This document shows, one piece after another, positions 1 through 64,000 of a stretch of 64,000 bases of DNA. A program made the position numbers and the translations under genes. Each line of letters opens with the position of its first letter. Position 1 is the first letter of the stretch. The stretch is from Bigelowiella natans CCMP2755 (taxonomy: Eukaryota > Protista > Cercozoa). The notes below the pieces were generated by a model, which had not been told where the DNA came from, ran no database searches, and saw nothing but the letters and a program-made list of their open reading frames with translations. The stretch lies in the NCBI GenBank assembly GCA_000320545.1, contig ADNK01000825.1:62001-126000 (forward strand), given 5' to 3'.

Positions 1-1370
1 TTCTACTTCCCCCGCAGCAACCGATTACGATCTAACTGTGGTGGAGGAGGATGGGGGGGAGAGGGAGACGGGGAAAGATAAGAGAGACAGCAAACAGCAT
101 CATCTTCATCTTAAAGGTCTCGCTACATATATGGGAGCGCTCCTGAAGCTGTGGAGGCTTGTTCCACAAGAGACTCGTACGGAGAGAAGCTTTCATCGCA
201 TCATCCGCGCATGCTGCCGTGCTGGTCTGTGGCGTCCCGCGGTCAAAGAGCTCATTCTATTGCAGGAGTTCTCGATGGCAATGGCGACGCCGTCTTCGTC
301 ATCATTATTAAGGATGAATGCAGAGGAGGAGGAGGAGGAGGTGGAGGAGTGGGCAGAAGCTATATCATCTGGCCAGAGTCAGCAGCAGCAGCAGCAAGGA
401 GCAGCCAGGACCTCCTCCTCACCCCGTATTATCACCCCCACCACTGCATATGCTGCCGCAACGGATGGTGACATGATTGGGCAGCAGTCACAAGGGGATG
501 ATGAGGCAGATGGGAAGGCAGAAGAAAAAGAAGAAGAAGAAGAAGAAGAAGAAGAAGAAGAAGAGAAAAGAGAAGCAGCAGCTGCAGTAGCCGAAGGAGA
601 AAGCAACTACGATGAAAACAATTATGACCAAGAATCATCAGCGGGTAGGGGTGGTGGTAGTAGTAGTAGTGGTAGCACCCAGTTCTTAATACACCACGAT
701 ACTACTGGAACTGTGGAGGAGAAGCAGCGAATCAAGGCTATGGCCCGAACGGTGCGGCACGTGGTCCAAACTCTCGGGGAAGCACGGAAGTTTACCCTGG
801 CAACACGTGTATTTCGTAGCTTTGGCTTCGATTCCGCAGAGGACTATCAGACGCTTCTAAATGCAGCAGCAGCAGGCTCACGCTGGGAAGAGGCACTGCA
901 GATTCGAGCCGAGTTGCAGGTGGTGCAAATCCTCTTCTCCCCCCCCCCCCCCCCTTACGATCCGCCATTCCTCTCCGAACATTTCCCCTCTCTTTCCTTC
1001 TCTCTCCCTCTCACTGCCTCCTCCTCCTCCTGTCGGTTTAGTTAATGAATAATACCCTTTTCAGGCCAAGTCGGGTAACAACGCCCCTTTGAAGACGTCG
1101 CTTCTGACAGCAGTGATGCGCGCTTGTACCAAGGGCAAGCAGCATGAGCGGGGGATCGAAGTCTTTGAACGGATGTGCGAGCAGAGGATCGTGCCAGATG
1201 TCCAGGCGTATAGCTCTCTCATACGCATGCTGGGGAGAACTGGCCGATGGCAAGACGCGATGCGCGTGTACCTGCTATTATTTGTCGTGGGGGGGGGGGG
1301 TAGATTTTGTCAAGGATCTAAGAAGTAACACTCGTTCATGAACGAATGCGAGCGGTTTTGATTCATTTAT

Positions 1371-1418
<48 letters not shown>

Positions 1419-1723
1419 TCCCTTCGTCTCCTCTTCCGCCTTCCCTTTGGCCCCCATCCATCCATCCATCCATCCATCCATCCATCCACCCATCCTCTAA
1501 CATCGTTAGATACGTCGGAATGACAAGCGTCCGTCTGCAGCCGGACATGGGGTGCTACCAGGGCTTGGTTCAGGCCTGCGAGAGAGGAGGAAATCGCGTG
1601 GCGGCGCTCATGTATCTCGAGTCTCTCGTTGATAGTGCTTACTCAGAAACCTTGGTTGACCCACAGAAGAAGCTCATACTTCAGACAGTCGACGATGAGG
1701 ACCCCCCCCCCGCGGAAAAATAG
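1..1723 (+). CDS. Pentatricopeptide-repeat (PPR) protein, 3' part (5' end outside the window)
   Basis: PPR-like motifs: LLTAVMRACTKGKQHERGIEVFERMCEQRIVPDVQAYSSLIRMLGRTGRWQDAMRV and LQPDMGCYQGLVQACERGG. Introns 920-1064 and 1268-1509 (GT-AG) join the ORF fragments in frame; TAG at 1721-1723. Confidence 0.85.
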
Positions 1724-1822
1724 CGCCGCAGAGGTGAAATGGGAGCAGTGTAGCTATAAGTTTCTAAGTGATAAATCTGAAGAAATAATGTAGGAATCAC
1801 GTGTAGTAGCAGTGTTGTAGTA

Positions 1823-1855
<33 letters not shown>

Positions 1856-2880
1856 TAGTATTAGGGGAAGTAGTAGAAGTAGCAGTAACTAATGGTAGTA
1901 GTGGTAATATTAGTAGAGTCGTTACCATGATGCTGCTGCTGCTGCTGCTGGTGATAGCATAATTAGAACAGGTGCGAGAGGTTAATTATGTAGGCAATAG
2001 CAGTAGCAGTATGAAGTAGAAGGAATATATAGAATTAACAATACGTCCATAGTTAGTAGTGGTACAAAAAGATTACCGTTCGTTGTAGAAACCTCATTAT
2101 CAAGATGTGTAAATAGTGTTCATAAGTCAAAATTAATACACAGCTGCACAAACAAATGTACTCCATGTACAATGGGCTACCAAACTTGAGACAGCATAAT
2201 AGTATTATAGTCCGAACACACACGCACACGCACGCACACATTCACACATGTGCATATGCATACATACATGTGTGTAACCACTAAGCTATCGCGGCAGCGC
2301 CTGCGAAAATACACATATATTACATAAAAATAAATGCGAGGTACAGATGTAGTATGCATCCGTGGTCGAATAATCTCGCAATACGATGTTTTCCAGGCAA
2401 CAAACATATCTAGATTTGCTCATGCTCGATGTTTGCTAGTTTGGTCATGCTCGTCATTTCTTGCTCATCATCATGACTAATCTTGTCAATCTTGAAAAAC
2501 AATTTTTACATATCTGTCTCCACGTCATGCACATTGTGCATGGATGTGCATCGCGGCGCATGGCTGGCATCAACATGCTTGACGATCGAAATTCCATTAT
2601 CGAAGACTGTGCAAATGCTAGCGGGGACATGCATGCATGTCATCATTGCAGAAATTCGAGGCTGGAGCCACGACGCCATGACTCCACGACGCATCCTCAC
2701 CCATTATTCGTGCTTCAGGCACAGCTAGACAACAGAGCCCCTCTGAATTACAAGTCATGAGTGGCAGTGGCTTATCTATGCGTTGCGCATTGGATATAAT
2801 GACTTTTTACAGACCATGTGCAGAGAGCAGGCTGCTGATCGCTACTATCCCTTTGCATTAGTTCATTTTTGGACCGTTAC

Positions 2881-4391
2881 TCACCATGATGACCCCCCAC
2901 CACCACAGCCTCCCGAGCTTCCACCGCTGTATCCTGCGCTCCAGCCCCCACTGCGTGTGCTACTTCTACCTGAGCTAGATGTTCCGCCGCCTCCAGTGGC
3001 AATTCTTGACACCTTTAGCGCGCCACAATTCTTACATTTTGAAATTTGGAAGCGAAGGGTGCCCGGTCGCGCCTTTTGTTTGTGCTCTTCAAACTCGGAG
3101 AGAATGTGCTTTACCTCTTTCTCCGGGAGACCCTCCACGGTGTTAAGGTCCTCTTTTCGGAACACCCCCCTATACGATCTTAGTCCCTGACAGCATGTGT
3201 CATACAATGGGGGTGAAGCAGGCACACACAATTGCATGAACTACCAACCATCAATTGAATATTAACACACACACACACACACACACACATACGCACACAT
3301 AAACACAAACTGGATGTACCATTGTTCCGCACTCCTCGCAGTAGTAAGATAAACATGTAAGTCCTAGAATTATTGCGGGCACGACTCCAATAAAAATGAA
3401 CAACATTATCCATGCGCTAGTGCCTCCACCTTGACTGGACTTGAAATTGTTTACCCGATATCGCCCCATCCCACCACCGTAGCCTTGCTCTTGCCCGTAC
3501 CCATGTTGAGACATATTCGCAGGGGTAGACATTTCGAACAATATGCGTGCCTGCATCGCGCGTACAGCCTGAACTAGACCTTTCCCATGCTCACCCCGTT
3601 TGAAGAATGGGAGCATTACAGAACGCTGTAACTCGTCAACAACGAACCGATCATCGAGCACATGCACTAGCCCCGAGCCAACAACAGTCTCGACTCTCCG
3701 CCTCTCACGCATCAGAACTATAACCACGCCGTCGTTGATTTGTCTTCGCCCAACACCTGTGATAGAATATCGTGCGCGCGTCAGCCCAAGCCCGAATATG
3801 TAACTCAAAACGTTCGCGTACTCGCTTACCCCATAAATCCATAAGTTGCTTTGCAAACTCGAACGACCTCTCTTCGTCGGTATAGCGATTTCCAGTTTTG
3901 GCCCAGAACCCACTTATATCTTCCAGGCACACTACAGCCAGTTCAGCTCCCGATACTGAGTTGATGTTACTCGCAATGGCATTAATCTCAGAGATTTCTG
4001 CGGCAGAGAGGCAACCGATGTCATCAGTCACCGAGTTAGCAGTTTGGAAATTTTGCCCTTGCCGATGCCTATGTTGCATGGTGGAGATTTTACCAAAGTT
4101 CAATCTCACCCGGCTTTCACGTTTTCGTGGGCATCTCACATATGTAGGGTTTTCAGGGTACCCCATTCTCTGTTGAAATTTACTCAAGTATCGATGGAAG
4201 CTGTAGAGGTGAATGTTGGGCCTTCGCCTTTGCGCGGTAAACAGAAGGCTTCTCCTTCCATTTAGACTATTATGCGATCTACTAATTGGAGGACGGTGGG
4301 TCGTAGATAGATATCTTGCAGACAAGGACCGGAGGCCGGCAATTCTTCTAGGCGCAAGAAGTCTGGTGGATGACATTATCGATGACATCAT
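2881..4391 (-). CDS. TPM-domain (TLP18.3/Psb32/MOLO-1, YgcG-like) membrane protein with split Zn-ribbon and Gly/Ser tail; organellar presequence-like N-terminus
   Basis: Exons 4391-3830, 3756-3320 and 3186-2881 splice in frame. TPM motifs VTDDIGCLS...ELAVVCL...FAKQLMDLWG|VG...DGVVIVL...VETVVGSGL...MLPFFKRG, then a TM helix (WIMLFIFIGVVPAIILGL), CEEC...CKNC and the terminal SGGSSGGCGGGGSSW. Confidence 0.85.
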
Positions 4392-4941
4392 GAATAATGG
4401 CCTGAATTTTCTGCGGTTGAGGAAAGTGAATGCCTTTCAACCGGAGGAGGTGGGGAACGTATACAAACAAGATCTCTTCACAGCAACGCGGGTGTCCATA
4501 ATGGATACATGGCGCATGCGCAGGACCCTCGCCCTCGTGTATGGAGTCAAATACACGTAGAGTAGATCTAGATCTAGTGGAGGTAACCGTAGAACACGAG
4601 CAGTAACTGTAGCTCGAGCATCACAACCAGCGGCTAATACCTAGTCGATTATTGTCGCAACCAGATAGACGCAGGGTGACTACGTTGTCGCACGATCCAA
4701 ACGTGGGACATACTTTTTGTTTGTGCTGTGTTGCTTGTGTTGTGACCGACACAACGGCTATTTCGATTCACTTTGACAACAATACAGAACAATTTCATCG
4801 AGCGACAACCCTGTTCTGCCATTTTTCTTTTTAAGTTGCAACCCGCCCGGTGCATGAACATATCTGGGGCACAAAACTCACCTCTCAGACCCCCCAGCTC
4901 CCAGACAGACAGCGAGACTAACGTCAGCCATACAGAGTACC

Positions 4942-5772
4942 ATGCCCACTCTAGCTCAGGTGCAGCATCTATCGTATCATTGTTCAACATCATCCAACAA
5001 TCTTTGTCCATTTTAGAAAAAACGCAAGAAAGCTCGCAGGAGGCAGCGAAAGGCTCAACGCATCGCAGCAGACCCAGCGAAGAAACAAAAAATGTTAGAT
5101 GAGCCCGTCGTTAACAAAGAGAATGAGTCCCTCTGTAACTCTAAGCCATCAGAAACTAGCGAGGTTATCAAAACTACAAGTACAACGGCGACGGTGACAG
5201 TCAAAATTAGCGCCATGTGTAAGGCTGAGGAAGCTCAAAACGTGCTAGCTTCCAACAACAATGTTTTAGGTACTCAAGAAGAAGCAAAAACCATTAAAAA
5301 TGATAAAGTAGACAATTCACTAGAAGAAAAAGATCTAGAGGGCATTGACAGGCTTCTCGATGGTGATATTCAAGATGTCGACGTTTCCTCTCAGCAGCCA
5401 TCTATCAGTGAAGAAGAAAAAGGGGATGCAAAAAAAATCAGCACAGCTACAGCCGATATCGCAGACAAGTTGGAAAGTGCTTCGCCTAAACCTATTTTTG
5501 GGGAGAAGGATTCTCTTCCCTGCCCCAAGAACTTCGCAGTAGCAGAAGCTGTTGACTCGTTAAAAACGAATGTCGTAGCCCCTGTTCCCGCCCATGCATC
5601 TGCAGAGCCGAGTCCACGAACTATGCAAGAGTTTCAAGATGATGGGGAGCAGTCTTCATTATTCGTTGAGGAAAAGGAGGAGATTGGCGCAGCACCCTTT
5701 GATGCGAAAGTGACGAAAAGCAATGCCATCGTTGATGATGTTCCCAGCGCACTGTGCTGTGTCATCGCTTAG
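4942..5772 (+). CDS. Acidic, probably disordered protein with N-terminal basic NLS-like cluster and C-terminal CaaX (CCVIA)
   Basis: ATG 4942 (MPTLAQ), intron 4960-5016 (GT...TTTTAG), then KKRKKARRRQRKAQR... in frame with ORF 5092-5772, which ends SALCCVIA*. Confidence 0.7.
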
Positions 5773-6631
5773 AGTCAAACTCAAAATACAAATAGCATAG
5801 AACAGACATGTACGATGTTAAATGGTTCCAAGAGTGGCATTGGGCAAAGAGAATGACCCCAAGTATCTCTAAGGAAACCCTCATTCGCACCGATGCGTGT
5901 TCCAAAATGTTGTCAAGTGTTTGCATAGCAATCGCGAGATTCGTACACGCTGTGTTAAAGATCGAATGTCAATGTCTGTTCTGGCGACAGATCAACAGCA
6001 GGTGATCAGGTGACTCGCTTGGAGGCGCGCTGTCTAGCTGTGCGTCTGTCTAGACAAGTGTGTTTATGTTCTGTGGCATCCATCTAGCCATGCTAGCATG
6101 TTGCTCTTCCATTCACTAATCTATTGATGCACACGCAACGCATTTGCTAAGCTAGTAAGAAGCACACTCTAGCACTAGCTAGCATGCACTGCGTGTAGTA
6201 CTAGCTAGCTAGTCTAGTAATGCTAGCTAGCTAGAGTGCATGGTGAGGCGACAAGCGACAAGTGTCACTACTGCTAGACTGCTACAGCATGCATGCTAGC
6301 ATGCTATCTAGCTATCTCGTAGATCTGCTAGAGATGTCTGATGCGTTACTATGATGCTAGTATGCTAGCTAGCATGTTATCATGCTAAATAATTCCAGAT
6401 TTACTGGCGCGAGCACATCTAAGTTTATACGTACTAGCTAGCGATACGTCTTGAGTAGACGACCGAATGTAATCCACTCTACTTGCTGAGACAAATTCAT
6501 AATTGATAGTGCTAGAGTGACACGCCAGCACGTCTAGCTCTGGAGTGCTACTGATCTTAATTACTATGTCGCTTTTCACTTTTGTGCGGATAAGAGAGTG
6601 CATGTATGTAAACCTCTAGCTAACTAGACTT

Positions 6632-6695
6632 AGAGACACAATATATCGTTAATTAAACTGAATTTTAAGTTTAATTAACGATATATTGTGTCTCT
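6632..6695. repeat. Perfect 28-bp inverted repeat with 8-nt loop
   Basis: agagacacaatatatcgttaattaaact (6632-6659), loop gaatttta, agtttaattaacgatatattgtgtctct (6668-6695). Confidence 0.97.
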
Positions 6696-6942
6696 GAGGC
6701 TTGAAAACTATACATTCTGGACATAATCTCTGGATTATGCAACCTCGATCGTCTTGAAATGTGATTCGACGTCATATAACAAAAGAGTTTCCAGCCACCC
6801 CCAAAAATTCCTTTGGTAGCTGAAACAAAATTTATTTGTTGGAAAGATGAGTCTTTGATAGTGGTATCACACAACCCTGGATTGATTTTCGATTTCATTA
6901 TCTTGTTTCTGATAAGATTGGTCGTGCTTAGTTTCGTCTTCC

Positions 6943-7908
6943 TCATTGAGTCAATGTCGGCGAGGGTGATGGAGATCGTTCGCTGCCTTCCTCTGTAGTG
7001 CTGGTATTATGTTGAAATTGGTTGCTCTCGACTTCCGCATGGGGCGGATGGGGCGTTACGACTATCGAAACAGGAGATACAAGGAGATGATGACCTCGGA
7101 TCTTCTTGACCGGTTTTAGGATTTTTTCCTTTATTGTTAGACTCTTCTTCTGCATCTTATCGTCCGATCTTTCTGAGATGGGATCGGCTGAAGAATTCAA
7201 TCTTAGAGTACAGGGAGGATTCTTTTGGAAGACCTCACTAAGAAAATCATAACAGTGTCCAGGAGCCTCTGTACCCCCGCCAGTCGGTGGACTTTTAATT
7301 TTTCGAGCGGGAAGTGTTGCCAAGATGTCAATGCTGCTCATACCTTTGAGCGTGTTTATTTTAAGGTTGTAATGCCTTGGAAGTGGGAGCTTGAGTGGGA
7401 GGGATGTCCGTCGACCATAAAGATGGTCCTTGTCACTGTCATAGTTCGGACTTGGTGGTGGTAAATCACTAAACTTTTGCAAAATGGCGCTCTTATAGCG
7501 ACGGCGTTTGATACGGAGATACTGATAGTTTTCTTCTAGCTTGACGGGAGAGTTATCCACCCTCCTTGAAATCTTAAGAAGCTTTAAAGTCTGTCTCTTC
7601 TTCTCTGATGCACGCTTCTTTTTTTTATGCAAACATGTTTGTTTCTTTTCCTCTGTATGCTGCCTACGCTCTCTGGGATGGGCAGATTTTGAATACTGTT
7701 GCACTGTACATGACGGGCAAAAATACATGAGATCGTTACGAGAGGTTGCGGTGAGGAATAACTACGGACCTTGCTTTCGTTCTGGTTCAGATCTCTCAGT
7801 ATTCTTCATTGAACCAGTAGATAAATCCTCTGTCGATGATCGAGCATGCCGATTGGGACGGGAAAGCTTCACTTTGTGGCGCACGTTGTACGAACATTGC
7901 ACTCCCAT
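6943..7908 (-). CDS. Hypothetical Lys/Ser/Pro-rich protein with MGxxxS N-myristoylation-like start
   Basis: ATG 7908 MGVQCSYNVRHK...ERKQ, intron 7769-7704, then in frame into ORF 6943-7728 (VQQYSKSA...). No recognisable domain. Confidence 0.5.
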
Positions 7909-8564
7909 CCTGACTTCACTCAAGTGAGTTGTGACGGATGAAGCTGGCGACTACCGCCTCCTGATTATCGTCGTTGCCGATGCTCGGCTCTAAGACGGTT
8001 GTCTGTCTAGCCTTTGTCGCACGCTTAAATAGGTATCAATTTACAGATTAATCCCGCAAGTGTTTAAACTCAAATTTGAATCTTTTCCGCCTTGTTTTTC
8101 GAAAGGAATACCGGGATTAACCCGTCGGAGACGCGCCGGGCCGCAACAAAACTCGACAATTGCACAATGAACACAACATCATTATATTGTTCTGCCGTTG
8201 TTGCGTCTTTGTTCCGGTTGGCAGTCGGCAGGAAAAAATGTAAGAAATATCAGCGAAGATTGGAGCGACGAGCTAGCTGTCGCGAAAAAGCTGGGGAGTC
8301 AAGGATGCGACTAGAACTAACTGAAAGAATTGTGTCCGAGCCGTGCAGGATGGACACGTGCGCCAAATAACAACATCCCTCCTACGAATAATGCGGGGTT
8401 ATTTTCTTCCACAACAGGCGACTTCTTACCTCGGTGATGAAAAAGGAAGATACTCGACGGCAGGCGGAGGCGACTCCCCAAAAAATCTCGTCTCTCGAGT
8501 AACATAGTCTGTCCCCTCTTGCGCAAGTGTGCCGCGCCTAAACCTGCGTCCGAAAGAGGGTAGG

Positions 8565-11500
8565 ATGGAGGGGATAGCTTCGCCGTCGAGCCAGGGTACA
8601 GGAGTTCGCAACACAAAGAAAGGCGAGGCGGCAACAGGTTTGTGTGTTACATTGATCGAACTGTTCAACTCTGAGAAAAGCAATTGCCGAGAGTTGCTGA
8701 CGCACTCTCGATGATATAGAAAAGAGTAGTTCTCAACCTACTAGATGCCTATTTGTTAACCTCTATGTTGTAGGCGAACGCATTGATGCAGAGCCACCAC
8801 ATAAGATATTCGACGACCCTTTCGCACCTGATGCGAGAGGGGACTCGAACCTAGACCCGGCGTCATTGTCCTACCACATCAGCGGAGGAGGGGTAGTTCA
8901 TGATTCCTTTGAACATATTTTAGTATAGGGTTCCTGAGACTACCATACTTTCCTCTTTTAGGTCGAGGAGCACCTTCGAAATGTTGTGACGAAAACCGCA
9001 TGCGGGGGTGCCCTCCTGGAGAAATCGAACTTAGTCCGGACGGAAAGTTTGTTAATTGCCAGAGCACAAGCTATCATTGAACAAATACGGGCTGGAAGGA
9101 GTTCGGCACAAGCTGCAGATGATAAAGTACATGAATACGAGAATCGTTTGAAACAAACCTTGAGGAGCATCGGGTGAGTTTATGAAGATTGTAGCTTACA
9201 TGGGTCAGGTATTCATTTCTTCAACTTATTCTACGATCGAATTGCTTTCACAGGAGATCTCAGAGAAAGTCAGGAAAATTTAAAAACGTGATGATCCAAA
9301 CAGGTTTGTTATCCCAGACTGTACGAGATGGCCCCACTACTAATCATTAATAAGTAGTCTAGAAGATTACGGAGTCGTCACACTGTGCTGCGCCACAAAT
9401 TAGGTCTGGACATTCTTCTCGCCCTTGTCGAAGAACAAAGGTGGTATTCGAAAACCTCCCCGTACTGCATAAATCTTTTGCTTCATCTCGAGGACATTTC
9501 ATAAAACATTTTACAGGAAGAAATAAATACATTTATTTAGGGCTGAGGCAAAGGTCGTCGGGCGCGTTGTGTCGATCCTAAACACCACCTTCCGAAAGCT
9601 GTACAAGGAGAAGAAATCTTGGCAAAAGTCTGAGAGCAAAGAGTTCTACTGCTGGTCTGAGTCTGCTGACTCGCTCATCGATTTCCTCAAGAACCTGCAA
9701 CAACAGGGAGGCATGCATTCCAACAGTGCCCTCGCTGCATTGTTTTGGTGCTACATGCTCTTTGGTCGCTTGAATGACCTCCTGTTCCTCGTTAACGATA
9801 TGCTTCGACGCAACGGTGCTAGTCTCACCCCCACGCCGCTTCCTTCCGACTCTTCTGGCCATCAGGGCGCTCTTCACGCTGCCCTAACCTCGCATCTTAT
9901 TGAGGATGTGGTGCATTCCTCTTCTTCGTCGTTACTGCGTAGATGTATCACAGATGAAAAAAGGGAGAAGGGACACGAAATCAAGGAAACCAATAGCAAT
10001 GGCGGTGCTGTTGCTGGTGGTGGTGGTGGTGATGATACTGGTACTGCTGCCGACGCCGCCGACGGCGATGAGGACGATGATGACACCGTCATAGAGCTGC
10101 AGTTGACACAACTTGCGGCAACCAGTGAGGAGATCAAACTTGCCCTATCATTCTATGGGGAAGTGGTCTGTGTGAAGGCCAGATCGATCGGCAGCAGTAG
10201 TTTCAACAACAGTGCCGTCAGTAACATGTGGACCGTAAAATTCTGCAGCCCAGAAAGCGCAGCGATGGCGGCGAGGGAAATCCCCACTGCTTCTTTGAGG
10301 AAGAGGGAAATTCAGAAGCAGCAACAGAAGCAGAAATATAGCTCTACGAATACACCGAGCAAGATAGAGAGTACTGAATTAAAAAATGGGAAGGGGCTGC
10401 GCAACAGTGGGAATGATGTGGTAGAGGCCAAATTGCTCCAGGGAGTTGACGAAGTCGATACAGCTGCCATTGCCGTTTTGTACACAATATCTTGTGATGC
10501 ACAGGATTTCTGCTTCAACTTCACCTCACGAGGCAGTGGGGAACGGGCATATGATGCGCCAGACTCTGCTGCTTCAAAGCATAGTCTCTTCGTGGAAGCA
10601 AGCCCCGATTCGCTTAGGGCTGCTCTCCCTCTCCTCGCCAGTATCATGAATGGATTTGGAGAAGAAAAAGGATATTCCAAAACGGAGAGGGGTGCAGAAG
10701 AAACCACGGTCTGCCATGACGATGACGAGAAAAAGTCACCATGTTTAGACAACGAGAGAGTACTTACAAAGATGGTGCAGTGCCTTCATATTCTCAAGGC
10801 CATCTTGCGTCGAATAGAGCTTAGAGACACAGGTGGGGGTGGAGAAAGTGAAGAAGTCAAGACTAGGAGTAAAAGTAGCAGTAGTCCAAGCAAGAAAGGC
10901 TATTATAGAGGAAAAAAGGGAAGAAAGGCCCACAAGAAAAGGGGCAAGCGCCGCAACACTCGGCGTAAGGAACACAAGGAGGAACAGGAGGAGGAAGAGG
11001 AGGAAGAAAAACAGCTGCAAAAGAACGACGATGATGACGGCAGCAGAGAGAATAGTGTGGTGGAAGAACAACTGAGGCTGAAGGAACGCCAGCAGGTCCA
11101 GCAATTGCTCAATACAGCCAGAAGATACCTCAGCAAGCTTTTATCATCGGTCACTGTTCCTTCAGGAGGTAAGCATAGCATGCCTAAGGGAATAGTAAGG
11201 GGAGGGGGGGGTTCGGGTTTTCTTTCCAAAGATGGATTTCTGCTTAGTTATGACTCGATACGCTTTGTTTATCCCTGTTCCAACAGAATCTTCGTCGTCG
11301 TCATCATCGTCACTATTGGTTGAGAAGATGCGCGCTCTCGCTTCCGAATGCCTTCTCATGGTCCTGGAAAGGGCAGGGAGTATCTCAAATGGAGGGATGG
11401 GAGGAGGAAAGGGCGGGAAAGCATCATCGTCATCGTCATCATCGTCGTCTGGGTCCTATTCTCGCACAACCTCCATGCTCAGGCTGTATATGACGGCAAG

Positions 11501-11917
11501 GGAGATACGCCCCCTCCTCCTCAGCAAGAAGATAATGCCAAATCTTCACGCCATCCTCGATAATTGCGACGACCCGGAACTCCTCAACAGCTTTGTTATC
11601 AAAGTCATTACCGCCTTCAGACAGCAGGAGATGATGGTAGCAGCGACGAAAGCAGAGAAGAAGTCTATTTCTTTCTCCAAGCCTCCATCTCCCATGTCGA
11701 GGGAGACCGTATTTGCTCTGATATCTGCCGTGCTGTGCGAAGCCGGGGCGAAGGTGATGATGAGCTCACTTAGCGCTGTGCGGTTATGGTTCTCTTATTA
11801 TGCACTTTGTGGTGCCATATCTACCTACAACTAATTTCCGCCACAAGGGCTAGGGGAGGATGTTTGGATCGGCATTCCTATTGCTTTTGCTTAGTTTTCC
11901 GCTTTGTTTCTCAACTG

Positions 11918-11954
<37 letters not shown>

Positions 11955-12002
11955 CTCTGTGTGTGTGTGTGTGTCTCTCTGTCTCTCTGTCTCTCTGCGT
12001 TG

Positions 12003-12041
<39 letters not shown>

Positions 12042-12566
12042 GTATGTGTTGCACTTCACCAGATGCGGTCGCTATCTACCGCAAAAGGCAGCATGTCTCG
12101 CATGCGTGCCTGGGCAGCAGCGACCGCGACGGGAAATGTGAATGCTGTGAAGGCTCCTCTGCCCTCCAATCTATTCGAAGCCGGCGTGCCGTCGATCGTC
12201 AAGGTAGCGGTAATGCTACTTCCGCAGCTGCTAAGCTGGGCGGAGAAGGATTTAGAGCTGTTGGGAGGGCAGGTGTACCAGCAGAGTTGGATGACATTTC
12301 GCAAGGAGATTTTGACGGGACGTATGCTACCGTGGATTCTAAGTGTGCTGCCGGCCTTCTCGCGTTCAATGCTGCTTTCGCTCGCAGTGGTGCCATCCTT
12401 GGCCAAGATATGCCATAAGCTTACAGCTCTGGAAGAGAGCAGGAAAAAGAAGAAGAAGTCGCAACAACAGCAGCCGGACTTCCGACCTCAATCCGTGAGA
12501 CGATTTTTTCTTCAGTGCAACCATTTTCCATCGTACTGTGAGAAGGTGGGAGGGGGGGGGATGAGT

Positions 12567-12606
<40 letters not shown>

Positions 12607-15600
12607 AAGAGAGAGCTAAAGACAGATTAGCTCTGCTTTTCCTCATATTAGATTGGGGGATGGCAGAACACATCTACATATTATCCTCCCATTTGCCACA
12701 AGATGCTTGACTTTATCTATTAACAGCAGCATGTTGCAGCGGCAGTGGGACAGGTTAAGGTGTGGGTGAGTGCGACAAGAAAGATGAGTTTCAGGGTGTG
12801 GACGATTTTGACGACTTCCATGTACATTGGGCCGTCGCTAGATCCTGTGGAAGTGAAATCGGCAAAATGGCTCAAATCCAAGCTTCTCAGCGGGGGGGCT
12901 GGTCCTCCTGTATGGCTGGAGCGGTTCACTGTCAGCTTGACGAGAAAGAATGATGATGATGGGGTCAACGAGAAAAGCAAGGGAACGTTGGGAGGAGGAG
13001 GAGGGGGAGGAGAATTAGCGAATAATGACGTATCAGCAGCAACAGTAGGGAGACCTCAGGTGATGGGGCTATACACAGCTAGTAGTGTCAGGAACGACGA
13101 AGAGGATGATCTCAACGACGTTCATGATGAGGACAGACCATTGGAGGCGGCTGCTGCAGCAGCGGCGGGCAATGGCGACGATGGCGTTTTCTATGAGAAC
13201 ACCCCTGGATCACCCAATATCTCTGCTGCTTCGAGGCAAGACAACAAAGGTGGCACAATTGCCAGCACTAATGCCGCACAAACTGCTGCTTCTTCTGAAG
13301 ACAGCAAAAATACTGGCAATGGTGATAATGACGGGAAGAATAGTAGCGACCCTCCCTTCCCTCTCCCCCCCCCCCCTTCTCTTCCAAAAATGAGCCCACA
13401 GCTTCTCCGTCAGCATTCAGCTCCCATACTCGAAAAAGGTGGAGCACCTGGTAGCGGAGGTGGTGTGGGTGGTAGTGCGCGGCGAGACGGCGACAATCGT
13501 GCATCAAAGAAATCTAACAGGAAAATCAAGGCCAAGCAGGTGGTTTTAGGCGGTTTGTGTGAAGATTATGTCTGTATGAATGATGAGGGCGTTTGCCCAG
13601 TAAAGCAAATTCGAAGTAGAGACATTCTAGAAGGTTTCGAACGGCGCGGAAAACACCGATTATTATCCATCCATATACGCCGTGGAACAAGCCACATCGG
13701 TGTTCGTGGGGTGTGATATTCGAGACGATGACTTGAATATTATGGCCAATGACGGACTGTTGTGGCAATAATGATGTGATGACTATCACCATTGACTGCA
13801 GATGGCAGTTTTCATTATTAACTGAACTTCCTATGATCTCCCGTCCCTCCCCCTCCCTCCCCCCTTCCCTCCCATAGATTATAGAGGAGCTGGCGTTCGA
13901 TAGCCCCCTTTTGCTAAGCCCCGAAGAAGAGGAAGCGGTTGTTTCCCGCGTCCGAAGGATGGAGGATGACGACGATTCCAAGATACAAGAAGAGGATGAG
14001 AAAGTAGAGCATAGTAGCACGGTATCAACAACGATGCCAGCCCCGCTGCGACAGCTCTTGTATTGGACGTCGAAGGAATGCAAGGAGAGGGTGCGCTTTA
14101 GGACGCAAAAGCGCTTTAAAACGGGGCTGCATCGTATTGGCTGCATGGTCTTTGCCGCCGTGGTTTACCTTCAAGGGAGAGCCTCTGAGCTAGGAATGTC
14201 CATCAGGTAGTATCGATAGTATAAGTAGTAGTTAATCGTCGTAAGCCTTGTCATGAGGGAGGCGGCATTCCGTCTCATATGGGGGTGGTGTGGGTGGAGA
14301 GTAACGTCTACATATCTCCACCACTGAAGTATGGTGCTCGTATCATTTTCCCAACGACATATGAATATATACCTGCCAGCGAGGAAAACCTGCGGTTTCA
14401 GGCTCGCCGGTGGAGCCGTGAATGGGCTGCAGTGTGCCGTTTCAAAACCGTTTGCAACGCGTTCGCCGCACAGGGCTACACCTTAGAATCCATAGAGGTG
14501 AAAATAGTGGCGACCATTAATTGATGATGATTATGATTATTTCTGCAAATGATGATCTTTTGACAAGATTTTCGTAATGACAGTTATGATGATGATGATG
14601 ATATGATGATGATGATGACGACGACGACGATGATTATTCTCCGAATAAAGTTGTGCTAGTGGCTTGCTTTGCCAATCACCACATGCAACTCCATTGTCTC
14701 CGCTTCGCTCGCACCGTTTCCCTCTCTTGTTTCTCAATGCTGCACCCTCAGACGATTAAGTTTTTTGTTGTTCTGATGAGATGGGTCTGTACGTCTCGCG
14801 TGTCTTCATCCTCCCCCATCCCTCCTTCCCCCTCTCCTCTTGTTCCTTGTTCCTAATGCTACGAAGATGTGCGTGAGGTCGAGGGTCAAGTTTCTGCTAG
14901 CGTTCCATCCCCCCAAGGACGTGCACCCACCGTCGCTGTCTCACAAGAAGGACGAGAAACCAGCATGGATCTCATCTCCCTCCCTCCCTCTCGTTCTTCC
15001 CGCAGGGCGACCTGGCCTTTTAAGGACGAGGAGCGAGGACCCTCCTCCTCTAAGGCAGATTGTGTCAGCTTCGGTAGCGTCACTAGCAGGATCAGGGAAG
15101 AAGAAGATGAAGAAAAAGAGCCATTCACCGGCGAGAAGACCAAAGGTGATCGGGGACGACTACAGAGGCTCGGAAAAAGAGGTGGTAATGATAGTATGGG
15201 TCAAGTAGTAGTAGTTGTAGCAGTAATAGAAGTTGTGGACAGCAGCAGTAATGAGAATAGGAGAATGAGGAGGAGGAGGAGGAGGAGAAAGTATTCTATT
15301 GTAATCACAAACTTTGTGCCCTTCTCAACCTCCTCAAATTTCTCGATGAACGCACATTTTTTGTATCCTGACATATCCTCGTCTATACTCCTCCTCCTCC
15401 TCTTCCTCCTCCTCCTTCCCACAACTACTTATAGGATATCGAAACGGCCTTGGTGCGTTTTCGCGAGCTTGTCCGTAAGGCAACAGATGAGGAGGGGCGG
15501 CAAGATGATGGCGGCACAGCATTGCGTGGGAACGTGCTCGATCTCGTCTTGGATTTTGTTGATCTCGCCGAGGACTTGAAGGTGTGTGCAAAGAATGCTA

Positions 15601-16754
15601 GCGACGATACCGACAAGAAGAAAGATGCAGAAGGAGGAGGCCATCAGGAGGAGGAGGGTAAAGCAAGCCCCACCGTCGACACACAGGCGTTCCAAGACCT
15701 CTGCGCCGCGCTCACAGCAAGGAGGTATACAAATCCGGCGAGATTCGCTTTTTCGTCCCCATCTCCCACAAAAGTTTTTTGAGAAAAACCAATCCATTAT
15801 TTTTTTAATGTTTCTGAAGATATTGATTTGGATGTTGTTCTTAGTTGTTAGCTAGTTATTTTGTGAGGGAGCATTTATCGCCTCCGCGTCCACTCCATTG
15901 TCGTTTCGATATGAACCTACCCAAGAAACTACAGAGAATAGCACACTGCACTCTCAACCGACATATTAGCTAGCACCAAGCAACCACTACCACACATGAT
16001 TATAATATCTCCACAGGGCACGCGCTGTGCTGCGACTGACGGCGATCCAGCATTTCGGACACATGGCCGTGCATGTGAATGACGAGAACTCATGCCGTTA
16101 CATTCTAGAAGGGGTGTGCCTTGCGGTACATCGTGCTGCAGCTTGCGGTAGTAGCAGTAGCAGCAGCAGCAGCAGCAGGAATAGCAGCAATGGCAATAGT
16201 GTCGGACATCCTTTGACTGCAAATGTGACGCAAACAAGAACTAGTTCGGGTTTTATCTTCGGGACGCAACAATCGAGTGCAAGAAATTCGAGCAGTCTCA
16301 GAACTCCTGCCGCTTATCTCCCCTGCTCCCCGCGATCGGGGCTGCCATCGTCTTTGTCACCGTCCTCCGCTACGATGTCTGTACAGGTCGTGGACCCTCT
16401 GGTCCGTAAGCTCTGCCAGCTCGAACCTCTCTGCGGGGGAGGGGGAGAAGCAGACGACGACGATGATGATGTTAGCGTCCCAACGTTGCCTCCCTTCCCT
16501 CCCCCCCTGACACATGCACCAGCAACTAACCCTTGGAGATCTGGGCAAGGGCGGTTTACTTCTCGGCAAGGAGGACTCGCGAATAACAATAACAACAACA
16601 ACAACAACAACAGCAGCAGCAGCAGCAGCAGCAACAGGACGACACCTACTGATCGTCGGAAAGGGAAAAGCTCTTCTCGTAGCGTGCATTGGCTGGTAGA
16701 TATAGAAGGTATGGGGCCCGCGTTCGACTCTATGGCACTTCAAAGGTTTGTCTC

Positions 16755-16792
<38 letters not shown>

Positions 16793-18028
16793 GTGAGTGT
16801 GTGTGTATGTGTGTGCTTATGCTTTATTCAGTGGCTGCATGCTTGAATGTGATGTATAATTCATGCTCACCAACGTTCCATCTCATCGCGATTAATCTTC
16901 TCTCCCTGATCCCCCCTCTTCTCCTTACTACCTAAAGTTTTCTCGACTTGCTGAGCACGTTATGGAAGAAGACGAGACGGTTCAAGTTCCCGGTAGAGTT
17001 GTCAGGGCTTACACTGCTCGCCTCCTGCATCCATTTCCGCAGCCAAGACCTCCAAAAGCTTGATTCCTCCGGCATCACCTCTTTTGTCCGTAAATTAGCG
17101 CTGAATCCTCCTGCATCAGCCGTTAAAGTATCGCTAGCTGCTTGGGCTTTAATGCGCGTAATGATATACTCTGTTGGGGACTCGGTCAGAGCGTCGTCGA
17201 GCTTGGTGGCAGGTCGACAGCAGCAGCGACAGCAGCAGCGACAGCAGCAGCGACAGCATCAGCAAGGCCACGATGGCAGTGCTTCTCGTATACTGAATGA
17301 ATGGATTGACATTCTGCTGGAAAAGCTTGAGGCGCAGTGGCATCATAATTATAGTAAGTTGGCGACGGGAATCACCGGGAAGAAGAGCACCGTCGACCAT
17401 AATAATGCGGGACAGCAGGAGAACAGAAATCAGTTCCCGCAGCCTATGAGACGGGCTAAGACCACAGCTGCTGTATTTAGGTCAGATTTTGATCTTGCCG
17501 CTGGTGAGGCCGGATCTCCTTCCTCCTTTGGAAGTGGTGGCGATGGTGCTAGTGGTACTGCTGCTGCTGCTACTACCAGTGGTGGTAGTGATACATTCGG
17601 CCTTGTGACTGCATGTCGTCGGTCATCATCGTCGCCGCAATCGCCAGAAAAGTTAGGCGGTGATGGTGGGGGGAGGGGAGACATTGCTTCACCCCCTTCT
17701 TATTCGGAAACAAAGGGGAGCCCATCAGGGTCAAGACCGAACATGCTTGTGCGACAACTTTCACTGGATACAGCATCCACAGGATGGCATGCGGAGATGG
17801 CAGCAGGCAATCTCCTAGCGATGGTGAACAGCAACAGTAACAGCATAAATGCCCCCTTCGACTATAAGAGCATGATGGAGAAGAAGCAGCAGCAGCAGCA
17901 AGAGGAAAAAGAGGGGAAAGAGCAAAAATGGGGAGCGCCGACGATCAAGGAGGAGAGGAAGGAAGAAGCCGATAAAGATTGCCTTTCTTCTCAAAAGGTG
18001 AATGCTCGTGCTGAATCAAATGCATGTG

Positions 18029-18072
<44 letters not shown>

Positions 18073-20922
18073 GTACGGGAAAGAGTGCAAATAGGCGCAC
18101 GTGCTACTACTTCCATTACTGCTACTACCACAACTGCTACTCCTACTGCTGCCACTATATTGCATATTACGTATACTCATCATCATTATCATCACCGTCA
18201 TCATCATCATCATCATAATCATCTTCATCTAGGTGCTAGAGAGAGCCGAGCTTATATCGAATGAGCTGCTATGGGTGCTTTTGCGACTATCTTGCTGCAA
18301 GGAAGCTCTATATTCCATCCTTCGCAGACCGAAATCGGTCAATCTCATATGTAAGCTAGCAATATTGGGAACTACGTGGGTGCATGACAACACCAACAGT
18401 AGCAGCAGTAGTAGCGACTCTTCGTCCTCCTCTTTTTCGTCGTCGTCGTTGTCCCCGACAGGGGCAGGACATATCACAAGGCTGCTCGCACTACATATTT
18501 GCCGACGATTACTACCAATGGTAGATCCAACGGTGGTGCCCACGGTTGAAGGTAACGAGGAGGACGGGGAGAAGAAGAAGAAGAAGAAGAAGAATGCGGA
18601 ATTCTACCTCGGTCGGCAGCGGAGGCATCCTGCCTCGCAGTCGTCGTCGTCGTCGAAGAATGGTGACGCTGCTGCCGCTGCTATCGTTGATTGGAAACTG
18701 CTTGATACCACCCCTGAGGCGTTGTTGGCCGGAATCTTGAAGAGTGTGGCGGCATGCGACCCGCTGCTAATGACAACGACGACGACGACGACAAATAGTC
18801 TAGACTCAGAGGAACGAGGACCATCTTTGGCATCATCACCATCATCACCATCATCATCTCGTCTCCCTCTCGCCCCCTCCTCCTACCCCAAATCTCAACT
18901 GTTTTCTTGCGCCAACGAGGCCATATGCATCTACAGACGCCTCCTCGCGACGGACGCGTGGGCTCCCATGGCACTCGATGCCATGGAGGAAGCCTTAGAA
19001 CCGCTGCGAAGGAAAAAAACGACGCCAGGAATGATGGAGGAGAAGGAGGAGGAGAAGGAGGGGCCTGGAGAGGAAAACGATCAACAGCAACATGCTGCTC
19101 GTATGAAAACAAAGATGGAAAGACTGGTCGCGACGCTGCACATCCTAGGCGGCGGTTTCGACGTGATAACGGAGGGCAGTCAAGTTGTAGTGCGATACCT
19201 TGCTGAAGGCTCCTCTTCCTCTTCTTCTTCTTCTTCTTCTTCTTCTTCTTCTTCTTCTTTTCCAAACAATAGCAACGATCAGAAGCAGCGACAGCAGCAC
19301 GAAAAGCATGCTGCTGACAATGAGGACGGCGGCGGCTACGACAGCAACAAGATGCGCGGTGTAATCCTGTGCCTGTCCCCTCTAACCGCCCATATGCAGC
19401 ACCGGAGGCAAGGAGAGCAGGTGGTGGAGATTGACTGGGTAAGGTATTCCGCTGAGGTCGTTCCAACGGTGGAGTTCCCCTACAACGAGCTCAACCAGCT
19501 CCACTCATGCTCGTCGATGCAGCTCTCACGGATTCTTGACATCGTTGCCACGTTTTTTATCAAGACGAGGGAGGGCGGTGACGGCAGTGAGAGCGAGGCG
19601 TCAGCATGCTTAAGCCGAGAAACTCTACGGAAGAAAGCGACTGCAGCCGCTGCCACCTCCTCCTCCTCCTCCTTCTCAGTGGGGCAGCTGCTACAGCTTC
19701 TGTTCCCAAAGTACCTTCGTTTGCTATGCGGAAAGGCGATGGAGCCTGCACTCGTTGCAGGATGGGAAGGATCACGGTTCCCGATGTGCAGAGATACGAT
19801 CATCAAAACCGCCCTTCAGCCCGCCATCAGAAAACAGCCACTTGCAGCGGCAACAGCGCGCTCCCCGTCCTCCAACACAGCCCTGAACAAAGGCAGTATG
19901 GAGGAGGAGGTGGAGGAGGAGAAGAAGAACAGCAACAAGGAGAATGCTAGTAATAGTAGTACGAGCAGTAATCAATTTGGAGGCTTTGGCAGCAGTAGTA
20001 GTAACTCTGGAGACTTTGGCAGCAGTGGCGGTCAAAGCGGTGGTAACTCTGCACTTACACTTCTTCTTTCATAATTTCTGTATTGTTTTGTTTTCTTAAA
20101 AAACCATTGATTAAAAAAATAGTAATAAAATTGATATTTCTTTTAATATTGTAGTTTTTGGAAAATGAAAGTTATTCAAAGATATTCAAGTCTTGAACAT
20201 AAATTCCTCTTGATTGCAGGTGGAGGCTTTGGCAGCAGTAGTAACTCCAGACGCTTGTGCTTGTTTTTTAAGAATACCGGCACCTGTAGGTACGGGGTTA
20301 ACTGTCACTTCTCGCACGCTGCTGGTCCTGAGAGTACCAATGCGGTACCTAGGAATACTTTCAGTAGCTTTGACAACAAGAATAGTAGTAGCTCTGGAGG
20401 CTGGGGCAGCAGCAGTAGTAACTCTGGAGGCTTTGGCGGCAGTGGCGGTGGTAACTCTGCACTTACAATTTTTTCCCATAATTTCTGTATTGTTTTGCTT
20501 TTTTAAAAAACACTAATAAAAAAAAATTGTAATAAAAGTGATTTTTCTTTTAATATTGTAGTTTTTGGAAAATGAAAGTTATTCAAAGATATTCAAGTCT
20601 TGAACATAAATTCCTCTTGATTGCAGGTGGAGGCTTTGGCAGCAGTAGTAGTAACTCTGGAGGCTTTGGCAGCAGTGGCGGTCAAAGCGGTGGTAACTCT
20701 GCACTTACAATTCTTCTTTCATAATTTCTGTATTGTTTTGTTTTCTTAAAAAACCATTGATTAAAAAAATAGTAATAAAATTGATATTTCTTTTAATATT
20801 GTAGTTTTTAGAAAATGAAAGTTATTCAAAGATATTCAAGTCTTGAACATAAATTCCTCTTGATTGCAGGTGGAGGCTTTGGCAGCAGTAGTAGTAACTC
20901 TGGAGGCTTTGGCCCCAGAGGC

Positions 20923-20956
<34 letters not shown>

Positions 20957-22911
20957 CCAAAGAAGGGAGGACAGCAACAGATACAGGCAGTATCTTCGGT
21001 ACCATAACTCTGCTCGTGCAGGGGATAAACGAGGATTTCAAGGGTATGATGAAGAAGGAGGGGAACGATTATGTACAGCTTCTGGACGAATCTAACATAG
21101 ATAAATGGTGCGTGGGGGGAGCGGCATATGAAGCTCTGATTCTCCGTCTCTCGCACACGATAGCGTTGCTATTGAAACAGCAGCAGCAGCAGCAAGAACA
21201 GCAGATTCCCTCATCGTTGGTCCCTTCCGCAAAGATGATGATGATGAAGCTCATCACCGGTAACGAGGATGAAGAAAAGGGTGAAGATAGACTACAACCC
21301 TCAACACCTGAGAATAGTAAGCAGAAGACAGAGAATATGGAGCGCAAATCAAAACTGCGAGCCGCCGATCACTCCTTGTTTGGGGATTTTCAGCAGCAGC
21401 AGCAGCAGCAGCAATTTGCAGCCTCCGCGGATCCTTTTCTTCGCCCTCCTGCTGCTCCTCCCCTGCCCGTGTTCGCAGGGCTCATCGGCGACCCGCGCTG
21501 CTACTTCGAGCAAAGCTTTGCTGACTCCATATCCTGCTCCTCGTCCTCCTCGCAGGCGGTGGAGGAGAAGTTGGAAGCAAAGAGCAGCGGCAACAACAAC
21601 AACAACATCAACAACTACAACAACAATGTCGATACTGCTGCCATGTTATCTGGGATCCGACTCCAAGCCTACTCGTCCCTTCTTAGCTCGCTCAATTGTG
21701 CAGAGCAGCGCCCTCGAAATCAGCACAAGGAGGGTGGCGAGCAACACGCCGCCACGGCTCCTTACAAGAAGTTGCATCGCCTCCGCAATTACACTGAGAT
21801 TGAACTAGGCCATTCGGCGTCTGTTTGTGAGAACGCGTTGTACTTCAGCGGCAGCGAAGGCGCGGGAGGGCAACAATACCGAGGAGGAGACCAAACAATT
21901 CGGCCGCACGGCGAGCATACCGACGACACGAGTGATAATGATTTCTTGGAGAAGCGAGATCCCAGTGCGTGCGTAGTCGTTCCATTACTCGTTGAAACGC
22001 TCTTAAGATCCGGCCAGGTAGCGTATACATCAACGGTATTAGATGGGTGAGGCGAAGAAGTTGGAGAAGAAGAAGAAGAAGTAGTAGTAGTAGTATGGTG
22101 AAAAGACGGAGTGGTGGTGGTAATGGTGGTGGCATCTACTAGATAGGTCAGGAGTGGGTGCGTGTAAGTATTCACAATGGATTTTAGAATGGGCGGGGGG
22201 AGAGGGGGGGAGGGAAGGGATACCGAAGGTTTTGTTTTGTGTGTAGGATCGAGGGCCTTGTTTTTAATATTTTGTCCTGTATAGGATTTTGATTGCTTTG
22301 AAACCTCCCATCAATTGCTGCCACGGCTTCCTAGCTTACTTGTTATCATTATCACTATCATCATCATCATCATCACTTTTTTTGATCCTGCCTCATCAAC
22401 ACAAGGGGGCAACCTTCTCGATGTGTGTCTGGCTGGCGCGCGGCACCTCTTCTGGCCGACTCCTAGCGTTTCGAGCGGAAGGAAATACGACTGGAAGCAG
22501 CGGTGGTGGCGGCTGTGGGTTGTTCGGCGATGGGTGGTTCTCCGTCAACGCACGTGTGAGCGAAGAAGGCCGTGATATCGTCGACGGCAAAGAGCCGATC
22601 ATAATCCTAGAGGTGGAGATGTACAAAAGCGGAGGAGGGAGGGGAAGAGAACGCGCCAGTATCATTACGAGTCTTCTTCCTCCTCCCCCCCCTCCCAAAT
22701 CTGCAAAGCATCCTGAGCAATATCTAAGAACAGAGGCCTGGTATCATATTAGCGTAAACATCAGGAGGGTTGATGGCGCTCCTAGTGCTAGCCTCGCAGT
22801 TTTCGTCAACGGTGAGGAGTGGAAGTTTCAGCAGTAGTAGTAGTAGGGAGTAGTAGTAGCTGCAGAAGGTGTAGAGATCTAGCAGCATCTGCAGTGAACA
22901 ACATAACGATC

Positions 22912-22947
<36 letters not shown>

Positions 22948-22948
22948 A

Positions 22949-22982
<34 letters not shown>

Positions 22983-23195
22983 TTATATACAACGGGTCGT
23001 CTTTTCTTGGCAGACAACACGTTGAGGCTTAATCGTGATGATCACCTCCTGATTCATACTAAAATCCCCAGCGTTCTTAGAAGTGTCTTCTAGCAGATAC
23101 ATGCCTCAATCATGCGTGGACAACACAGCCATTTCCTTATATCCATCGGGGGAAATTGCACCCACCAAACTCGCTGACAATGATACTTACCGCAG

Positions 23196-23268
<73 letters not shown>

Positions 23269-24206
23269 ATCATATATCGATAGGCGAACAATATGGGCGC
23301 AATGTATCCATTCGTCTACTGCCTCCGCGGCCAAGGCACAATAAGAACTCCATGAGGAAGGAGAAGGAGGAGAATGTGAAGCAAAAAGGGGACAACAAGT
23401 TCATTTCTTCTTCTTCTTCTACCAATGCGACGCTGTTAGAATGGGAAGAATTTGGGCTAAAAAGGCTGCATGCCGTGTTTGCTCACGGATTGACGTGTAA
23501 GATCCACACTCTCCTCGTCTTTGGTGCAACGGTTCCAAAGCAGGCCCTTAGGCGGCAAAGGCAGCAGCAGAAGAGGCAGCATCAGTCGTTCGTATCCTCC
23601 TTCCCCTTACTTGCAAATACGAGGAAATTGGTGTCTGCATACCGAGCAACCGTGGCTGCCACACAGCACCTTAGAGGAGGAGGAGGAGGAGGAGGAGGAG
23701 GAGGAGGAGGAGGTGGAGGAGTATCCCCAACCACCACGGCGGAGGAGAAGCATGATAATGATAATAAGATGATACCGATGAAAGCGGTTGTAATTACTCC
23801 TCACAAGATGGAGGCGGCCATCGAGCACAGAGGCATTGCACGACTTGACTTGCCGCAGCTTGCTTCTGCACCTCCCAATTCGAATATCTGCTCTCCTCGC
23901 TCACTTGAACATGTGCGCGGGTTTTCTCCGTCATTGCTGTGGAGTCCGCTCGTTGCATGTTCCTACAGCTTCGTCACCAAGTTGTCGACAGGCCAACGCT
24001 TGCTACCTGAGACAGCAATGGTTCCTCTGATTCATGTGTTATCTAGTGACGATGAAGAGGATGATGATGATGGTGAACATGATGATGTCGATCAGAACTG
24101 AATTTGGAAGAAGGATACTGTCAAAAGATAATGCACATAAAGACCAAAATTACTCGGCTTCTGCCTTGTTACAGAGCAAACCTATGCGTGTTTTCCATTC
24201 ACAATT

Positions 24207-24250
<44 letters not shown>

Positions 24251-24451
24251 CACACTAGCACAGCAAACGACGGTGTCCTTTTGAATGTGTCATATCAGGT
24301 GAAGACGCATGGCGGGGAGACCATGTTCGGCGTTGCGCTCTCGAGTGATGATGTGCTCACGGTACAGATACCGCCACAACTTGCAAGCTTCCTGAGGGAG
24401 AAGAACAAGAACAAGGCTGCTTCTACAGGGGGAGGTGGAGGAGAAGGAGGT

Positions 24452-24501
<50 letters not shown>

Positions 24502-25916
24502 CAGTTTTGATTCTTCTGGCATTATGCCCAGCGATCGGCAAAAGGAAAAAATAAATAACGTTACAAGTGCTACCATAGTGTTTTTCCAAGGCTAAAAATG
24601 GGGTGGTTTACCACGAGGGGGATCATCGATAGCCGTATGTCAGTCCAGTTTGAAAATTGCGGAAAGAAGAAGAAGCGACGTACAACGCGGTCATTTTATG
24701 CTGACGTGGTACTGGTAATCTAGGGGACTTATTCGGCAATAATAGTGGTGGTGGCTTCGGCTTAGGTTCGAGCTCCGGTTCGGGATCAGCAGGTTCTCTT
24801 GGTTCAGGTTCTGGTTCAGGCTGGGGTTCCGGTTCCGGTTCTGGCTCAAGCGACAACGGCGGTGGTAGAAACAACAGCGGTGGCTTTAGCTTCGGCGGTG
24901 GTAGAAACAACGGCGGTGGCTCTAGCTCCGGCGGTTTTGGCTCTGGCTTCGGCGGTGGTGGAAACACCGGCGGTGGCTCTAGCTCCGGCGGTTTTGGCTC
25001 TAGCTTCGGCGGTGGTGGAAACACCGGCGGTGGCTCTAGCTCCGGCGGTTTTGGCTCTGGCTTCGGCGGTGGTGGAAACACCGGCGGTGGCTCTAGCTCC
25101 GGCGGTTTTGGCTCTGGCTTCGGCGGTGGTGGAAACACCGGCGGTGGCTCTAGCTCCGGCGGTTTTGGCTCTGGCTTCGGCGGTGGTGGAAACACCGGCG
25201 GTGGCTCTAGCTCCGGCGGTTTTGGCTTTGGCTTCGGCGGTGGTGGAAACACCGGCGGTGGCTCTAGCTCCGGCGGTTTTGGCTCTGGCTTCGGCGGTAG
25301 CTCTAGCTCCGGCGGTTTTAGCTCTAGCTTCGGCGGTGGTGGAAACACCGGCGGTGGCTCTAGCTCCGGCGGTTTTGGCTTTGGCTTCGGCGGTGGTGGA
25401 AACACCGGCGGTGGCTCTAGCTCCGGCGGTTTTGGCTCTGGCTTCGGCGGTAGCTCTAGCTCCGGCGATTTTAGCTCTAGCTTCGGCGGTGGTGGAAACA
25501 CCGGCGGTGGCTCTAGCTCCGGCGGTTTTGGCTCTGGCTTCGGCGGTAGCTCTAGCTCCGGCGGTGGTGGAAACACCGGCGGTGTCCTTGGTAGTGGTAG
25601 AAACAACGGCGGTGGCTCTAGCTCCGGCGGTTTTGGCTCTAGCTTCGGCGGTGGTGGAAACACCGGCGGTGGCTCTAGCTCCGGCGGTTTTGGCTCTGGC
25701 TTCGGCGGTGGTGGAAACACCGGCGGTGGCTCTAGCTCCGGCGGTTTTGGCTCTAGCTCCGGCGGTGGCGTTGGTGGTGGTAGAAACATCGGCGGTGGCT
25801 TTAGCTTCGGCGGTGGTGGAAACAACGGCAGTGTCTTCGGCGGTGGCTTTAAGACCACGGAGGTGGATAATATATGATGATGACCAAGTAGTATTATGCG
25901 TGTTTGTGCGTGTCTC

Positions 25917-25950
<34 letters not shown>

Positions 25951-26229
25951 TTGTAGTAGTAGTAGTTGTGTCAGATAAGAGTGGCGAATACACAGGAAAC
26001 AGTATATCCACTCCACACTCCATCACGCCACACTTTAAAAATGGAATTGTGAAATTAGTGGTGGTACCGTAGTCTGAGAACCAACCATTAACAACAACAA
26101 CAACAAATTAGGAGCGGCATCGGGGAAAATTCGGCTCCAGCCACGTCGAGCTACACCAGAGCATTACGAAAATGCACCAGTACAGTAGAATCCCATTCGA
26201 AAATATCAATCTTAAGAAATCTTTCAATA

Positions 26230-26261
<32 letters not shown>

Positions 26262-29200
26262 GTGCAGTTTAATTTTCACGACGCTATAGTAGATATGAAT
26301 GTACGATAAACCAACATCCGCCATTCCTCTGCTTATTTCGAGAGCAGGCATGGATGATGCATCTCCCACAACCAAAAATGGGAATTAAAGACTGCAACGT
26401 TACAGCACTTTGTTTCTTGCCTAACTACTACAGCAACAACTACTACTACAACTACTATGCTACTGCTGCTGCTACATACAATAATCAGCACCTTTGTTTC
26501 TTTCTCTTTTATCATCAAGGTATAGCCGATGTAACTTTGAGGAACTGCGTTTGAAAGATTACCGCAACGTAATCTAATACACGCTGACGAGATATTAAAA
26601 ACAGAAGGGAGGGGTTAGATGGGGGTGGGAGGTGGGGGGGGTAAATGAATGTGAGCTGTAGTAATGTATTTGTCATAGCGAGAGCATCGATGATTCTGCT
26701 TGGGATGCAACATTCATTTTTTGTGCTACGAGACCCTTTCATATTCTCCGAAGCAGAAAAATATGTTTTTTGGGAATTGTACACGTATCTGCAATTATGC
26801 GAGGAGAAAGCTCGAAGAATCTTGTTTATGATAGCATGCGTTGCGCTACGAATAACATTCTAGGGGCAAAAAGGAGGGGCTAACCATGGGGGCGGTCTTG
26901 GTGGCGGCAGTGCCTTCGGCTCGAAGTCGAAAGGTGAATGATGCATTTTGGAAAAGGGAGGGGGGGGGGAGCTGCTGGGAATGTTCATTCAATCCATCTG
27001 CATATAGTAAAACGCTATTTCTTAATATCCACTTAATCAGGCTTTGGCAGCAGCTCTGGTAGCAGTTGCGGCAGCGGTGGAGGTCTACGAATCGAGATGG
27101 AACTTGTACCGATCTGCGACAAGAACGTGAAACGGTCATCGTCTCAGGTGTCTAGTAGCAAAGGCTTTCTTTGGCTTGGGCCAGGTGGAGGTGCTGATGA
27201 TGACGAACGAATCCTAGATTTACAAGCCGATGGCACCATCAACATCCATAACAAGGGCAAACGAGGAGGAGGAGGAGGAACACCGAAGGCACCGGAGAAA
27301 AAAGAAAAGAAGAAGGGAGAAGAGGAATCAATGCCGTTATCATTCGCAGAAGGAACATCGTCACAAAAGACGAAAAAGGACAACAACAACAACAACAGCA
27401 ACAAAGCTGGGGGATTATTATTTAGTGGGTGTACGCTTAGGCTGCAGGGCCCTTCTTCTTCTTCTTCTTCTTCTTCTTCTTCTTCTTCTTCTTCATCACT
27501 GACATCTCCTCAATCACCATCATCTTCGGATAGCAATGAGAAGTTGCTAAAACAGAAAGGTGGTCATCACGAAGATGCTACTGCTGCTCCTGCTCCTGCT
27601 GCATTAACTACTACTTCTAACGAGGAGAATGATGCCAAGATCCCACCAGCTGCCGCTGTCAGCACCAACGAGAGCAAGTGGGGATTCTTTTCCGGATCAA
27701 CTGATGGCGGGGACACTTCGTCCCCCTCGGCCGTTACTTCCGGTACCCTTCCCGTTGAAACAGTAGTTTCTAGTAATAGTTGCAGTAGGTGATTATCGCG
27801 TGTGGAGGGAGATGATTGATGACCCTTACTCATATATACTGCAACAACCTTACTAGCCTGCTAGAATGTTGTGCCTAGAATATTGCCACCTGACTGTGTG
27901 TATCCTTATTTTCTCCTGTAAAAAGACGTGGCCACTTCCTATCCGGAACGAGCAAAGACCGAAGACTACAAAGAAGGGGTTCTGTTCTCCTTTGAAGATG
28001 AGCTCCAGCATTCGAGATTGGATCCTGTGACCCTCCAGCAGACGCCATCTGGCAAGGACAGTGATAATGGTGATGGGGGGGATACTGCTAGCGGCGGTGC
28101 TTATCACCCGCCTACTCATCGCGTGATAATTCTCCTATGTGCCACCTCTGATCGAGTTGCTGTCCAAGTCAACGACAAAGTGAGAGGGTTCTCTCGGTCA
28201 TCGTTGGGCGATATTCTCAACGAGGAGAAGAAGGGGAGGGGGGTATGGAATAACGGCACCGCCAATACTCTTCGGGTGGGTGGGTTCGGTGTGCTCATCC
28301 ACTCGTTAACGCTCAGTACATTCGACGAGGATATCAGCCACGTGGTCCAACAGAATATTGCAAACGTGAAAGGCGAGAGGGGAACGGTAGCAGCAAACCC
28401 TACGCCGTCTAAACATACTTTTGGAAATATGCAGCAGCCGGGGTCGGGGGGGAGATGGGTTAGGGCTAGTGGGGGTCAAGACAGTTCTAACTCCCAATCT
28501 TTCGGTGATCCTATCGCTGCAAAGAACGACGCTGTCGATCAAAGAGCGGATGATTTTCGCATCTCGGGAAGAGACTCGTCGCAAAGCTCCAGCCCTAACA
28601 GCCCTGCTTCGCCCTCCTCCCCTTTCTCCGCACAAACCCTATCATCCCCAACACGCCAAACATTTGGCAATTTCAGTAGCGCCACCAATATCGAGGAGCG
28701 GAAGCAGCAGCAGCGGCGGCGAGAACGAAGGCGCAGCGTAGTGCGACCTGCAAGCTCCAGGCCAAAGTCGTCGCAGTGCTCCCCGAAACCGCCGCAACCG
28801 CTTTCCAGAGTCCTGACAACTCTACAGGTAGAAGATGAGGAGAAGCTGCAGCAGCAGCACAGTGCCGTATACAGCGACAAAACTCATGGTGGTGGTAGTG
28901 GTGGTAGTGGTGGTAGTGGTGGTAGTGGCAGCGGTTTTGTGCTGCAGGCCTTTGAATCTATCTGGTTGGCCGCTGCCGCTGGTAGTGGCGATGGTGGGGA
29001 AATTTCCTCCTCCCCCCTGTCTTCTATTTCCCTTCCGCGCCTGCAGGGGGCTAGAGGAGGGGATGCTCCGTGCCTACAAGAAGACGTACATTCCTCAGCA
29101 CCAAAGTCGGAGGAGAAAGCGCAGCGATTGCAGGCAGAGACCAAGGTAAAGCTGCTAAGAGCATGGAGCGGGCTACCATTGTCGTGGTGTGCTTTCGCAC

Positions 29201-29804
29201 TGCACATGAGCCAGGGAGACTTGGCATCCGCATCGTCGTGGTTGTTGCTTCCCGCGACCACTCTGTTGGCAAAGCGCCTGGACCTTGCCGCCAACCTACA
29301 CAGAAAGTATGCGGCTGCTGCGGGATACTCAGTAATGAGATGTTTCGAAGCTGTCTTGAGCTGCCATCCCATTCTCCCCGCTTCATCATCGTCACCATCA
29401 CATGCAACAGCAACTCGAGACGATTCCTGCTATCATGAGGACGACGATGTCGACGTCATGGCCTGCCTTCGGTGGTTATTGCAGCGGGGAGTCGACGCCG
29501 ATACCGACACCAGCAACAATGGAGAAGGAGGCGGGAAACCAGCTGGTGCGGAGGGATGTGTGGAGGACGATCACGTAGAAACGAAGACGAAGGATGACGG
29601 AAAGATGGGTAGTAGTAATTGTTAGTTATACCTCAATACCTAAATATATATATATATATATATATGTATTTGTATGATTTACTTCAAGAGCCGCATGTAT
29701 ATGAGCCAGCCAATGATTCTCTTGCTGCCTTCTTCCAGTGTAATCATAGAATTATCATTATCACTGCATCTATAATCATCACTTTCATCTACCTCCCATT
29801 GTGC

Positions 29805-29875
<71 letters not shown>

Positions 29876-30869
29876 GTCTCCCTCCTCTATTTTGCTTCTA
29901 TGCCCTCGATAATGCTACGAATGCGCAACCAACCCGCAGGATTCCTGGATGTTTCCAACACGCCAGTACCAAGTTTTGGGGGTCTTTCGTGGTCGTCGTC
30001 GTCGTCGTCGTCATTTTCAGCCGCACAGGGGCTTCCCTCCTGGGCGACCTTAGCGGGTATATTCACTTTCAACGACAGCAAAGCACAACCACCTAGAGGC
30101 AATGGAAGCAGCAATTTCAACTTTAGATCTGGTTGGGGAGCTAGTAGAAGTAGTAGTGGAGGTAGCGGTGGCAGTGGTAAGAGCAATAATTCGTCGTCAT
30201 CATCATTATTATCCTCATCATCGTTGCACGGTCACTATCTGCTGCCAAAGCTGCTGGAGGCGCGGTCATCATCAGCGCTCTGCCACCTAGACGAGCATGA
30301 TGCGGGCACTGATGGCAAACGGGGAGAGGAGAAAGGCTGCTGCAGCCTCCTCCCCCTCATGAATGTGCTCTATCTTGACCGGCTGGACGAGTGCCTGGCG
30401 AAGTTGCAGGGAACCGATATTAGCAAGCTCGTCGCCGCATTGGAAAAACTGTGCTTCTGGCTCACAGTCATCAGATGCCGTCAAATTGCTCTGAGTCTCT
30501 TGGTAAGGAAGGCAGCAACGATTACAACATCCCCTCCACAACTCGACGAAGGCGATACTCCCTCCGCCTCTGCGAGTCGCTATTCTCCTCCGCGCAGGTC
30601 GCACCGTGATGCACGTAAAAGAAGAGATCAAGGGGGTGATGATGATCATGATGATGGCACGCCAACGGTGAAGGAACTGAAGGAAGTGAAGGAGGAAAGC
30701 ACCAGAAAGAACCAAAAACGGGAGTTGCAGCAGCTCCTGCGGATCCGGCAGGATGTGCGCGCGGTTAGAATTTTGGCAGAATTCTTCCTTGAAGCCCCAG
30801 TGCCGGCCACGCCGTCATTGTCAACATTCTACAGCGAAAACTTCTTGCCTGAAGGTAGTAGAAGTTGCG

Positions 30870-30900
<31 letters not shown>

Positions 30901-31650
30901 CATGGTAGTGAGTCTCTCTCTCTCTTTTGAACGTCGGTGCCGCTGTTTAATTGCGCGACTGCTCATTTGTGTTAGGGAGGGGTAGCAGTGATGCCTCATG
31001 CATGCATGTTCAAATCTAGCAAACACTCTCTTCCCGGTGGGGGAGTGAATCAACACAAAAACAAAGTCGAAAGTCACCTTCTTGTCGCATGATGGCAGAC
31101 TCACCCGCCCATCGCCCATCTGGGTCACTTCAATTCTTCTGCGCTTAGATTGTGTTGGCTCCCCCCCCCCCCCCCTCCCTCCATCTCCTCTCTCATCCAT
31201 ATATCGTGCTCAGGTTTACTGCTATATCGTGGATCCTGGTCTCCACCTGCTATGGACGAAGCCGGGAGGCTCAGTGTCTTGCATATCGTTCTTGGCCTGA
31301 TCACTCGTTTCCTGACCGCCTACACCGAACATAGGGAAGCGGGGAATGAGGGCGGGCAGGATGGACGCAACAACTACAACGAGGATGATCTCGAAGACAA
31401 AGCAGCAGCTACACTTGCTGCCAAGGGATATAGGGCCCAAACCATTAAGACACTTACTGATACAGCTATGATTTTAATGCTTTCGCTTCTTCCCTGCCAG
31501 CTTAAGATCGCTGCAGCTGCTTGTGGTGGTGACGGTGGCGGCAGTGACGTGCTTCAGCCGATCTGGGCACAGCTCTCACACACCGCGGAAAACCTGGGTT
31601 TGTGCGCCTTCGATCTGTTGGAGAACGCTCATATGGCAACGACGAGGATG

Positions 31651-31685
<35 letters not shown>

Positions 31686-34050
31686 CAGTGATCTTGATGA
31701 TAGTGGTAGGTTGTTTTTCCCTGCCTTCCTGAGCTCGGCGTGGTCCCGAGTCCTCGTCCAAGTGCTCCGAGCTTACAAGAAGAGCAAGAAAACAGGCAAA
31801 TCAAATATTTATAGTTGTGGTTTTGGCTCGCCTAAAGAGAAAGACGGCGATTACTTCCAAAATATCGACAAACGGAACTTGCTTCTATGCAAAGCACTAG
31901 CGCTCCGGCTGGCACGCATCGCTCACATTCGATCGGTGCGCTTCTCCCGCAAAACCCTTAGCGATATCCGCGAGATTGTGGAGCGGATGAAGACGCGCTC
32001 GGCTGTTGTCTATGCATGCGTCGAAATATTGGCTGCCCGTCATCTCTACGGCAATAATAGCGGCAATGGGGGATCTAGTAGCAGCAGTAGCAGCAGTGTA
32101 TTGCCGCCCTCTCCATCTAGCATATCCCCCCCCGCTTATATCGTGCGGGTCGCCAAGTTCATACGAATAGGCAAGATTCTCCTGAACACCCGGATGGCAA
32201 GTAAGCTGAGGAATCTCCCCGAAGAATATGCCACAGCTTCCGCTCCTAAGCACAATGATCACAAGAATAATAGTTCCTCTACACTCCCTGGCTCCGGTTT
32301 CAGCGGTCTCAGCGGTTTCGGCACCGGTTTCGCCTCGACGTCGACGATTCCTAGCAGCGGGGGCAGCGGAAATGCGAAGGAGAAAAAGAAGCAACAGGAT
32401 AGTGCTGGGGCAGCGCTACGGACCTATAGCTTTGAAGATGATTTGCAGCTAATAAAGCGTAGCGGTCATAATGCGACATCTTCATTGGACATGAAGAGAC
32501 TGAAGCAACTGCAGCACTGCGCTAGTATTCTTCAGGAAATTTGGCCGCTGATCAATACCACGCTCCCAAGGTGTGCTCTACTATTAGTGCTATTAGTAGA
32601 AGTAGAGTAGCAGTAGCAGTAGTAGTAGTAGTAGTAGTAGTAACAGCAGTTTTGCGTTTTTCATCATGTATTATCGTAGCTGGATAGCGATGGCAGAAGC
32701 TAGAGCATCTATGCAGCACTAACGTGAACAAATTTAGTGAATATAGGAACTCCTGCGCGCGGGCACAAGAAAATATACATTATCTTCATGATCACCGTTT
32801 CTCCTTCTTCTTCTTCTTCTTCTTCTTCTTCTTCTTCTTCACGATGCAGGGGTGCGTCGATTCTGAGCGACATGGCACGTGATCTTCGTTGGTTGATTCC
32901 CTTCGCCACTCGCACCCAGTACTGGAAACCGCAAAATGAGGTGTCGCGCGCCATGCTCGAGATTCTGCTGGATCGTGGCAAAGCAAGGAAATGGATGGCA
33001 GAAACAACATCGCAACATAACTCATCCTCCTCATCCCCCTCCTTCCCCTCTAGCGATTCACAGTCGCATGCACAATCATCACCATCATCATCTTCTTCTT
33101 CTTCATCATCACGCATGTCCTTGCGGTCCTCCGATTCTCTGTTCGAGCAGCTCTATCGTAAGATCATGCACTGGTAGTCGCCTCTCCTCCTCCAAACTAC
33201 TTACAGTACAGTATTAAGTAGCAGCAGCAGCAGCAGCAGCAGCAGCGGGGGTGGTAGATGAGATGGTAGAATCAGTGAGATTGGCAGGCCGAACGGTGTC
33301 AAATTTTGATGTTTATTCTGGCAACCTATTCTCGTCTCGCAGTGTCTTGCTGCAAGTTTATTTAGTTGTTTGCTGCCCCACCACAGGCCGGCTCGATCTT
33401 ACCGTGTGAGCAGGCACGTCCGGATATTTAAAGTGAATCTTAGCTTCCACCAATCTCCCCCCCCCCCCCCCTTTTTTCCACCTCTTCTTCTTGCTTCTCC
33501 TCATACCTCCTACGTTGCAATATTTTAATGGACCGTCTAGTATCATACTTAAATTTCATCCTCACTCCCTCCCCCCCCCCTCCTCAGGTAAGATTTGTGG
33601 GAGAAGGCGGTATAGATAGTGGAGGGCTGTATAGAGAATGCTTCTCGGAGATATGCAAGGAGCTCATGAACCCCGCGCTGGGGATCCTTATCCCTTGTCC
33701 TAACTCGAAGGTAGTAGTAGTAGTAGTATTAGTAACAAAACACACATCAGGCACATATGCTACTACAACTACCACTACTACTAAGACTATCACTCTTTCC
33801 AACCCAACTATTGTTATATCGATGTGGTATCTTTGTCAATGTGGTGGTCTCTCAAATCCCCCCTCCTCCTTTCGACCTCTTCCTCTTATCTCCCGTGCAG
33901 AATGACGCAGGGCGGAACCGCGATACTTTCGTACCCGCGCCTTCAAAAGCGATGCAGAAGTTCCGGTTTCTGGGCCGTCTGATGGGGCTTGCTCTGCGTA
34001 GCGGCGAGTTGCTGTCCTTGCGAATGGCTCCTGCGGTATTATCATTATTA

Positions 34051-34090
<40 letters not shown>

Positions 34091-34642
34091 GACGGGGCAC
34101 CACACCGCTGCCACCACAACAAGTCACCACCGCCGCGAGTGAGGAGAAGAAGCATCTTTACTTTAGCTGGCTGCCCTGCCGAAATTTATACACTGTCGTG
34201 TAAGCGCATATGGTGGTGATTGTGAGGCTTCAATGTCGTATGGATTTCATCTGAGGCAGTCTTCATCCTCTCTCTCCCCTCCTCTTATCCCCATCCTCAC
34301 CATCATCACCATCATCATCACCATCGTCATCATCATCATCATTATCTCTGCCATGATCCAGGTGTGGAAAGAGCTCACGTTGCAAGCCGTCACTAAGGAG
34401 GACATGAGGGGCGTTGACGTGCTGTCATTTGGCATGATAGATGGCATGCGGAACACGAAGTCGAAGGAGATGTTTGACCATACATTTGATGACGAGGTGT
34501 TCGCTGGGTTGCGGACGGACAGCAAACGCTGCCCACTGGTGCCGCACGGAACAAGAATCCCGGTCACTTTCTCGAGGCGACTCACGTATGCTTCATATCT
34601 CTACGCTTTCCGGAAGCATGAGTTTACCGCACAGGTGTGTTT

Positions 34643-34696
<54 letters not shown>

Positions 34697-35616
34697 TGTG
34701 CGCGCGCGCGTAAGGAGGGGGGGAGGGGAGGAGGCGTGTTCGAACAGTGCAGCAGATAGATAGCCAAGGATAGTGAAATAATGACGATGCATGATGATAT
34801 CGGTGTCTATACTATCCAGATTTCTGCGATGAGAATGGGCCTTGCAGAGGTTGTCCCTAAGACTGCTCTTGTCCTATTCGATGGGGCGGAATTGCAGGTG
34901 GGGTCTCCAGTATGCAGTGATAAAAAAAGAAGAAGAAGAGGGGGACTCGCTAGGGAGGAAGAAGAAGGGGAATACAATACTAAGGCTGTGAAGATGTTTT
35001 CAATAGGATACCGCACCATCCGATGCAACACTCTGCACTGTTTATTGATTCTTCCCCACTTCCAAAAATTTCAAAATATATATATTTGTATACGTAATAG
35101 ATGTGAGCAATAATAATTTGCTGACGGGTTTGAATTTTTGTTATCCTTGGCCATATCCTTGGACAACAAATGTCATCGCCGTTTTTGGTTGGGAATGATA
35201 TTTTATAAAATAATTTTCTCCCAAATTTTCTGTCTTTCTTATGCACATTCATAGAAAGCTGTGTGCGGAGAGACTATCATCGACTTGGAGGTCTTAAAAC
35301 GCCACACAACGTACGAAGGCTACTCAGGCCTTGAGCCTGTCGTCCAGTTCTTCTGGCAGGTGAGATGTGAATGGGGAACATGATAATGGGTTTGATAATA
35401 CCGATGAGCGGAAATCATTGAAGCATGCCGTAGCCTGGTGATGGTTTATTGATATGGTTCTCTGCCTTGTTTACTCATGTGCGGCTTTACATTCAACAAG
35501 GCCTTGAGGAGATTTGACAACGATCTGCGCGTCAAGTTCTTGCAGTTTGTATGGGGAAGGTCCCGACTTCCGCAAAACGAATCCATGTGGGAAACTAGCA
35601 TGAGGGTACTTTGGTC

Positions 35617-35685
<69 letters not shown>

Positions 35686-35940
35686 GTTATTGTTGCAGTG
35701 GTGATAACGCAGCGCCAATCATCTCACATGTCCCCGTGCTACGTGGTCTCCCTCTTACTCGATTCTCGATTATCATCGTAGGTTCATTCTTGCGGCGGGG
35801 CACGTAATCCGGACGCGCGCCTTCCCCTCTCTCACACTTGTTTCTTCCAAATAGATTTACCCAGGTACACAAATGCCGAAGCCTGTTACAACAAACTCAA
35901 GATAGCCGTGGAAGAAACTGGAACGTTCGAAATGGGCTAA
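8565..35940 (+). CDS. Giant multi-exon HECT E3 ubiquitin ligase (large HERC/HECTD-like HECT) with RRM-like, CCCH, LamG/ConA-like, FG-repeat, GLEBS and UBA-like modules
   Basis: The C-terminal HECT is clear: RIFK|VRFVGEGGIDSGGLYRECFSEICKEL...FRFLGRLMGLALR...VVQFFWQ|AL...FLQFVWGRSRLP...LPLSHTCFFQIDLPRY...GTFEMG* (stop 35938-35940). Long same-strand exons run continuously from ~9.5 kb. Junctions were checked in frame from ~17 kb to the HECT domain. The start at ATG 8565 and the junctions between 9 and 17 kb are less certain. Confidence 0.85.
10088..10283 (+). other. RRM-like segment within the HECT ligase
   Basis: VIELQLTQLAATSEEIKLALSFYGEVVCVK...MWTVKFCSPESAAMAAREI resembles the RRM pattern EExLxxxFxxYGxV...VxFxxxExAxxA. 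Confidence 0.45.
19979..20912 (+). repeat. Three near-identical AT-rich introns (20043-20219, 20451-20626, 20693-20869) with repeated GGFGSSSSNS exon ends
   Basis: Each intron starts GTAACTCTGCACTTACA and ends GTTATTCAAAGATATTCAAGTCTTGAACATAAATTCCTCTTGATTGCAG. Lengths are 177, 176 and 177 nt; all are phase 1. Confidence 0.95.
20258..20317 (+). other. CCCH zinc finger (C-x8-C-x5-C-x3-H) in symmetric exon 20220-20450
   Basis: CLFFKNTGTCRYGVNCHFSH, flanked by GGFGSSS repeats. Confidence 0.9.
24724..25862 (+). repeat. Coding 57-bp minisatellite exon encoding FG repeats (GGGGNTGGGSSSGGFGSGF)n
   Basis: Unit ggcggtggtggaaacaccggcggtggctctagctccggcggttttggctctggcttc; 12 GGAAACACC cores counted, plus shortened and variant units. 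Acceptor TAG at 24721-24723, donor GT at 25863; the frame is open throughout. Confidence 0.9.
26112..26933 (+). other. GLEBS-like (Rae1/Gle2-binding) motif on micro-exons 26112-26179, 26520-26568 and 26864-26933
   Basis: Spliced translation ...ELHQSITKMHQYSRCNFEELRLKDYRNGQKGG matches the Nup98/Nup116 GLEBS pattern (H/F)QxI(S/T)xMxxYxxxSxEELRxxDYxxxxKG. All junctions are GT-AG and phase-compatible. Confidence 0.85.
29140..29482 (+). other. One or two UBA-like three-helix motifs in the HECT ligase
   Basis: KVKLLRAWSGLPLSWCAFALHMSQGDLASASSWLL, and a weaker AGYSVMRCFEAV...DVMACLRWLL. Confidence 0.55.
33387..35940 (+). other. HECT catalytic domain exons; catalytic Cys codon at 35839-35841
   Basis: The last exon, 35782-35940, translates VHSCGGARNPDARLPLSHTCFFQIDLPRYTNAEACYNKLKIAVEETGTFEMG*, matching the LPxSHTCF HECT motif. 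Confidence 0.95.
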
Positions 35941-36876
35941 CGTGTTAGATCGATCTAACTTGTTTTTGCATGTTATTGATACGATTATACGATATCCTGG
36001 CATCAGGCTATAAACACATCATCATGCTTTAAGTATGACGCCATACCTGCTAAAATAGCAGAATGTGCTCAATCTATCGCAGATAACAAGAATACACATG
36101 ACAAAACAGCATTGCGTGTAAATGTTAGTCTACTAGCTGCGCAACGTGGTCTTATTGCATGAATTATATAGAGCGCGTGTTGAGGGGCTCTGTATGGCGG
36201 TAAAACGCTGCCATCATCAAGTTTATACATCACTTACGATACACTGTGCATTTAAACAATAACATTAACATGTACATCTCTAAGGTCTTGCACGGTCAGA
36301 TGGTGTGCGCGCATACCTACGTACACTTATATGTGCACGTGCATAGTTGAACACATCATTGGCATACGCTAGCTAGTACGCCATATGATGGGAAATAGCC
36401 ATGTAGACGATACACGCAAGAAAGCGGTAGCTAGCGCCATGTGATACACATGCATATATGCTAGAAGAGCATTAGATAATACTAAGCGAATAATAATGAA
36501 GATGTTCCTAACACAGCATCTATAGTTATTCACATATCCATGCACACACACACTATAACATACATGCATGCATGCATGCATATGCACTCCAAATCACCAA
36601 CAACTGTGCTCATTGCACGTGGACAGATGAAAGTCTGACTTATTATGTACGTTGAATTGATGATTCATATTACAAACAAAAGCCAATTGATAGGAGATGC
36701 TTATCACCAATTCATTGCTAGCTGGGAAGATAAGAAGTGCTTGTTACATTACTCGCTGCTGGGTTCCTAAAAACAAATATTTCAAATAGCACTTCAGTAC
36801 TTTGGTTCAAAAACCTGTCTAGATCTATCTGTTCATTTGTGGCAAAAATTGTTTCAGTGGGATATGTATAGGCCGC

Positions 36877-37126
36877 TCACTCTTTCTTTTTCTTGGCCAT
36901 CTCCTCTCGAAGCCTCTGCTGCATCATCAGCTGTTGCGTGGCTTTCAGTGACAGATCCATTCTTGCTTCACATTGTGCGGCCAGTTTGACATTTTGAAGT
37001 GTTGGAATAGTTTCCCGTGCCGTGTTGATGTAATTCTGCACGAATATCTTGCTGAGATTCTGGATATGCCAGAAACGAGCGCGACACTCCTATTTAATAG
37101 AATATCAAATTTGTAAGAATTCCTGC

Positions 37127-37169
<43 letters not shown>

Positions 37170-37875
37170 ATAAAATCAAGGTTCCGAGCTCCAGCCCAAT
37201 CGACTACTACCTCTGGAGTGTGGTGCACAATGTTTGAAATATAACTCCAGTTCTCCGTGCCGTATCTCAGAACGTAGCTCAAGACAACCTAAACATCGTC
37301 AACGTCGTCGTCATCGTTGTCATCGTAACATCAGAGTAGATGGTAGATTGGCATTAGAATGGATCAATAACAGAAGTGCTACCACCTACTACCACAATTT
37401 TCTCGATCTCTCTCTCTCTCTCTCTTTAACTTTCACACGCACACACACACACACACGCACTTCATACTTACCAATGTTTGCTCCAAAGTCCAGCCTTCTA
37501 TTGCGAAATATTTCTCGTAATGGCCTCGGTCAAAGGAAGACATTCCAAGCAACGCATAGTTCCACTGATGATGAGATCATCGATAATGGCACAACAAGAA
37601 TATGACCAAAAGAGAAGAAAAAGACAGCTGGTTAGTGCGAGGAGGTTTGGATTTTTTTGATGCAAGAATGGCCATCCATAAGCAATCAAATGAGTCGCCA
37701 GCACCATAGGCTGAATCGTCTTTCAAATATCACAGCGGCACATACATGCCTCCACACACGACATCATCATACTACTACTTTTCAAAATGGATACAAGTAT
37801 GAAAGCTACTACTACCTCAATAACAACAGCAACAACAAACACAAGTTCAGCTACTACTACTGCTGCTGCTGCTAC

Positions 37876-37906
<31 letters not shown>

Positions 37907-40391
37907 AACGACGACGACTACTTCTACCGGTCCATTGGGCGTTTGAACCATGATCGCTTGGCCCACTTTCATAGGAGTGCCGCACGAGCTGCTGTCGACA
38001 GAGGGGTTCATCTCACAACACCATCGCTGCGCTTTTCCCGGCATGTCGCAAGTGCTGATGGCTTCCGATGTGATGAATTGCCGCCAATTGCCACACTTGG
38101 AGCACTGAACCGCAACCTCAGCTAAGAAGAAATTTCCATTAATTTTCGCGGGTCTATCCATGAAAAGCGGGGAGATTGGCGTTGGGAGGACGTCTGGGCT
38201 CGGAATGCCCGGGATTGATGCGAGCTTTGCTTCCGAAGAACCAGAGGATGCCGCCCCCATTACGGAGAGGTTGGGCGCATTAGCCGCCAATGTGGCAAGA
38301 TTGCTCTCGATCCGCCTGTAAGACAACTTTGTCGTCGACAGAGAAGAACAGAACAGAAAGATAGACACACGCAACATATTTCAGCAAGGACAGTTTGTCA
38401 GTATTATCAGCATATCATTTTTCTCATCATGTGGAAAGTGGAAGGGAGGTGGGTAGAGCAAAAGGGCTGCTATTCCCGCCCCACGACCGGCATCACAAGA
38501 AAAACAGGGTTTACAATATCGGAAAATTAGTTCAGCTCCAATAATATAAGAGACTTTTCCTATTTCTTCTTCTTCCTTGATTTCAGTAACGCTTCTACGA
38601 ATAATAATACCTTTGGCATACTGATAGGCATGTCAGCGGGCTTTCGTTTCCGCGGCCCATATGGCCCCCTTTCAAACAGAAAAACGGAAAGGAGGAAGGA
38701 AGTCGCGGTGAGAATGCAAATTGACCCAAGCAATCATCATAGCAGCAATAGCTGGTTAATATCATCCTCACCGTTGCTTTCTTGGCCGGCCAGGACCGGG
38801 TGGTTTGCCTAGTGTACTGACGAGTCGGTCAAACAAGTCCTGATAATAGAGGTACGTCTCGCCTTTATAGATAAATGAGACGCCAGACCTGAAGTTGCAT
38901 TACAATACAACAATTCACATTCACCATCGTCGGGATTTATTGAACACAGAGTGGCTACCCTTCCATATTACAATGAGCGCGAATTAGAGCCTCTGTTTCC
39001 GGGATCTGAGAGTTTTGGGTAGAAATAAGATACAGATACAAGATAGTTTTCCTTATGAACAAATGATCAGGAAGCAATGTTGTGGTCAGTTAAAGTCGAT
39101 GGTATAATTTTACATTTTTTGTTTTGAGGAGCCTTGTGTTAATGGAAAGGCTCTGATGGGAGTTGCAGCAGCAATAGCAGCAATAGTCAGCAGCAGATCA
39201 GAGAAGAGGATACAGAGGACAGATACTTACCCCATCCCTATCAAACCACTTGTACATGGAGAAATCGTGGCTACCGAACTTATACGATATGTACATATCG
39301 GTCAAGGGAGTCCTCACTCCTTGGTCCTCAGCCTCCTGCGGGCTCTGTCACAAGATAATGATATGGCTTTAATCGTGGTCTTGCACATACATCCTCTTTC
39401 CATTAACGCATGCTACCATTTTTAATGCCTCTTTAATGAAGAAAGCTCTCAGCGGATTGTTTTTCCTTCCTGTTATCACTTCACGGGCCTGATAGTCATG
39501 ATGCATTTTTTCAAAAGAGAACTGGAAAAAATGTTTATGGTGTTCGGAGGACCTTGAATATGGGCCCACCTTCAATCGAGTAGTTATACCAAAAGGCTTT
39601 GGTGTGGCTACTTCTCTTTTTTGTAATATCCTTTTCAACGAAGAAATCCACGTATAAGCATTTTCGACAGCTTAAAAATGGGTACGTTCCCACAATGAAT
39701 TTGGTCAGAGGTAAGGCGTACCGTGAAAAAGGGGATAATGATCAATCTCGACTTCGGAACTCTGAATTGATTGTGCGTCTTAAATCTTTCCCAGCAACTG
39801 TTATGAGTGTGAAATAGATTAGAAGTTATGTTAAATCAATAGAGTTTGTCTCTTTCTCACAAGCCTTTCTAATTTCATTTCATTACTTTTCACAGATGCC
39901 TCTATCTCCGGCAAACAACGAGTGTTTAAGGAGGCCTTCACCAGCAGTTGCCTTGTGTACCTGCAGAATAATGCTATCGATATTAACTCGGGAAAAGCTG
40001 TGCAATCTAATCACCAAATTCTAGTAAAACGCAGTTATTTCTTTCATGTATGTGTGTTACCCAGCATTCAAAGTTCGGATTTGACATTTCCTTCTGATGT
40101 TAGCGCAGGTTTTTTTCAGATACAATTTTGCGAAAGAAAATAAATTTAGATGCGAAAACTACAGGTAAATCTACATTGAATTAAGGTTTGGCATCGGCGA
40201 TCGAGTGTCACCTTTGATCTGATGGCCCTTGCAAGGTAAGCCGCCCTTTCGTTCATGTCTTCGCTGTCCCCAGTAATGCCGTGAAGCATGATCAGTTGAT
40301 CTATGAGCTTCAACTCCTTATCTTCACCCTTCTTCCGGGAGGTGGAGGGCGGGCCCTCCGCGCGCTGCTCCTTGTCCTCCTTTCCCTCCAT
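36877..40391 (-). CDS. Chromatin protein with AT-hook, CW-type zinc finger and C-terminal SANT/Myb-like domain
   Basis: PGRPRK AT-hook (~38780-38800). zf-CW VQCSKCGNWRQF...RWCCEMNP...SC (~37980-38110). Spliced WTLEQTL|VVLSYVLRYGTENWSYISNIVHHTPE|ECRARFW is SANT-like. Stop TGA at 36879-36877; probable start MEGKEDKEQ at 40391. Confidence 0.8.
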
Positions 40392-40548
40392 TTTTCTGTT
40401 CCGCGAAGGTCATACTCAAGATCACATAGGGTTTTACTGCTGCGTCATCAAAATGGGTGAGTCGCAGAGGAAAACTCGAAAATACGACAACCACGAAGGG
40501 AAGAAATGCAGAAATGGGAATTCATCAGTTCGGAAGAGGATTGTGTTC

Positions 40549-41716
40549 TATGTCGCAGTTTGAAAATGCCATGCATTTGCGATCGAAAATTGTCACTTGG
40601 CTGACATCCGATTTGCCTCGGCGAAGGAAGATACGCTGCCCCCCCTTTCAGGACAGCGGGGATGAGCAAGGTGAAGTATCGGTTTCTTCGATACACAGAC
40701 CTGAGCATAAGTGCTCATGGGGTGGCTGTGGATGGGGAAGGCGTACCAACTTTACATCCGGTCGTGAACCCAGCTGTCTCACGATGCTCTTTTGACTTGG
40801 AAGAGAAACTTCTAGCTGCCATAGAAAAGAAGCAAAAGGAGAGGCTCTTGGCGGAACAGAAAAAAAAAGAGGAAGAAGAGCGTATAAGACGATTGAGTAA
40901 AGAGGAAGAGAGGAGGAAGCAAGAGGAGGAAAAGAAAGCTGCATTAGAAAAGAAAAAAGCGATAGAAGATAAGACGAAATTAAATACCATTCCCACTACT
41001 TCGGCTGCTGCTGTTTCCGTCATACCCAGCGGCACAGCGAAACCAACTGGGACTCCAATTACAGTAGAACCCGTTAGAGTCCTAAGTTCAGAGCTAGATC
41101 CTACTGTTCCAATCGTTCAGGTTTGAGTTGCATTTCACTTTGAATCATATGAATGCTTCTGCCAAAACACACACACACACACACACACACACATAAATAT
41201 GTATATGCTTTCGTTTTAGGTGCAGGTGATGCCGTTACCAAGTACTTCTACGAGCAAAGTCGTAACAGCAACAGCTTCCTCCTCGGTTGCAGTGACGGTA
41301 AAAAAATCCTCAGTTGTCGCTTCAAAACCGGTAACAATCAATACCGGAGACCCAGAAGAAAAGAGCTTGAATCAAGACCAGAAGAAATCCTTGGATACAT
41401 TCCTCAGTATTCTCAACTATAACGATCGCAAGAAGGCTATTCAGCTTCTAGAATTCACAAACTGGGACGTCAGCGTACGTAGCACCAACGTAACCTAAAA
41501 AAACGATGTCGGACTGACTCTCTGAATTTGCTTATATAGAGGGCAATGGACAACTTCTATTCCCATCAAGGGAATATAGACATGATTCTTGCCGGCAATG
41601 AACATAACGGCAGGGTGTGAAACTTGATGTATATGTTGTTCTCTTTCACTAAGAATCTCACTCAAAAACGTTCTATTTGATATGAGCAGGTAGGATCCCC
41701 AAAGTCTCCGTCATGA
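40549..41716 (+). CDS. Coiled-coil protein with C-terminal UBA-like domain
   Basis: E/K-rich coiled coil (40800-40980) and QKKSLDTFLSILNYNDRKKAIQLLEFTNWDVS|RAMDNFY, a UBA-like pattern. The last exon is 41690-41716. The start is uncertain (ATG 40549 or 40662). Confidence 0.7.
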
Positions 41717-42602
41717 AATTACCTCTAATATGCACCTAGTAATGAGCAATTAGGAAACTAGTTACCTATTTTAGGGGAGAGTAACAATTATTTGATGACT
41801 CCTAAAGTTGGAAGACAAAATATTAACGCAGCCATGCCTCATACTTGCAGCCGCATGATTCATGTGCAACAGCTGACTGCAGGCAGCACTCACAATTGCA
41901 TGTGCACAGACAATAGTACAGGTAATCTATAGTAATTAATACATCGCAGAATCGTAGGCTTCTGAATCACTTGCATACATGTAAAACCTCTGTGCATAGC
42001 TAGATAGTATCATCCTAAATCATATATAGCGCTAGCAGAGCGTGCTAGCGTGGAAAAGTTGCACCTGATGCGATGCAATCGATTATTATATATTGTGTAT
42101 TGCATGTCTATCATATTGCATCATATGAATATATGAATAAATGGCCGTGAGAAAATGGCACACGTACATTGATACCGCCAAGCCAACGGCAGATTATGCA
42201 TTATTCCTTCGTATTTGTGTCAATACAATTTGCTGTACATGGCTAGCTAGCTAGATGGGAGAAATTACAGCGGATGTTCAACATAGCTTTGACATACATC
42301 TATAGCATGCACCACATCATTTCAGGAACCAACAAACGCAACATAAGCGCTGTAGCCGCCGCTCTGCATAGCTACGTTAGGATGACCATTGAAAAAATGA
42401 AATTATTTCATTACATCCGTCTCATACATCTAGAGTATATGGAGCACCGTGCTAGCGTGGCATATCTAGATATACCCATAGCCTAGTCATGGCAAGTGCA
42501 ACAGGCATAATAGTAATCACTGCATCATCAAAGCATGTCGAATTATGCTTATTCTCGAGTCCAGAGATGTTTCTATTTGGTAAGATGCGAGTTATCTGAT
42601 GC

Positions 42603-43365
42603 CTAGAACGGCGGTGGAGGTGGAGGTGGAGGTGGAGGTGGAGGTGGAGGTGGAGGTGGAGGTGGAGGCGGTGAAAAGGGAATTGAAGATGGTGAGATTC
42701 TACTCTCTGAGTTCGATATAGGAAAGGGGGGAGGCGGTGGCACATTCGATTGCTGTGCCCTGAGTTGATCCGAAACCGGAAGATCGTGTGAGCCTCTAGA
42801 CGTTGACATACATTCCTCATCATCTCGCCGATGATATCCATTTTGTGGCAGCTCCCTTCCAAAGCTGCTGCGGGACACAACATCGTTCTTTCTTCGGAAG
42901 CTTACACTCCCACCTGACCCGGCATTATGGTCGTGGCTTCCATCGAAATTTCGATATTTTGGCTCACCTCTGTTGAATCTGGGCTGCTGCTGCTGCTGTT
43001 TCTGTCGATCCGTAAGGCCACGAGGCTCAGAAAATCGTTGTTCGTACGTCTCAGGTCTTCTAAACCTCCCGCGCCTGAAATGATCTCCTTGGTTCTGTTT
43101 AGATTCTGCAAGTAATCTGCTGTCTCTGCTGCTAGAGGAAGCTCCAAGTGGGGGTCTTCCAAAGGGACCACGGAAACCTCCCCTCTTCCAGTCCTGTCTA
43201 TCTCCAAAACGACGATCTGAATATTCATCAGCATCCTCCGGCTTAGATTGACGAGGGCTGGTTCCAAACGGGTCCACGTCGTCAGAGTCACCGTCCTGTC
43301 AAGAGAACTGCTTAAATAATGCTACTTCCTCTACAACGATGATGATGATGATGATGATGATGATG

Positions 43366-43435
<70 letters not shown>

Positions 43436-46122
43436 TCTTTAAAATATAATATCTCTATTGTTATCGGTATTATTCTACTGATATTGTTTTATGGGTGGGA
43501 TATTCAAGTAAGCAAAACCTCTTGGGTGGAGCTTTCCTGTGCCCCTCCAAAATCTTTGCTCGAATCCTTCGCTGTTGTTCTCTTCTGGGCTTGGCTGGCA
43601 GGGGTTGGTATCCTTGCTGCAGCTGCTGCAGATCCAGCTGAGGCGTATCTCCTATACTTTGGCATAATGAATGACCCATCGTTGTTTTTGTTCCCCCCCT
43701 CCCTGTCTGGTAGATTTTCTTCCATGCGCTGTTGTATTAATTGCTCATTATAGAGTCGATAGTCAAACGAGTCGACACCAGGAACTGGTCGTTCTGGCGG
43801 TTCTTCAGTGTCATCATCTCCGCTATTCACTCCTCGATGATCTAGTGCCTGGCTATTCCTTGTTTGGGTTGGATACGCTATGTAAGGTGGAAAATACTTT
43901 AGGCAGAAACTCTACTCATCGCCAGCTCTAATTTGCGGAGAAAGAAGCATCATTCATTGGTACAGACGCAATTCATTTCTGGGCGCTAGTCTATTTGATG
44001 TATCATATGTAAAGAAGATGATAAAGACCATGGCTTTTTGGAAATGAGAAAACTACACACATACATACATGCATGCATACATACATACATACATTCTGCC
44101 TCGTTGTCTTCGACGTCCTCGTTGCCGTCCCTCGCCTACGTCCAACAAGTATCATTATAAATGGTAATCTCCAAAACAACTTTTAAGGAAGGATTATTAG
44201 AGATCTTTCATTCGTTTGTTATCGAAGGAAAGATAATCTGCCAGTACCACATCTCTGAGTCCATCCTCATCCTTCCATCCTTCTCTCACAACCTTTCTAC
44301 TTTCGCTTAATGATGATTTTGGCCTCTGAGGTATTGGGGGAGATGGCAGCTCATCGGCTTCTTCTGCTCTTGCAGCATCAGCTGCAGTCGGTTTCTTTGC
44401 GGAGGAAGGCTTTTTGATGATATATCGCTCTCTTCGTGGTGCAACCTCATTATGGATTAGTCTTGTGCCCCGTGTAAACGCTTAAAAGATGTGAGAAATG
44501 GAAAGAGACCAGCATAACACAGCACAACACAGCACAACACAGCACACACACAGAGAGACACACATAGCGTGAAGATATGGGAGGAGAGCAATAGTTAGAG
44601 AACTATAGGATGGGAAGAAAGCAAATAATTAAGCATTACGTCTGATTGGAGCTAGTTCGTCGCGTTCTGACATTCCTCTACAAAAGTGGTGAGGTATTAA
44701 AAAGGCATCCATCTATGTCTGATGAGGCACAACCTTTCAAATGCGATTCCATTTCTTCCAGCGTCATTCTTTCGTTGATAGTTCCCTATTTCGCCCCTGG
44801 AGTCATAAGTAACATTATACTTAGATTACGCCTTCAGTACGCAGAGGATATGGAGTATCAACCTTCTCGGATCGAATTTGCTCCCACGCCCTTGAAAACC
44901 TGAGGAGAGAGAGTCAAAAACTACTGTGCGACTGAGGAAGATGTGGTGATTATTACTGCGCCTTTCCCGTGTAAACTCCAACGCTGGGTCCTGCTTCGGT
45001 CTGCCTGCTCCACCAAAATTATTATTCCTCCCCCTCCTTCCCCTCCCCCTTGCTCCAAACTGGCCTCCTCCCCTTTCGTTGTTCCGCTCCTCCCAAAAAG
45101 CATTTCTTCCTGCCAACATTACACTTCCTTAGATGTGCCCACGGCGAACCAGTGCGTGGTTTATGGTGTTTTTGTTGATGGAGACGATGACAGTAGTGAC
45201 GATGATGAGAACGATGGCGATGGTGATAAAATTTCTAGGAGCAGAGATTAGAATACCTTCACGGATTGCTTTCTTCGCATCTTCCTCTGAAAGCAGCTTT
45301 GGATTCCACGCGGTTCCTTCACCGCCCTCCATGTCCTCAATTCTAGTATGTGTGTTTTAACGTTAGGATAGGACTTTCACCATCCCTTCCTCCCCCTCTC
45401 ATCCCTGCAGTACGATAAAATATTCTTGTATATTATGACAGTGCATGTATGAAAACGACATACTGTTGTTGTTTCAGCTCCTTATCTCTCTTCTTTTGCT
45501 CCTTCTTTGCCGCTTTGGATCGTTTTTTGTCTTTCTCTCGCTTCATCTGTTAAAAACGGAATCATGCATATAGGAAAATATGCCAGGTTCTTAGGATAAC
45601 TAAAATTTCTTACCTTGGCCTGTAGCTCCTCGATTGTGATTGTTTTTCCAGATTTTTTTTCAGAACTCTTCTTTTTTTCGTCTGCATCTGAGGACATCTC
45701 AGCCACCAGCTCTTTCGGCAGTTTGATGGTGGTCCGTGATAGTAAGGGCAATGCACCTCCCTCTTCTTCTTCGTTGTCGTCTCTATCTGATTCATATATG
45801 ATGTTGGAGCGGCGGTCACCCTGTCATAGTCACAACAGGACAAATTAAGAAATGGTACTTCCTTCAACAGAAAAGTGTTGCAGACCATCATATACTCAGG
45901 TTTTCTTCGCTGAATAGGGCCATCATCTTCCTCCTCGTCGTCTTCATCGTCATCCTCGTCACTGTCGTTTTCTTCCTTTCCGCTATACTTTCCAGCTTGA
46001 GAAGTGCCCTCCTCGCCGAGGTCAAACCTGCCCAACTGAGCTTCGATCCCGCGTCCACTTTCACATTCACTGCGAAAATCGTCATCCGATCTTGGCGGTG
46101 GCTTGGCAGCTGGGCGAGGCAT
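42603..46122 (-). CDS. Low-complexity multi-exon protein: acidic N-terminus, RG/RGG-rich segments, C-terminal polyproline
   Basis: Starts MPRPAAKPPP (46122). Exons from ~45.1 to 44.2 kb splice in frame (GARGRGRRGR...|SFQGRGSKFDPRR|GEIGNYQR...). ORF 42603-43277 ends in poly-Pro-F*. Possibly RNA-associated; no domain recognised. Confidence 0.65.
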
Positions 46123-46655
46123 TGAGAGAGGTTGTGTGTCGATAAGCTCTTTTGATATGGAAGGGAAAGCTGACAATACCACCACACGAATGCTCAGAGC
46201 TGAATTCCAACAGTTGCGTACAAATTATGCAGATGAGCAATTATTTACAGGCGACCTATGTACACAGTTGAAACCACAAGAACCATGAGGATATATCGAG
46301 CGCGGATGGGACGAGGGGGGGTCCGCTGCCATGGCCGCAGCGGTCGGATCGTCGGCGGAGCCATAGCCGCTGTGCGGCGCCGTCGCTTTCTGTTGCGAGT
46401 TTTCAAAAACAAAAAAAATATCCGAACGGCAACAGAATCTATGTCGCAGATAAAAAATGAAGGCGAATACGCACCATTTTCAAGTTCTATCTATTGCCGA
46501 AATTCAAGCCAAGATCATCATAATTATTCTGCAGGCAAGCAACTAGAAGACAGGAAGAGTACAATCTGGAGATGGGTAGCTAAAAATGTGTACTACTTTT
46601 TTTTGTTTTTATGATATATGCCGCTTAATATTCTTCCTGAATGTCATTTTGACAG

Positions 46656-47562
46656 ATCCTGCCAACATCAAAGCATGCTGTGCATGCTACCAGGGGGGGT
46701 GGCGCTGTTGGCATTGCCAAATGCCCCCCCACATCCCCTCTACTCAGTCGGGTACTTTATAGCTCAAATTAAGTTCGATCCCTCTTAAAACCCTCACTCT
46801 CACACGCGCCCTTTAGCTTCACTATGATCTTTTCTTGCTCGTTGAATTACTAGGTCGTCTTCCCCACATCCATGCCATATTTCGCTGTGTGGGGCGAAGC
46901 CAGGGTTTACAAGGCGAGCTCTTTGGGTGCCATGGGCTGGAGGGAGTAAAGCGAAGAGGAAGTCTATCCTGAGAAATAGACAGAAGCGCATCGAAAAGTG
47001 GAAGAGGAAGGGTAAGGAGAGGAGGCAGTCGAACGTGACGGTTCTCACTGGCAACATTCATCGAGATCTACTTGTAAGGTTCGTGCCTACGCGATTCCTG
47101 TATACTATTTTCCAAAGTTTATCGATACATCTTGAATATGATCACCTTTAGTCTCCTAACCATTCTTCTTTCAGGGACAGATATCAGTGCCAATATTGCG
47201 GAGCGCGCGGCGTCCATTTAACAATTGACCACGTAATCTCCAAAGCCAGAGGTAATATATTTCTACTCGATACAAGAGATGAGTACTATACATTTTTGAC
47301 TCATACCTCTGTCGTCTCAGGAGGGACAACTAGTATGAATAATCTAGTCGTAGCGTGCAGACGATGCAACCAGCTAAAGGCTGCCATGTCAATAAAAGAA
47401 GCTGCAGAAAGGCATAAAACAAAGACGGAGAACATAAAGCGAACAACCCCATCAAATTATAATCCGGTATCGCAAATAGACAATGAGAAGGAGGATGTGA
47501 GTCATCGCTTTCGTAATCCCATTGGCGGTGAGCATGTTTTGAACAAGACCAGAGAACGATGA
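46656..47562 (+). CDS. HNH endonuclease (McrA/HNH_5-like), intron-containing; 5' end uncertain and may extend to ~46300
   Basis: Spliced through introns 47079-47174 and 47252-47320: RDLLVR|DRYQCQYCGARGVHLTIDHVISKARG|GTTSMNNLVVACRRCNQLK. Confidence 0.88.
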
Positions 47563-48368
47563 TATCTGTGCGACGAATGCATAGGCAAATATGTCTTCAA
47601 CTTCCACGTGCTGAATTCAAGAAAAATGCTAGAATGGCGCGCAGTGACATTTCGGCCCTATGTGATCGCATGAATGGACACTCCTCTCATCGCTTGCATG
47701 TCACATGAAATATGAAAGCATACGTACCAGCTGTCTACGCACAGCATCGCACATGCTGCACGCATGACAACAAACAGAGTACAAGATTGCGATGCATGTG
47801 CAGCGACAATATGGTCATCAACAGCTTCAACTCAGGGCGATATACTGCTGAAATCGTCACACCACAAGCTGTTCCCATCGATCATGTGCGTATTGTTGTA
47901 TCGTCGTTGCTACAACAGTGCAGCGATGCTGTCAGTATCGTCGCCGCAGCATAGCGAGCTAGCAAAGCACACACATGCTGGCAGGAGCTCCTGTCATTAC
48001 TAGTACTATTATATCCGAGCGTAACATATTGCTAATAATATACATAATATCTGGCTAGCTGGCCCAAAAAGTTGCAAGAAAGACCGAACACATGGACATA
48101 AATGCCAGACTAAGAGGGCTAAATATTGAATAATGCGTCATATATCAATTGCCATTTTTTCTACTAATTTTGTAAATGTAACGCTGACTTCATTTCTTGA
48201 GAGAGCTGTTTTACAGTACTAAGCGCTTGGAATCGAAAACCGCTTTGTAATAAGACACTCGAAGAACATGAATGAATGGGACTTGATCATAACGACGACT
48301 CCGTGATTCTATGAAGTCGTCAATTAACCGCGGTGATAAGATAATAGGAAGCCTGTGCCGAGCAAATA

Positions 48369-48791
48369 CTATTTCAATTTATCATCCCAATTTTTCCGCC
48401 CAGTATCGGGGTCAAACCTATCATCACGAATGAGAAACGATTAGCCCTTCCGACACAATTATTCTCATTCTTCATCCTACTCACTTCGGAATCTTCTCGC
48501 CAGTGTTAGGATTGAATTTGGTGCCGAATGGGAACACCTCCTTTTCAGGAGCAGTAGTCTGATGAGGCAACAAGTAGCACGTAGAAATAGTAGCCGTAGT
48601 AGTAGAGATACACGCACCGATGCAGTTACCCGACAATATTGTTGACGACGATATACATCGAGGAAGAAAAATGAGCGATTTCATTACCTCCACAGCAGGC
48701 TCTGATAATGATGCGCGTTTGGGCTTAGGGGCTGCACGCCTGAGACCAGAGTGAGAAGGGCATTTTTACATGCACACGCATCAATGATTGG

Positions 48792-48835
<44 letters not shown>

Positions 48836-49063
48836 CCTTGGCCGCGTATTCATAGCTGGTGACTTTTTTGCTTCGTAATCTGTTGGCTCGATGCAGGAGC
48901 ATGGTACCCATCTGTCAAAAGAAAACATTGATCGAATCTTGGGGGAGCGGAGATCGAGGGGGCGAAAAGAGGAAATGAAGGAAACAATCCGCAATACGCA
49001 AGTGATATATGTGCTGGATAATTCTTTCTATGTGTGTGTTGAGTAATATTAAGTGAAAATAAA

Positions 49064-49105
<42 letters not shown>

Positions 49106-49421
49106 ATTTAGGTCTGAGGGGTGTGTACCCCTCCTTTTCTCCATTTTTGCAATATGCCCATCCACTCTCTTTGATTTCAGAGACTTCAACCACCTTCAAT
49201 TAACAATATTTTAAGTTCAGTAAAGTATGGAACGACTTCAAATTTGAGAAAATAGTATCTCACACTTCACACTAATATTTTGACGTTTATACAATCGACA
49301 AATAGTGTACGGCTTCACTGCGACCACATGTTAGAATTTTAATTACCTGTCCCTTCTGCACTTTTAATTCTCTCGTCGAGTCTTCAATTTGAACGACCCC
49401 TCGTACCCGTGCTTTGAACAT
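48369..49421 (-). CDS. Small SH3-domain protein with C-terminal F(N/D)PxTG double motif
   Basis: MFKARV...RELKVQKGQ|VVEVSEIKESGWAYCKNGEKEG|WVPCSCIE is SH3-like (EL, GW, GWVP). The protein ends KFNPNTGEKIPK|FDPDTGRKNWDDKLK*. Confidence 0.8.
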
Positions 49422-50059
49422 GATATCTCCAGAATAGCAATCTTTGAACAAAGTACATACCGTATTATCACTAAACATTACAATGAAAAGACGACGTCAG
49501 GAAGAGACTCACAATAACGGAGAAAAATGAAGAAAATTTATAGCCAAAATCCTGTGGATATTTTCTCCCCTAAATTAACTTTGCTAGCCCCTCCCCCGCC
49601 GTGGCTAAATTCAAGGATTTTGCTTTTTGGGGTTGGCTCCTGACAGCGTGTTGCTGCTGCTATGGCTGCAACTGCAACGACCATGTAGTCGTTCCCTACC
49701 CCCAACAATTAAAATCGTAGTAGGAGAAAAGGGAAAGCAAGCGGGGCACAACTCCAGCATAAATAGGGAAGATAGTCCTTCCGAACCGTGCACTTTCCTC
49801 TTCTTTTGCCCTGTCCCCCCCCCGTTTCTCATGCGACAAAACTCGTGAGATCGCATTTCAAAAAACACGCCCCCGAAAAAACTCTGCAGCAGGGAGGCGG
49901 GTTGAAGGGGGATGCATGGAAAAAAAAGCCCGAAATTCGTACACGCCTCCCTCTCTCCAGACTGCTGGCTTGGGAGAGAGATATGTCAGCCTGCGGGTGC
50001 CCCAGTTTGCAGCTACCGGTAAAATATCGTCAAAATCCCTTGTGTTTCACACCTGCGAC

Positions 50060-51240
50060 ATGGAACACAAGGCGCTTTTTTCTAATTTTTGCAAGGAGCT
50101 TGTCGTTCTCCTCGACGCTCACCTGCCGACTGCAGAGTCGAGCTCTCTGGATCATCACTTGCCTCCTCCACCCCTAGAGCATAAATCTGAACTCTACGAA
50201 GGGTCATCGAACCTCGCGCTCTGTAGAGAATGATCGTCAGAACTGCTGGGTGACCTCCTCTCCTTTCTGCTTTGCATGCTTTTGGCGGTGATACCAACCC
50301 CCTGAAACACGTATTTCTTTGCGATTTATGTTCTCGTCGCCTGGCCGCAGATTCCTCGTCGCAGCGCATGTGCTGAAGCGACTGGTCTGCAGGAAGCTGA
50401 GTGCAGAAGCTACTATCACTCCAGCGAAACCGCTCACAGTATTTGTCAGAGTCCCGTACGCGCAGGAAGGTTCCCAAAACCTGAGGTCAGATACATTGAC
50501 AACTTTCATTGTTGGCGTAGCCTCCTAAGTCCCCCCCCCCCCCCCCCTCGCTATTTCTTAGCGTGCTTAGAAAAAGTCTTGCGTCATCAGTGAAGCTTTA
50601 TGTGGGGGACATGGAGGCAAAGATTGATCCGCCGGCTGACACGGACGTTTACGTTGCGAAAGAGTGCGTTCCAAGATTTTCCTTACTTTTTGCAGGAATT
50701 GTAGTGTCATCTTGGACCCCTAAGAGGGGTTTTGGTCGCTCTCTTTGCTTCTCATTTCTCTTACCCTTCGTATTTTCTTCGTGTGTGTCGTGGCACAGCC
50801 CGCTAGAGAAGGATTTGAAGATAATGAAGCCCAAGTGCCGCCTCATCGTCGTCCCTTACGCTGGTGTTTAATAGTTTTGCCCTTCCAGCAGAATTTTTAC
50901 AAAATCTAAGTTTTTAATACATTTGAAAGGGATTCTGAAAGTAACCCAAGAGAAACTTCAAAAAACGGTCGGGAGAGATTTAAACATTCAGTCACACACG
51001 CAAGAATGCATGCACGCACGGCATGTGGATGAACTTCTCTCATATATGGACACACAAACGAAATCAGGGGCTACTGGTAGGGAACTTGCACCACAATGCT
51101 GGCGCAACCGCAGAGATGGCTCTGTCGCTACTGTTGGTATGATATGATGTCTGTTTTTCTGATCTTAAAACCGTCATGTTTGACAAGAAAGCTCCTTAGC
51201 GCTGAAAGGACCTGTTTCTCATAGGGGAAGTGCATGACCT

Positions 51241-51283
<43 letters not shown>

Positions 51284-51530
51284 AGGGGTCTGTTGCATAG
51301 CCTCCTCTTTGTCATCCTTATCATCATCACCCTAATCTGTTATCACAATAATCAGGCTTGCGCAAAGCATGTAATTCGAGCAGATCAACTGATGAGGAAG
51401 AACGACTGGTAATGGTGGTGGTGGTGGCGGCGATGTTTACATTGTACGTGGTTTATTTCATGTGGGTCATGAGAAGAAGGAATAACTGTGTAACATGAAT
51501 GAACTGCGCTGCTTATTAACATCACCTTTC

Positions 51531-51565
<35 letters not shown>

Positions 51566-51956
51566 GTCCTTAGGTCTGCAAGGGGCCTGCCAATCAACCC
51601 GGAGACGGGTAAGATAGACAGCATTGAGCAGGTTATGATGAGGGGGGAGGGAGTGGGGGGGAGGGGGGGGCAGACAGATGCCAAATCTGTAATTGTAAAA
51701 AAAAATAAAACTACGTAGAATCAAGCAAGAAATCTTGATAAAAACAAATATTTGGCAATTCAATTTGGGATGAGCTACCTCCTCAGCATACGATTCAAAT
51801 GAGCACTAGTCCCATCATCATCATCATCAGCAAACAAGTAGGAGTGGGGGGGTAATAAGAGAACACCGATATGACGACAATTCTGCTATCTATCTGAAAC
51901 TTCACCAGGCCCAATTTGAAGGAAAGAAGATGGTGGTGGTAGGCTATGGCCAACTA

Positions 51957-52008
<52 letters not shown>

Positions 52009-53753
52009 AGAAGAAGAAGGAGAAGAGGAGTGATGATGCCTTGACTTCAGAAATGTAGTGTGTGAATGTTCCTAGTTTTACATTTTCTTATGTTTCGCCG
52101 TCTAGTTCTGACTCTCCTTCTCTCCCCCCCTCTTTGGTTTTATTCGTACAGGTAAGAGGGTGGCAAGGATGGGTGTCGGACTGGGCATGCAGGTGGTGTT
52201 GGCGATATGATGGTGGTGATGATGATGATGATGATGATGATAATGATGATGCAGATTCATGGTGAGACTTGATGTCTTCTTAAGGTGACAGCGCTTCGAG
52301 GTTCCTTGGGAAAAGGGGCTGGGTACACTGATGAAATAGGCGTGAGGGTGAGTCAGCAGCATACAAAGCAGCAGCAGCAGTAGCAGTATAATCATCATCA
52401 TCATTATCATCATCATCACCATAAGCACCTGACAGAAACAGAAGCGTGTTGTGAGCCGTTGCAGTGATGATGATGCTGCTGCTAGTGATGATGGTGATGA
52501 TGATGATTGTACGGTTGTTATGATCTTAGGTGCGGCCTAGCTGTGATCTGGTCGAATGCTTGAAAGATGTTAGAGCTCTCGTATTGTGCTGCCCGGGTAT
52601 ATAGCATTCTAGGACTGAAAACTCCTACTTGGCTCTCATGCCATCATCATCGTCATCGTCATCGTCATCATCATTATCATCATCATCATCATCATCATCG
52701 TCGTCATCCACATAATCATTACTGCTGCCATCATTGTTCCCAACTTATTCTTTCATCTCACTTATATCTTCAGGCACAAGCGATACAATCGGAATGATAG
52801 GTCAGTGGAAGATGCGTGAAGGCCATCTCGCGCTGTTTTCAGATACCATGTGTATGTACATCCCATCTGACGATTTGGAGATGTTTCTAAGGTGCACGCG
52901 AGCTCGAACTAATGCCAGAAAGCGCCATTCTCGTTAACGTTGGGAGAGGTATCGAATAATTCTACAAACCCACCACTAGCGTGATCGATACACACCGACA
53001 AAATAAAAGTAGTACGGAGCATTGAGGAAGAAACTTGAAGAATCTATTTACAGAGAGAGTGCTATCTTTGTATTGATTATTCTCCCATTCTCCGCCTTTC
53101 TTTCACGCATTTCTCTTTCCTGCTCTCCAGGACCAGTTGTCGACGAAGAGGCCCTGTACAACGCACTCAAGAATAGGTCGATATTTGCAGCCGGTATTGA
53201 TACGTGGTACAACTATCCGAAGGACTTTAAGGTATCGATCTTAAGCAAAGGACACCACAAACACTATGTTGTTGTTGCTGCTGCTGTTGTTGTTATTGAT
53301 GAACTTTTCGCCTTATATCACACGCTCATATCAGTCTCGAAGTTCGACGGCCCCTAGCAAGTTTCCCTTCAGCGAGTTGAACAACGTCATTATGTCGCCG
53401 CACCGAGGAGGTTGTTATTCCGTTGCTATTTACTCTTCCTTGTACTTTCTAGTCCATCGGGGTGGACGATGTAGATGACGAGCCTGGTGAAAATACCGAT
53501 TAATTTTGTCTTTCGCCACGCACCCAAGAGATTCTCGGTATCCTCAGTGCCGTCACAGATTTTGCTGAAAGGATGATAAACAGACCCGCACACGTTTACA
53601 CGCATGTTCGATTTCAATCATGTCAACTCTGCAGGTGGAATTGGTTGTGCCGAGGTGGAGGAACTTCGAATGATGCATCTTGCTGACGGCTTGAACAAGG
53701 TTGCTGGAGGACGGGATTGGCCACATCTCTTCAGCTTGAAGGCAGGGTATTAA
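50060..53753 (+). CDS. D-isomer-specific 2-hydroxyacid dehydrogenase family protein
   Basis: Exon motifs IVVPYAG, HHNAGATAEMALSLLL, KMVVVGYGQLG (Rossmann), LVNVGR|GPVVDEEALYNAL, AGIDTWYNYP, NVIMSPHRGG; ends SLKAGY* (TAA 53751-53753). Confidence 0.88.
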
Positions 53754-54485
53754 AACAAAGCGTGGTGATGATTCCATGGCATGTCGCGAGAAGCATCGAT
53801 TGTGAGCATTGGTATAAGAGTCGGGAGAGGTTGTGCTTCGCATGAATAATTACAAGACCACAAATTTACATCAATAAGATTGTTGTATTGTCCACACAAT
53901 GAACCTTCCTTAGCTATGAGCATTTCTCCACGTGCATTAGAGCTATCATTGCGAAGATATGCGATGCCTATATACAGCGCAGTGCCGTGCGACTAATGTT
54001 GTGAGCTTTGTGTACCAGCATGTGCTTTATCGCAAAGAGCAATCGTGCATGCTGCACTAAAATAATATGGATTTTAAGCTGGCGTATGTGCAGCCGCTGT
54101 AGAAATGGCTCTGTTGACAGCTCAGTAGCAACTGGCGAATACAGAGCATTGGTGCGACTACACGAAACTAGCTGTATGATAAGCTTGGTCTATTTCATTG
54201 TTCATCCCCGCCCCTGCTGTGTGCAGGCAGCGCAATGGATCATACCTTTTCTTTTTTCAAATACAAAGAGGTAGTAGGTTGATCGCAGTAACGTCATGGC
54301 AAAACACGCAGTAGCAGCAGCAGCAGCAGCAGCCACCTTGCAGTTGAGGACCGACAACATCTACAATTATATAGCGAATGTATGTAGAGATCCTGATGCT
54401 CTATCTGGACTACAGTTTGTGTTACTACCATAACCAATGCCACGTACATCTGCACACACCAATCAATTTGGACAACCATTCCTAG

Positions 54486-56825
54486 CTATAACTTGCTGGA
54501 TAAAGTAACATCTCGAGCTGCCGGTAACGATGGTGACGGTCTGGAAGAACTTAGACACTTACTTGGAGGGGTACTCACTCTTATGACGACTTTCCCGAAA
54601 CGGCTCTTGTCACTTGCCATGTAAGAGAATGCCTACGTGGAAATGAAATAGTGTAGTAAGCTTTTGGGCTCGTAAAAGCTTCGCATGATTCTCGGTAAGA
54701 AGTCTACTGGGAGATAGCTGCAGGGGGGGGGAGGGGGGTCGTATTGTGCGATTACTACTATCACTACTGCTGTTTCTAATACTTCTTTGGAGTGAGCAAG
54801 ATCGAACACTTTACCCACAACGGGCCTAATCCGATGGGTTTCCATGGTCTATAATGGCACAGAGGGCGGAGGGGGGGGGGAGAAGAGAGTTTGCTATTAA
54901 GAAACAGCAACGACGAAGATCTGTCGGTCGTCAGACAATGCACAGGCTGCAAAAAAATATGTCATCATCATCTTCATCATCGTGGTGATTGTTGCCTTGA
55001 GCATATCTTCGAATCCTTGTTTGTGGCCTACCACGAGTCCCTGGATGCGAATAGCTGATGGTGGTGAGAGCATCGTGTGAGGAGGAGGAGGAGGAGGAGG
55101 AGATCTTTTACCACTAGGAATCATGCAAAAAAAACAAGTATTCGGACATAAATGACTGCTCGACTTCGAAAACAGTAGAGTTTGAGATCTTTTTCCCGCT
55201 GCTACTGCTGCTGCTGCTACTACTACCACCTTTGTAGAAGATTTTGTCTAGTCTCTTTATTTCACCTGAATTGGAATAATGCTTTGCTACTACTGCTACC
55301 ACTGCTACTACAACACCATTTGATGTACCTCCCCTTCCTCCTAGGTTTCCTACCATCATGATCTTCCCTATCAGTATAGCAACAACATATATAACATCGG
55401 CCAGCATCAACGCATTGGAAGTGAAGCTGCGCTGTGACAAGCATGATGACCCGTATTCTGCTGCTGTGTTTGGCAGTGGTTCTATCTCTCGAAGATGTTT
55501 TTGAAGATAGAGGGGCAGGATGGAGAACGAATCAATGATGACAACAACAATAATGATGGTGGTGGTGGTGATGATGGTGATTATAATGGTGATCTTTGGC
55601 CTTTGATTCGGATGAGGACGGGCTCATCTGTGCTCGATGTTCTCGTAGGTTTTGGTGTTGCATGGCTTTCCTAACGATACCTCCAATCCTTACTGCATCT
55701 ATAGCATTTGACAGGGTAGCAGCTGCACGTCGGAAAAAGGGGAGGACGAGGATAGTGAACGAGGGGGAGATAAATTGATACTCATGCAGCTGCTACTGAT
55801 GATGATAATGACAATGTACTAATGGAAACCACCACTCTTCTTTCTACTACCGTTACACTCCCACACCACTTCCAGTTGCTACGTCATTATCATCATCATG
55901 GTCGTCGTCATCATGGAAGAAAGGCCCAACCTCCGCCAACATCCACCACAGTATCGACCCCTCCTTCTGCCTTTCTTCCGTTGGTGCTGCTATCATCTCG
56001 TAGCTTGCAGCTGATCTCATATGCCTAACAACGGACAGCCATGAATGATGAGATGGTGGCTTTGCGAGGTGGGTCGCTGCTGCTGAATTGAGAGTATTCT
56101 GGAATGATATCTCCTCACCCTTTGGCATTTCGATTGGCTTTTCTATAACATGATTGTTCCTCCTCCTCCTCCTCCCCCTCCTCCTCCTCCGCCACTACCA
56201 TCTCATCTTCACATGGCTAACCATGACAATATCAATAAAAGCCCTACCTTCTTTCCCCACGCCTTCGTGTTTGAGTAGTTTATGCACACGTCAGCCCCTA
56301 GATGACGATAGCAGTGATACATTTTGATCGGGGAGCAACCGATGGATGCATGACCGTGCGAATCACCTCCAGCAGCCGCATCTTCTTATCGTTGAATGCA
56401 ATCAATGCCACCACCACCACTACTACAACTACTGCTACTGCTATTACTACTACTACTACTACTACAACTACTGCTACGGTGACCACCACCTAATTTGCGC
56501 ACAAGTTCGAGCTTGGAATTGCTTTGTTCCCGAGTAGTGGGAGGAGGGTTTTGCACCAACAACGACGATGATGACAACACAACAATTCTATTATCAGCAA
56601 CTGAGAACAACACGGATTCGCTGCGCGGCATTGATGGAACATCTTCTTCTTCTTCTTCTTCTTCTTCTTCTTCGTACATGTACCAAGAAGAATGGCTGAC
56701 TGACTACCTGCTGGACGTGCATATCACCTTCAGCCCTAGAGCCTTGGCAAATTGGAGTGAAAATACACTCACCCCCCTGACGATGACGACGACGACGACG
56801 ACGATGATGATGATGATGATGACGC

Positions 56826-56859
<34 letters not shown>

Positions 56860-56967
56860 GATACAGGCTGTACTAACAGACGGTATGCATGCAGAAATTC
56901 GATTTATGCAGTATTATTTTAATGTACACACATGAAAACATTATCATACGGTTACATACGCCCCAGG

Positions 56968-57004
<37 letters not shown>

Positions 57005-59210
57005 TTATCAATGCATGTGGAACTTTCATTGCACGAGCAAGAGGGGGAGAGAAAGAGGAGAAAGAAAGAGAAGGAGAATGAGAAAGGAGAGAGGGAGAGA
57101 GGGAAAGAGGGAAAGAGGGAGAGCAGCGCACCCTGTCCCTTCCAATAAGATGATCGGAGTAGCTCGTCCAGCAGGAACGTCGTTTGCACGAGCTTTTAAT
57201 GAATTGTTTTCCTGGTTGTTTCTCCGCCTCCCTTTAACCCTCCCCCCCCCCCCCTCCTCCTCCTCCTCCTCTCCCATCTCCTTGTAGTCGTAGCTACCTT
57301 TCACTGCGAACCACGCTGTCAACCCCGCACTGAGAAACCAGGAGGATAGATATAATCAAAGAACGACGACGATACATACCACCAGCACGGCAGTGGAACA
57401 TAACCACACAACCCCGCCCCCCCCTCCAACAACAAAAATAGTCCTGAAAGTGTGCTGACAATAACGTCGTGGGAAGATGTGCAGGGCAGGAGGAAGGGAC
57501 TGCATATATCGGCAAGTGATGCCCTTATCAACGGATGATGGCTGAGGTGATAACTCCTTTGCGTCATCTTCCTCCTACAACTAATTCTTCCACCGCAACT
57601 GCTGATGCAATGTAGTGCGTCACAGGCACGTTTTCCCACGGACTTCGACGTCGGCGAAGCAACAATGAGATCCTGCCCACGATAGTCTTCGGTTTGTCCG
57701 ATCCAAATAGCACGCTACTATTCTCGAAATAACTGTTTTTTCTTATCATGATTTGCAACTACACCATGGCAGTGTGCACGCCTCTTCGTCGCTAAGATAC
57801 GCAGGAATCTTCGCCACTTCCGACTCTTTGATTCTGATCGTATCCCGCAGCACCCCATGACGAGTTGTACCGCTATGGACGTCCATTCCGCCAAGAACCT
57901 TTATCGTTATGGAGGAAACAACAACAACAACAACAACAACAGCAGGAACCACAACAACGCAATAATTTATGTTTTTTTGTTGGTGTATGGAGGTGGTGTG
58001 GGGAGAGAAAGTCTAAAGCGCAGCAGGCACTTGCTTCAATTTGCGTCAGTAATGAAAATAAGGCAGATATTCTTAGAAGATCTTGCGGGTATCAGCCTCC
58101 TCCTCCTCCTCCACCCGTTCTAAAATCCTGCTATTTCCCAGTCGATATATAAGAAATGATAATTGCATAATGTCCTTCTACGGCAAGACATCAAAAATGA
58201 GGTTTTTGTTGTAACATGTCTACCTCTACCACAACCACTACTGTTACTGCTGCTGCTGCTACTACTACTATAGAGATATAGATACCCCTGCCAAGGTGGA
58301 GGATTTGGGTTTGCTTCCTTTCCACTTGGGAAAGAAAAGAGGGCACACCTACCAAAAATACAGCAGGGGGGAAAGGGAGGGATTACATTAGAATTAAATA
58401 TACCCCTTTCAATAGTTCTTACTGAACGACGATGGTATTGGATAAGTACCAAAAATAAGAAAAACACGACAATGGGATTGATTTGTAGGATTGATTTGTG
58501 CAAAATCTATAATAATTGGTTGTTTTGTGTGACGTAGCAATACCCTGTCCCCCACTGACAAGAACTTGACATTTTCCCCAAGTCGAGTGACTACGCCGAC
58601 GCAGTCGCTACATGGAATCTATCATGTGTGGTAAGTTCTTCTCAGAGGTGTACTTGAAATGTGCTCATTTGGGTGCGTAGTTGTGGCAGGCAGTACAACA
58701 CACAATTAGGCGGTCATTGAATCAAGGAGGTTGGTTTCCGTACAAAAGGGAGATTCTTCGGAGACATGTACTTCGCGTGCATCTAATAAAAACAGCAGAT
58801 TTGAAGGTATAGTCTCATTGCAGCGAATATAATATAATCATTTCCGCTGATAATGTATCTCTTGACCAGGTCGCGGAAGTTGAGGCTGACGGCGCTCACT
58901 TTGATCTCAACCAAGTCGTCTTGGAGGGGACCATCGCAATTATCTAGTGACAACCTGAAACATCCACTAAAATGAAAGCGATATTCGATGCCGGCTTGGA
59001 CTCGTTCATCTCTAGGGATGAACGTCGACGCCGGAAGTACCCGAAACTGTTTCCAAGGCTTGGAGTGAATCGAAGGGAGTTGATCTTAGATCCTTCTGAC
59101 GACATAAACGGAGGGAAAAACCGAACAAGATCATTGAGTGCGCTCCTCACCTCCACCACTCCTATCATGGCGCGCTCACCTTCTCTGACAAGCACCACTC
59201 CTGACGCCAT
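54486..59210 (-). CDS. Medium-chain dehydrogenase/reductase (quinone-reductase/ADH-like, MDR7-like) with C-terminal SKL (PTS1)
   Basis: VEIKVSAVSLNFRDL, PCSDCVGVVTRLGENVKFLSVGDR, IPAYLSDEEACTLP, TAWFAV, IQGLVVGHKQGFEDML, IRPVVGKVFDL, FGKVVI; the last exon ends VTLSSKL*. Confidence 0.88.
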
Positions 59211-59356
59211 TGCAGTGCTTGCTCGGGAATGATCAGCTGTCTTCTTCTGAGGAAGTGCTCTTCCTGTTCAAGAAGAAATGGCATGTATTACCACGGGAAA
59301 TTTGCACAAAAACATTGTCGTTGCACGAAATTGCATCATCAACTACCGGTAATGCA

Positions 59357-60459
59357 ATGGCCGACCGTGCTCACGTCATGGAAACGGAGGAAAGCGGCAG
59401 GGGGGGTGATCACCAATGTCCTGTGCAAATAATCTATTGTTCTAATTTTGGTGTGATGTGCTTTCAGGGGAGAAGCGCAAAAGCATATCGGATTACGAAC
59501 GAGGAAGCGAAACAAAAGGTGATTTTCTGTTTTCTACATGAATGACTAACGCATTTCTCGGAACATGTGACCAAGTGGCGACCGTGCACTTTTGGTGAAC
59601 TGAACCTAGAGCAAAAGCGGAATCAGATTCTTCTGCTGAAGAACGAAGTTTGCAAATGTATTCAGAACGGAAATTGAGGTTTGGCGGGGGTAAAGTATGA
59701 AGAACTGTGCGGGTCAGTTCTACAAGTAGGAGCACGGGTGCGCACAGGGTCTATTGAGGATGGGAAACTGAAGCACAATACAAGCATGCCTTTTCCAGAA
59801 GAAATGGAGATTACTAGGCCAGATTGGTGGCCATCGAACGCAATGCCATGGCCACCAACCATCAGGATCCAAACTTTCCTTGTGAGGACTTTGCAATCTT
59901 AGACGTCATAACATTGTGTGTGTTTGGCGTGACAGTCTCCGAGCCGACTTTCAAAAGCATGGGGGACCTTGGTAACGCAAAGACATTGGTGAATTGTCAA
60001 GGGAACATCAAGCATTTCCCTGATGTGATTAGAAGATTAGGGATCATGAAAATTCCAGGCGACGTCAAATTGGTTTGTGTGTATCTCGTGCCGTACAAAA
60101 CATTGGAAAAGGTTGTATGGTGATGGGAGAAGCCTAACATCTCCAGGACTCCACAAAAATTTCCAAGAAAGGGCTTAATATGACCTCACTGACAAGAAGG
60201 AAGTGGATGCGGCGTTGGAAATGCGATGGATGCTCCGTGGCACAAGAGTAGCAACCTTTATTGTGTGCGGTTTTCTAGCAACTGAAGAATTGTTCTCTTT
60301 GTAGGTAAAACACTTTCAAAGAAAAGGGATTTGCTAAAGGATCATGCCCATGATTGCAAGATCATCATGGACTTACACCTAAGGAAAGAAATCATGGCAG
60401 CTGGAATTCCAATAGAATGTGCTGATGAAGAATTTCGAAACATCTTTCACAAAGTTTGA
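59357..60459 (+). CDS. Possible small multi-exon gene or decaying gene, product unknown
   Basis: Series of plausible short exons bounded by AG/GT; the last reads GKTLSKKRDLLKDHAHDCKIIMDLHLRKEIMAAGIPIECADEEFRNIFHKV*. I could not assemble a complete frame. Confidence 0.3.
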
Positions 60460-61120
60460 TTCTAGTGATTGTGGACGGCGTTCTGTGACTGCAATGCGAC
60501 ACGATGGCGCGATGCTCTGCTGTGGATTTTTGCTATGCCATTTTAACAAAGATTGTTTTCACCGAAGACATGTGATGTGCCTAGGATTTTCATCATGTCA
60601 TTCTAGCAATTTAATTCAGCAGTAGGTCGTCAGTAGGCATGAATCTAGAAGTTTTCATGTTGCGCAATTCCCGCAATTTTTGCCACCATCGATAGTAGGG
60701 AAATGAAATGTGGGGTATGGTCATTGCCCAGCAGCAACAACAGGTGCAACAGGCGAAGGCGATGCAGGCTGTGCTGCTCGTCAATCTAGCTGGCCCCCTA
60801 GTAGCCTCTGGCTCGCCTGCTGACAGCATTTCACCATGCATCACACTCGTTTGTTGCTGGCTCGTGCGAAGTTTTCTTTGTGGCATCATTGCCTCACGCA
60901 AACATCATGCATTTGATCAAATGCATTTGTTTTCATGTGGGTGCCAACAAGCTGCAGCGCGTTGAATTGCACGATGTCCACAGAGCAGTGTGGTGCACAT
61001 GTTGTCTGGTGCCACTGCAAATGACTCACTTATAGACTTGTCAATGAAATCAACTAGAACATGGATCATCAACAACACGAGTTCTTCTGTGTCATGCATA
61101 GCAAAAAGCAGAAGATATTG

Positions 61121-63445
61121 TTATCTGTAGTGAATCTTAAACTCCCCGTTTCCGAGAAGGGTTCGAACAGCAACGTACTCTACATCAATAGGCTTGGCAT
61201 TCGTGTCCTTCCATGTAAGTAGCTTGCTACTTCCTACTTCATCTCCTGAGAGAATACGCACAAAATAGACAGTTTTGCGTTAAAAACATGCATTGTCGAC
61301 ACTGTAATGATCTACTCTCTGCGGCAATGGCTACCTTTTCCAATCTGTACATTCCCATTTCGAAACGATATCCAAAATTTTCTAAGCTCGTTGGGATCCA
61401 GCAGCCCTGCAGAATGGTAATAATTTGTTTTTTCGTTTCTCGTACGAAGACAAGAATACATGATGCAAAGGTGTATCGATGTACTAATAGAACGTTATTC
61501 GCATCCCACTATTGCTTTCCCTCTCTCTCCCGCTCTCCCCGTTTCTCCGCACGCGAACCTTGAGTGTTCAAAGAGGCCCCGGAGCCTTCGTCAAGGCCGG
61601 CCATCACGAAATAGCGGTCGCCTTTAAGCTGCAAGTAATCGAGGGGGGGGAATCGGGTTATTTTGAGGTCAATTAGCAATTTAGTTGCAAGAAAGAGCAA
61701 ATTCCTCGGAGCTGGAGGGAGGGGAAGCGGGGTTTGTGCATAATTGGTAACAAGTGATACTACCAGTTTCATGTTGTCTCCGTCGCCGTCTTTGCTCTCT
61801 TCGTTGAGAGCAAATCCTGAGTATGTAAGCAAACAATATAAGTTATGTGGAAAGTAGTGATAGCAACAGAAGTAGTAGTAGGAGTAGCAGCAGCAGCAGC
61901 AGCAGTATAAGCGGTAGGAGTAGTCGCCCATTCTATCGTAAATATCCTCAGTACCTGCATCAGCCTTCCGACTGCTAAATTTGATGTGCCACAATGCATG
62001 CGTGAATCCTCCGGCCGACATCACAGGCTGGCTACTAACAAGAGCCACCTGTGATGTGCGAGTTGGAACCGAATAGAACAGAATATCAACGTAAAGGGAG
62101 AGATAGACAGGTGAGGCCAAAATAGAGCATGCACCATCATTTCATCATATCCCCAACAAATTAATTTGCATGCCTGTTACATGTTCATGTAAGATAGAGC
62201 ATTTGTTTGGTGTGATTAAGAAATGCCGCTAGCCACATCACCCCACCTGCTGGGTGCCGTTGTAATTCGCAAATGCGATCCGAAGGCCGTTTCCTATCAG
62301 TAGCGGTTGCGTTGTGATTTTGTACGTGGCATCGAATTGCATTGCAAGAATTGCATGCACTAGGAGCAGCATATGGTGGATTGGAGATATCTCCTGCAGT
62401 AGTAGTACCTGCTATGATCCGGGATGTAAATCCGTGGGCTATGGGGAAGTTACTGGGGAGAATATCACGCAAGTTCGCCTGCAGCCTGAATCTATGGATG
62501 ACCATCTTGCCCCCCTTGGCTGTGTATCTGCGACACCCATTGGTATGGTATCAGGCAAAAAGCGAAAAGAGGGGGAGTACGGACACTAGTGGGGGAGGGT
62601 GGTTGGGGGGGGGGGACAGTATGTGTAATGTGGGATAATGACGGGAGGAACAGAACTGCATAGGAGCGCTGAGATCGGTCGTATGGTAGTTAATTGGGAA
62701 TGAAAAGCAGCTGGAAATCACTGACCCTCCGAAGATAATGTTCCGCTGCCCTTGCGCCTTGGCCAAAAGCTTAGCTCTGAACTGCTGGTAGGACGGGGTA
62801 GCTGGAGCAAACAACCAAGGATGATTATTATCGTGGTTAGCTTTACTGTTACAATCCAAGTTTGCGTAGTATTGATTATAGCAATGACGACGACGACGAC
62901 GACGATGATGATGATGATGATGATGGGAGCAGCCTCACATGAGAATCCATCGTTTGTAAAGTCCCATAGCTCACAGAATTGCGGGTATTTGGTGATGTGC
63001 AGTGGCTCATCAAGGACGAGAGATGCTGTTACAACGATAGCTTTAGTTAGAACCATCGATACAGACAACCTCCCACCATGGGACATATAAGATATATTCT
63101 CAATCACTAACCCCAGCTGCGTCTTTTTATAGTCGTCTGCTTGTTACCAGAACCAGAGAGTTGAATGTGGTAAACCTGGAAGTAGTAATAAAATGAACAT
63201 TATTAATGAGATAGGTCGGGCGGCGGGGAAATGTATTTCTTTTATTCAGTGGAAAACACGTGGGGAGAGAGAGCGAGGAGAAGGAGGAGGAGGAGGAGGA
63301 GGAGGAGGAGGAGGGGAAAGAGGAGGGGTGTGAAAAGGGTTTGGAAAACTGCATGTGGCTTCCACAAGCATTGGTTTTCTGCCAAGGCGTTTCCAACACT
63401 TTAGTAGTGGTGTGGGTGTGCTGCTCTCCGGCACCGTTTAGAAAG

Positions 63446-63483
<38 letters not shown>

Positions 63484-64000
63484 TATATTTTATATAAACA
63501 TATATCATCCCTGATGATAAATTTGTGGCTGCAGTACCTCCCCCCTCTTCTGCCTTGATTTCATCAACACGATCTCAACCAGCTGGCTTGCTTTAACTGA
63601 AAGCAATAGAGAGCGCCCCCGCACCAGCGCCGGTATGAGCGTGAATTCATACGAATTACCGGTTTTGGCACTAAATGCCTTTTCGGCGGCAGAGGCGGCA
63701 GCATGTGAGTAGTCTGGACTCGCACGGCACTTGCACCTGACGTTTGTAAGGGACAAGGAAAGCACTGACGCATCACACGCTACTCGGGCTCCTCATCAAA
63801 GAGAAAGAGTGTGAGAATGAGAGAAGGCAAGGCATATGTTACTTCAATAACATCAAGGTTGCTCGATTGCTTTCAGCACGATCCGACTATCTTTTTCTCT
63901 CTATTCTTCTGTGCAACTACTTACATGTCAAACTCGTCCCTGAGCTCCACATTCGATGTAAGCGGGTCGGCGTAGGCCATCTTAAGACTGCATCGGAACT
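61121..64000 (-). CDS. Protein with C-terminal FAMeT (farnesoic acid O-methyltransferase-like) domain; 5' end outside the window
   Basis: GLLDPNELRKFWISFRNGNVQIGK|GDEVGSSKLLTWKDTNAKPIDVEYVAVRTLLGNGEFKIHYR* fits the FAMeT pattern LxxxExRxFWI...IxVG...WxD...YxxxxT. Further minus-strand exons continue to the window end. Confidence 0.7.

Follow-up and report, generated by a model that had tools for sequence, protein, structure and literature searches.

A candidate giant HECT ubiquitin ligase gene of Bigelowiella natans with in-phase FG, GLEBS and CCCH modules

Does a single gene of Bigelowiella natans encode both a HECT ubiquitin ligase and modules reminiscent of the nuclear pore? In the window, a 64,000-nt stretch of contig ADNK01000825.1, a HECT domain, an FG array, a Nup98-type GLEBS motif and a CCCH finger all lie on the plus strand, in a putative gene of ~6,000 codons that would extend from ~9.5 kb or further upstream to 35.94 kb (Table 1). 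The features, their frames and their splice-site phases are evident in the DNA, and at least one mRNA isoform presumably includes the modules. An earlier note had proposed a ligase with a nucleoporin-like cassette here; the CCCH, FG, GLEBS and HECT features that it listed lie where it placed them, and the architecture holds at the level of the DNA, with one strand and in-phase splice sites to the flanking exons. Judged from sequence, we put the probability that the HECT, FG, GLEBS and CCCH modules share one polypeptide at roughly 55%.

In the reading that we prefer, a single plus-strand gene would give rise to a giant HECT ubiquitin ligase, into the middle of which exon duplication or shuffling would have brought two sets of exon modules, each of them symmetric (phase 1-1). 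The first set would be the CCCH finger exon with 66-nt FG exons on either side, copied along with their introns. The second would be a 1326-nt, four-exon cassette resembling the Nup98 N-terminus (FG array, GLEBS motif and short FG tail), which appears to have a diverged sister elsewhere in the genome and an FG array that may have expanded recently.

Table 1. Features of the candidate ligase gene, in window coordinates
Feature	Positions	Strand	Basis
Large coding exon, 603-codon open frame, donor GTAAC at 20043	18233..20042	+	
CCCH zinc-finger exon, 231 nt, phase 1-1	20220..20450	+	PF00642
66-nt FG exon, phase 1-1	20627..20692	+	
Exon with FG head (GGFG..GGFG), then ~390 codons of unique coding; 3′ end approximate	20870..22046	+	
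Putative LamG/concanavalin-like region, exon limits approximate	22286..22834	+	language-model features
Unique coding exon, Gly-rich end, ends in phase 1 and feeds the FG exon	24264..24449	+	
FG-repeat exon (GGFGSGFGG type), 379 codons	24724..25862	+	
GLEBS micro-exon 1 (..VELHQSITKMH plus CA), phase 0 to 2	26112..26179	+	
GLEBS micro-exon 2 (G plus YSRCNFEELRLKDYRN), phase 2 to 0	26520..26568	+	
Post-GLEBS Gly/FG micro-exon (..SAFGSKSK), 70 nt, phase 0 to 1	26864..26933	+	
Exon opening GFGSSSG.., then unique sequence; 3′ end approximate	27041..27784	+	
Large exon with two possible UBA-like helical stretches at ~29143-29496	27926..29620	+	
Pre-HECT exon (..LRWLIPF.., ..FEQLY)	32850..33157	+	
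Possible 17-nt linker exon	33387-33403	+	
HECT domain, seven phase-0 exons plus TAA stop	33588..35940	+	Pfam HECT, hand-refined exons, structure alignment

Catalytic domain and coding path

The HECT domain sits at the extreme C-terminus with both lobes covered. Its hand-refined exons, all with GT-AG introns, run 33588-33710, 33901-34035, 34362-34634, 34820-34897, 35255-35359, 35501-35605 and 35782-35937, and the TAA at 35938-40 follows four residues past the conserved Phe. Five separate open pieces match Pfam HECT (PF00632) at profile positions 4-69, 63-151, 186-222, 219-247 and 263-305, together spanning 4-305 of 306, and the profile gap 151-186 is covered, as judged by eye, by exon 34820-34897. 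The last exon aligns with solved HECT C-lobes such that the catalytic cysteines coincide (codon at 35839), and the LPxxHTC-type motif LPLSHTCFF pairs with LPRAHTCFN of HECW2 (E 2.3e-7); the domain that had been called intact is complete.

Upstream of this domain, how continuous is the coding path? The junctions 20042/20220, 20450/20627, 20692/20870, 24449/24724, 25862/26112, 26179/26520, 26568/26864 and 26933/27041 each have GT-AG ends and matching phases. Phases were verified by hand from 20042 to 20870, from 24449 to 27041 and among the HECT exons, and in these stretches the phase-consistent GT-AG path described previously stands; in 22047-24264 and 27789-33588 it reduces to the demonstrated existence of frame-keeping GT-AG junctions. 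The dynamic-programming gene model, which is crude and renders the HECT and GLEBS exons wrongly, is taken solely as evidence that some path is free of stops. A frame-keeping path among many GT and AG sites arises easily by chance, an observation that counts against a single gene. The cassette donor sites, on the other side, resemble those of the HECT exons, which counts in its favor, and FG-type coding adjoins, without a break, long open frames of unique sequence inside three large exons (18233-20042, 20870-22047 and 27041-27789).

The remaining regions are less readily classified. The language-model features of 22286-22834 score 0.92 to Laminin_G_2/G_3 clusters, and the ten best named matches all fall in one clan, with no Pfam match at E<0.1. 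The UBA-like stretches likewise match nothing in Pfam, and single-sequence AlphaFold predicts helices there at a pLDDT of 48.7, an unusable model. Language-model features of the pre-HECT region 31216-32568 are uninformative. In a genome-wide comparison the CCCH exon and exon ~27922-29622 each occur once, and the latter has no match by HMMER among 1.84 billion representative proteins. Word-index protein searches with 27040-27789 and 18233-20041 found nothing in a collection whose length filter excludes giant proteins. Outside the HECT domain, the flanking exons have neither detectable relatives nor a gene model in the very large protein collections searched, which counts against the single-gene reading.

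The finger exon and its duplicated surroundings

The final ~27 codons of exon 18233-20042 (19961-20041) are already FG-type (QFGGFG..DFG..), and the next exon opens with a GGFG head, passes through C-x8-C-x5-C-x3-H and closes with a GGWG/GGFG tail. This finger, in the same reading frame as its FG flanks, scores 33.3 bits against the zf-CCCH profile (PF00642; cut-off 20.5, E 4.5e-8); it is a canonical finger, in exon 20220-20450. The juxtaposition had also been likened to the layout of Nup42. Nup42/NUPL2 (hCG1), which ends in a Gle1-binding motif, does combine one CCCH finger with adjoining FG repeats, and both elements are present here, but the B. natans finger is internal rather than N-terminal and its spacing pattern is a generic one.

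The 66-nt FG exon is part of a unit of exon plus intron, 243 nt long, that occurs three times (19977-20869). Copies A and C are 99% identical, as might be expected if near-identical units, or the borders of the FG-GLEBS cassette, had been misjoined in assembly. The location of the sister cassette on an unplaced 2-kb contig with simple-repeat ends would suit such an artefact too. We nevertheless consider it highly improbable, given that the window holds zero N, that the two cassettes, at 15-22% difference, have not been collapsed into one, and that the frames pass cleanly across all borders.

The CCCH exon, the 66-nt exon and the FG-GLEBS cassette are each phase 1-1, and each could therefore be skipped without loss of frame, which counts against the single-gene reading.

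The FG-GLEBS cassette and its sister copy

The FG exon at 24724-25862, in phase with its neighbors as the earlier note had it, encodes 379 aa, of which 50% are Gly and 24% Ser, with only nine charged residues and with 34 FG dipeptides; it is an FG-repeat domain as in Nup98/Nup116, in a GGFG rather than a GLFG flavor. Its repeat periods, 57 and 153 nt, are divisible by three. Could the repeat at 24.7-25.9 kb be something other than FG coding, namely a non-coding 57-nt minisatellite or a minus-strand proline-rich frame (24623-26026)? The minus strand does hold an open frame of 467 aa (PPELEPPPVFPPPP type), one more plus-strand frame is open as well, and the repeat units are nearly identical. Only the FG frame, however, matches the phase of the GLEBS exons and of both flanking exons, while the minus-strand frame starts in translated microsatellite and is lost in the sister copy, and we find this alternative barely credible. 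The FG frame contains no Met, and the cassette is consequently unable to start a protein alone.

The GLEBS motif is divided between two exons, 26112-26179 and 26520-26568, which code for 22 and 16 residues. It becomes clear by eye once splicing from 26179 to 26520 restores I-T-x-M-x-x-Y-x5-E-E-L-R-L-x-D-Y, in keeping with the Nup98-type GLEBS proposed previously. The restored spacing equals that of a second GLEBS on contig C3011, and presumably that of human Nup98. The back-translated EELRxxDY core occurs four times in the 91-Mb genome versus once for a reversed control. Searched one at a time, the micro-exons are too short and match nothing in Pfam or the PDB, and the Pfam outcome counts against the single-gene reading; single exons, equally short, of the C3011 copy and of a copy on contig C3329 reach 16.8 and 14.7 bits with PF21240, whose cut-off is 27. 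A PF21240 match on contig C1915 and an EELRKHDY match on contig C943 look spurious.

Immediately downstream of the cassette, retention of the intron that starts at 26934 leads to a TGA at 26940-42, and beyond that intron lies an ATG at 27097; both observations count against a single gene. They suit a division of the locus into a CCCH/FG/GLEBS gene (~9.5-26.9 kb) ending at this TGA and a HECT ligase gene starting from this ATG, the first in-frame one of its exon, read-through of the donor being stopped after two codons. We regard such a division as distinctly unlikely, since it would leave an intergenic gap of only ~155 nt, since 27041-27096 encodes in-frame GFGSSSG.. right after a good acceptor of matching phase, and since plus-strand coding density shows no gap at the supposed boundary.

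The sister of the cassette, on C3329, keeps every splice site and the length of the 70-nt exon. A 6-nt in-frame indel in the GLEBS exon gives C3329 two extra residues, and the window copy has the canonical spacing. Divergence between the two copies is similar in exons and introns. C3329 shows neither similarity to nor overlap with C3328, C3330 or the Nup98 contig C903. The autoproteolytic domain (PF04096) is absent from the window, and a genome-wide scan places it on C903 and C2723 only.

Does the mature ligase contain the cassette at all? The central FG units hardly differ from one another, and each of the few differences is non-synonymous, which counts against the single-gene reading; the central array is young. 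Together with the similar divergence of exons and introns, this means that the cassette bears no signature of purifying selection. It is possible, though unlikely, that the cassette, and perhaps the CCCH exon too, is a recently duplicated nucleoporin-type fragment lodged in a phase-1 intron, normally skipped or decaying, such that the mature ligase would lack the cassette. The existence of the sister copy and the youth of the array, with no synonymous bias, fit this picture, as does the length of the cassette, exactly 442 codons between phase-1 borders, which keeps the frame when 24449 is joined straight to 27041; the ancestral donor visible in the C3329 copy, moreover, is GC in the window. 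Against it, Gly/FG-type coding also closes the exon before the cassette and opens the one after it, all splice sites are intact, the window rather than C3329 has the canonical GLEBS spacing, and the gene has another, separate set of FG exons 4 kb upstream.

Known counterparts and possible role

How would a single ligase with these modules compare with known systems? The cassette is like the N-terminal domain of Nup98/Nup116 in its order of FG array, GLEBS (the ITxMxxY...EELRLxDY pattern and its spacing) and Gly/FG. It differs in that the autoproteolytic domain and the Nup96 part lie on other contigs, in that its repeats are GGFG/SGFG, at 50% Gly, instead of GLFG, and in its position mid HECT ligase. 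The nearest functional precedent, overlooked by the earlier note, is RanBP2/Nup358, a giant FG nucleoporin with zinc fingers that acts as a SUMO E3 at the pore. Its E3 activity resides in the IR1-M-IR2 region rather than a HECT domain, its fingers are of the RanBP2 type, and it has no GLEBS.

Among ligases, the giant HECTs HUWE1/Tom1 and class I HECTs with Laminin_G3/SPRY share the C-terminal HECT in a very large, mostly helical protein, and possibly LamG-type and UBA-type modules (PMC3673628). The same HECT survey describes zf-RanBP nuclear-pore-type fingers in KIAA0614 family HECTs of Phytophthora and Tetrahymena, and mentions no HECT with FG repeats, GLEBS or zf-CCCH (PMC3673628). BuGZ/ZNF207 is reported to join zinc fingers, GLEBS and a phase-separating low-complexity region in one protein, to bind Bub3 and to undergo turnover through the HECT ligase Ubr5 (PMC4602037). 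It differs from the B. natans candidate in having C2H2 fingers, Bub3 as its partner and a ligase that is not part of the same protein. We found no published description of a HECT ligase combined with FG-GLEBS and CCCH.

If the modules are used, the WD40 export factor Rae1 (or Bub3) would have a docking site on the ligase, which would also possess a cohesive FG domain, and these predicted elements would place the HECT domain at nuclear pores or Rae1-bound particles. Rae1 is encoded twice in chlorarachniophytes (PMC6411479). A fuller scenario, tentative and on balance doubtful, is that of a nucleoporin-like HECT ligase whose own GLEBS would bind Rae1, whose own FG repeats would enter the FG phase of the pore and whose CCCH finger would contact RNA, such that components of mRNPs or of the pore may be ubiquitylated during export. 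Were it true, the protein would be to ubiquitin what the ligase RanBP2/Nup358 is to SUMO, and would have arisen via Nup98 exons shuffled into a ligase gene. With Rae1 and Nup98 each present in two lineages, of host and nucleomorph, it could act at either of these compartments.

What the locus signifies depends on the use of the exons, within the limits set by a young FG array and by the lack of detectable relatives beyond the HECT domain. If they are skipped, the locus would be a duplicated nucleoporin fragment silent within a ligase intron. If they are used, it would represent a clean, recent domain gain by phase 1-1 exon shuffling, with a donor-like copy still in the genome. The product would then be, to our knowledge, the first HECT ligase with its own FG domain and Rae1-binding motif, and would join ubiquitylation directly to the nuclear transport machinery.

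The catalytic end and the gene behind it

The window spans positions 62001-126000 of contig C2912 in a 91-Mb assembly. Between about 9.5 and 35.94 kb its plus strand carries successive open frames of 150-613 codons separated by short gaps, a run consistent with a single intron-rich giant gene. At its far end, five open pieces match the Pfam HECT profile and jointly span positions 4-305 of 306. Anchoring of exon placement on conserved motifs yielded seven HECT exons, all seven with GT-AG borders and in phase 0, whose joins read as HECT consensus. The final exon aligns to the solved C-lobes of HECW2, SMURF2, Rsp5, NEDD4, HUWE1 and Tom1 with the catalytic cysteine in register at codon 35839, where the earlier note had placed it. 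A possible 17-nt linker exon (33387-33403) would join the pre-HECT exon and the HECT domain in phase, and for both 22047-24264 and 27789-33588 what is shown extends to the possibility of frame-keeping junctions. Microsatellites of (TG)n, (TA)n and (GA)n type lie in or edge many introns throughout the gene, and several would give CVCV, IYIY or RERE on read-through translation.

Table. Features of the locus and of related loci on other B. natans contigs
Feature	Contig	Coordinates	Strand
603-codon exon, end QFGGFG..DFG.., donor GTAAC	window	18233-20042	plus
CCCH exon, 231 nt: GGFG start, finger C-x8-C-x5-C-x3-H, GGWG/GGFG end	window	20220-20450	plus
66-nt exon, entirely FG type	window	20627-20692	plus
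Exon with GGFG..GGFG head, then ~390 unique codons	window	20870 onward	plus
Unique-sequence exon, Gly run at end; ends phase 1, fits acceptor 24724	window	24264-24449	plus
FG exon, 379 residues	window	24724-25862	plus
Micro-exon ..VELHQSITKMH plus CA	window	26112-26179	plus
Micro-exon G plus YSRCNFEELRLKDYRN	window	26520-26568	plus
Micro-exon GQKGG..SAFGSKSK plus G	window	26864-26933	plus
Exon opening GFGSSSG.., then unique sequence	window	27041 onward	plus
Pre-HECT exon (..LRWLIPF..)	window	upstream of HECT domain	plus
HECT domain, seven exons	window	33588-33710, 33901-34035, 34362-34634, 34820-34897, 35255-35359, 35501-35605, 35782-35937	plus
Stop codon TAA after HECT	window	35938-40	plus
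Intron microsatellites (examples)	window	18030-18070, 22900-23270, 24210-24245, 24460-24500, 25916-25950, 35650-35685	
GLEBS pieces ..EEIHHSITAMPEYCG then KSFEELRLEDYKYHGK..	C3011	about 1930-1992 and 2405-2500	plus
Nup98 autoproteolytic domain, in one 616-codon single-exon gene	C2723 (L007)	3813-5660	
Nup98 autoproteolytic domain, end ..KVPHF	C903 (L006), short contig	463-1005	

Nucleoporin-like exons

The sequence features listed in the earlier note hold up, among them the HECT domain, the CCCH finger (33.3 bits against Pfam zf-CCCH, E 4.5e-8) and the FG exon, with 34 FG dipeptides, 50% Gly, 24% Ser and nine charged residues. The LamG-like region of the earlier note is a candidate with language-model support; the UBA-like stretches are unconfirmed candidates. 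The CCCH and small FG exons are all phase 1-1 and owe their identical acceptors and donors to three tandem copies (19977-20869) of a 243-nt unit, made up of the 66-nt FG piece and an intron of 177 nt, the outer two copies being 99% alike; unit and CCCH exon occur at this single locus in the genome.

Within the cassette, the 26179/26520 splice rebuilds ITxMxxY, five residues and EELRLxDY, a pattern and spacing that we take to be those of the human Nup98 GLEBS, ..ITAMKEYESKSLEELRLEDY.. Taken singly, the window's GLEBS exons are too short to score and gave no Pfam match. The back-translated EELRxxDY core has just four occurrences across the genome. Central 57-nt units of the FG array are near-identical: only three sites vary, and every difference is non-synonymous. 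Read on the minus strand, the array is an open proline-rich frame (24623-26026, 467 codons, PPELEPPPVFPPPP type), most likely a by-product of repeat composition.

Relatives of the cassette

A sister copy fills the whole 2,032-nt contig C3329 (minus strand) and aligns, in its introns as well as its exons, to window 24498-26944 with 78-85% identity. All splice sites are preserved, the last micro-exon is still 70 nt, and the GLEBS exon carries an in-frame 6-nt insertion, ..YKRSDKNFEELRWEDY, adding two residues. Its FG part is far shorter; hence the array in the window has expanded. Simple repeats occupy both ends of the contig. The 5′ end of the copy reads as FG coding sequence up to a GT donor; at that point the window shows (GA)n followed by GC.

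A second GLEBS, on C3011, reads SITAMPEYCG then KSFEELRLEDY, the pattern of the window's rebuilt motif, and scores 16.8 bits against Pfam Nup98_GLEBS; an intron splits it at another position, no FG repeats are visible on the 5.2-kb contig, and the motif may sit at a gene's N-terminus. The C2723 gene has degenerate FG-like repeats and lacks GLEBS; in front of the C903 domain lie ~460 nt of contig, and its N-terminal part is therefore absent from the assembly. Nup96 is located on C2508. Two Nup98 and two Rae1 lineages are reported in chlorarachniophytes (PMC6411479). Derivation of the cassette from a Nup98-type gene is plausible.

A probable single polypeptide and its precedents

Judged from sequence, the CCCH-FG-GLEBS-HECT architecture is probable but unproven, and we give a slightly better than even chance (roughly 0.55) that at least one isoform carries all four together. 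Five features favour one polypeptide: three exons hold FG-type codons contiguous with long unique open frames, every junction of the cassette is canonical and phase-consistent, no Met occurs in the FG frame, the donor sites resemble those of the HECT exons, and plus-strand coding density along the gene displays no break marking a gene boundary. However, the four cassette exons sum to 1326 nt (442 codons) and could be skipped without loss of frame, as could the CCCH and 66-nt exons, and retention of the intron at 26934 would bring an immediate stop, with an ATG downstream at 27097. A signature of purifying selection was not found, and exons 18233-20041, 27040-27789 and 27922-29622 had no relatives or gene models in the protein collections searched.

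Nup98 is the nearest precedent for the FG-GLEBS module; the other nearest precedents are RanBP2/Nup358, which is an FG nucleoporin and a SUMO E3, Tom1/HUWE1, and BuGZ with Ubr5. A HECT survey that includes B. natans reports HECTs that carry LamG3, SPRY, UBA or even zf-RanBP fingers of the pore type, and nowhere mentions FG, GLEBS or zf-CCCH (PMC3673628); the literature searched on GLEBS with HECT or with an E3 ligase yielded no such protein. Because it is without the autoproteolytic domain, the locus is not a Nup98 member; it probably encodes a HECT ligase that has borrowed a module from nucleoporins, and its putative function would be docking on Rae1 or Bub3 and a pore-associated role.

What the first reader, a model, noticed from the sequence alone, without database searches (positions are those of the whole stretch)
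26112..26933. Cryptic GLEBS motif split across three micro-exons (68, 49 and 70 nt), invisible in the ORF track
Splicing gives HQSITKMHQYSRCNFEELRLKDYRNGQKGG. It keeps the I(S/T)xM..Y spacing, the invariant EE pair (essential for Rae1/Bub3 binding in known GLEBS motifs), LRxxDY and the trailing KG. It sits directly after an FG array and is followed by more FG units, as in Nup98. Conservation across three exons with exact phase matching argues for selection.
Basis: partly seen in the sequence, partly recalled or inferred. Interest (0 to 1): 0.85.

Follow-up and report, generated by a model that had tools for sequence, protein, structure and literature searches.

The report
Borrowed Nup98 motif in ligase gene
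Three tiny, intact exons in a giant ubiquitin-ligase gene of the alga Bigelowiella natans encode a copy of the short peptide by which nuclear-pore protein Nup98 holds the RNA-export factor Rae1; the copy came from a Nup98-like gene by duplication, but whether it is still spliced into mRNA is not shown.

Summary
Micro-exons 26112-26179, 26520-26568 and 26864-26933 translate as stated. They have AG/GT borders and matching phases, and in-frame stops lie just outside most of those borders.

Chance is excluded. EELRLxDY is encoded only twice in the 91-Mb genome, with none in the reversed control.

The genome is Bigelowiella natans. Window 24498-26944 is a 78-84% identical duplicate of part of a Nup98-like gene on contig C3329, which has short FG exons and a complete GLEBS. 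The duplicate lies in a phase-1 intron of a large gene that ends in a HECT domain.

RNA contigs show its first exon, expanded into a 365-codon FG array, spliced in frame to the upstream host exon. Array plus micro-exons total 1284 nt, a symmetric 1-1 cassette. All six splice sites and the frame are kept in both copies.

Weak points:
- No RNA contig or junction covers the micro-exons or 27041-27224. The tool says such holes prove nothing.
- Exon 2 alone misses Pfam Nup98_GLEBS, while the matching pieces of C3329 and C3011 hit it.
- The N-terminal GLEBS strand is deleted.
- Exons are no better conserved than introns.

Verdict: the GLEBS homology and its origin are real; current use is about even odds.

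The parts
24299..24449 (+). Upstream host exon (ends in phase 1), reading VKTHGGETMFGV...GGGGGEG
   Evidence: RNA-like contigs of three studies join 24020>24299. They then join this exon to the FG exon (tables 5 and 8; coordinates worked out).
24498..26944 (+). Segment duplicated from a Nup98-like gene. The paralogue is contig C3329, minus strand, at 78-84% DNA identity.
   Evidence: Homology starts inside an FG exon of C3329 and stops where contig C3329 ends. Nothing else on the 24.9-kb contig matches the window.
24766..25862 (+). FG-array exon: 365 complete codons, 32 FG, 51% Gly, 25% Ser, 57-nt tandem unit. A second in-frame acceptor probably lies at 24724. The proposed donor is at 25863.
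   Evidence: TRF. Translation has no stop. The 5' end is spliced to 24449 in contigs of runs X1 and X9, and probably to 24724 in X5 (table 8). The 3' end and donor are not covered by any contig.
26112..26179 (+). Micro-exon 1 (phase 0>2): ERHRGKFGSSHVELHQSITKMH(Q)
   Evidence: It is 76% identical in protein to the C3329 exon, and VELHQSITKM is fully kept. No RNA coverage.
26520..26568 (+). Micro-exon 2 (phase 2>0): YSRCNFEELRLKDYRN, the GLEBS core with the EE pair
   Evidence: One of two genomic EELRLxDY sites. Top-scoring peptide in the window. 8/11 identical to the C3011 core. No PF21240 hit on its own.
26864..26933 (+). Micro-exon 3 (phase 0>1): GQKGGANHGGGLGGGSAFGSKSK. It is needed to restore the frame into 27041.
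   Evidence: The C3329 copy has the same length and splice sites. No RNA coverage.
27041..27742 (+). Downstream host exon (starts in phase 1): GFGSSSGSSCGSGGGLRIEMELVP...
   Evidence: The frame opens at 27037, right after an in-frame stop. Its 3' end is joined to 27926 in three runs. The 5' part, 27041-27224, has no contig depth.
20165..20506 (+). FG-flanked CCCH zinc-finger exon on the same strand, about 4 kb upstream
   Evidence: PF00642, 34.2 bits. No paralogue elsewhere in the genome. Not shown to be in the same transcript.
33757..35704 (+). HECT domain in at least five exons
   Evidence: Successive pieces match PF00632 positions 4-69, 63-151, 157-184, 187-223 and 219-247. That they share a transcript with the cassette is inferred from strand and uninterrupted coding frames only.

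Best explanation
SHOWN. The window comes from Bigelowiella natans. A 2.4-kb piece of a Nup98-like gene is present a second time inside another gene. The source is contig C3329, which has a run of short FG exons followed by a complete GLEBS in four exons. The left end of the copy cuts through a source FG exon. This marks C3329 as the donor and the window as the recipient.

The first copied exon is spliced, in the FG reading frame, to the upstream host exon. It has grown by 57-nt tandem duplication into a 365-codon FG array. The three following micro-exons keep all splice dinucleotides, phases and open frames, and they keep the GLEBS core (VELHQSITKM..Y.....FEELRLxDY..KG).

INFERRED. The copy landed in a phase-1 intron, between 24449 and 27041. 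Array plus micro-exons add up to 428 codons. They therefore form a symmetric cassette that keeps the host frame only if at least exon 3 is spliced in. Exons 1 and 2 together form an in-frame 39-codon unit. The micro-exons are thus most likely part of at least some mRNAs.

The host is a very large protein whose C-terminus is a HECT ubiquitin-ligase domain. It would thereby carry a cohesive FG stretch plus a peptide equivalent to the part of human Nup98 (181-224) that suffices to bind Rae1. The likely mechanism is that the peptide lies across the top of the WD40 propeller of Rae1/Gle2, with the EE pair making salt bridges to two arginines. This would tether the export factor to the ligase, or the ligase to the pore.

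Binding is probably weaker than for the two other GLEBS copies of this genome. The N-terminal strand is deleted, and the conserved Glu of L-E-D-Y is Lys.
For: - Organism: (100% match to JGI Bigna1 model 87453).
- Motif, borders and phases.
- Rarity.
- Paralogue and its exon structure. Its exon 2 hits PF21240 at 17.3 bits. The C3011 core hits it at 18.1 bits.
- Pairwise exon matches.
- Array exonised in frame: table 8 (X1 record 2, X9 records 11-12, X5 record 7).
- Integrity test: under drift at intron rates over the whole divergence, keeping 12 splice bases, the frame and no stops has P about 0.01. The 60 nt of GLEBS core differ at 3 sites (5%), against 14.2% in introns.
- The window keeps the canonical Y-5-EE spacing and LRL, where the C3329 copy has a 6-nt insertion and LRW.
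- Entering 27041 in phase 0 hits a stop after 29 codons.
- Sufficiency of Nup98 181-224 and the EE salt bridges: PMC2133102 and PMC3783196.
- Exon and intron sizes are normal for this genome: PMC12730881.
Against: - None of the four proposed junctions appears in the runs laid. Contig depth is zero at 25846-26239 and 26634-27224 in three studies, although neighbouring exons have depth 7-54. The tool warns that filtered records make such holes uninformative.
- The window's exon 2 gives no PF21240 hit, while pieces of about the same length from C3329 and C3011 do.
- The original donor and the GTKIAFQPTQ strand are deleted. The proposed donor at 25863 is a former coding GT.
- If only the window's lineage drifted, intact exons are expected in roughly 1 case in 10. 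This is my estimate from the rates.
- Exons differ more than introns overall.
- Phase-compatible routes that skip the micro-exons exist on paper: a G|GT donor inside the array joined to 27041 or 27227, or 25862 joined to 27448.
- Continuity with the HECT exons is not shown by RNA.
- No homologue of the host protein exists for comparison.
Confidence: 0.5

Rival explanations
1. Decaying passenger. The duplicate brought the GLEBS exons along, but only its first exon (the array) was recruited. Transcripts leave the array by another donor or end there. The micro-exons are unused relics that still look intact because the duplication is not old enough to have broken them.
For: - No contig or junction lies on any micro-exon or on 27041-27224 in three assemblies with good depth on flanking exons.
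- Exons diverge no more slowly than introns, and changes outside the core are nearly all non-synonymous.
- The N-terminal strand and the original donor are lost.
- Exon 2 falls below the Pfam reporting limit, and a conserved Glu is Lys.
- A one-lineage drift model leaves roughly a 10% chance of intact exons (from the rates).
Against: - Without exon 3 or an equivalent, the array cannot be joined in frame from 25862 to the open frame at 27041.
- All six splice sites, the phases and the stop-free frames are kept.
- The core is three times better conserved than introns.
- The window copy keeps canonical features that the source copy has lost.
- The read tool itself says that a dip in depth is no finding.
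Confidence: 0.35
2. Separate gene. The FG array and GLEBS exons belong to a shorter FG protein, a nucleoporin-like paralogue that is not continuous with the HECT ligase downstream.
For: - Continuity from 27742 onward to the HECT exons at 33757-35704 rests only on strand and open frames.
- There is no RNA evidence beyond 28200.
- No gene model or homologue was found.
Against: - The array is spliced to upstream exons (22404-24449) that have no nucleoporin features.
- The frame runs from exon 3 into 27041-27742 and on to 27926-29625, the last junction being shown by contigs.
- No autopeptidase domain lies on this contig.
- On the plus strand, large open frames follow one another from 9.5 kb to the HECT exons.
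Confidence: 0.1
3. Chance resemblance produced by choosing splice sites that yield a GLEBS-like string.
For: Exon by exon, no Pfam hit is obtained.
Against: - There are two genomic EELRLxDY sites against 0 in the control.
- Exon 2 is the top peptide of 80,034.
- An independent paralogue has the same exons and splice sites, and its exon 2 hits PF21240.
- My estimate for the exon 1 half lying in a splice-compatible place by chance is below 1e-3.
Confidence: 0.02

Closest known systems
GLEBS (Gle2/Rae1-binding sequence) of Nup98 / Nup116, Pfam PF21240
   Same: - It has the I-T-x-M-x-x-Y, five residues, E-E-L-R-L-x-D-Y, then K-G pattern.
- It includes the Glu pair that forms the salt bridges to Rae1 (PMC3783196).
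- It covers the equivalent of Nup98 181-224, which suffices for binding (PMC2133102).
- FG repeats lie on both sides.
   Different: - It is not in a Nup98-96 type protein; no autopeptidase domain is on the contig.
- It lacks the N-terminal strand of the 57-residue hairpin.
- It has Lys for the conserved Glu before D-Y.
- It is below the Pfam reporting limit when scored exon by exon.
- It is split by two introns at positions different from those of the C3011 copy.
Nup98-like gene fragment on contig C3329 of the same genome
   Same: - 78-84% DNA identity over 2.4 kb.
- The same three micro-exons with identical splice sites and phases.
- The same VELHQSITKM and NFEELR cores.
   Different: C3329 has two short FG exons where the window has a 1.1-kb array. 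It keeps the exon ...GFGTSEVVGTKIAFQPTQ, has two extra residues between Y and EE, and reads LRWEDY. Its upstream neighbours are further FG exons, not the host gene's exons.
Rae1-binding motif of the PHR ubiquitin ligases (Highwire / RPM-1 / MYCBP2)
   Same: It is a precedent for a very large E3 ligase that recruits Rae1 through one small conserved motif (PMC4806438).
   Different: PHR proteins are RING-type animal ligases. I did not test whether their motif is related to a GLEBS. Here the ligase domain is HECT, and the motif was visibly acquired from a nucleoporin gene.
GLEBS motifs of Bub1 and BubR1/Mad3 that bind Bub3
   Same: These are short peptides with a Glu pair that bind the top face of a Rae1-like WD40 propeller (established knowledge; PMC2172680 for the Rae1/Bub3 kinship).
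   Different: They are not flanked by FG repeats. To my knowledge, not tested here, they also lack the ITxM..Y and LRxxDY signature. The window's motif is of the Nup98 type, so Rae1/Gle2 is the likelier partner.

Membership tests
Nup98-type GLEBS (Pfam PF21240) | Profile score at or above the curated cut-off (27 bits) | tested here: inconclusive
Exon by exon, the window's pieces give no hit at E up to 10, and the genome-wide profile search did not list the window. Short pieces cannot reach 27 bits: the best pieces elsewhere reach 18.1 bits (C3011) and 17.3 bits (C3329).
Nup98-type GLEBS (Pfam PF21240) | Adjacent Glu-Glu pair within E-E-L-R-x-x-D-Y | tested here: met
   FEELRLKDY at 26533-26559. 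The Glu before D-Y is replaced by Lys.
Nup98-type GLEBS (Pfam PF21240) | I-T-x-M-x-x-Y half at canonical distance (five residues) from the Glu pair | tested here: met
   ITKMH(Q) ends exon 1, and Y plus SRCNF then EE open exon 2, with matching phases. The spacing equals that of the C3011 copy. This is met only if the exons are spliced as proposed.
Nup98-type GLEBS (Pfam PF21240) | N-terminal strand of the 57-residue hairpin | tested here: not met
   The paralogue has ...EVVGTKIAFQPTQ before exon 1. In the window the homologous exon breaks off at ...FKTTE, and read-through gives VDNI then a stop.
Nup98-type GLEBS (Pfam PF21240) | Embedded in FG repeats | tested here: met
   32 FG in the preceding 365-codon exon. 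One FG lies in exon 3 and one at the start of the 27041 exon.
Nup98-type GLEBS (Pfam PF21240) | Binds Rae1/Gle2 | not testable with these tools
   A complex prediction would need the joined peptide and a spliced Rae1 model. That step was left out. The presence of Rae1 in this genome was not tested.
Nup98-96 / Nup145 / Nup116 nucleoporins | C-terminal autoproteolytic domain (PF04096) in the same gene | tested here: not met
   The only matches in the genome are on C2723 and C903, not on C2912. The C2723 protein (P0001) has no GLEBS hit.
HECT ubiquitin ligases (PF00632) | HECT domain | tested here: met
   Five colinear exon pieces cover profile positions 4-247 at 33757-35704. The C-terminal lobe with the catalytic Cys was not located.
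HECT ubiquitin ligases (PF00632) | HECT domain and GLEBS cassette in one transcript | not tested
   The read tool was limited to one call of 5.9 kb (22300-28200). The link is inferred from strand and open frames.
Expressed exon | Junction reads or spliced contigs | tested here: inconclusive
   None were seen for 25862/26112, 26179/26520, 26568/26864 or 26933/27041. The raw-read run placed only 9 reads, and the contig sets have a hole from 25846 to about 27470 that the tool says proves nothing.

The most novel reading that the evidence does not exclude
Bigelowiella natans has built a pore-directed HECT ubiquitin ligase by exon shuffling. An FG-repeat plus GLEBS cassette taken from its Nup98-like gene, together with an FG-flanked CCCH finger, lets the ligase enter the FG phase of the pore and hold Rae1/Gle2. 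Ubiquitination would then be aimed at exporting mRNPs or at pore components. This would be a natural case of a nucleoporin docking module re-used as a substrate or localisation adaptor of an E3 enzyme.
Probability: 0.2. Interest if true: 0.75.

Novelty: new variant of a known kind. Interest (0 to 1): 0.5.

Why it matters
GLEBS motifs are known from Nup98/Nup116 and from the checkpoint proteins Bub1 and BubR1/Mad3. Here one sits in frame inside a HECT-ligase gene, and its source gene is still identifiable in the same genome. That would be a clear example of exon shuffling of a short linear docking motif together with its FG context.

If the exons are used, it would link the Rae1 mRNA-export factor, or the pore's FG phase, directly to a ubiquitin ligase. 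So far such a link is known only from the unrelated animal PHR ligases.

There is also a practical point. Functional motifs in intron-rich protists can be split over exons of 50-70 nt and escape every ORF-based or whole-protein search. In this genome all three GLEBS copies are split in this way.

Tried and rejected
- **Pfam on the window's three exon pieces, plain and extended to the flanking stops:** no family.
- **phmmer of the exon pieces of the window and of C3011 against all PDB chains:** no hit at E up to 10, because the pieces are too short.
- **Genome-wide PF21240 search:** the window is not among the three candidates.
- **Protein searches for relatives of the host gene:** none for 27043-27741. 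None among 1.84 billion representatives for the 565-residue frame 27928-29625. No usable Atlas hit. Orthologue-based conservation therefore could not be tested.
- **Search with the genome's Nup98 autopeptidase protein, to collect natural GLEBS sequences for a profile of my own:** it returned only itself.
- **Read laying (one call allowed, 5,901 letters):** no support for the micro-exon junctions. The raw RNA run placed 9 reads. The depth at 26437-26633 and 27225-27421 comes from trinucleotide-repeat matches of unrelated contigs, as shown by loose ends with 0.56-0.72 agreement. I do not count the hole as evidence against, as the tool instructs.
- **Paralogues of the CCCH/FG part (19850-21100) and of 26934-28300:** none.
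- **Other Pfam domains in ten further open frames of the host gene:** none credible.
- **C943 EELRKHDY:** taken as chance, since the control also gives 1.
- **Rejected reading:** that 27505 is an acceptor behind the CTT run. No AG lies there, and the run encodes poly-Ser.
- That covers the HMM score of the spliced peptide against shuffles, folding, and complex prediction with Rae1.
Full report
**1. What is in the sequence.**
The window is eukaryotic.
- 26112-26179 reads ERHRGKFGSSHVELHQSITKMH plus two bases.
- 26520-26568 reads one base plus YSRCNFEELRLKDYRN.
- 26864-26933 reads GQKGGANHGGGLGGGSAFGSKSK plus one base.

Each is preceded by AG and followed by GT, and the phases fit (0>2, 2>0, 0>1). 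In-frame stops lie at the acceptors of exons 1 and 3 and within two codons after the donors of exons 2 and 3. The downstream frame opens at 27037, four bases before the proposed acceptor at 27040/27041. These pieces can therefore be coding only if spliced precisely.

Every step that needs the joined peptide was left out. That covers the profile score of the spliced product, shuffled controls of it, a fold, and a complex with Rae1.

**2. More than chance.**
- A back-translated pattern for E-E-L-R-L-x-D-Y has two matches in the 91.4-Mb genome, this one and C3011:2426-2449. The reversed control has none.
- Relaxing to E-E-L-R-x-x-D-Y gives four matches against one in the control.
- Scored against the C3011 motif, exon 2 is the best of 80,034 stop-free peptides of the window (41 against 26 for the next). 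The exon 1 octamer HQSITKMH is among the best six of 94,971, and it lies 366 nt upstream on the same strand.

**3. Organism and the genome's other GLEBS copies.**
The genome's Nup98-type autopeptidase open frame on C2723 is 100% identical to JGI model Bigna1 87453. The organism is therefore Bigelowiella natans. That protein has no GLEBS hit.

C3011 encodes, over two exons, HHSITAMPEYCG|KSFEELRLEDYKYHGK. Its second exon hits Pfam PF21240 (Nup98_GLEBS) at 18.1 bits, E 0.003, and this is the only family found.

Mean exon and intron sizes in this genome are 159 and 184 nt (PMC12730881). Exons of 49-70 nt and introns of 107-340 nt are thus unremarkable here.

**4. The key result: a paralogue.**
A DNA search of the genome with 25850-27300 found contig C3329 (minus strand) at 78% identity over window 25919-26944. 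It also matches at 84% over 24498-24761.

The rest of this 24.9-kb contig shares nothing with the window. The window's flanks (19850-21100 and 26934-28300) have no second copy.

On C3329 the segment is the end of a run of short FG exons. It is followed by four further exons:
- an exon reading FGSSSSSGAFGGGYGGGFGTSEVVGTKIAFQPTQ
- ERHQKNNGSSSVELHQSITKMD
- YKRSDKNFEELRWEDYTN
- NNKGGNNGGGGLGGGNAFGSQSK

All have AG/GT borders and consistent phases. The contig ends 76 nt after the last of them. The C3329 exon 2 hits PF21240 at 17.3 bits.

This looks like the N-terminal part of a Nup98-like nucleoporin. The window's homology begins inside one of that gene's FG exons. In the window this remnant (GSFDSSG..., about 24501) is intronic according to the RNA contigs. 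The window is therefore the recipient of a partial copy.

**5. What the copy has become.**
RNA-like contigs from three studies were laid on 22300-28200. They show the following splices: 22811>23284, 24020>24299 and 27742>27926. They also show the host exon 24299-24449 joined to 24766 (runs X1 and X9) and probably to 24724 (run X5). These are two in-frame acceptors 42 nt apart.

From there the FG frame runs 365 codons without a stop. It contains 32 FG, 51% Gly and 25% Ser, and is built from about 15 copies of a 57-nt unit. The array is therefore exonised and read in the FG frame as part of the host protein.

The host exons on either side are both phase 1. The sum 1097 + 68 + 49 + 70 = 1284 nt equals 428 codons, a symmetric cassette. 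Entering 27041 directly after the complete codon at 25862 gives a stop after 29 codons. Exon 3, or all three micro-exons, restore the frame.

Downstream, large open frames continue on the same strand. Five exon pieces at 33757-35704 match HECT profile positions 4-247 in order. Upstream lies an FG-flanked CCCH finger. That all this is one transcript is inferred, not shown.

**6. Evidence for and against present use of the micro-exons.**

*For:*
- Both copies keep all six splice sites.
- The only exonic indel is 6 nt.
- There are no stops.
- Under drift at intron rates (14.2% substitutions, 12 indel events in 759 nt) this outcome has P about 0.01.
- The 60 nt encoding VELHQSITKM and NFEELRLxDY differ at 3 sites, or 5%.
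- The window keeps the canonical Y-5-EE spacing and L-R-L where C3329 is derived.

*Against:*
- Overall the exons differ more than the introns (19.8% against 14.2%), mostly by replacements.
- If only the window's lineage drifted, intactness is expected in about one case in ten.
- The window lacks the GTKIAFQPTQ stretch and the original donor. The proposed donor at 25863 is a former coding GT, and read-through gives VDNI then a stop.
- Exon 2 alone gives no PF21240 hit, unlike the pieces of about the same length from the other two loci, probably because L-E-D-Y has become L-K-D-Y.
- No contig or junction covers 25846-26239 or 26634-27224, although neighbouring exons have depth 7-54. The raw RNA run placed only nine reads. 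The tool states that filtered records make a hole uninformative, so I report 'no support', not 'refuted'.

**7. Mechanism.**
Nup98 residues 181-224 suffice to bind RAE1, and deleting 192-221 abolishes binding (PMC2133102). Two glutamates of the motif form conserved salt bridges to two arginines on the top face of the Rae1 propeller (PMC3783196). The window's exons cover this region and keep the Glu pair.

If spliced in, the peptide should dock Rae1/Gle2 (less likely Bub3) onto a protein that also carries a cohesive FG stretch and, probably, a HECT domain. A large E3 ligase that recruits Rae1 through a small motif has a precedent in the PHR proteins (PMC4806438).

I could not test binding, the presence of Rae1 in this genome, or localisation.

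**8. Verdict.**
- Homology to the Nup98 GLEBS and the origin by segmental duplication from a Nup98-like gene are well supported (about 0.9).
- Inclusion in mRNA and function are open (about 0.5 and about 0.3).
- It is not a member of the Nup98-96 family. It is a new variant of a known kind: a GLEBS-plus-FG cassette shuffled into another gene.

I tested parts of it, as described above.

Noticed in passing
L008 (G000:C3011) 1957-1991 and 2416-2506, + strand: This is the most canonical GLEBS of the genome, split by one intron: HHSITAMPEYCG | KSFEELRLEDYKYHGK. It hits PF21240 at 18.1 bits. No FG repeats occur anywhere on the 5.2-kb contig, so its host gene is unknown.
   Followed up: partly
L022 (G000:C3329) 77-2720, - strand: A run of short FG exons is followed by a complete four-exon GLEBS, cut by the contig end 76 nt after the last exon. 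It is probably the N-terminus of a Nup98-like nucleoporin and the donor of the window's cassette. The 20 kb upstream hold no large open frame.
   Followed up: partly
L005 (G000:C2723) 31-1824 and L009 (G000:C903) 802-1008: These are the only two Nup98 autopeptidase (PF04096) matches in the genome. The C2723 one is an intron-free, Asn-rich 597-codon frame with few FG and no GLEBS (JGI model 87453). The C903 one contains a TAG.
   Followed up: partly
window 24724 and 24766: The FG-array exon has two alternative acceptors 42 nt (14 codons) apart, both in frame. They are used in different RNA assemblies.
   Followed up: partly
window 20395-20913: A 243-nt tandem duplication (2.2 copies, 90% matches) repeats an FG exon together with its intron. 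It lies next to an exon with a CCCH zinc finger (20165-20506), and the same intron-like text MKVIQRYSSLEHKFLLIAG precedes both copies.
   Followed up: no
window 23674-23721, 27452-27494, 27263-27280: Trinucleotide runs inside exons, (GAG)16, (CTT)14 and (GGA)6, are read as poly-Gly, poly-Ser and poly-Gly. They break the short-read RNA assemblies and attract unrelated contigs, which inflates depth there.
   Followed up: partly
window 22289-22837 and 27928-29625: Large open frames of the host gene have no Pfam family and no relative among 1.84 billion representative proteins. The host protein outside the HECT, CCCH and FG parts is an orphan.
   Followed up: partly
L016 (G000:C943) 26757-26780: A fourth E-E-L-R-x-x-D-Y site (EELRKHDY) exists. 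It was not examined further and is compatible with chance, since the control gives 1.
   Followed up: no
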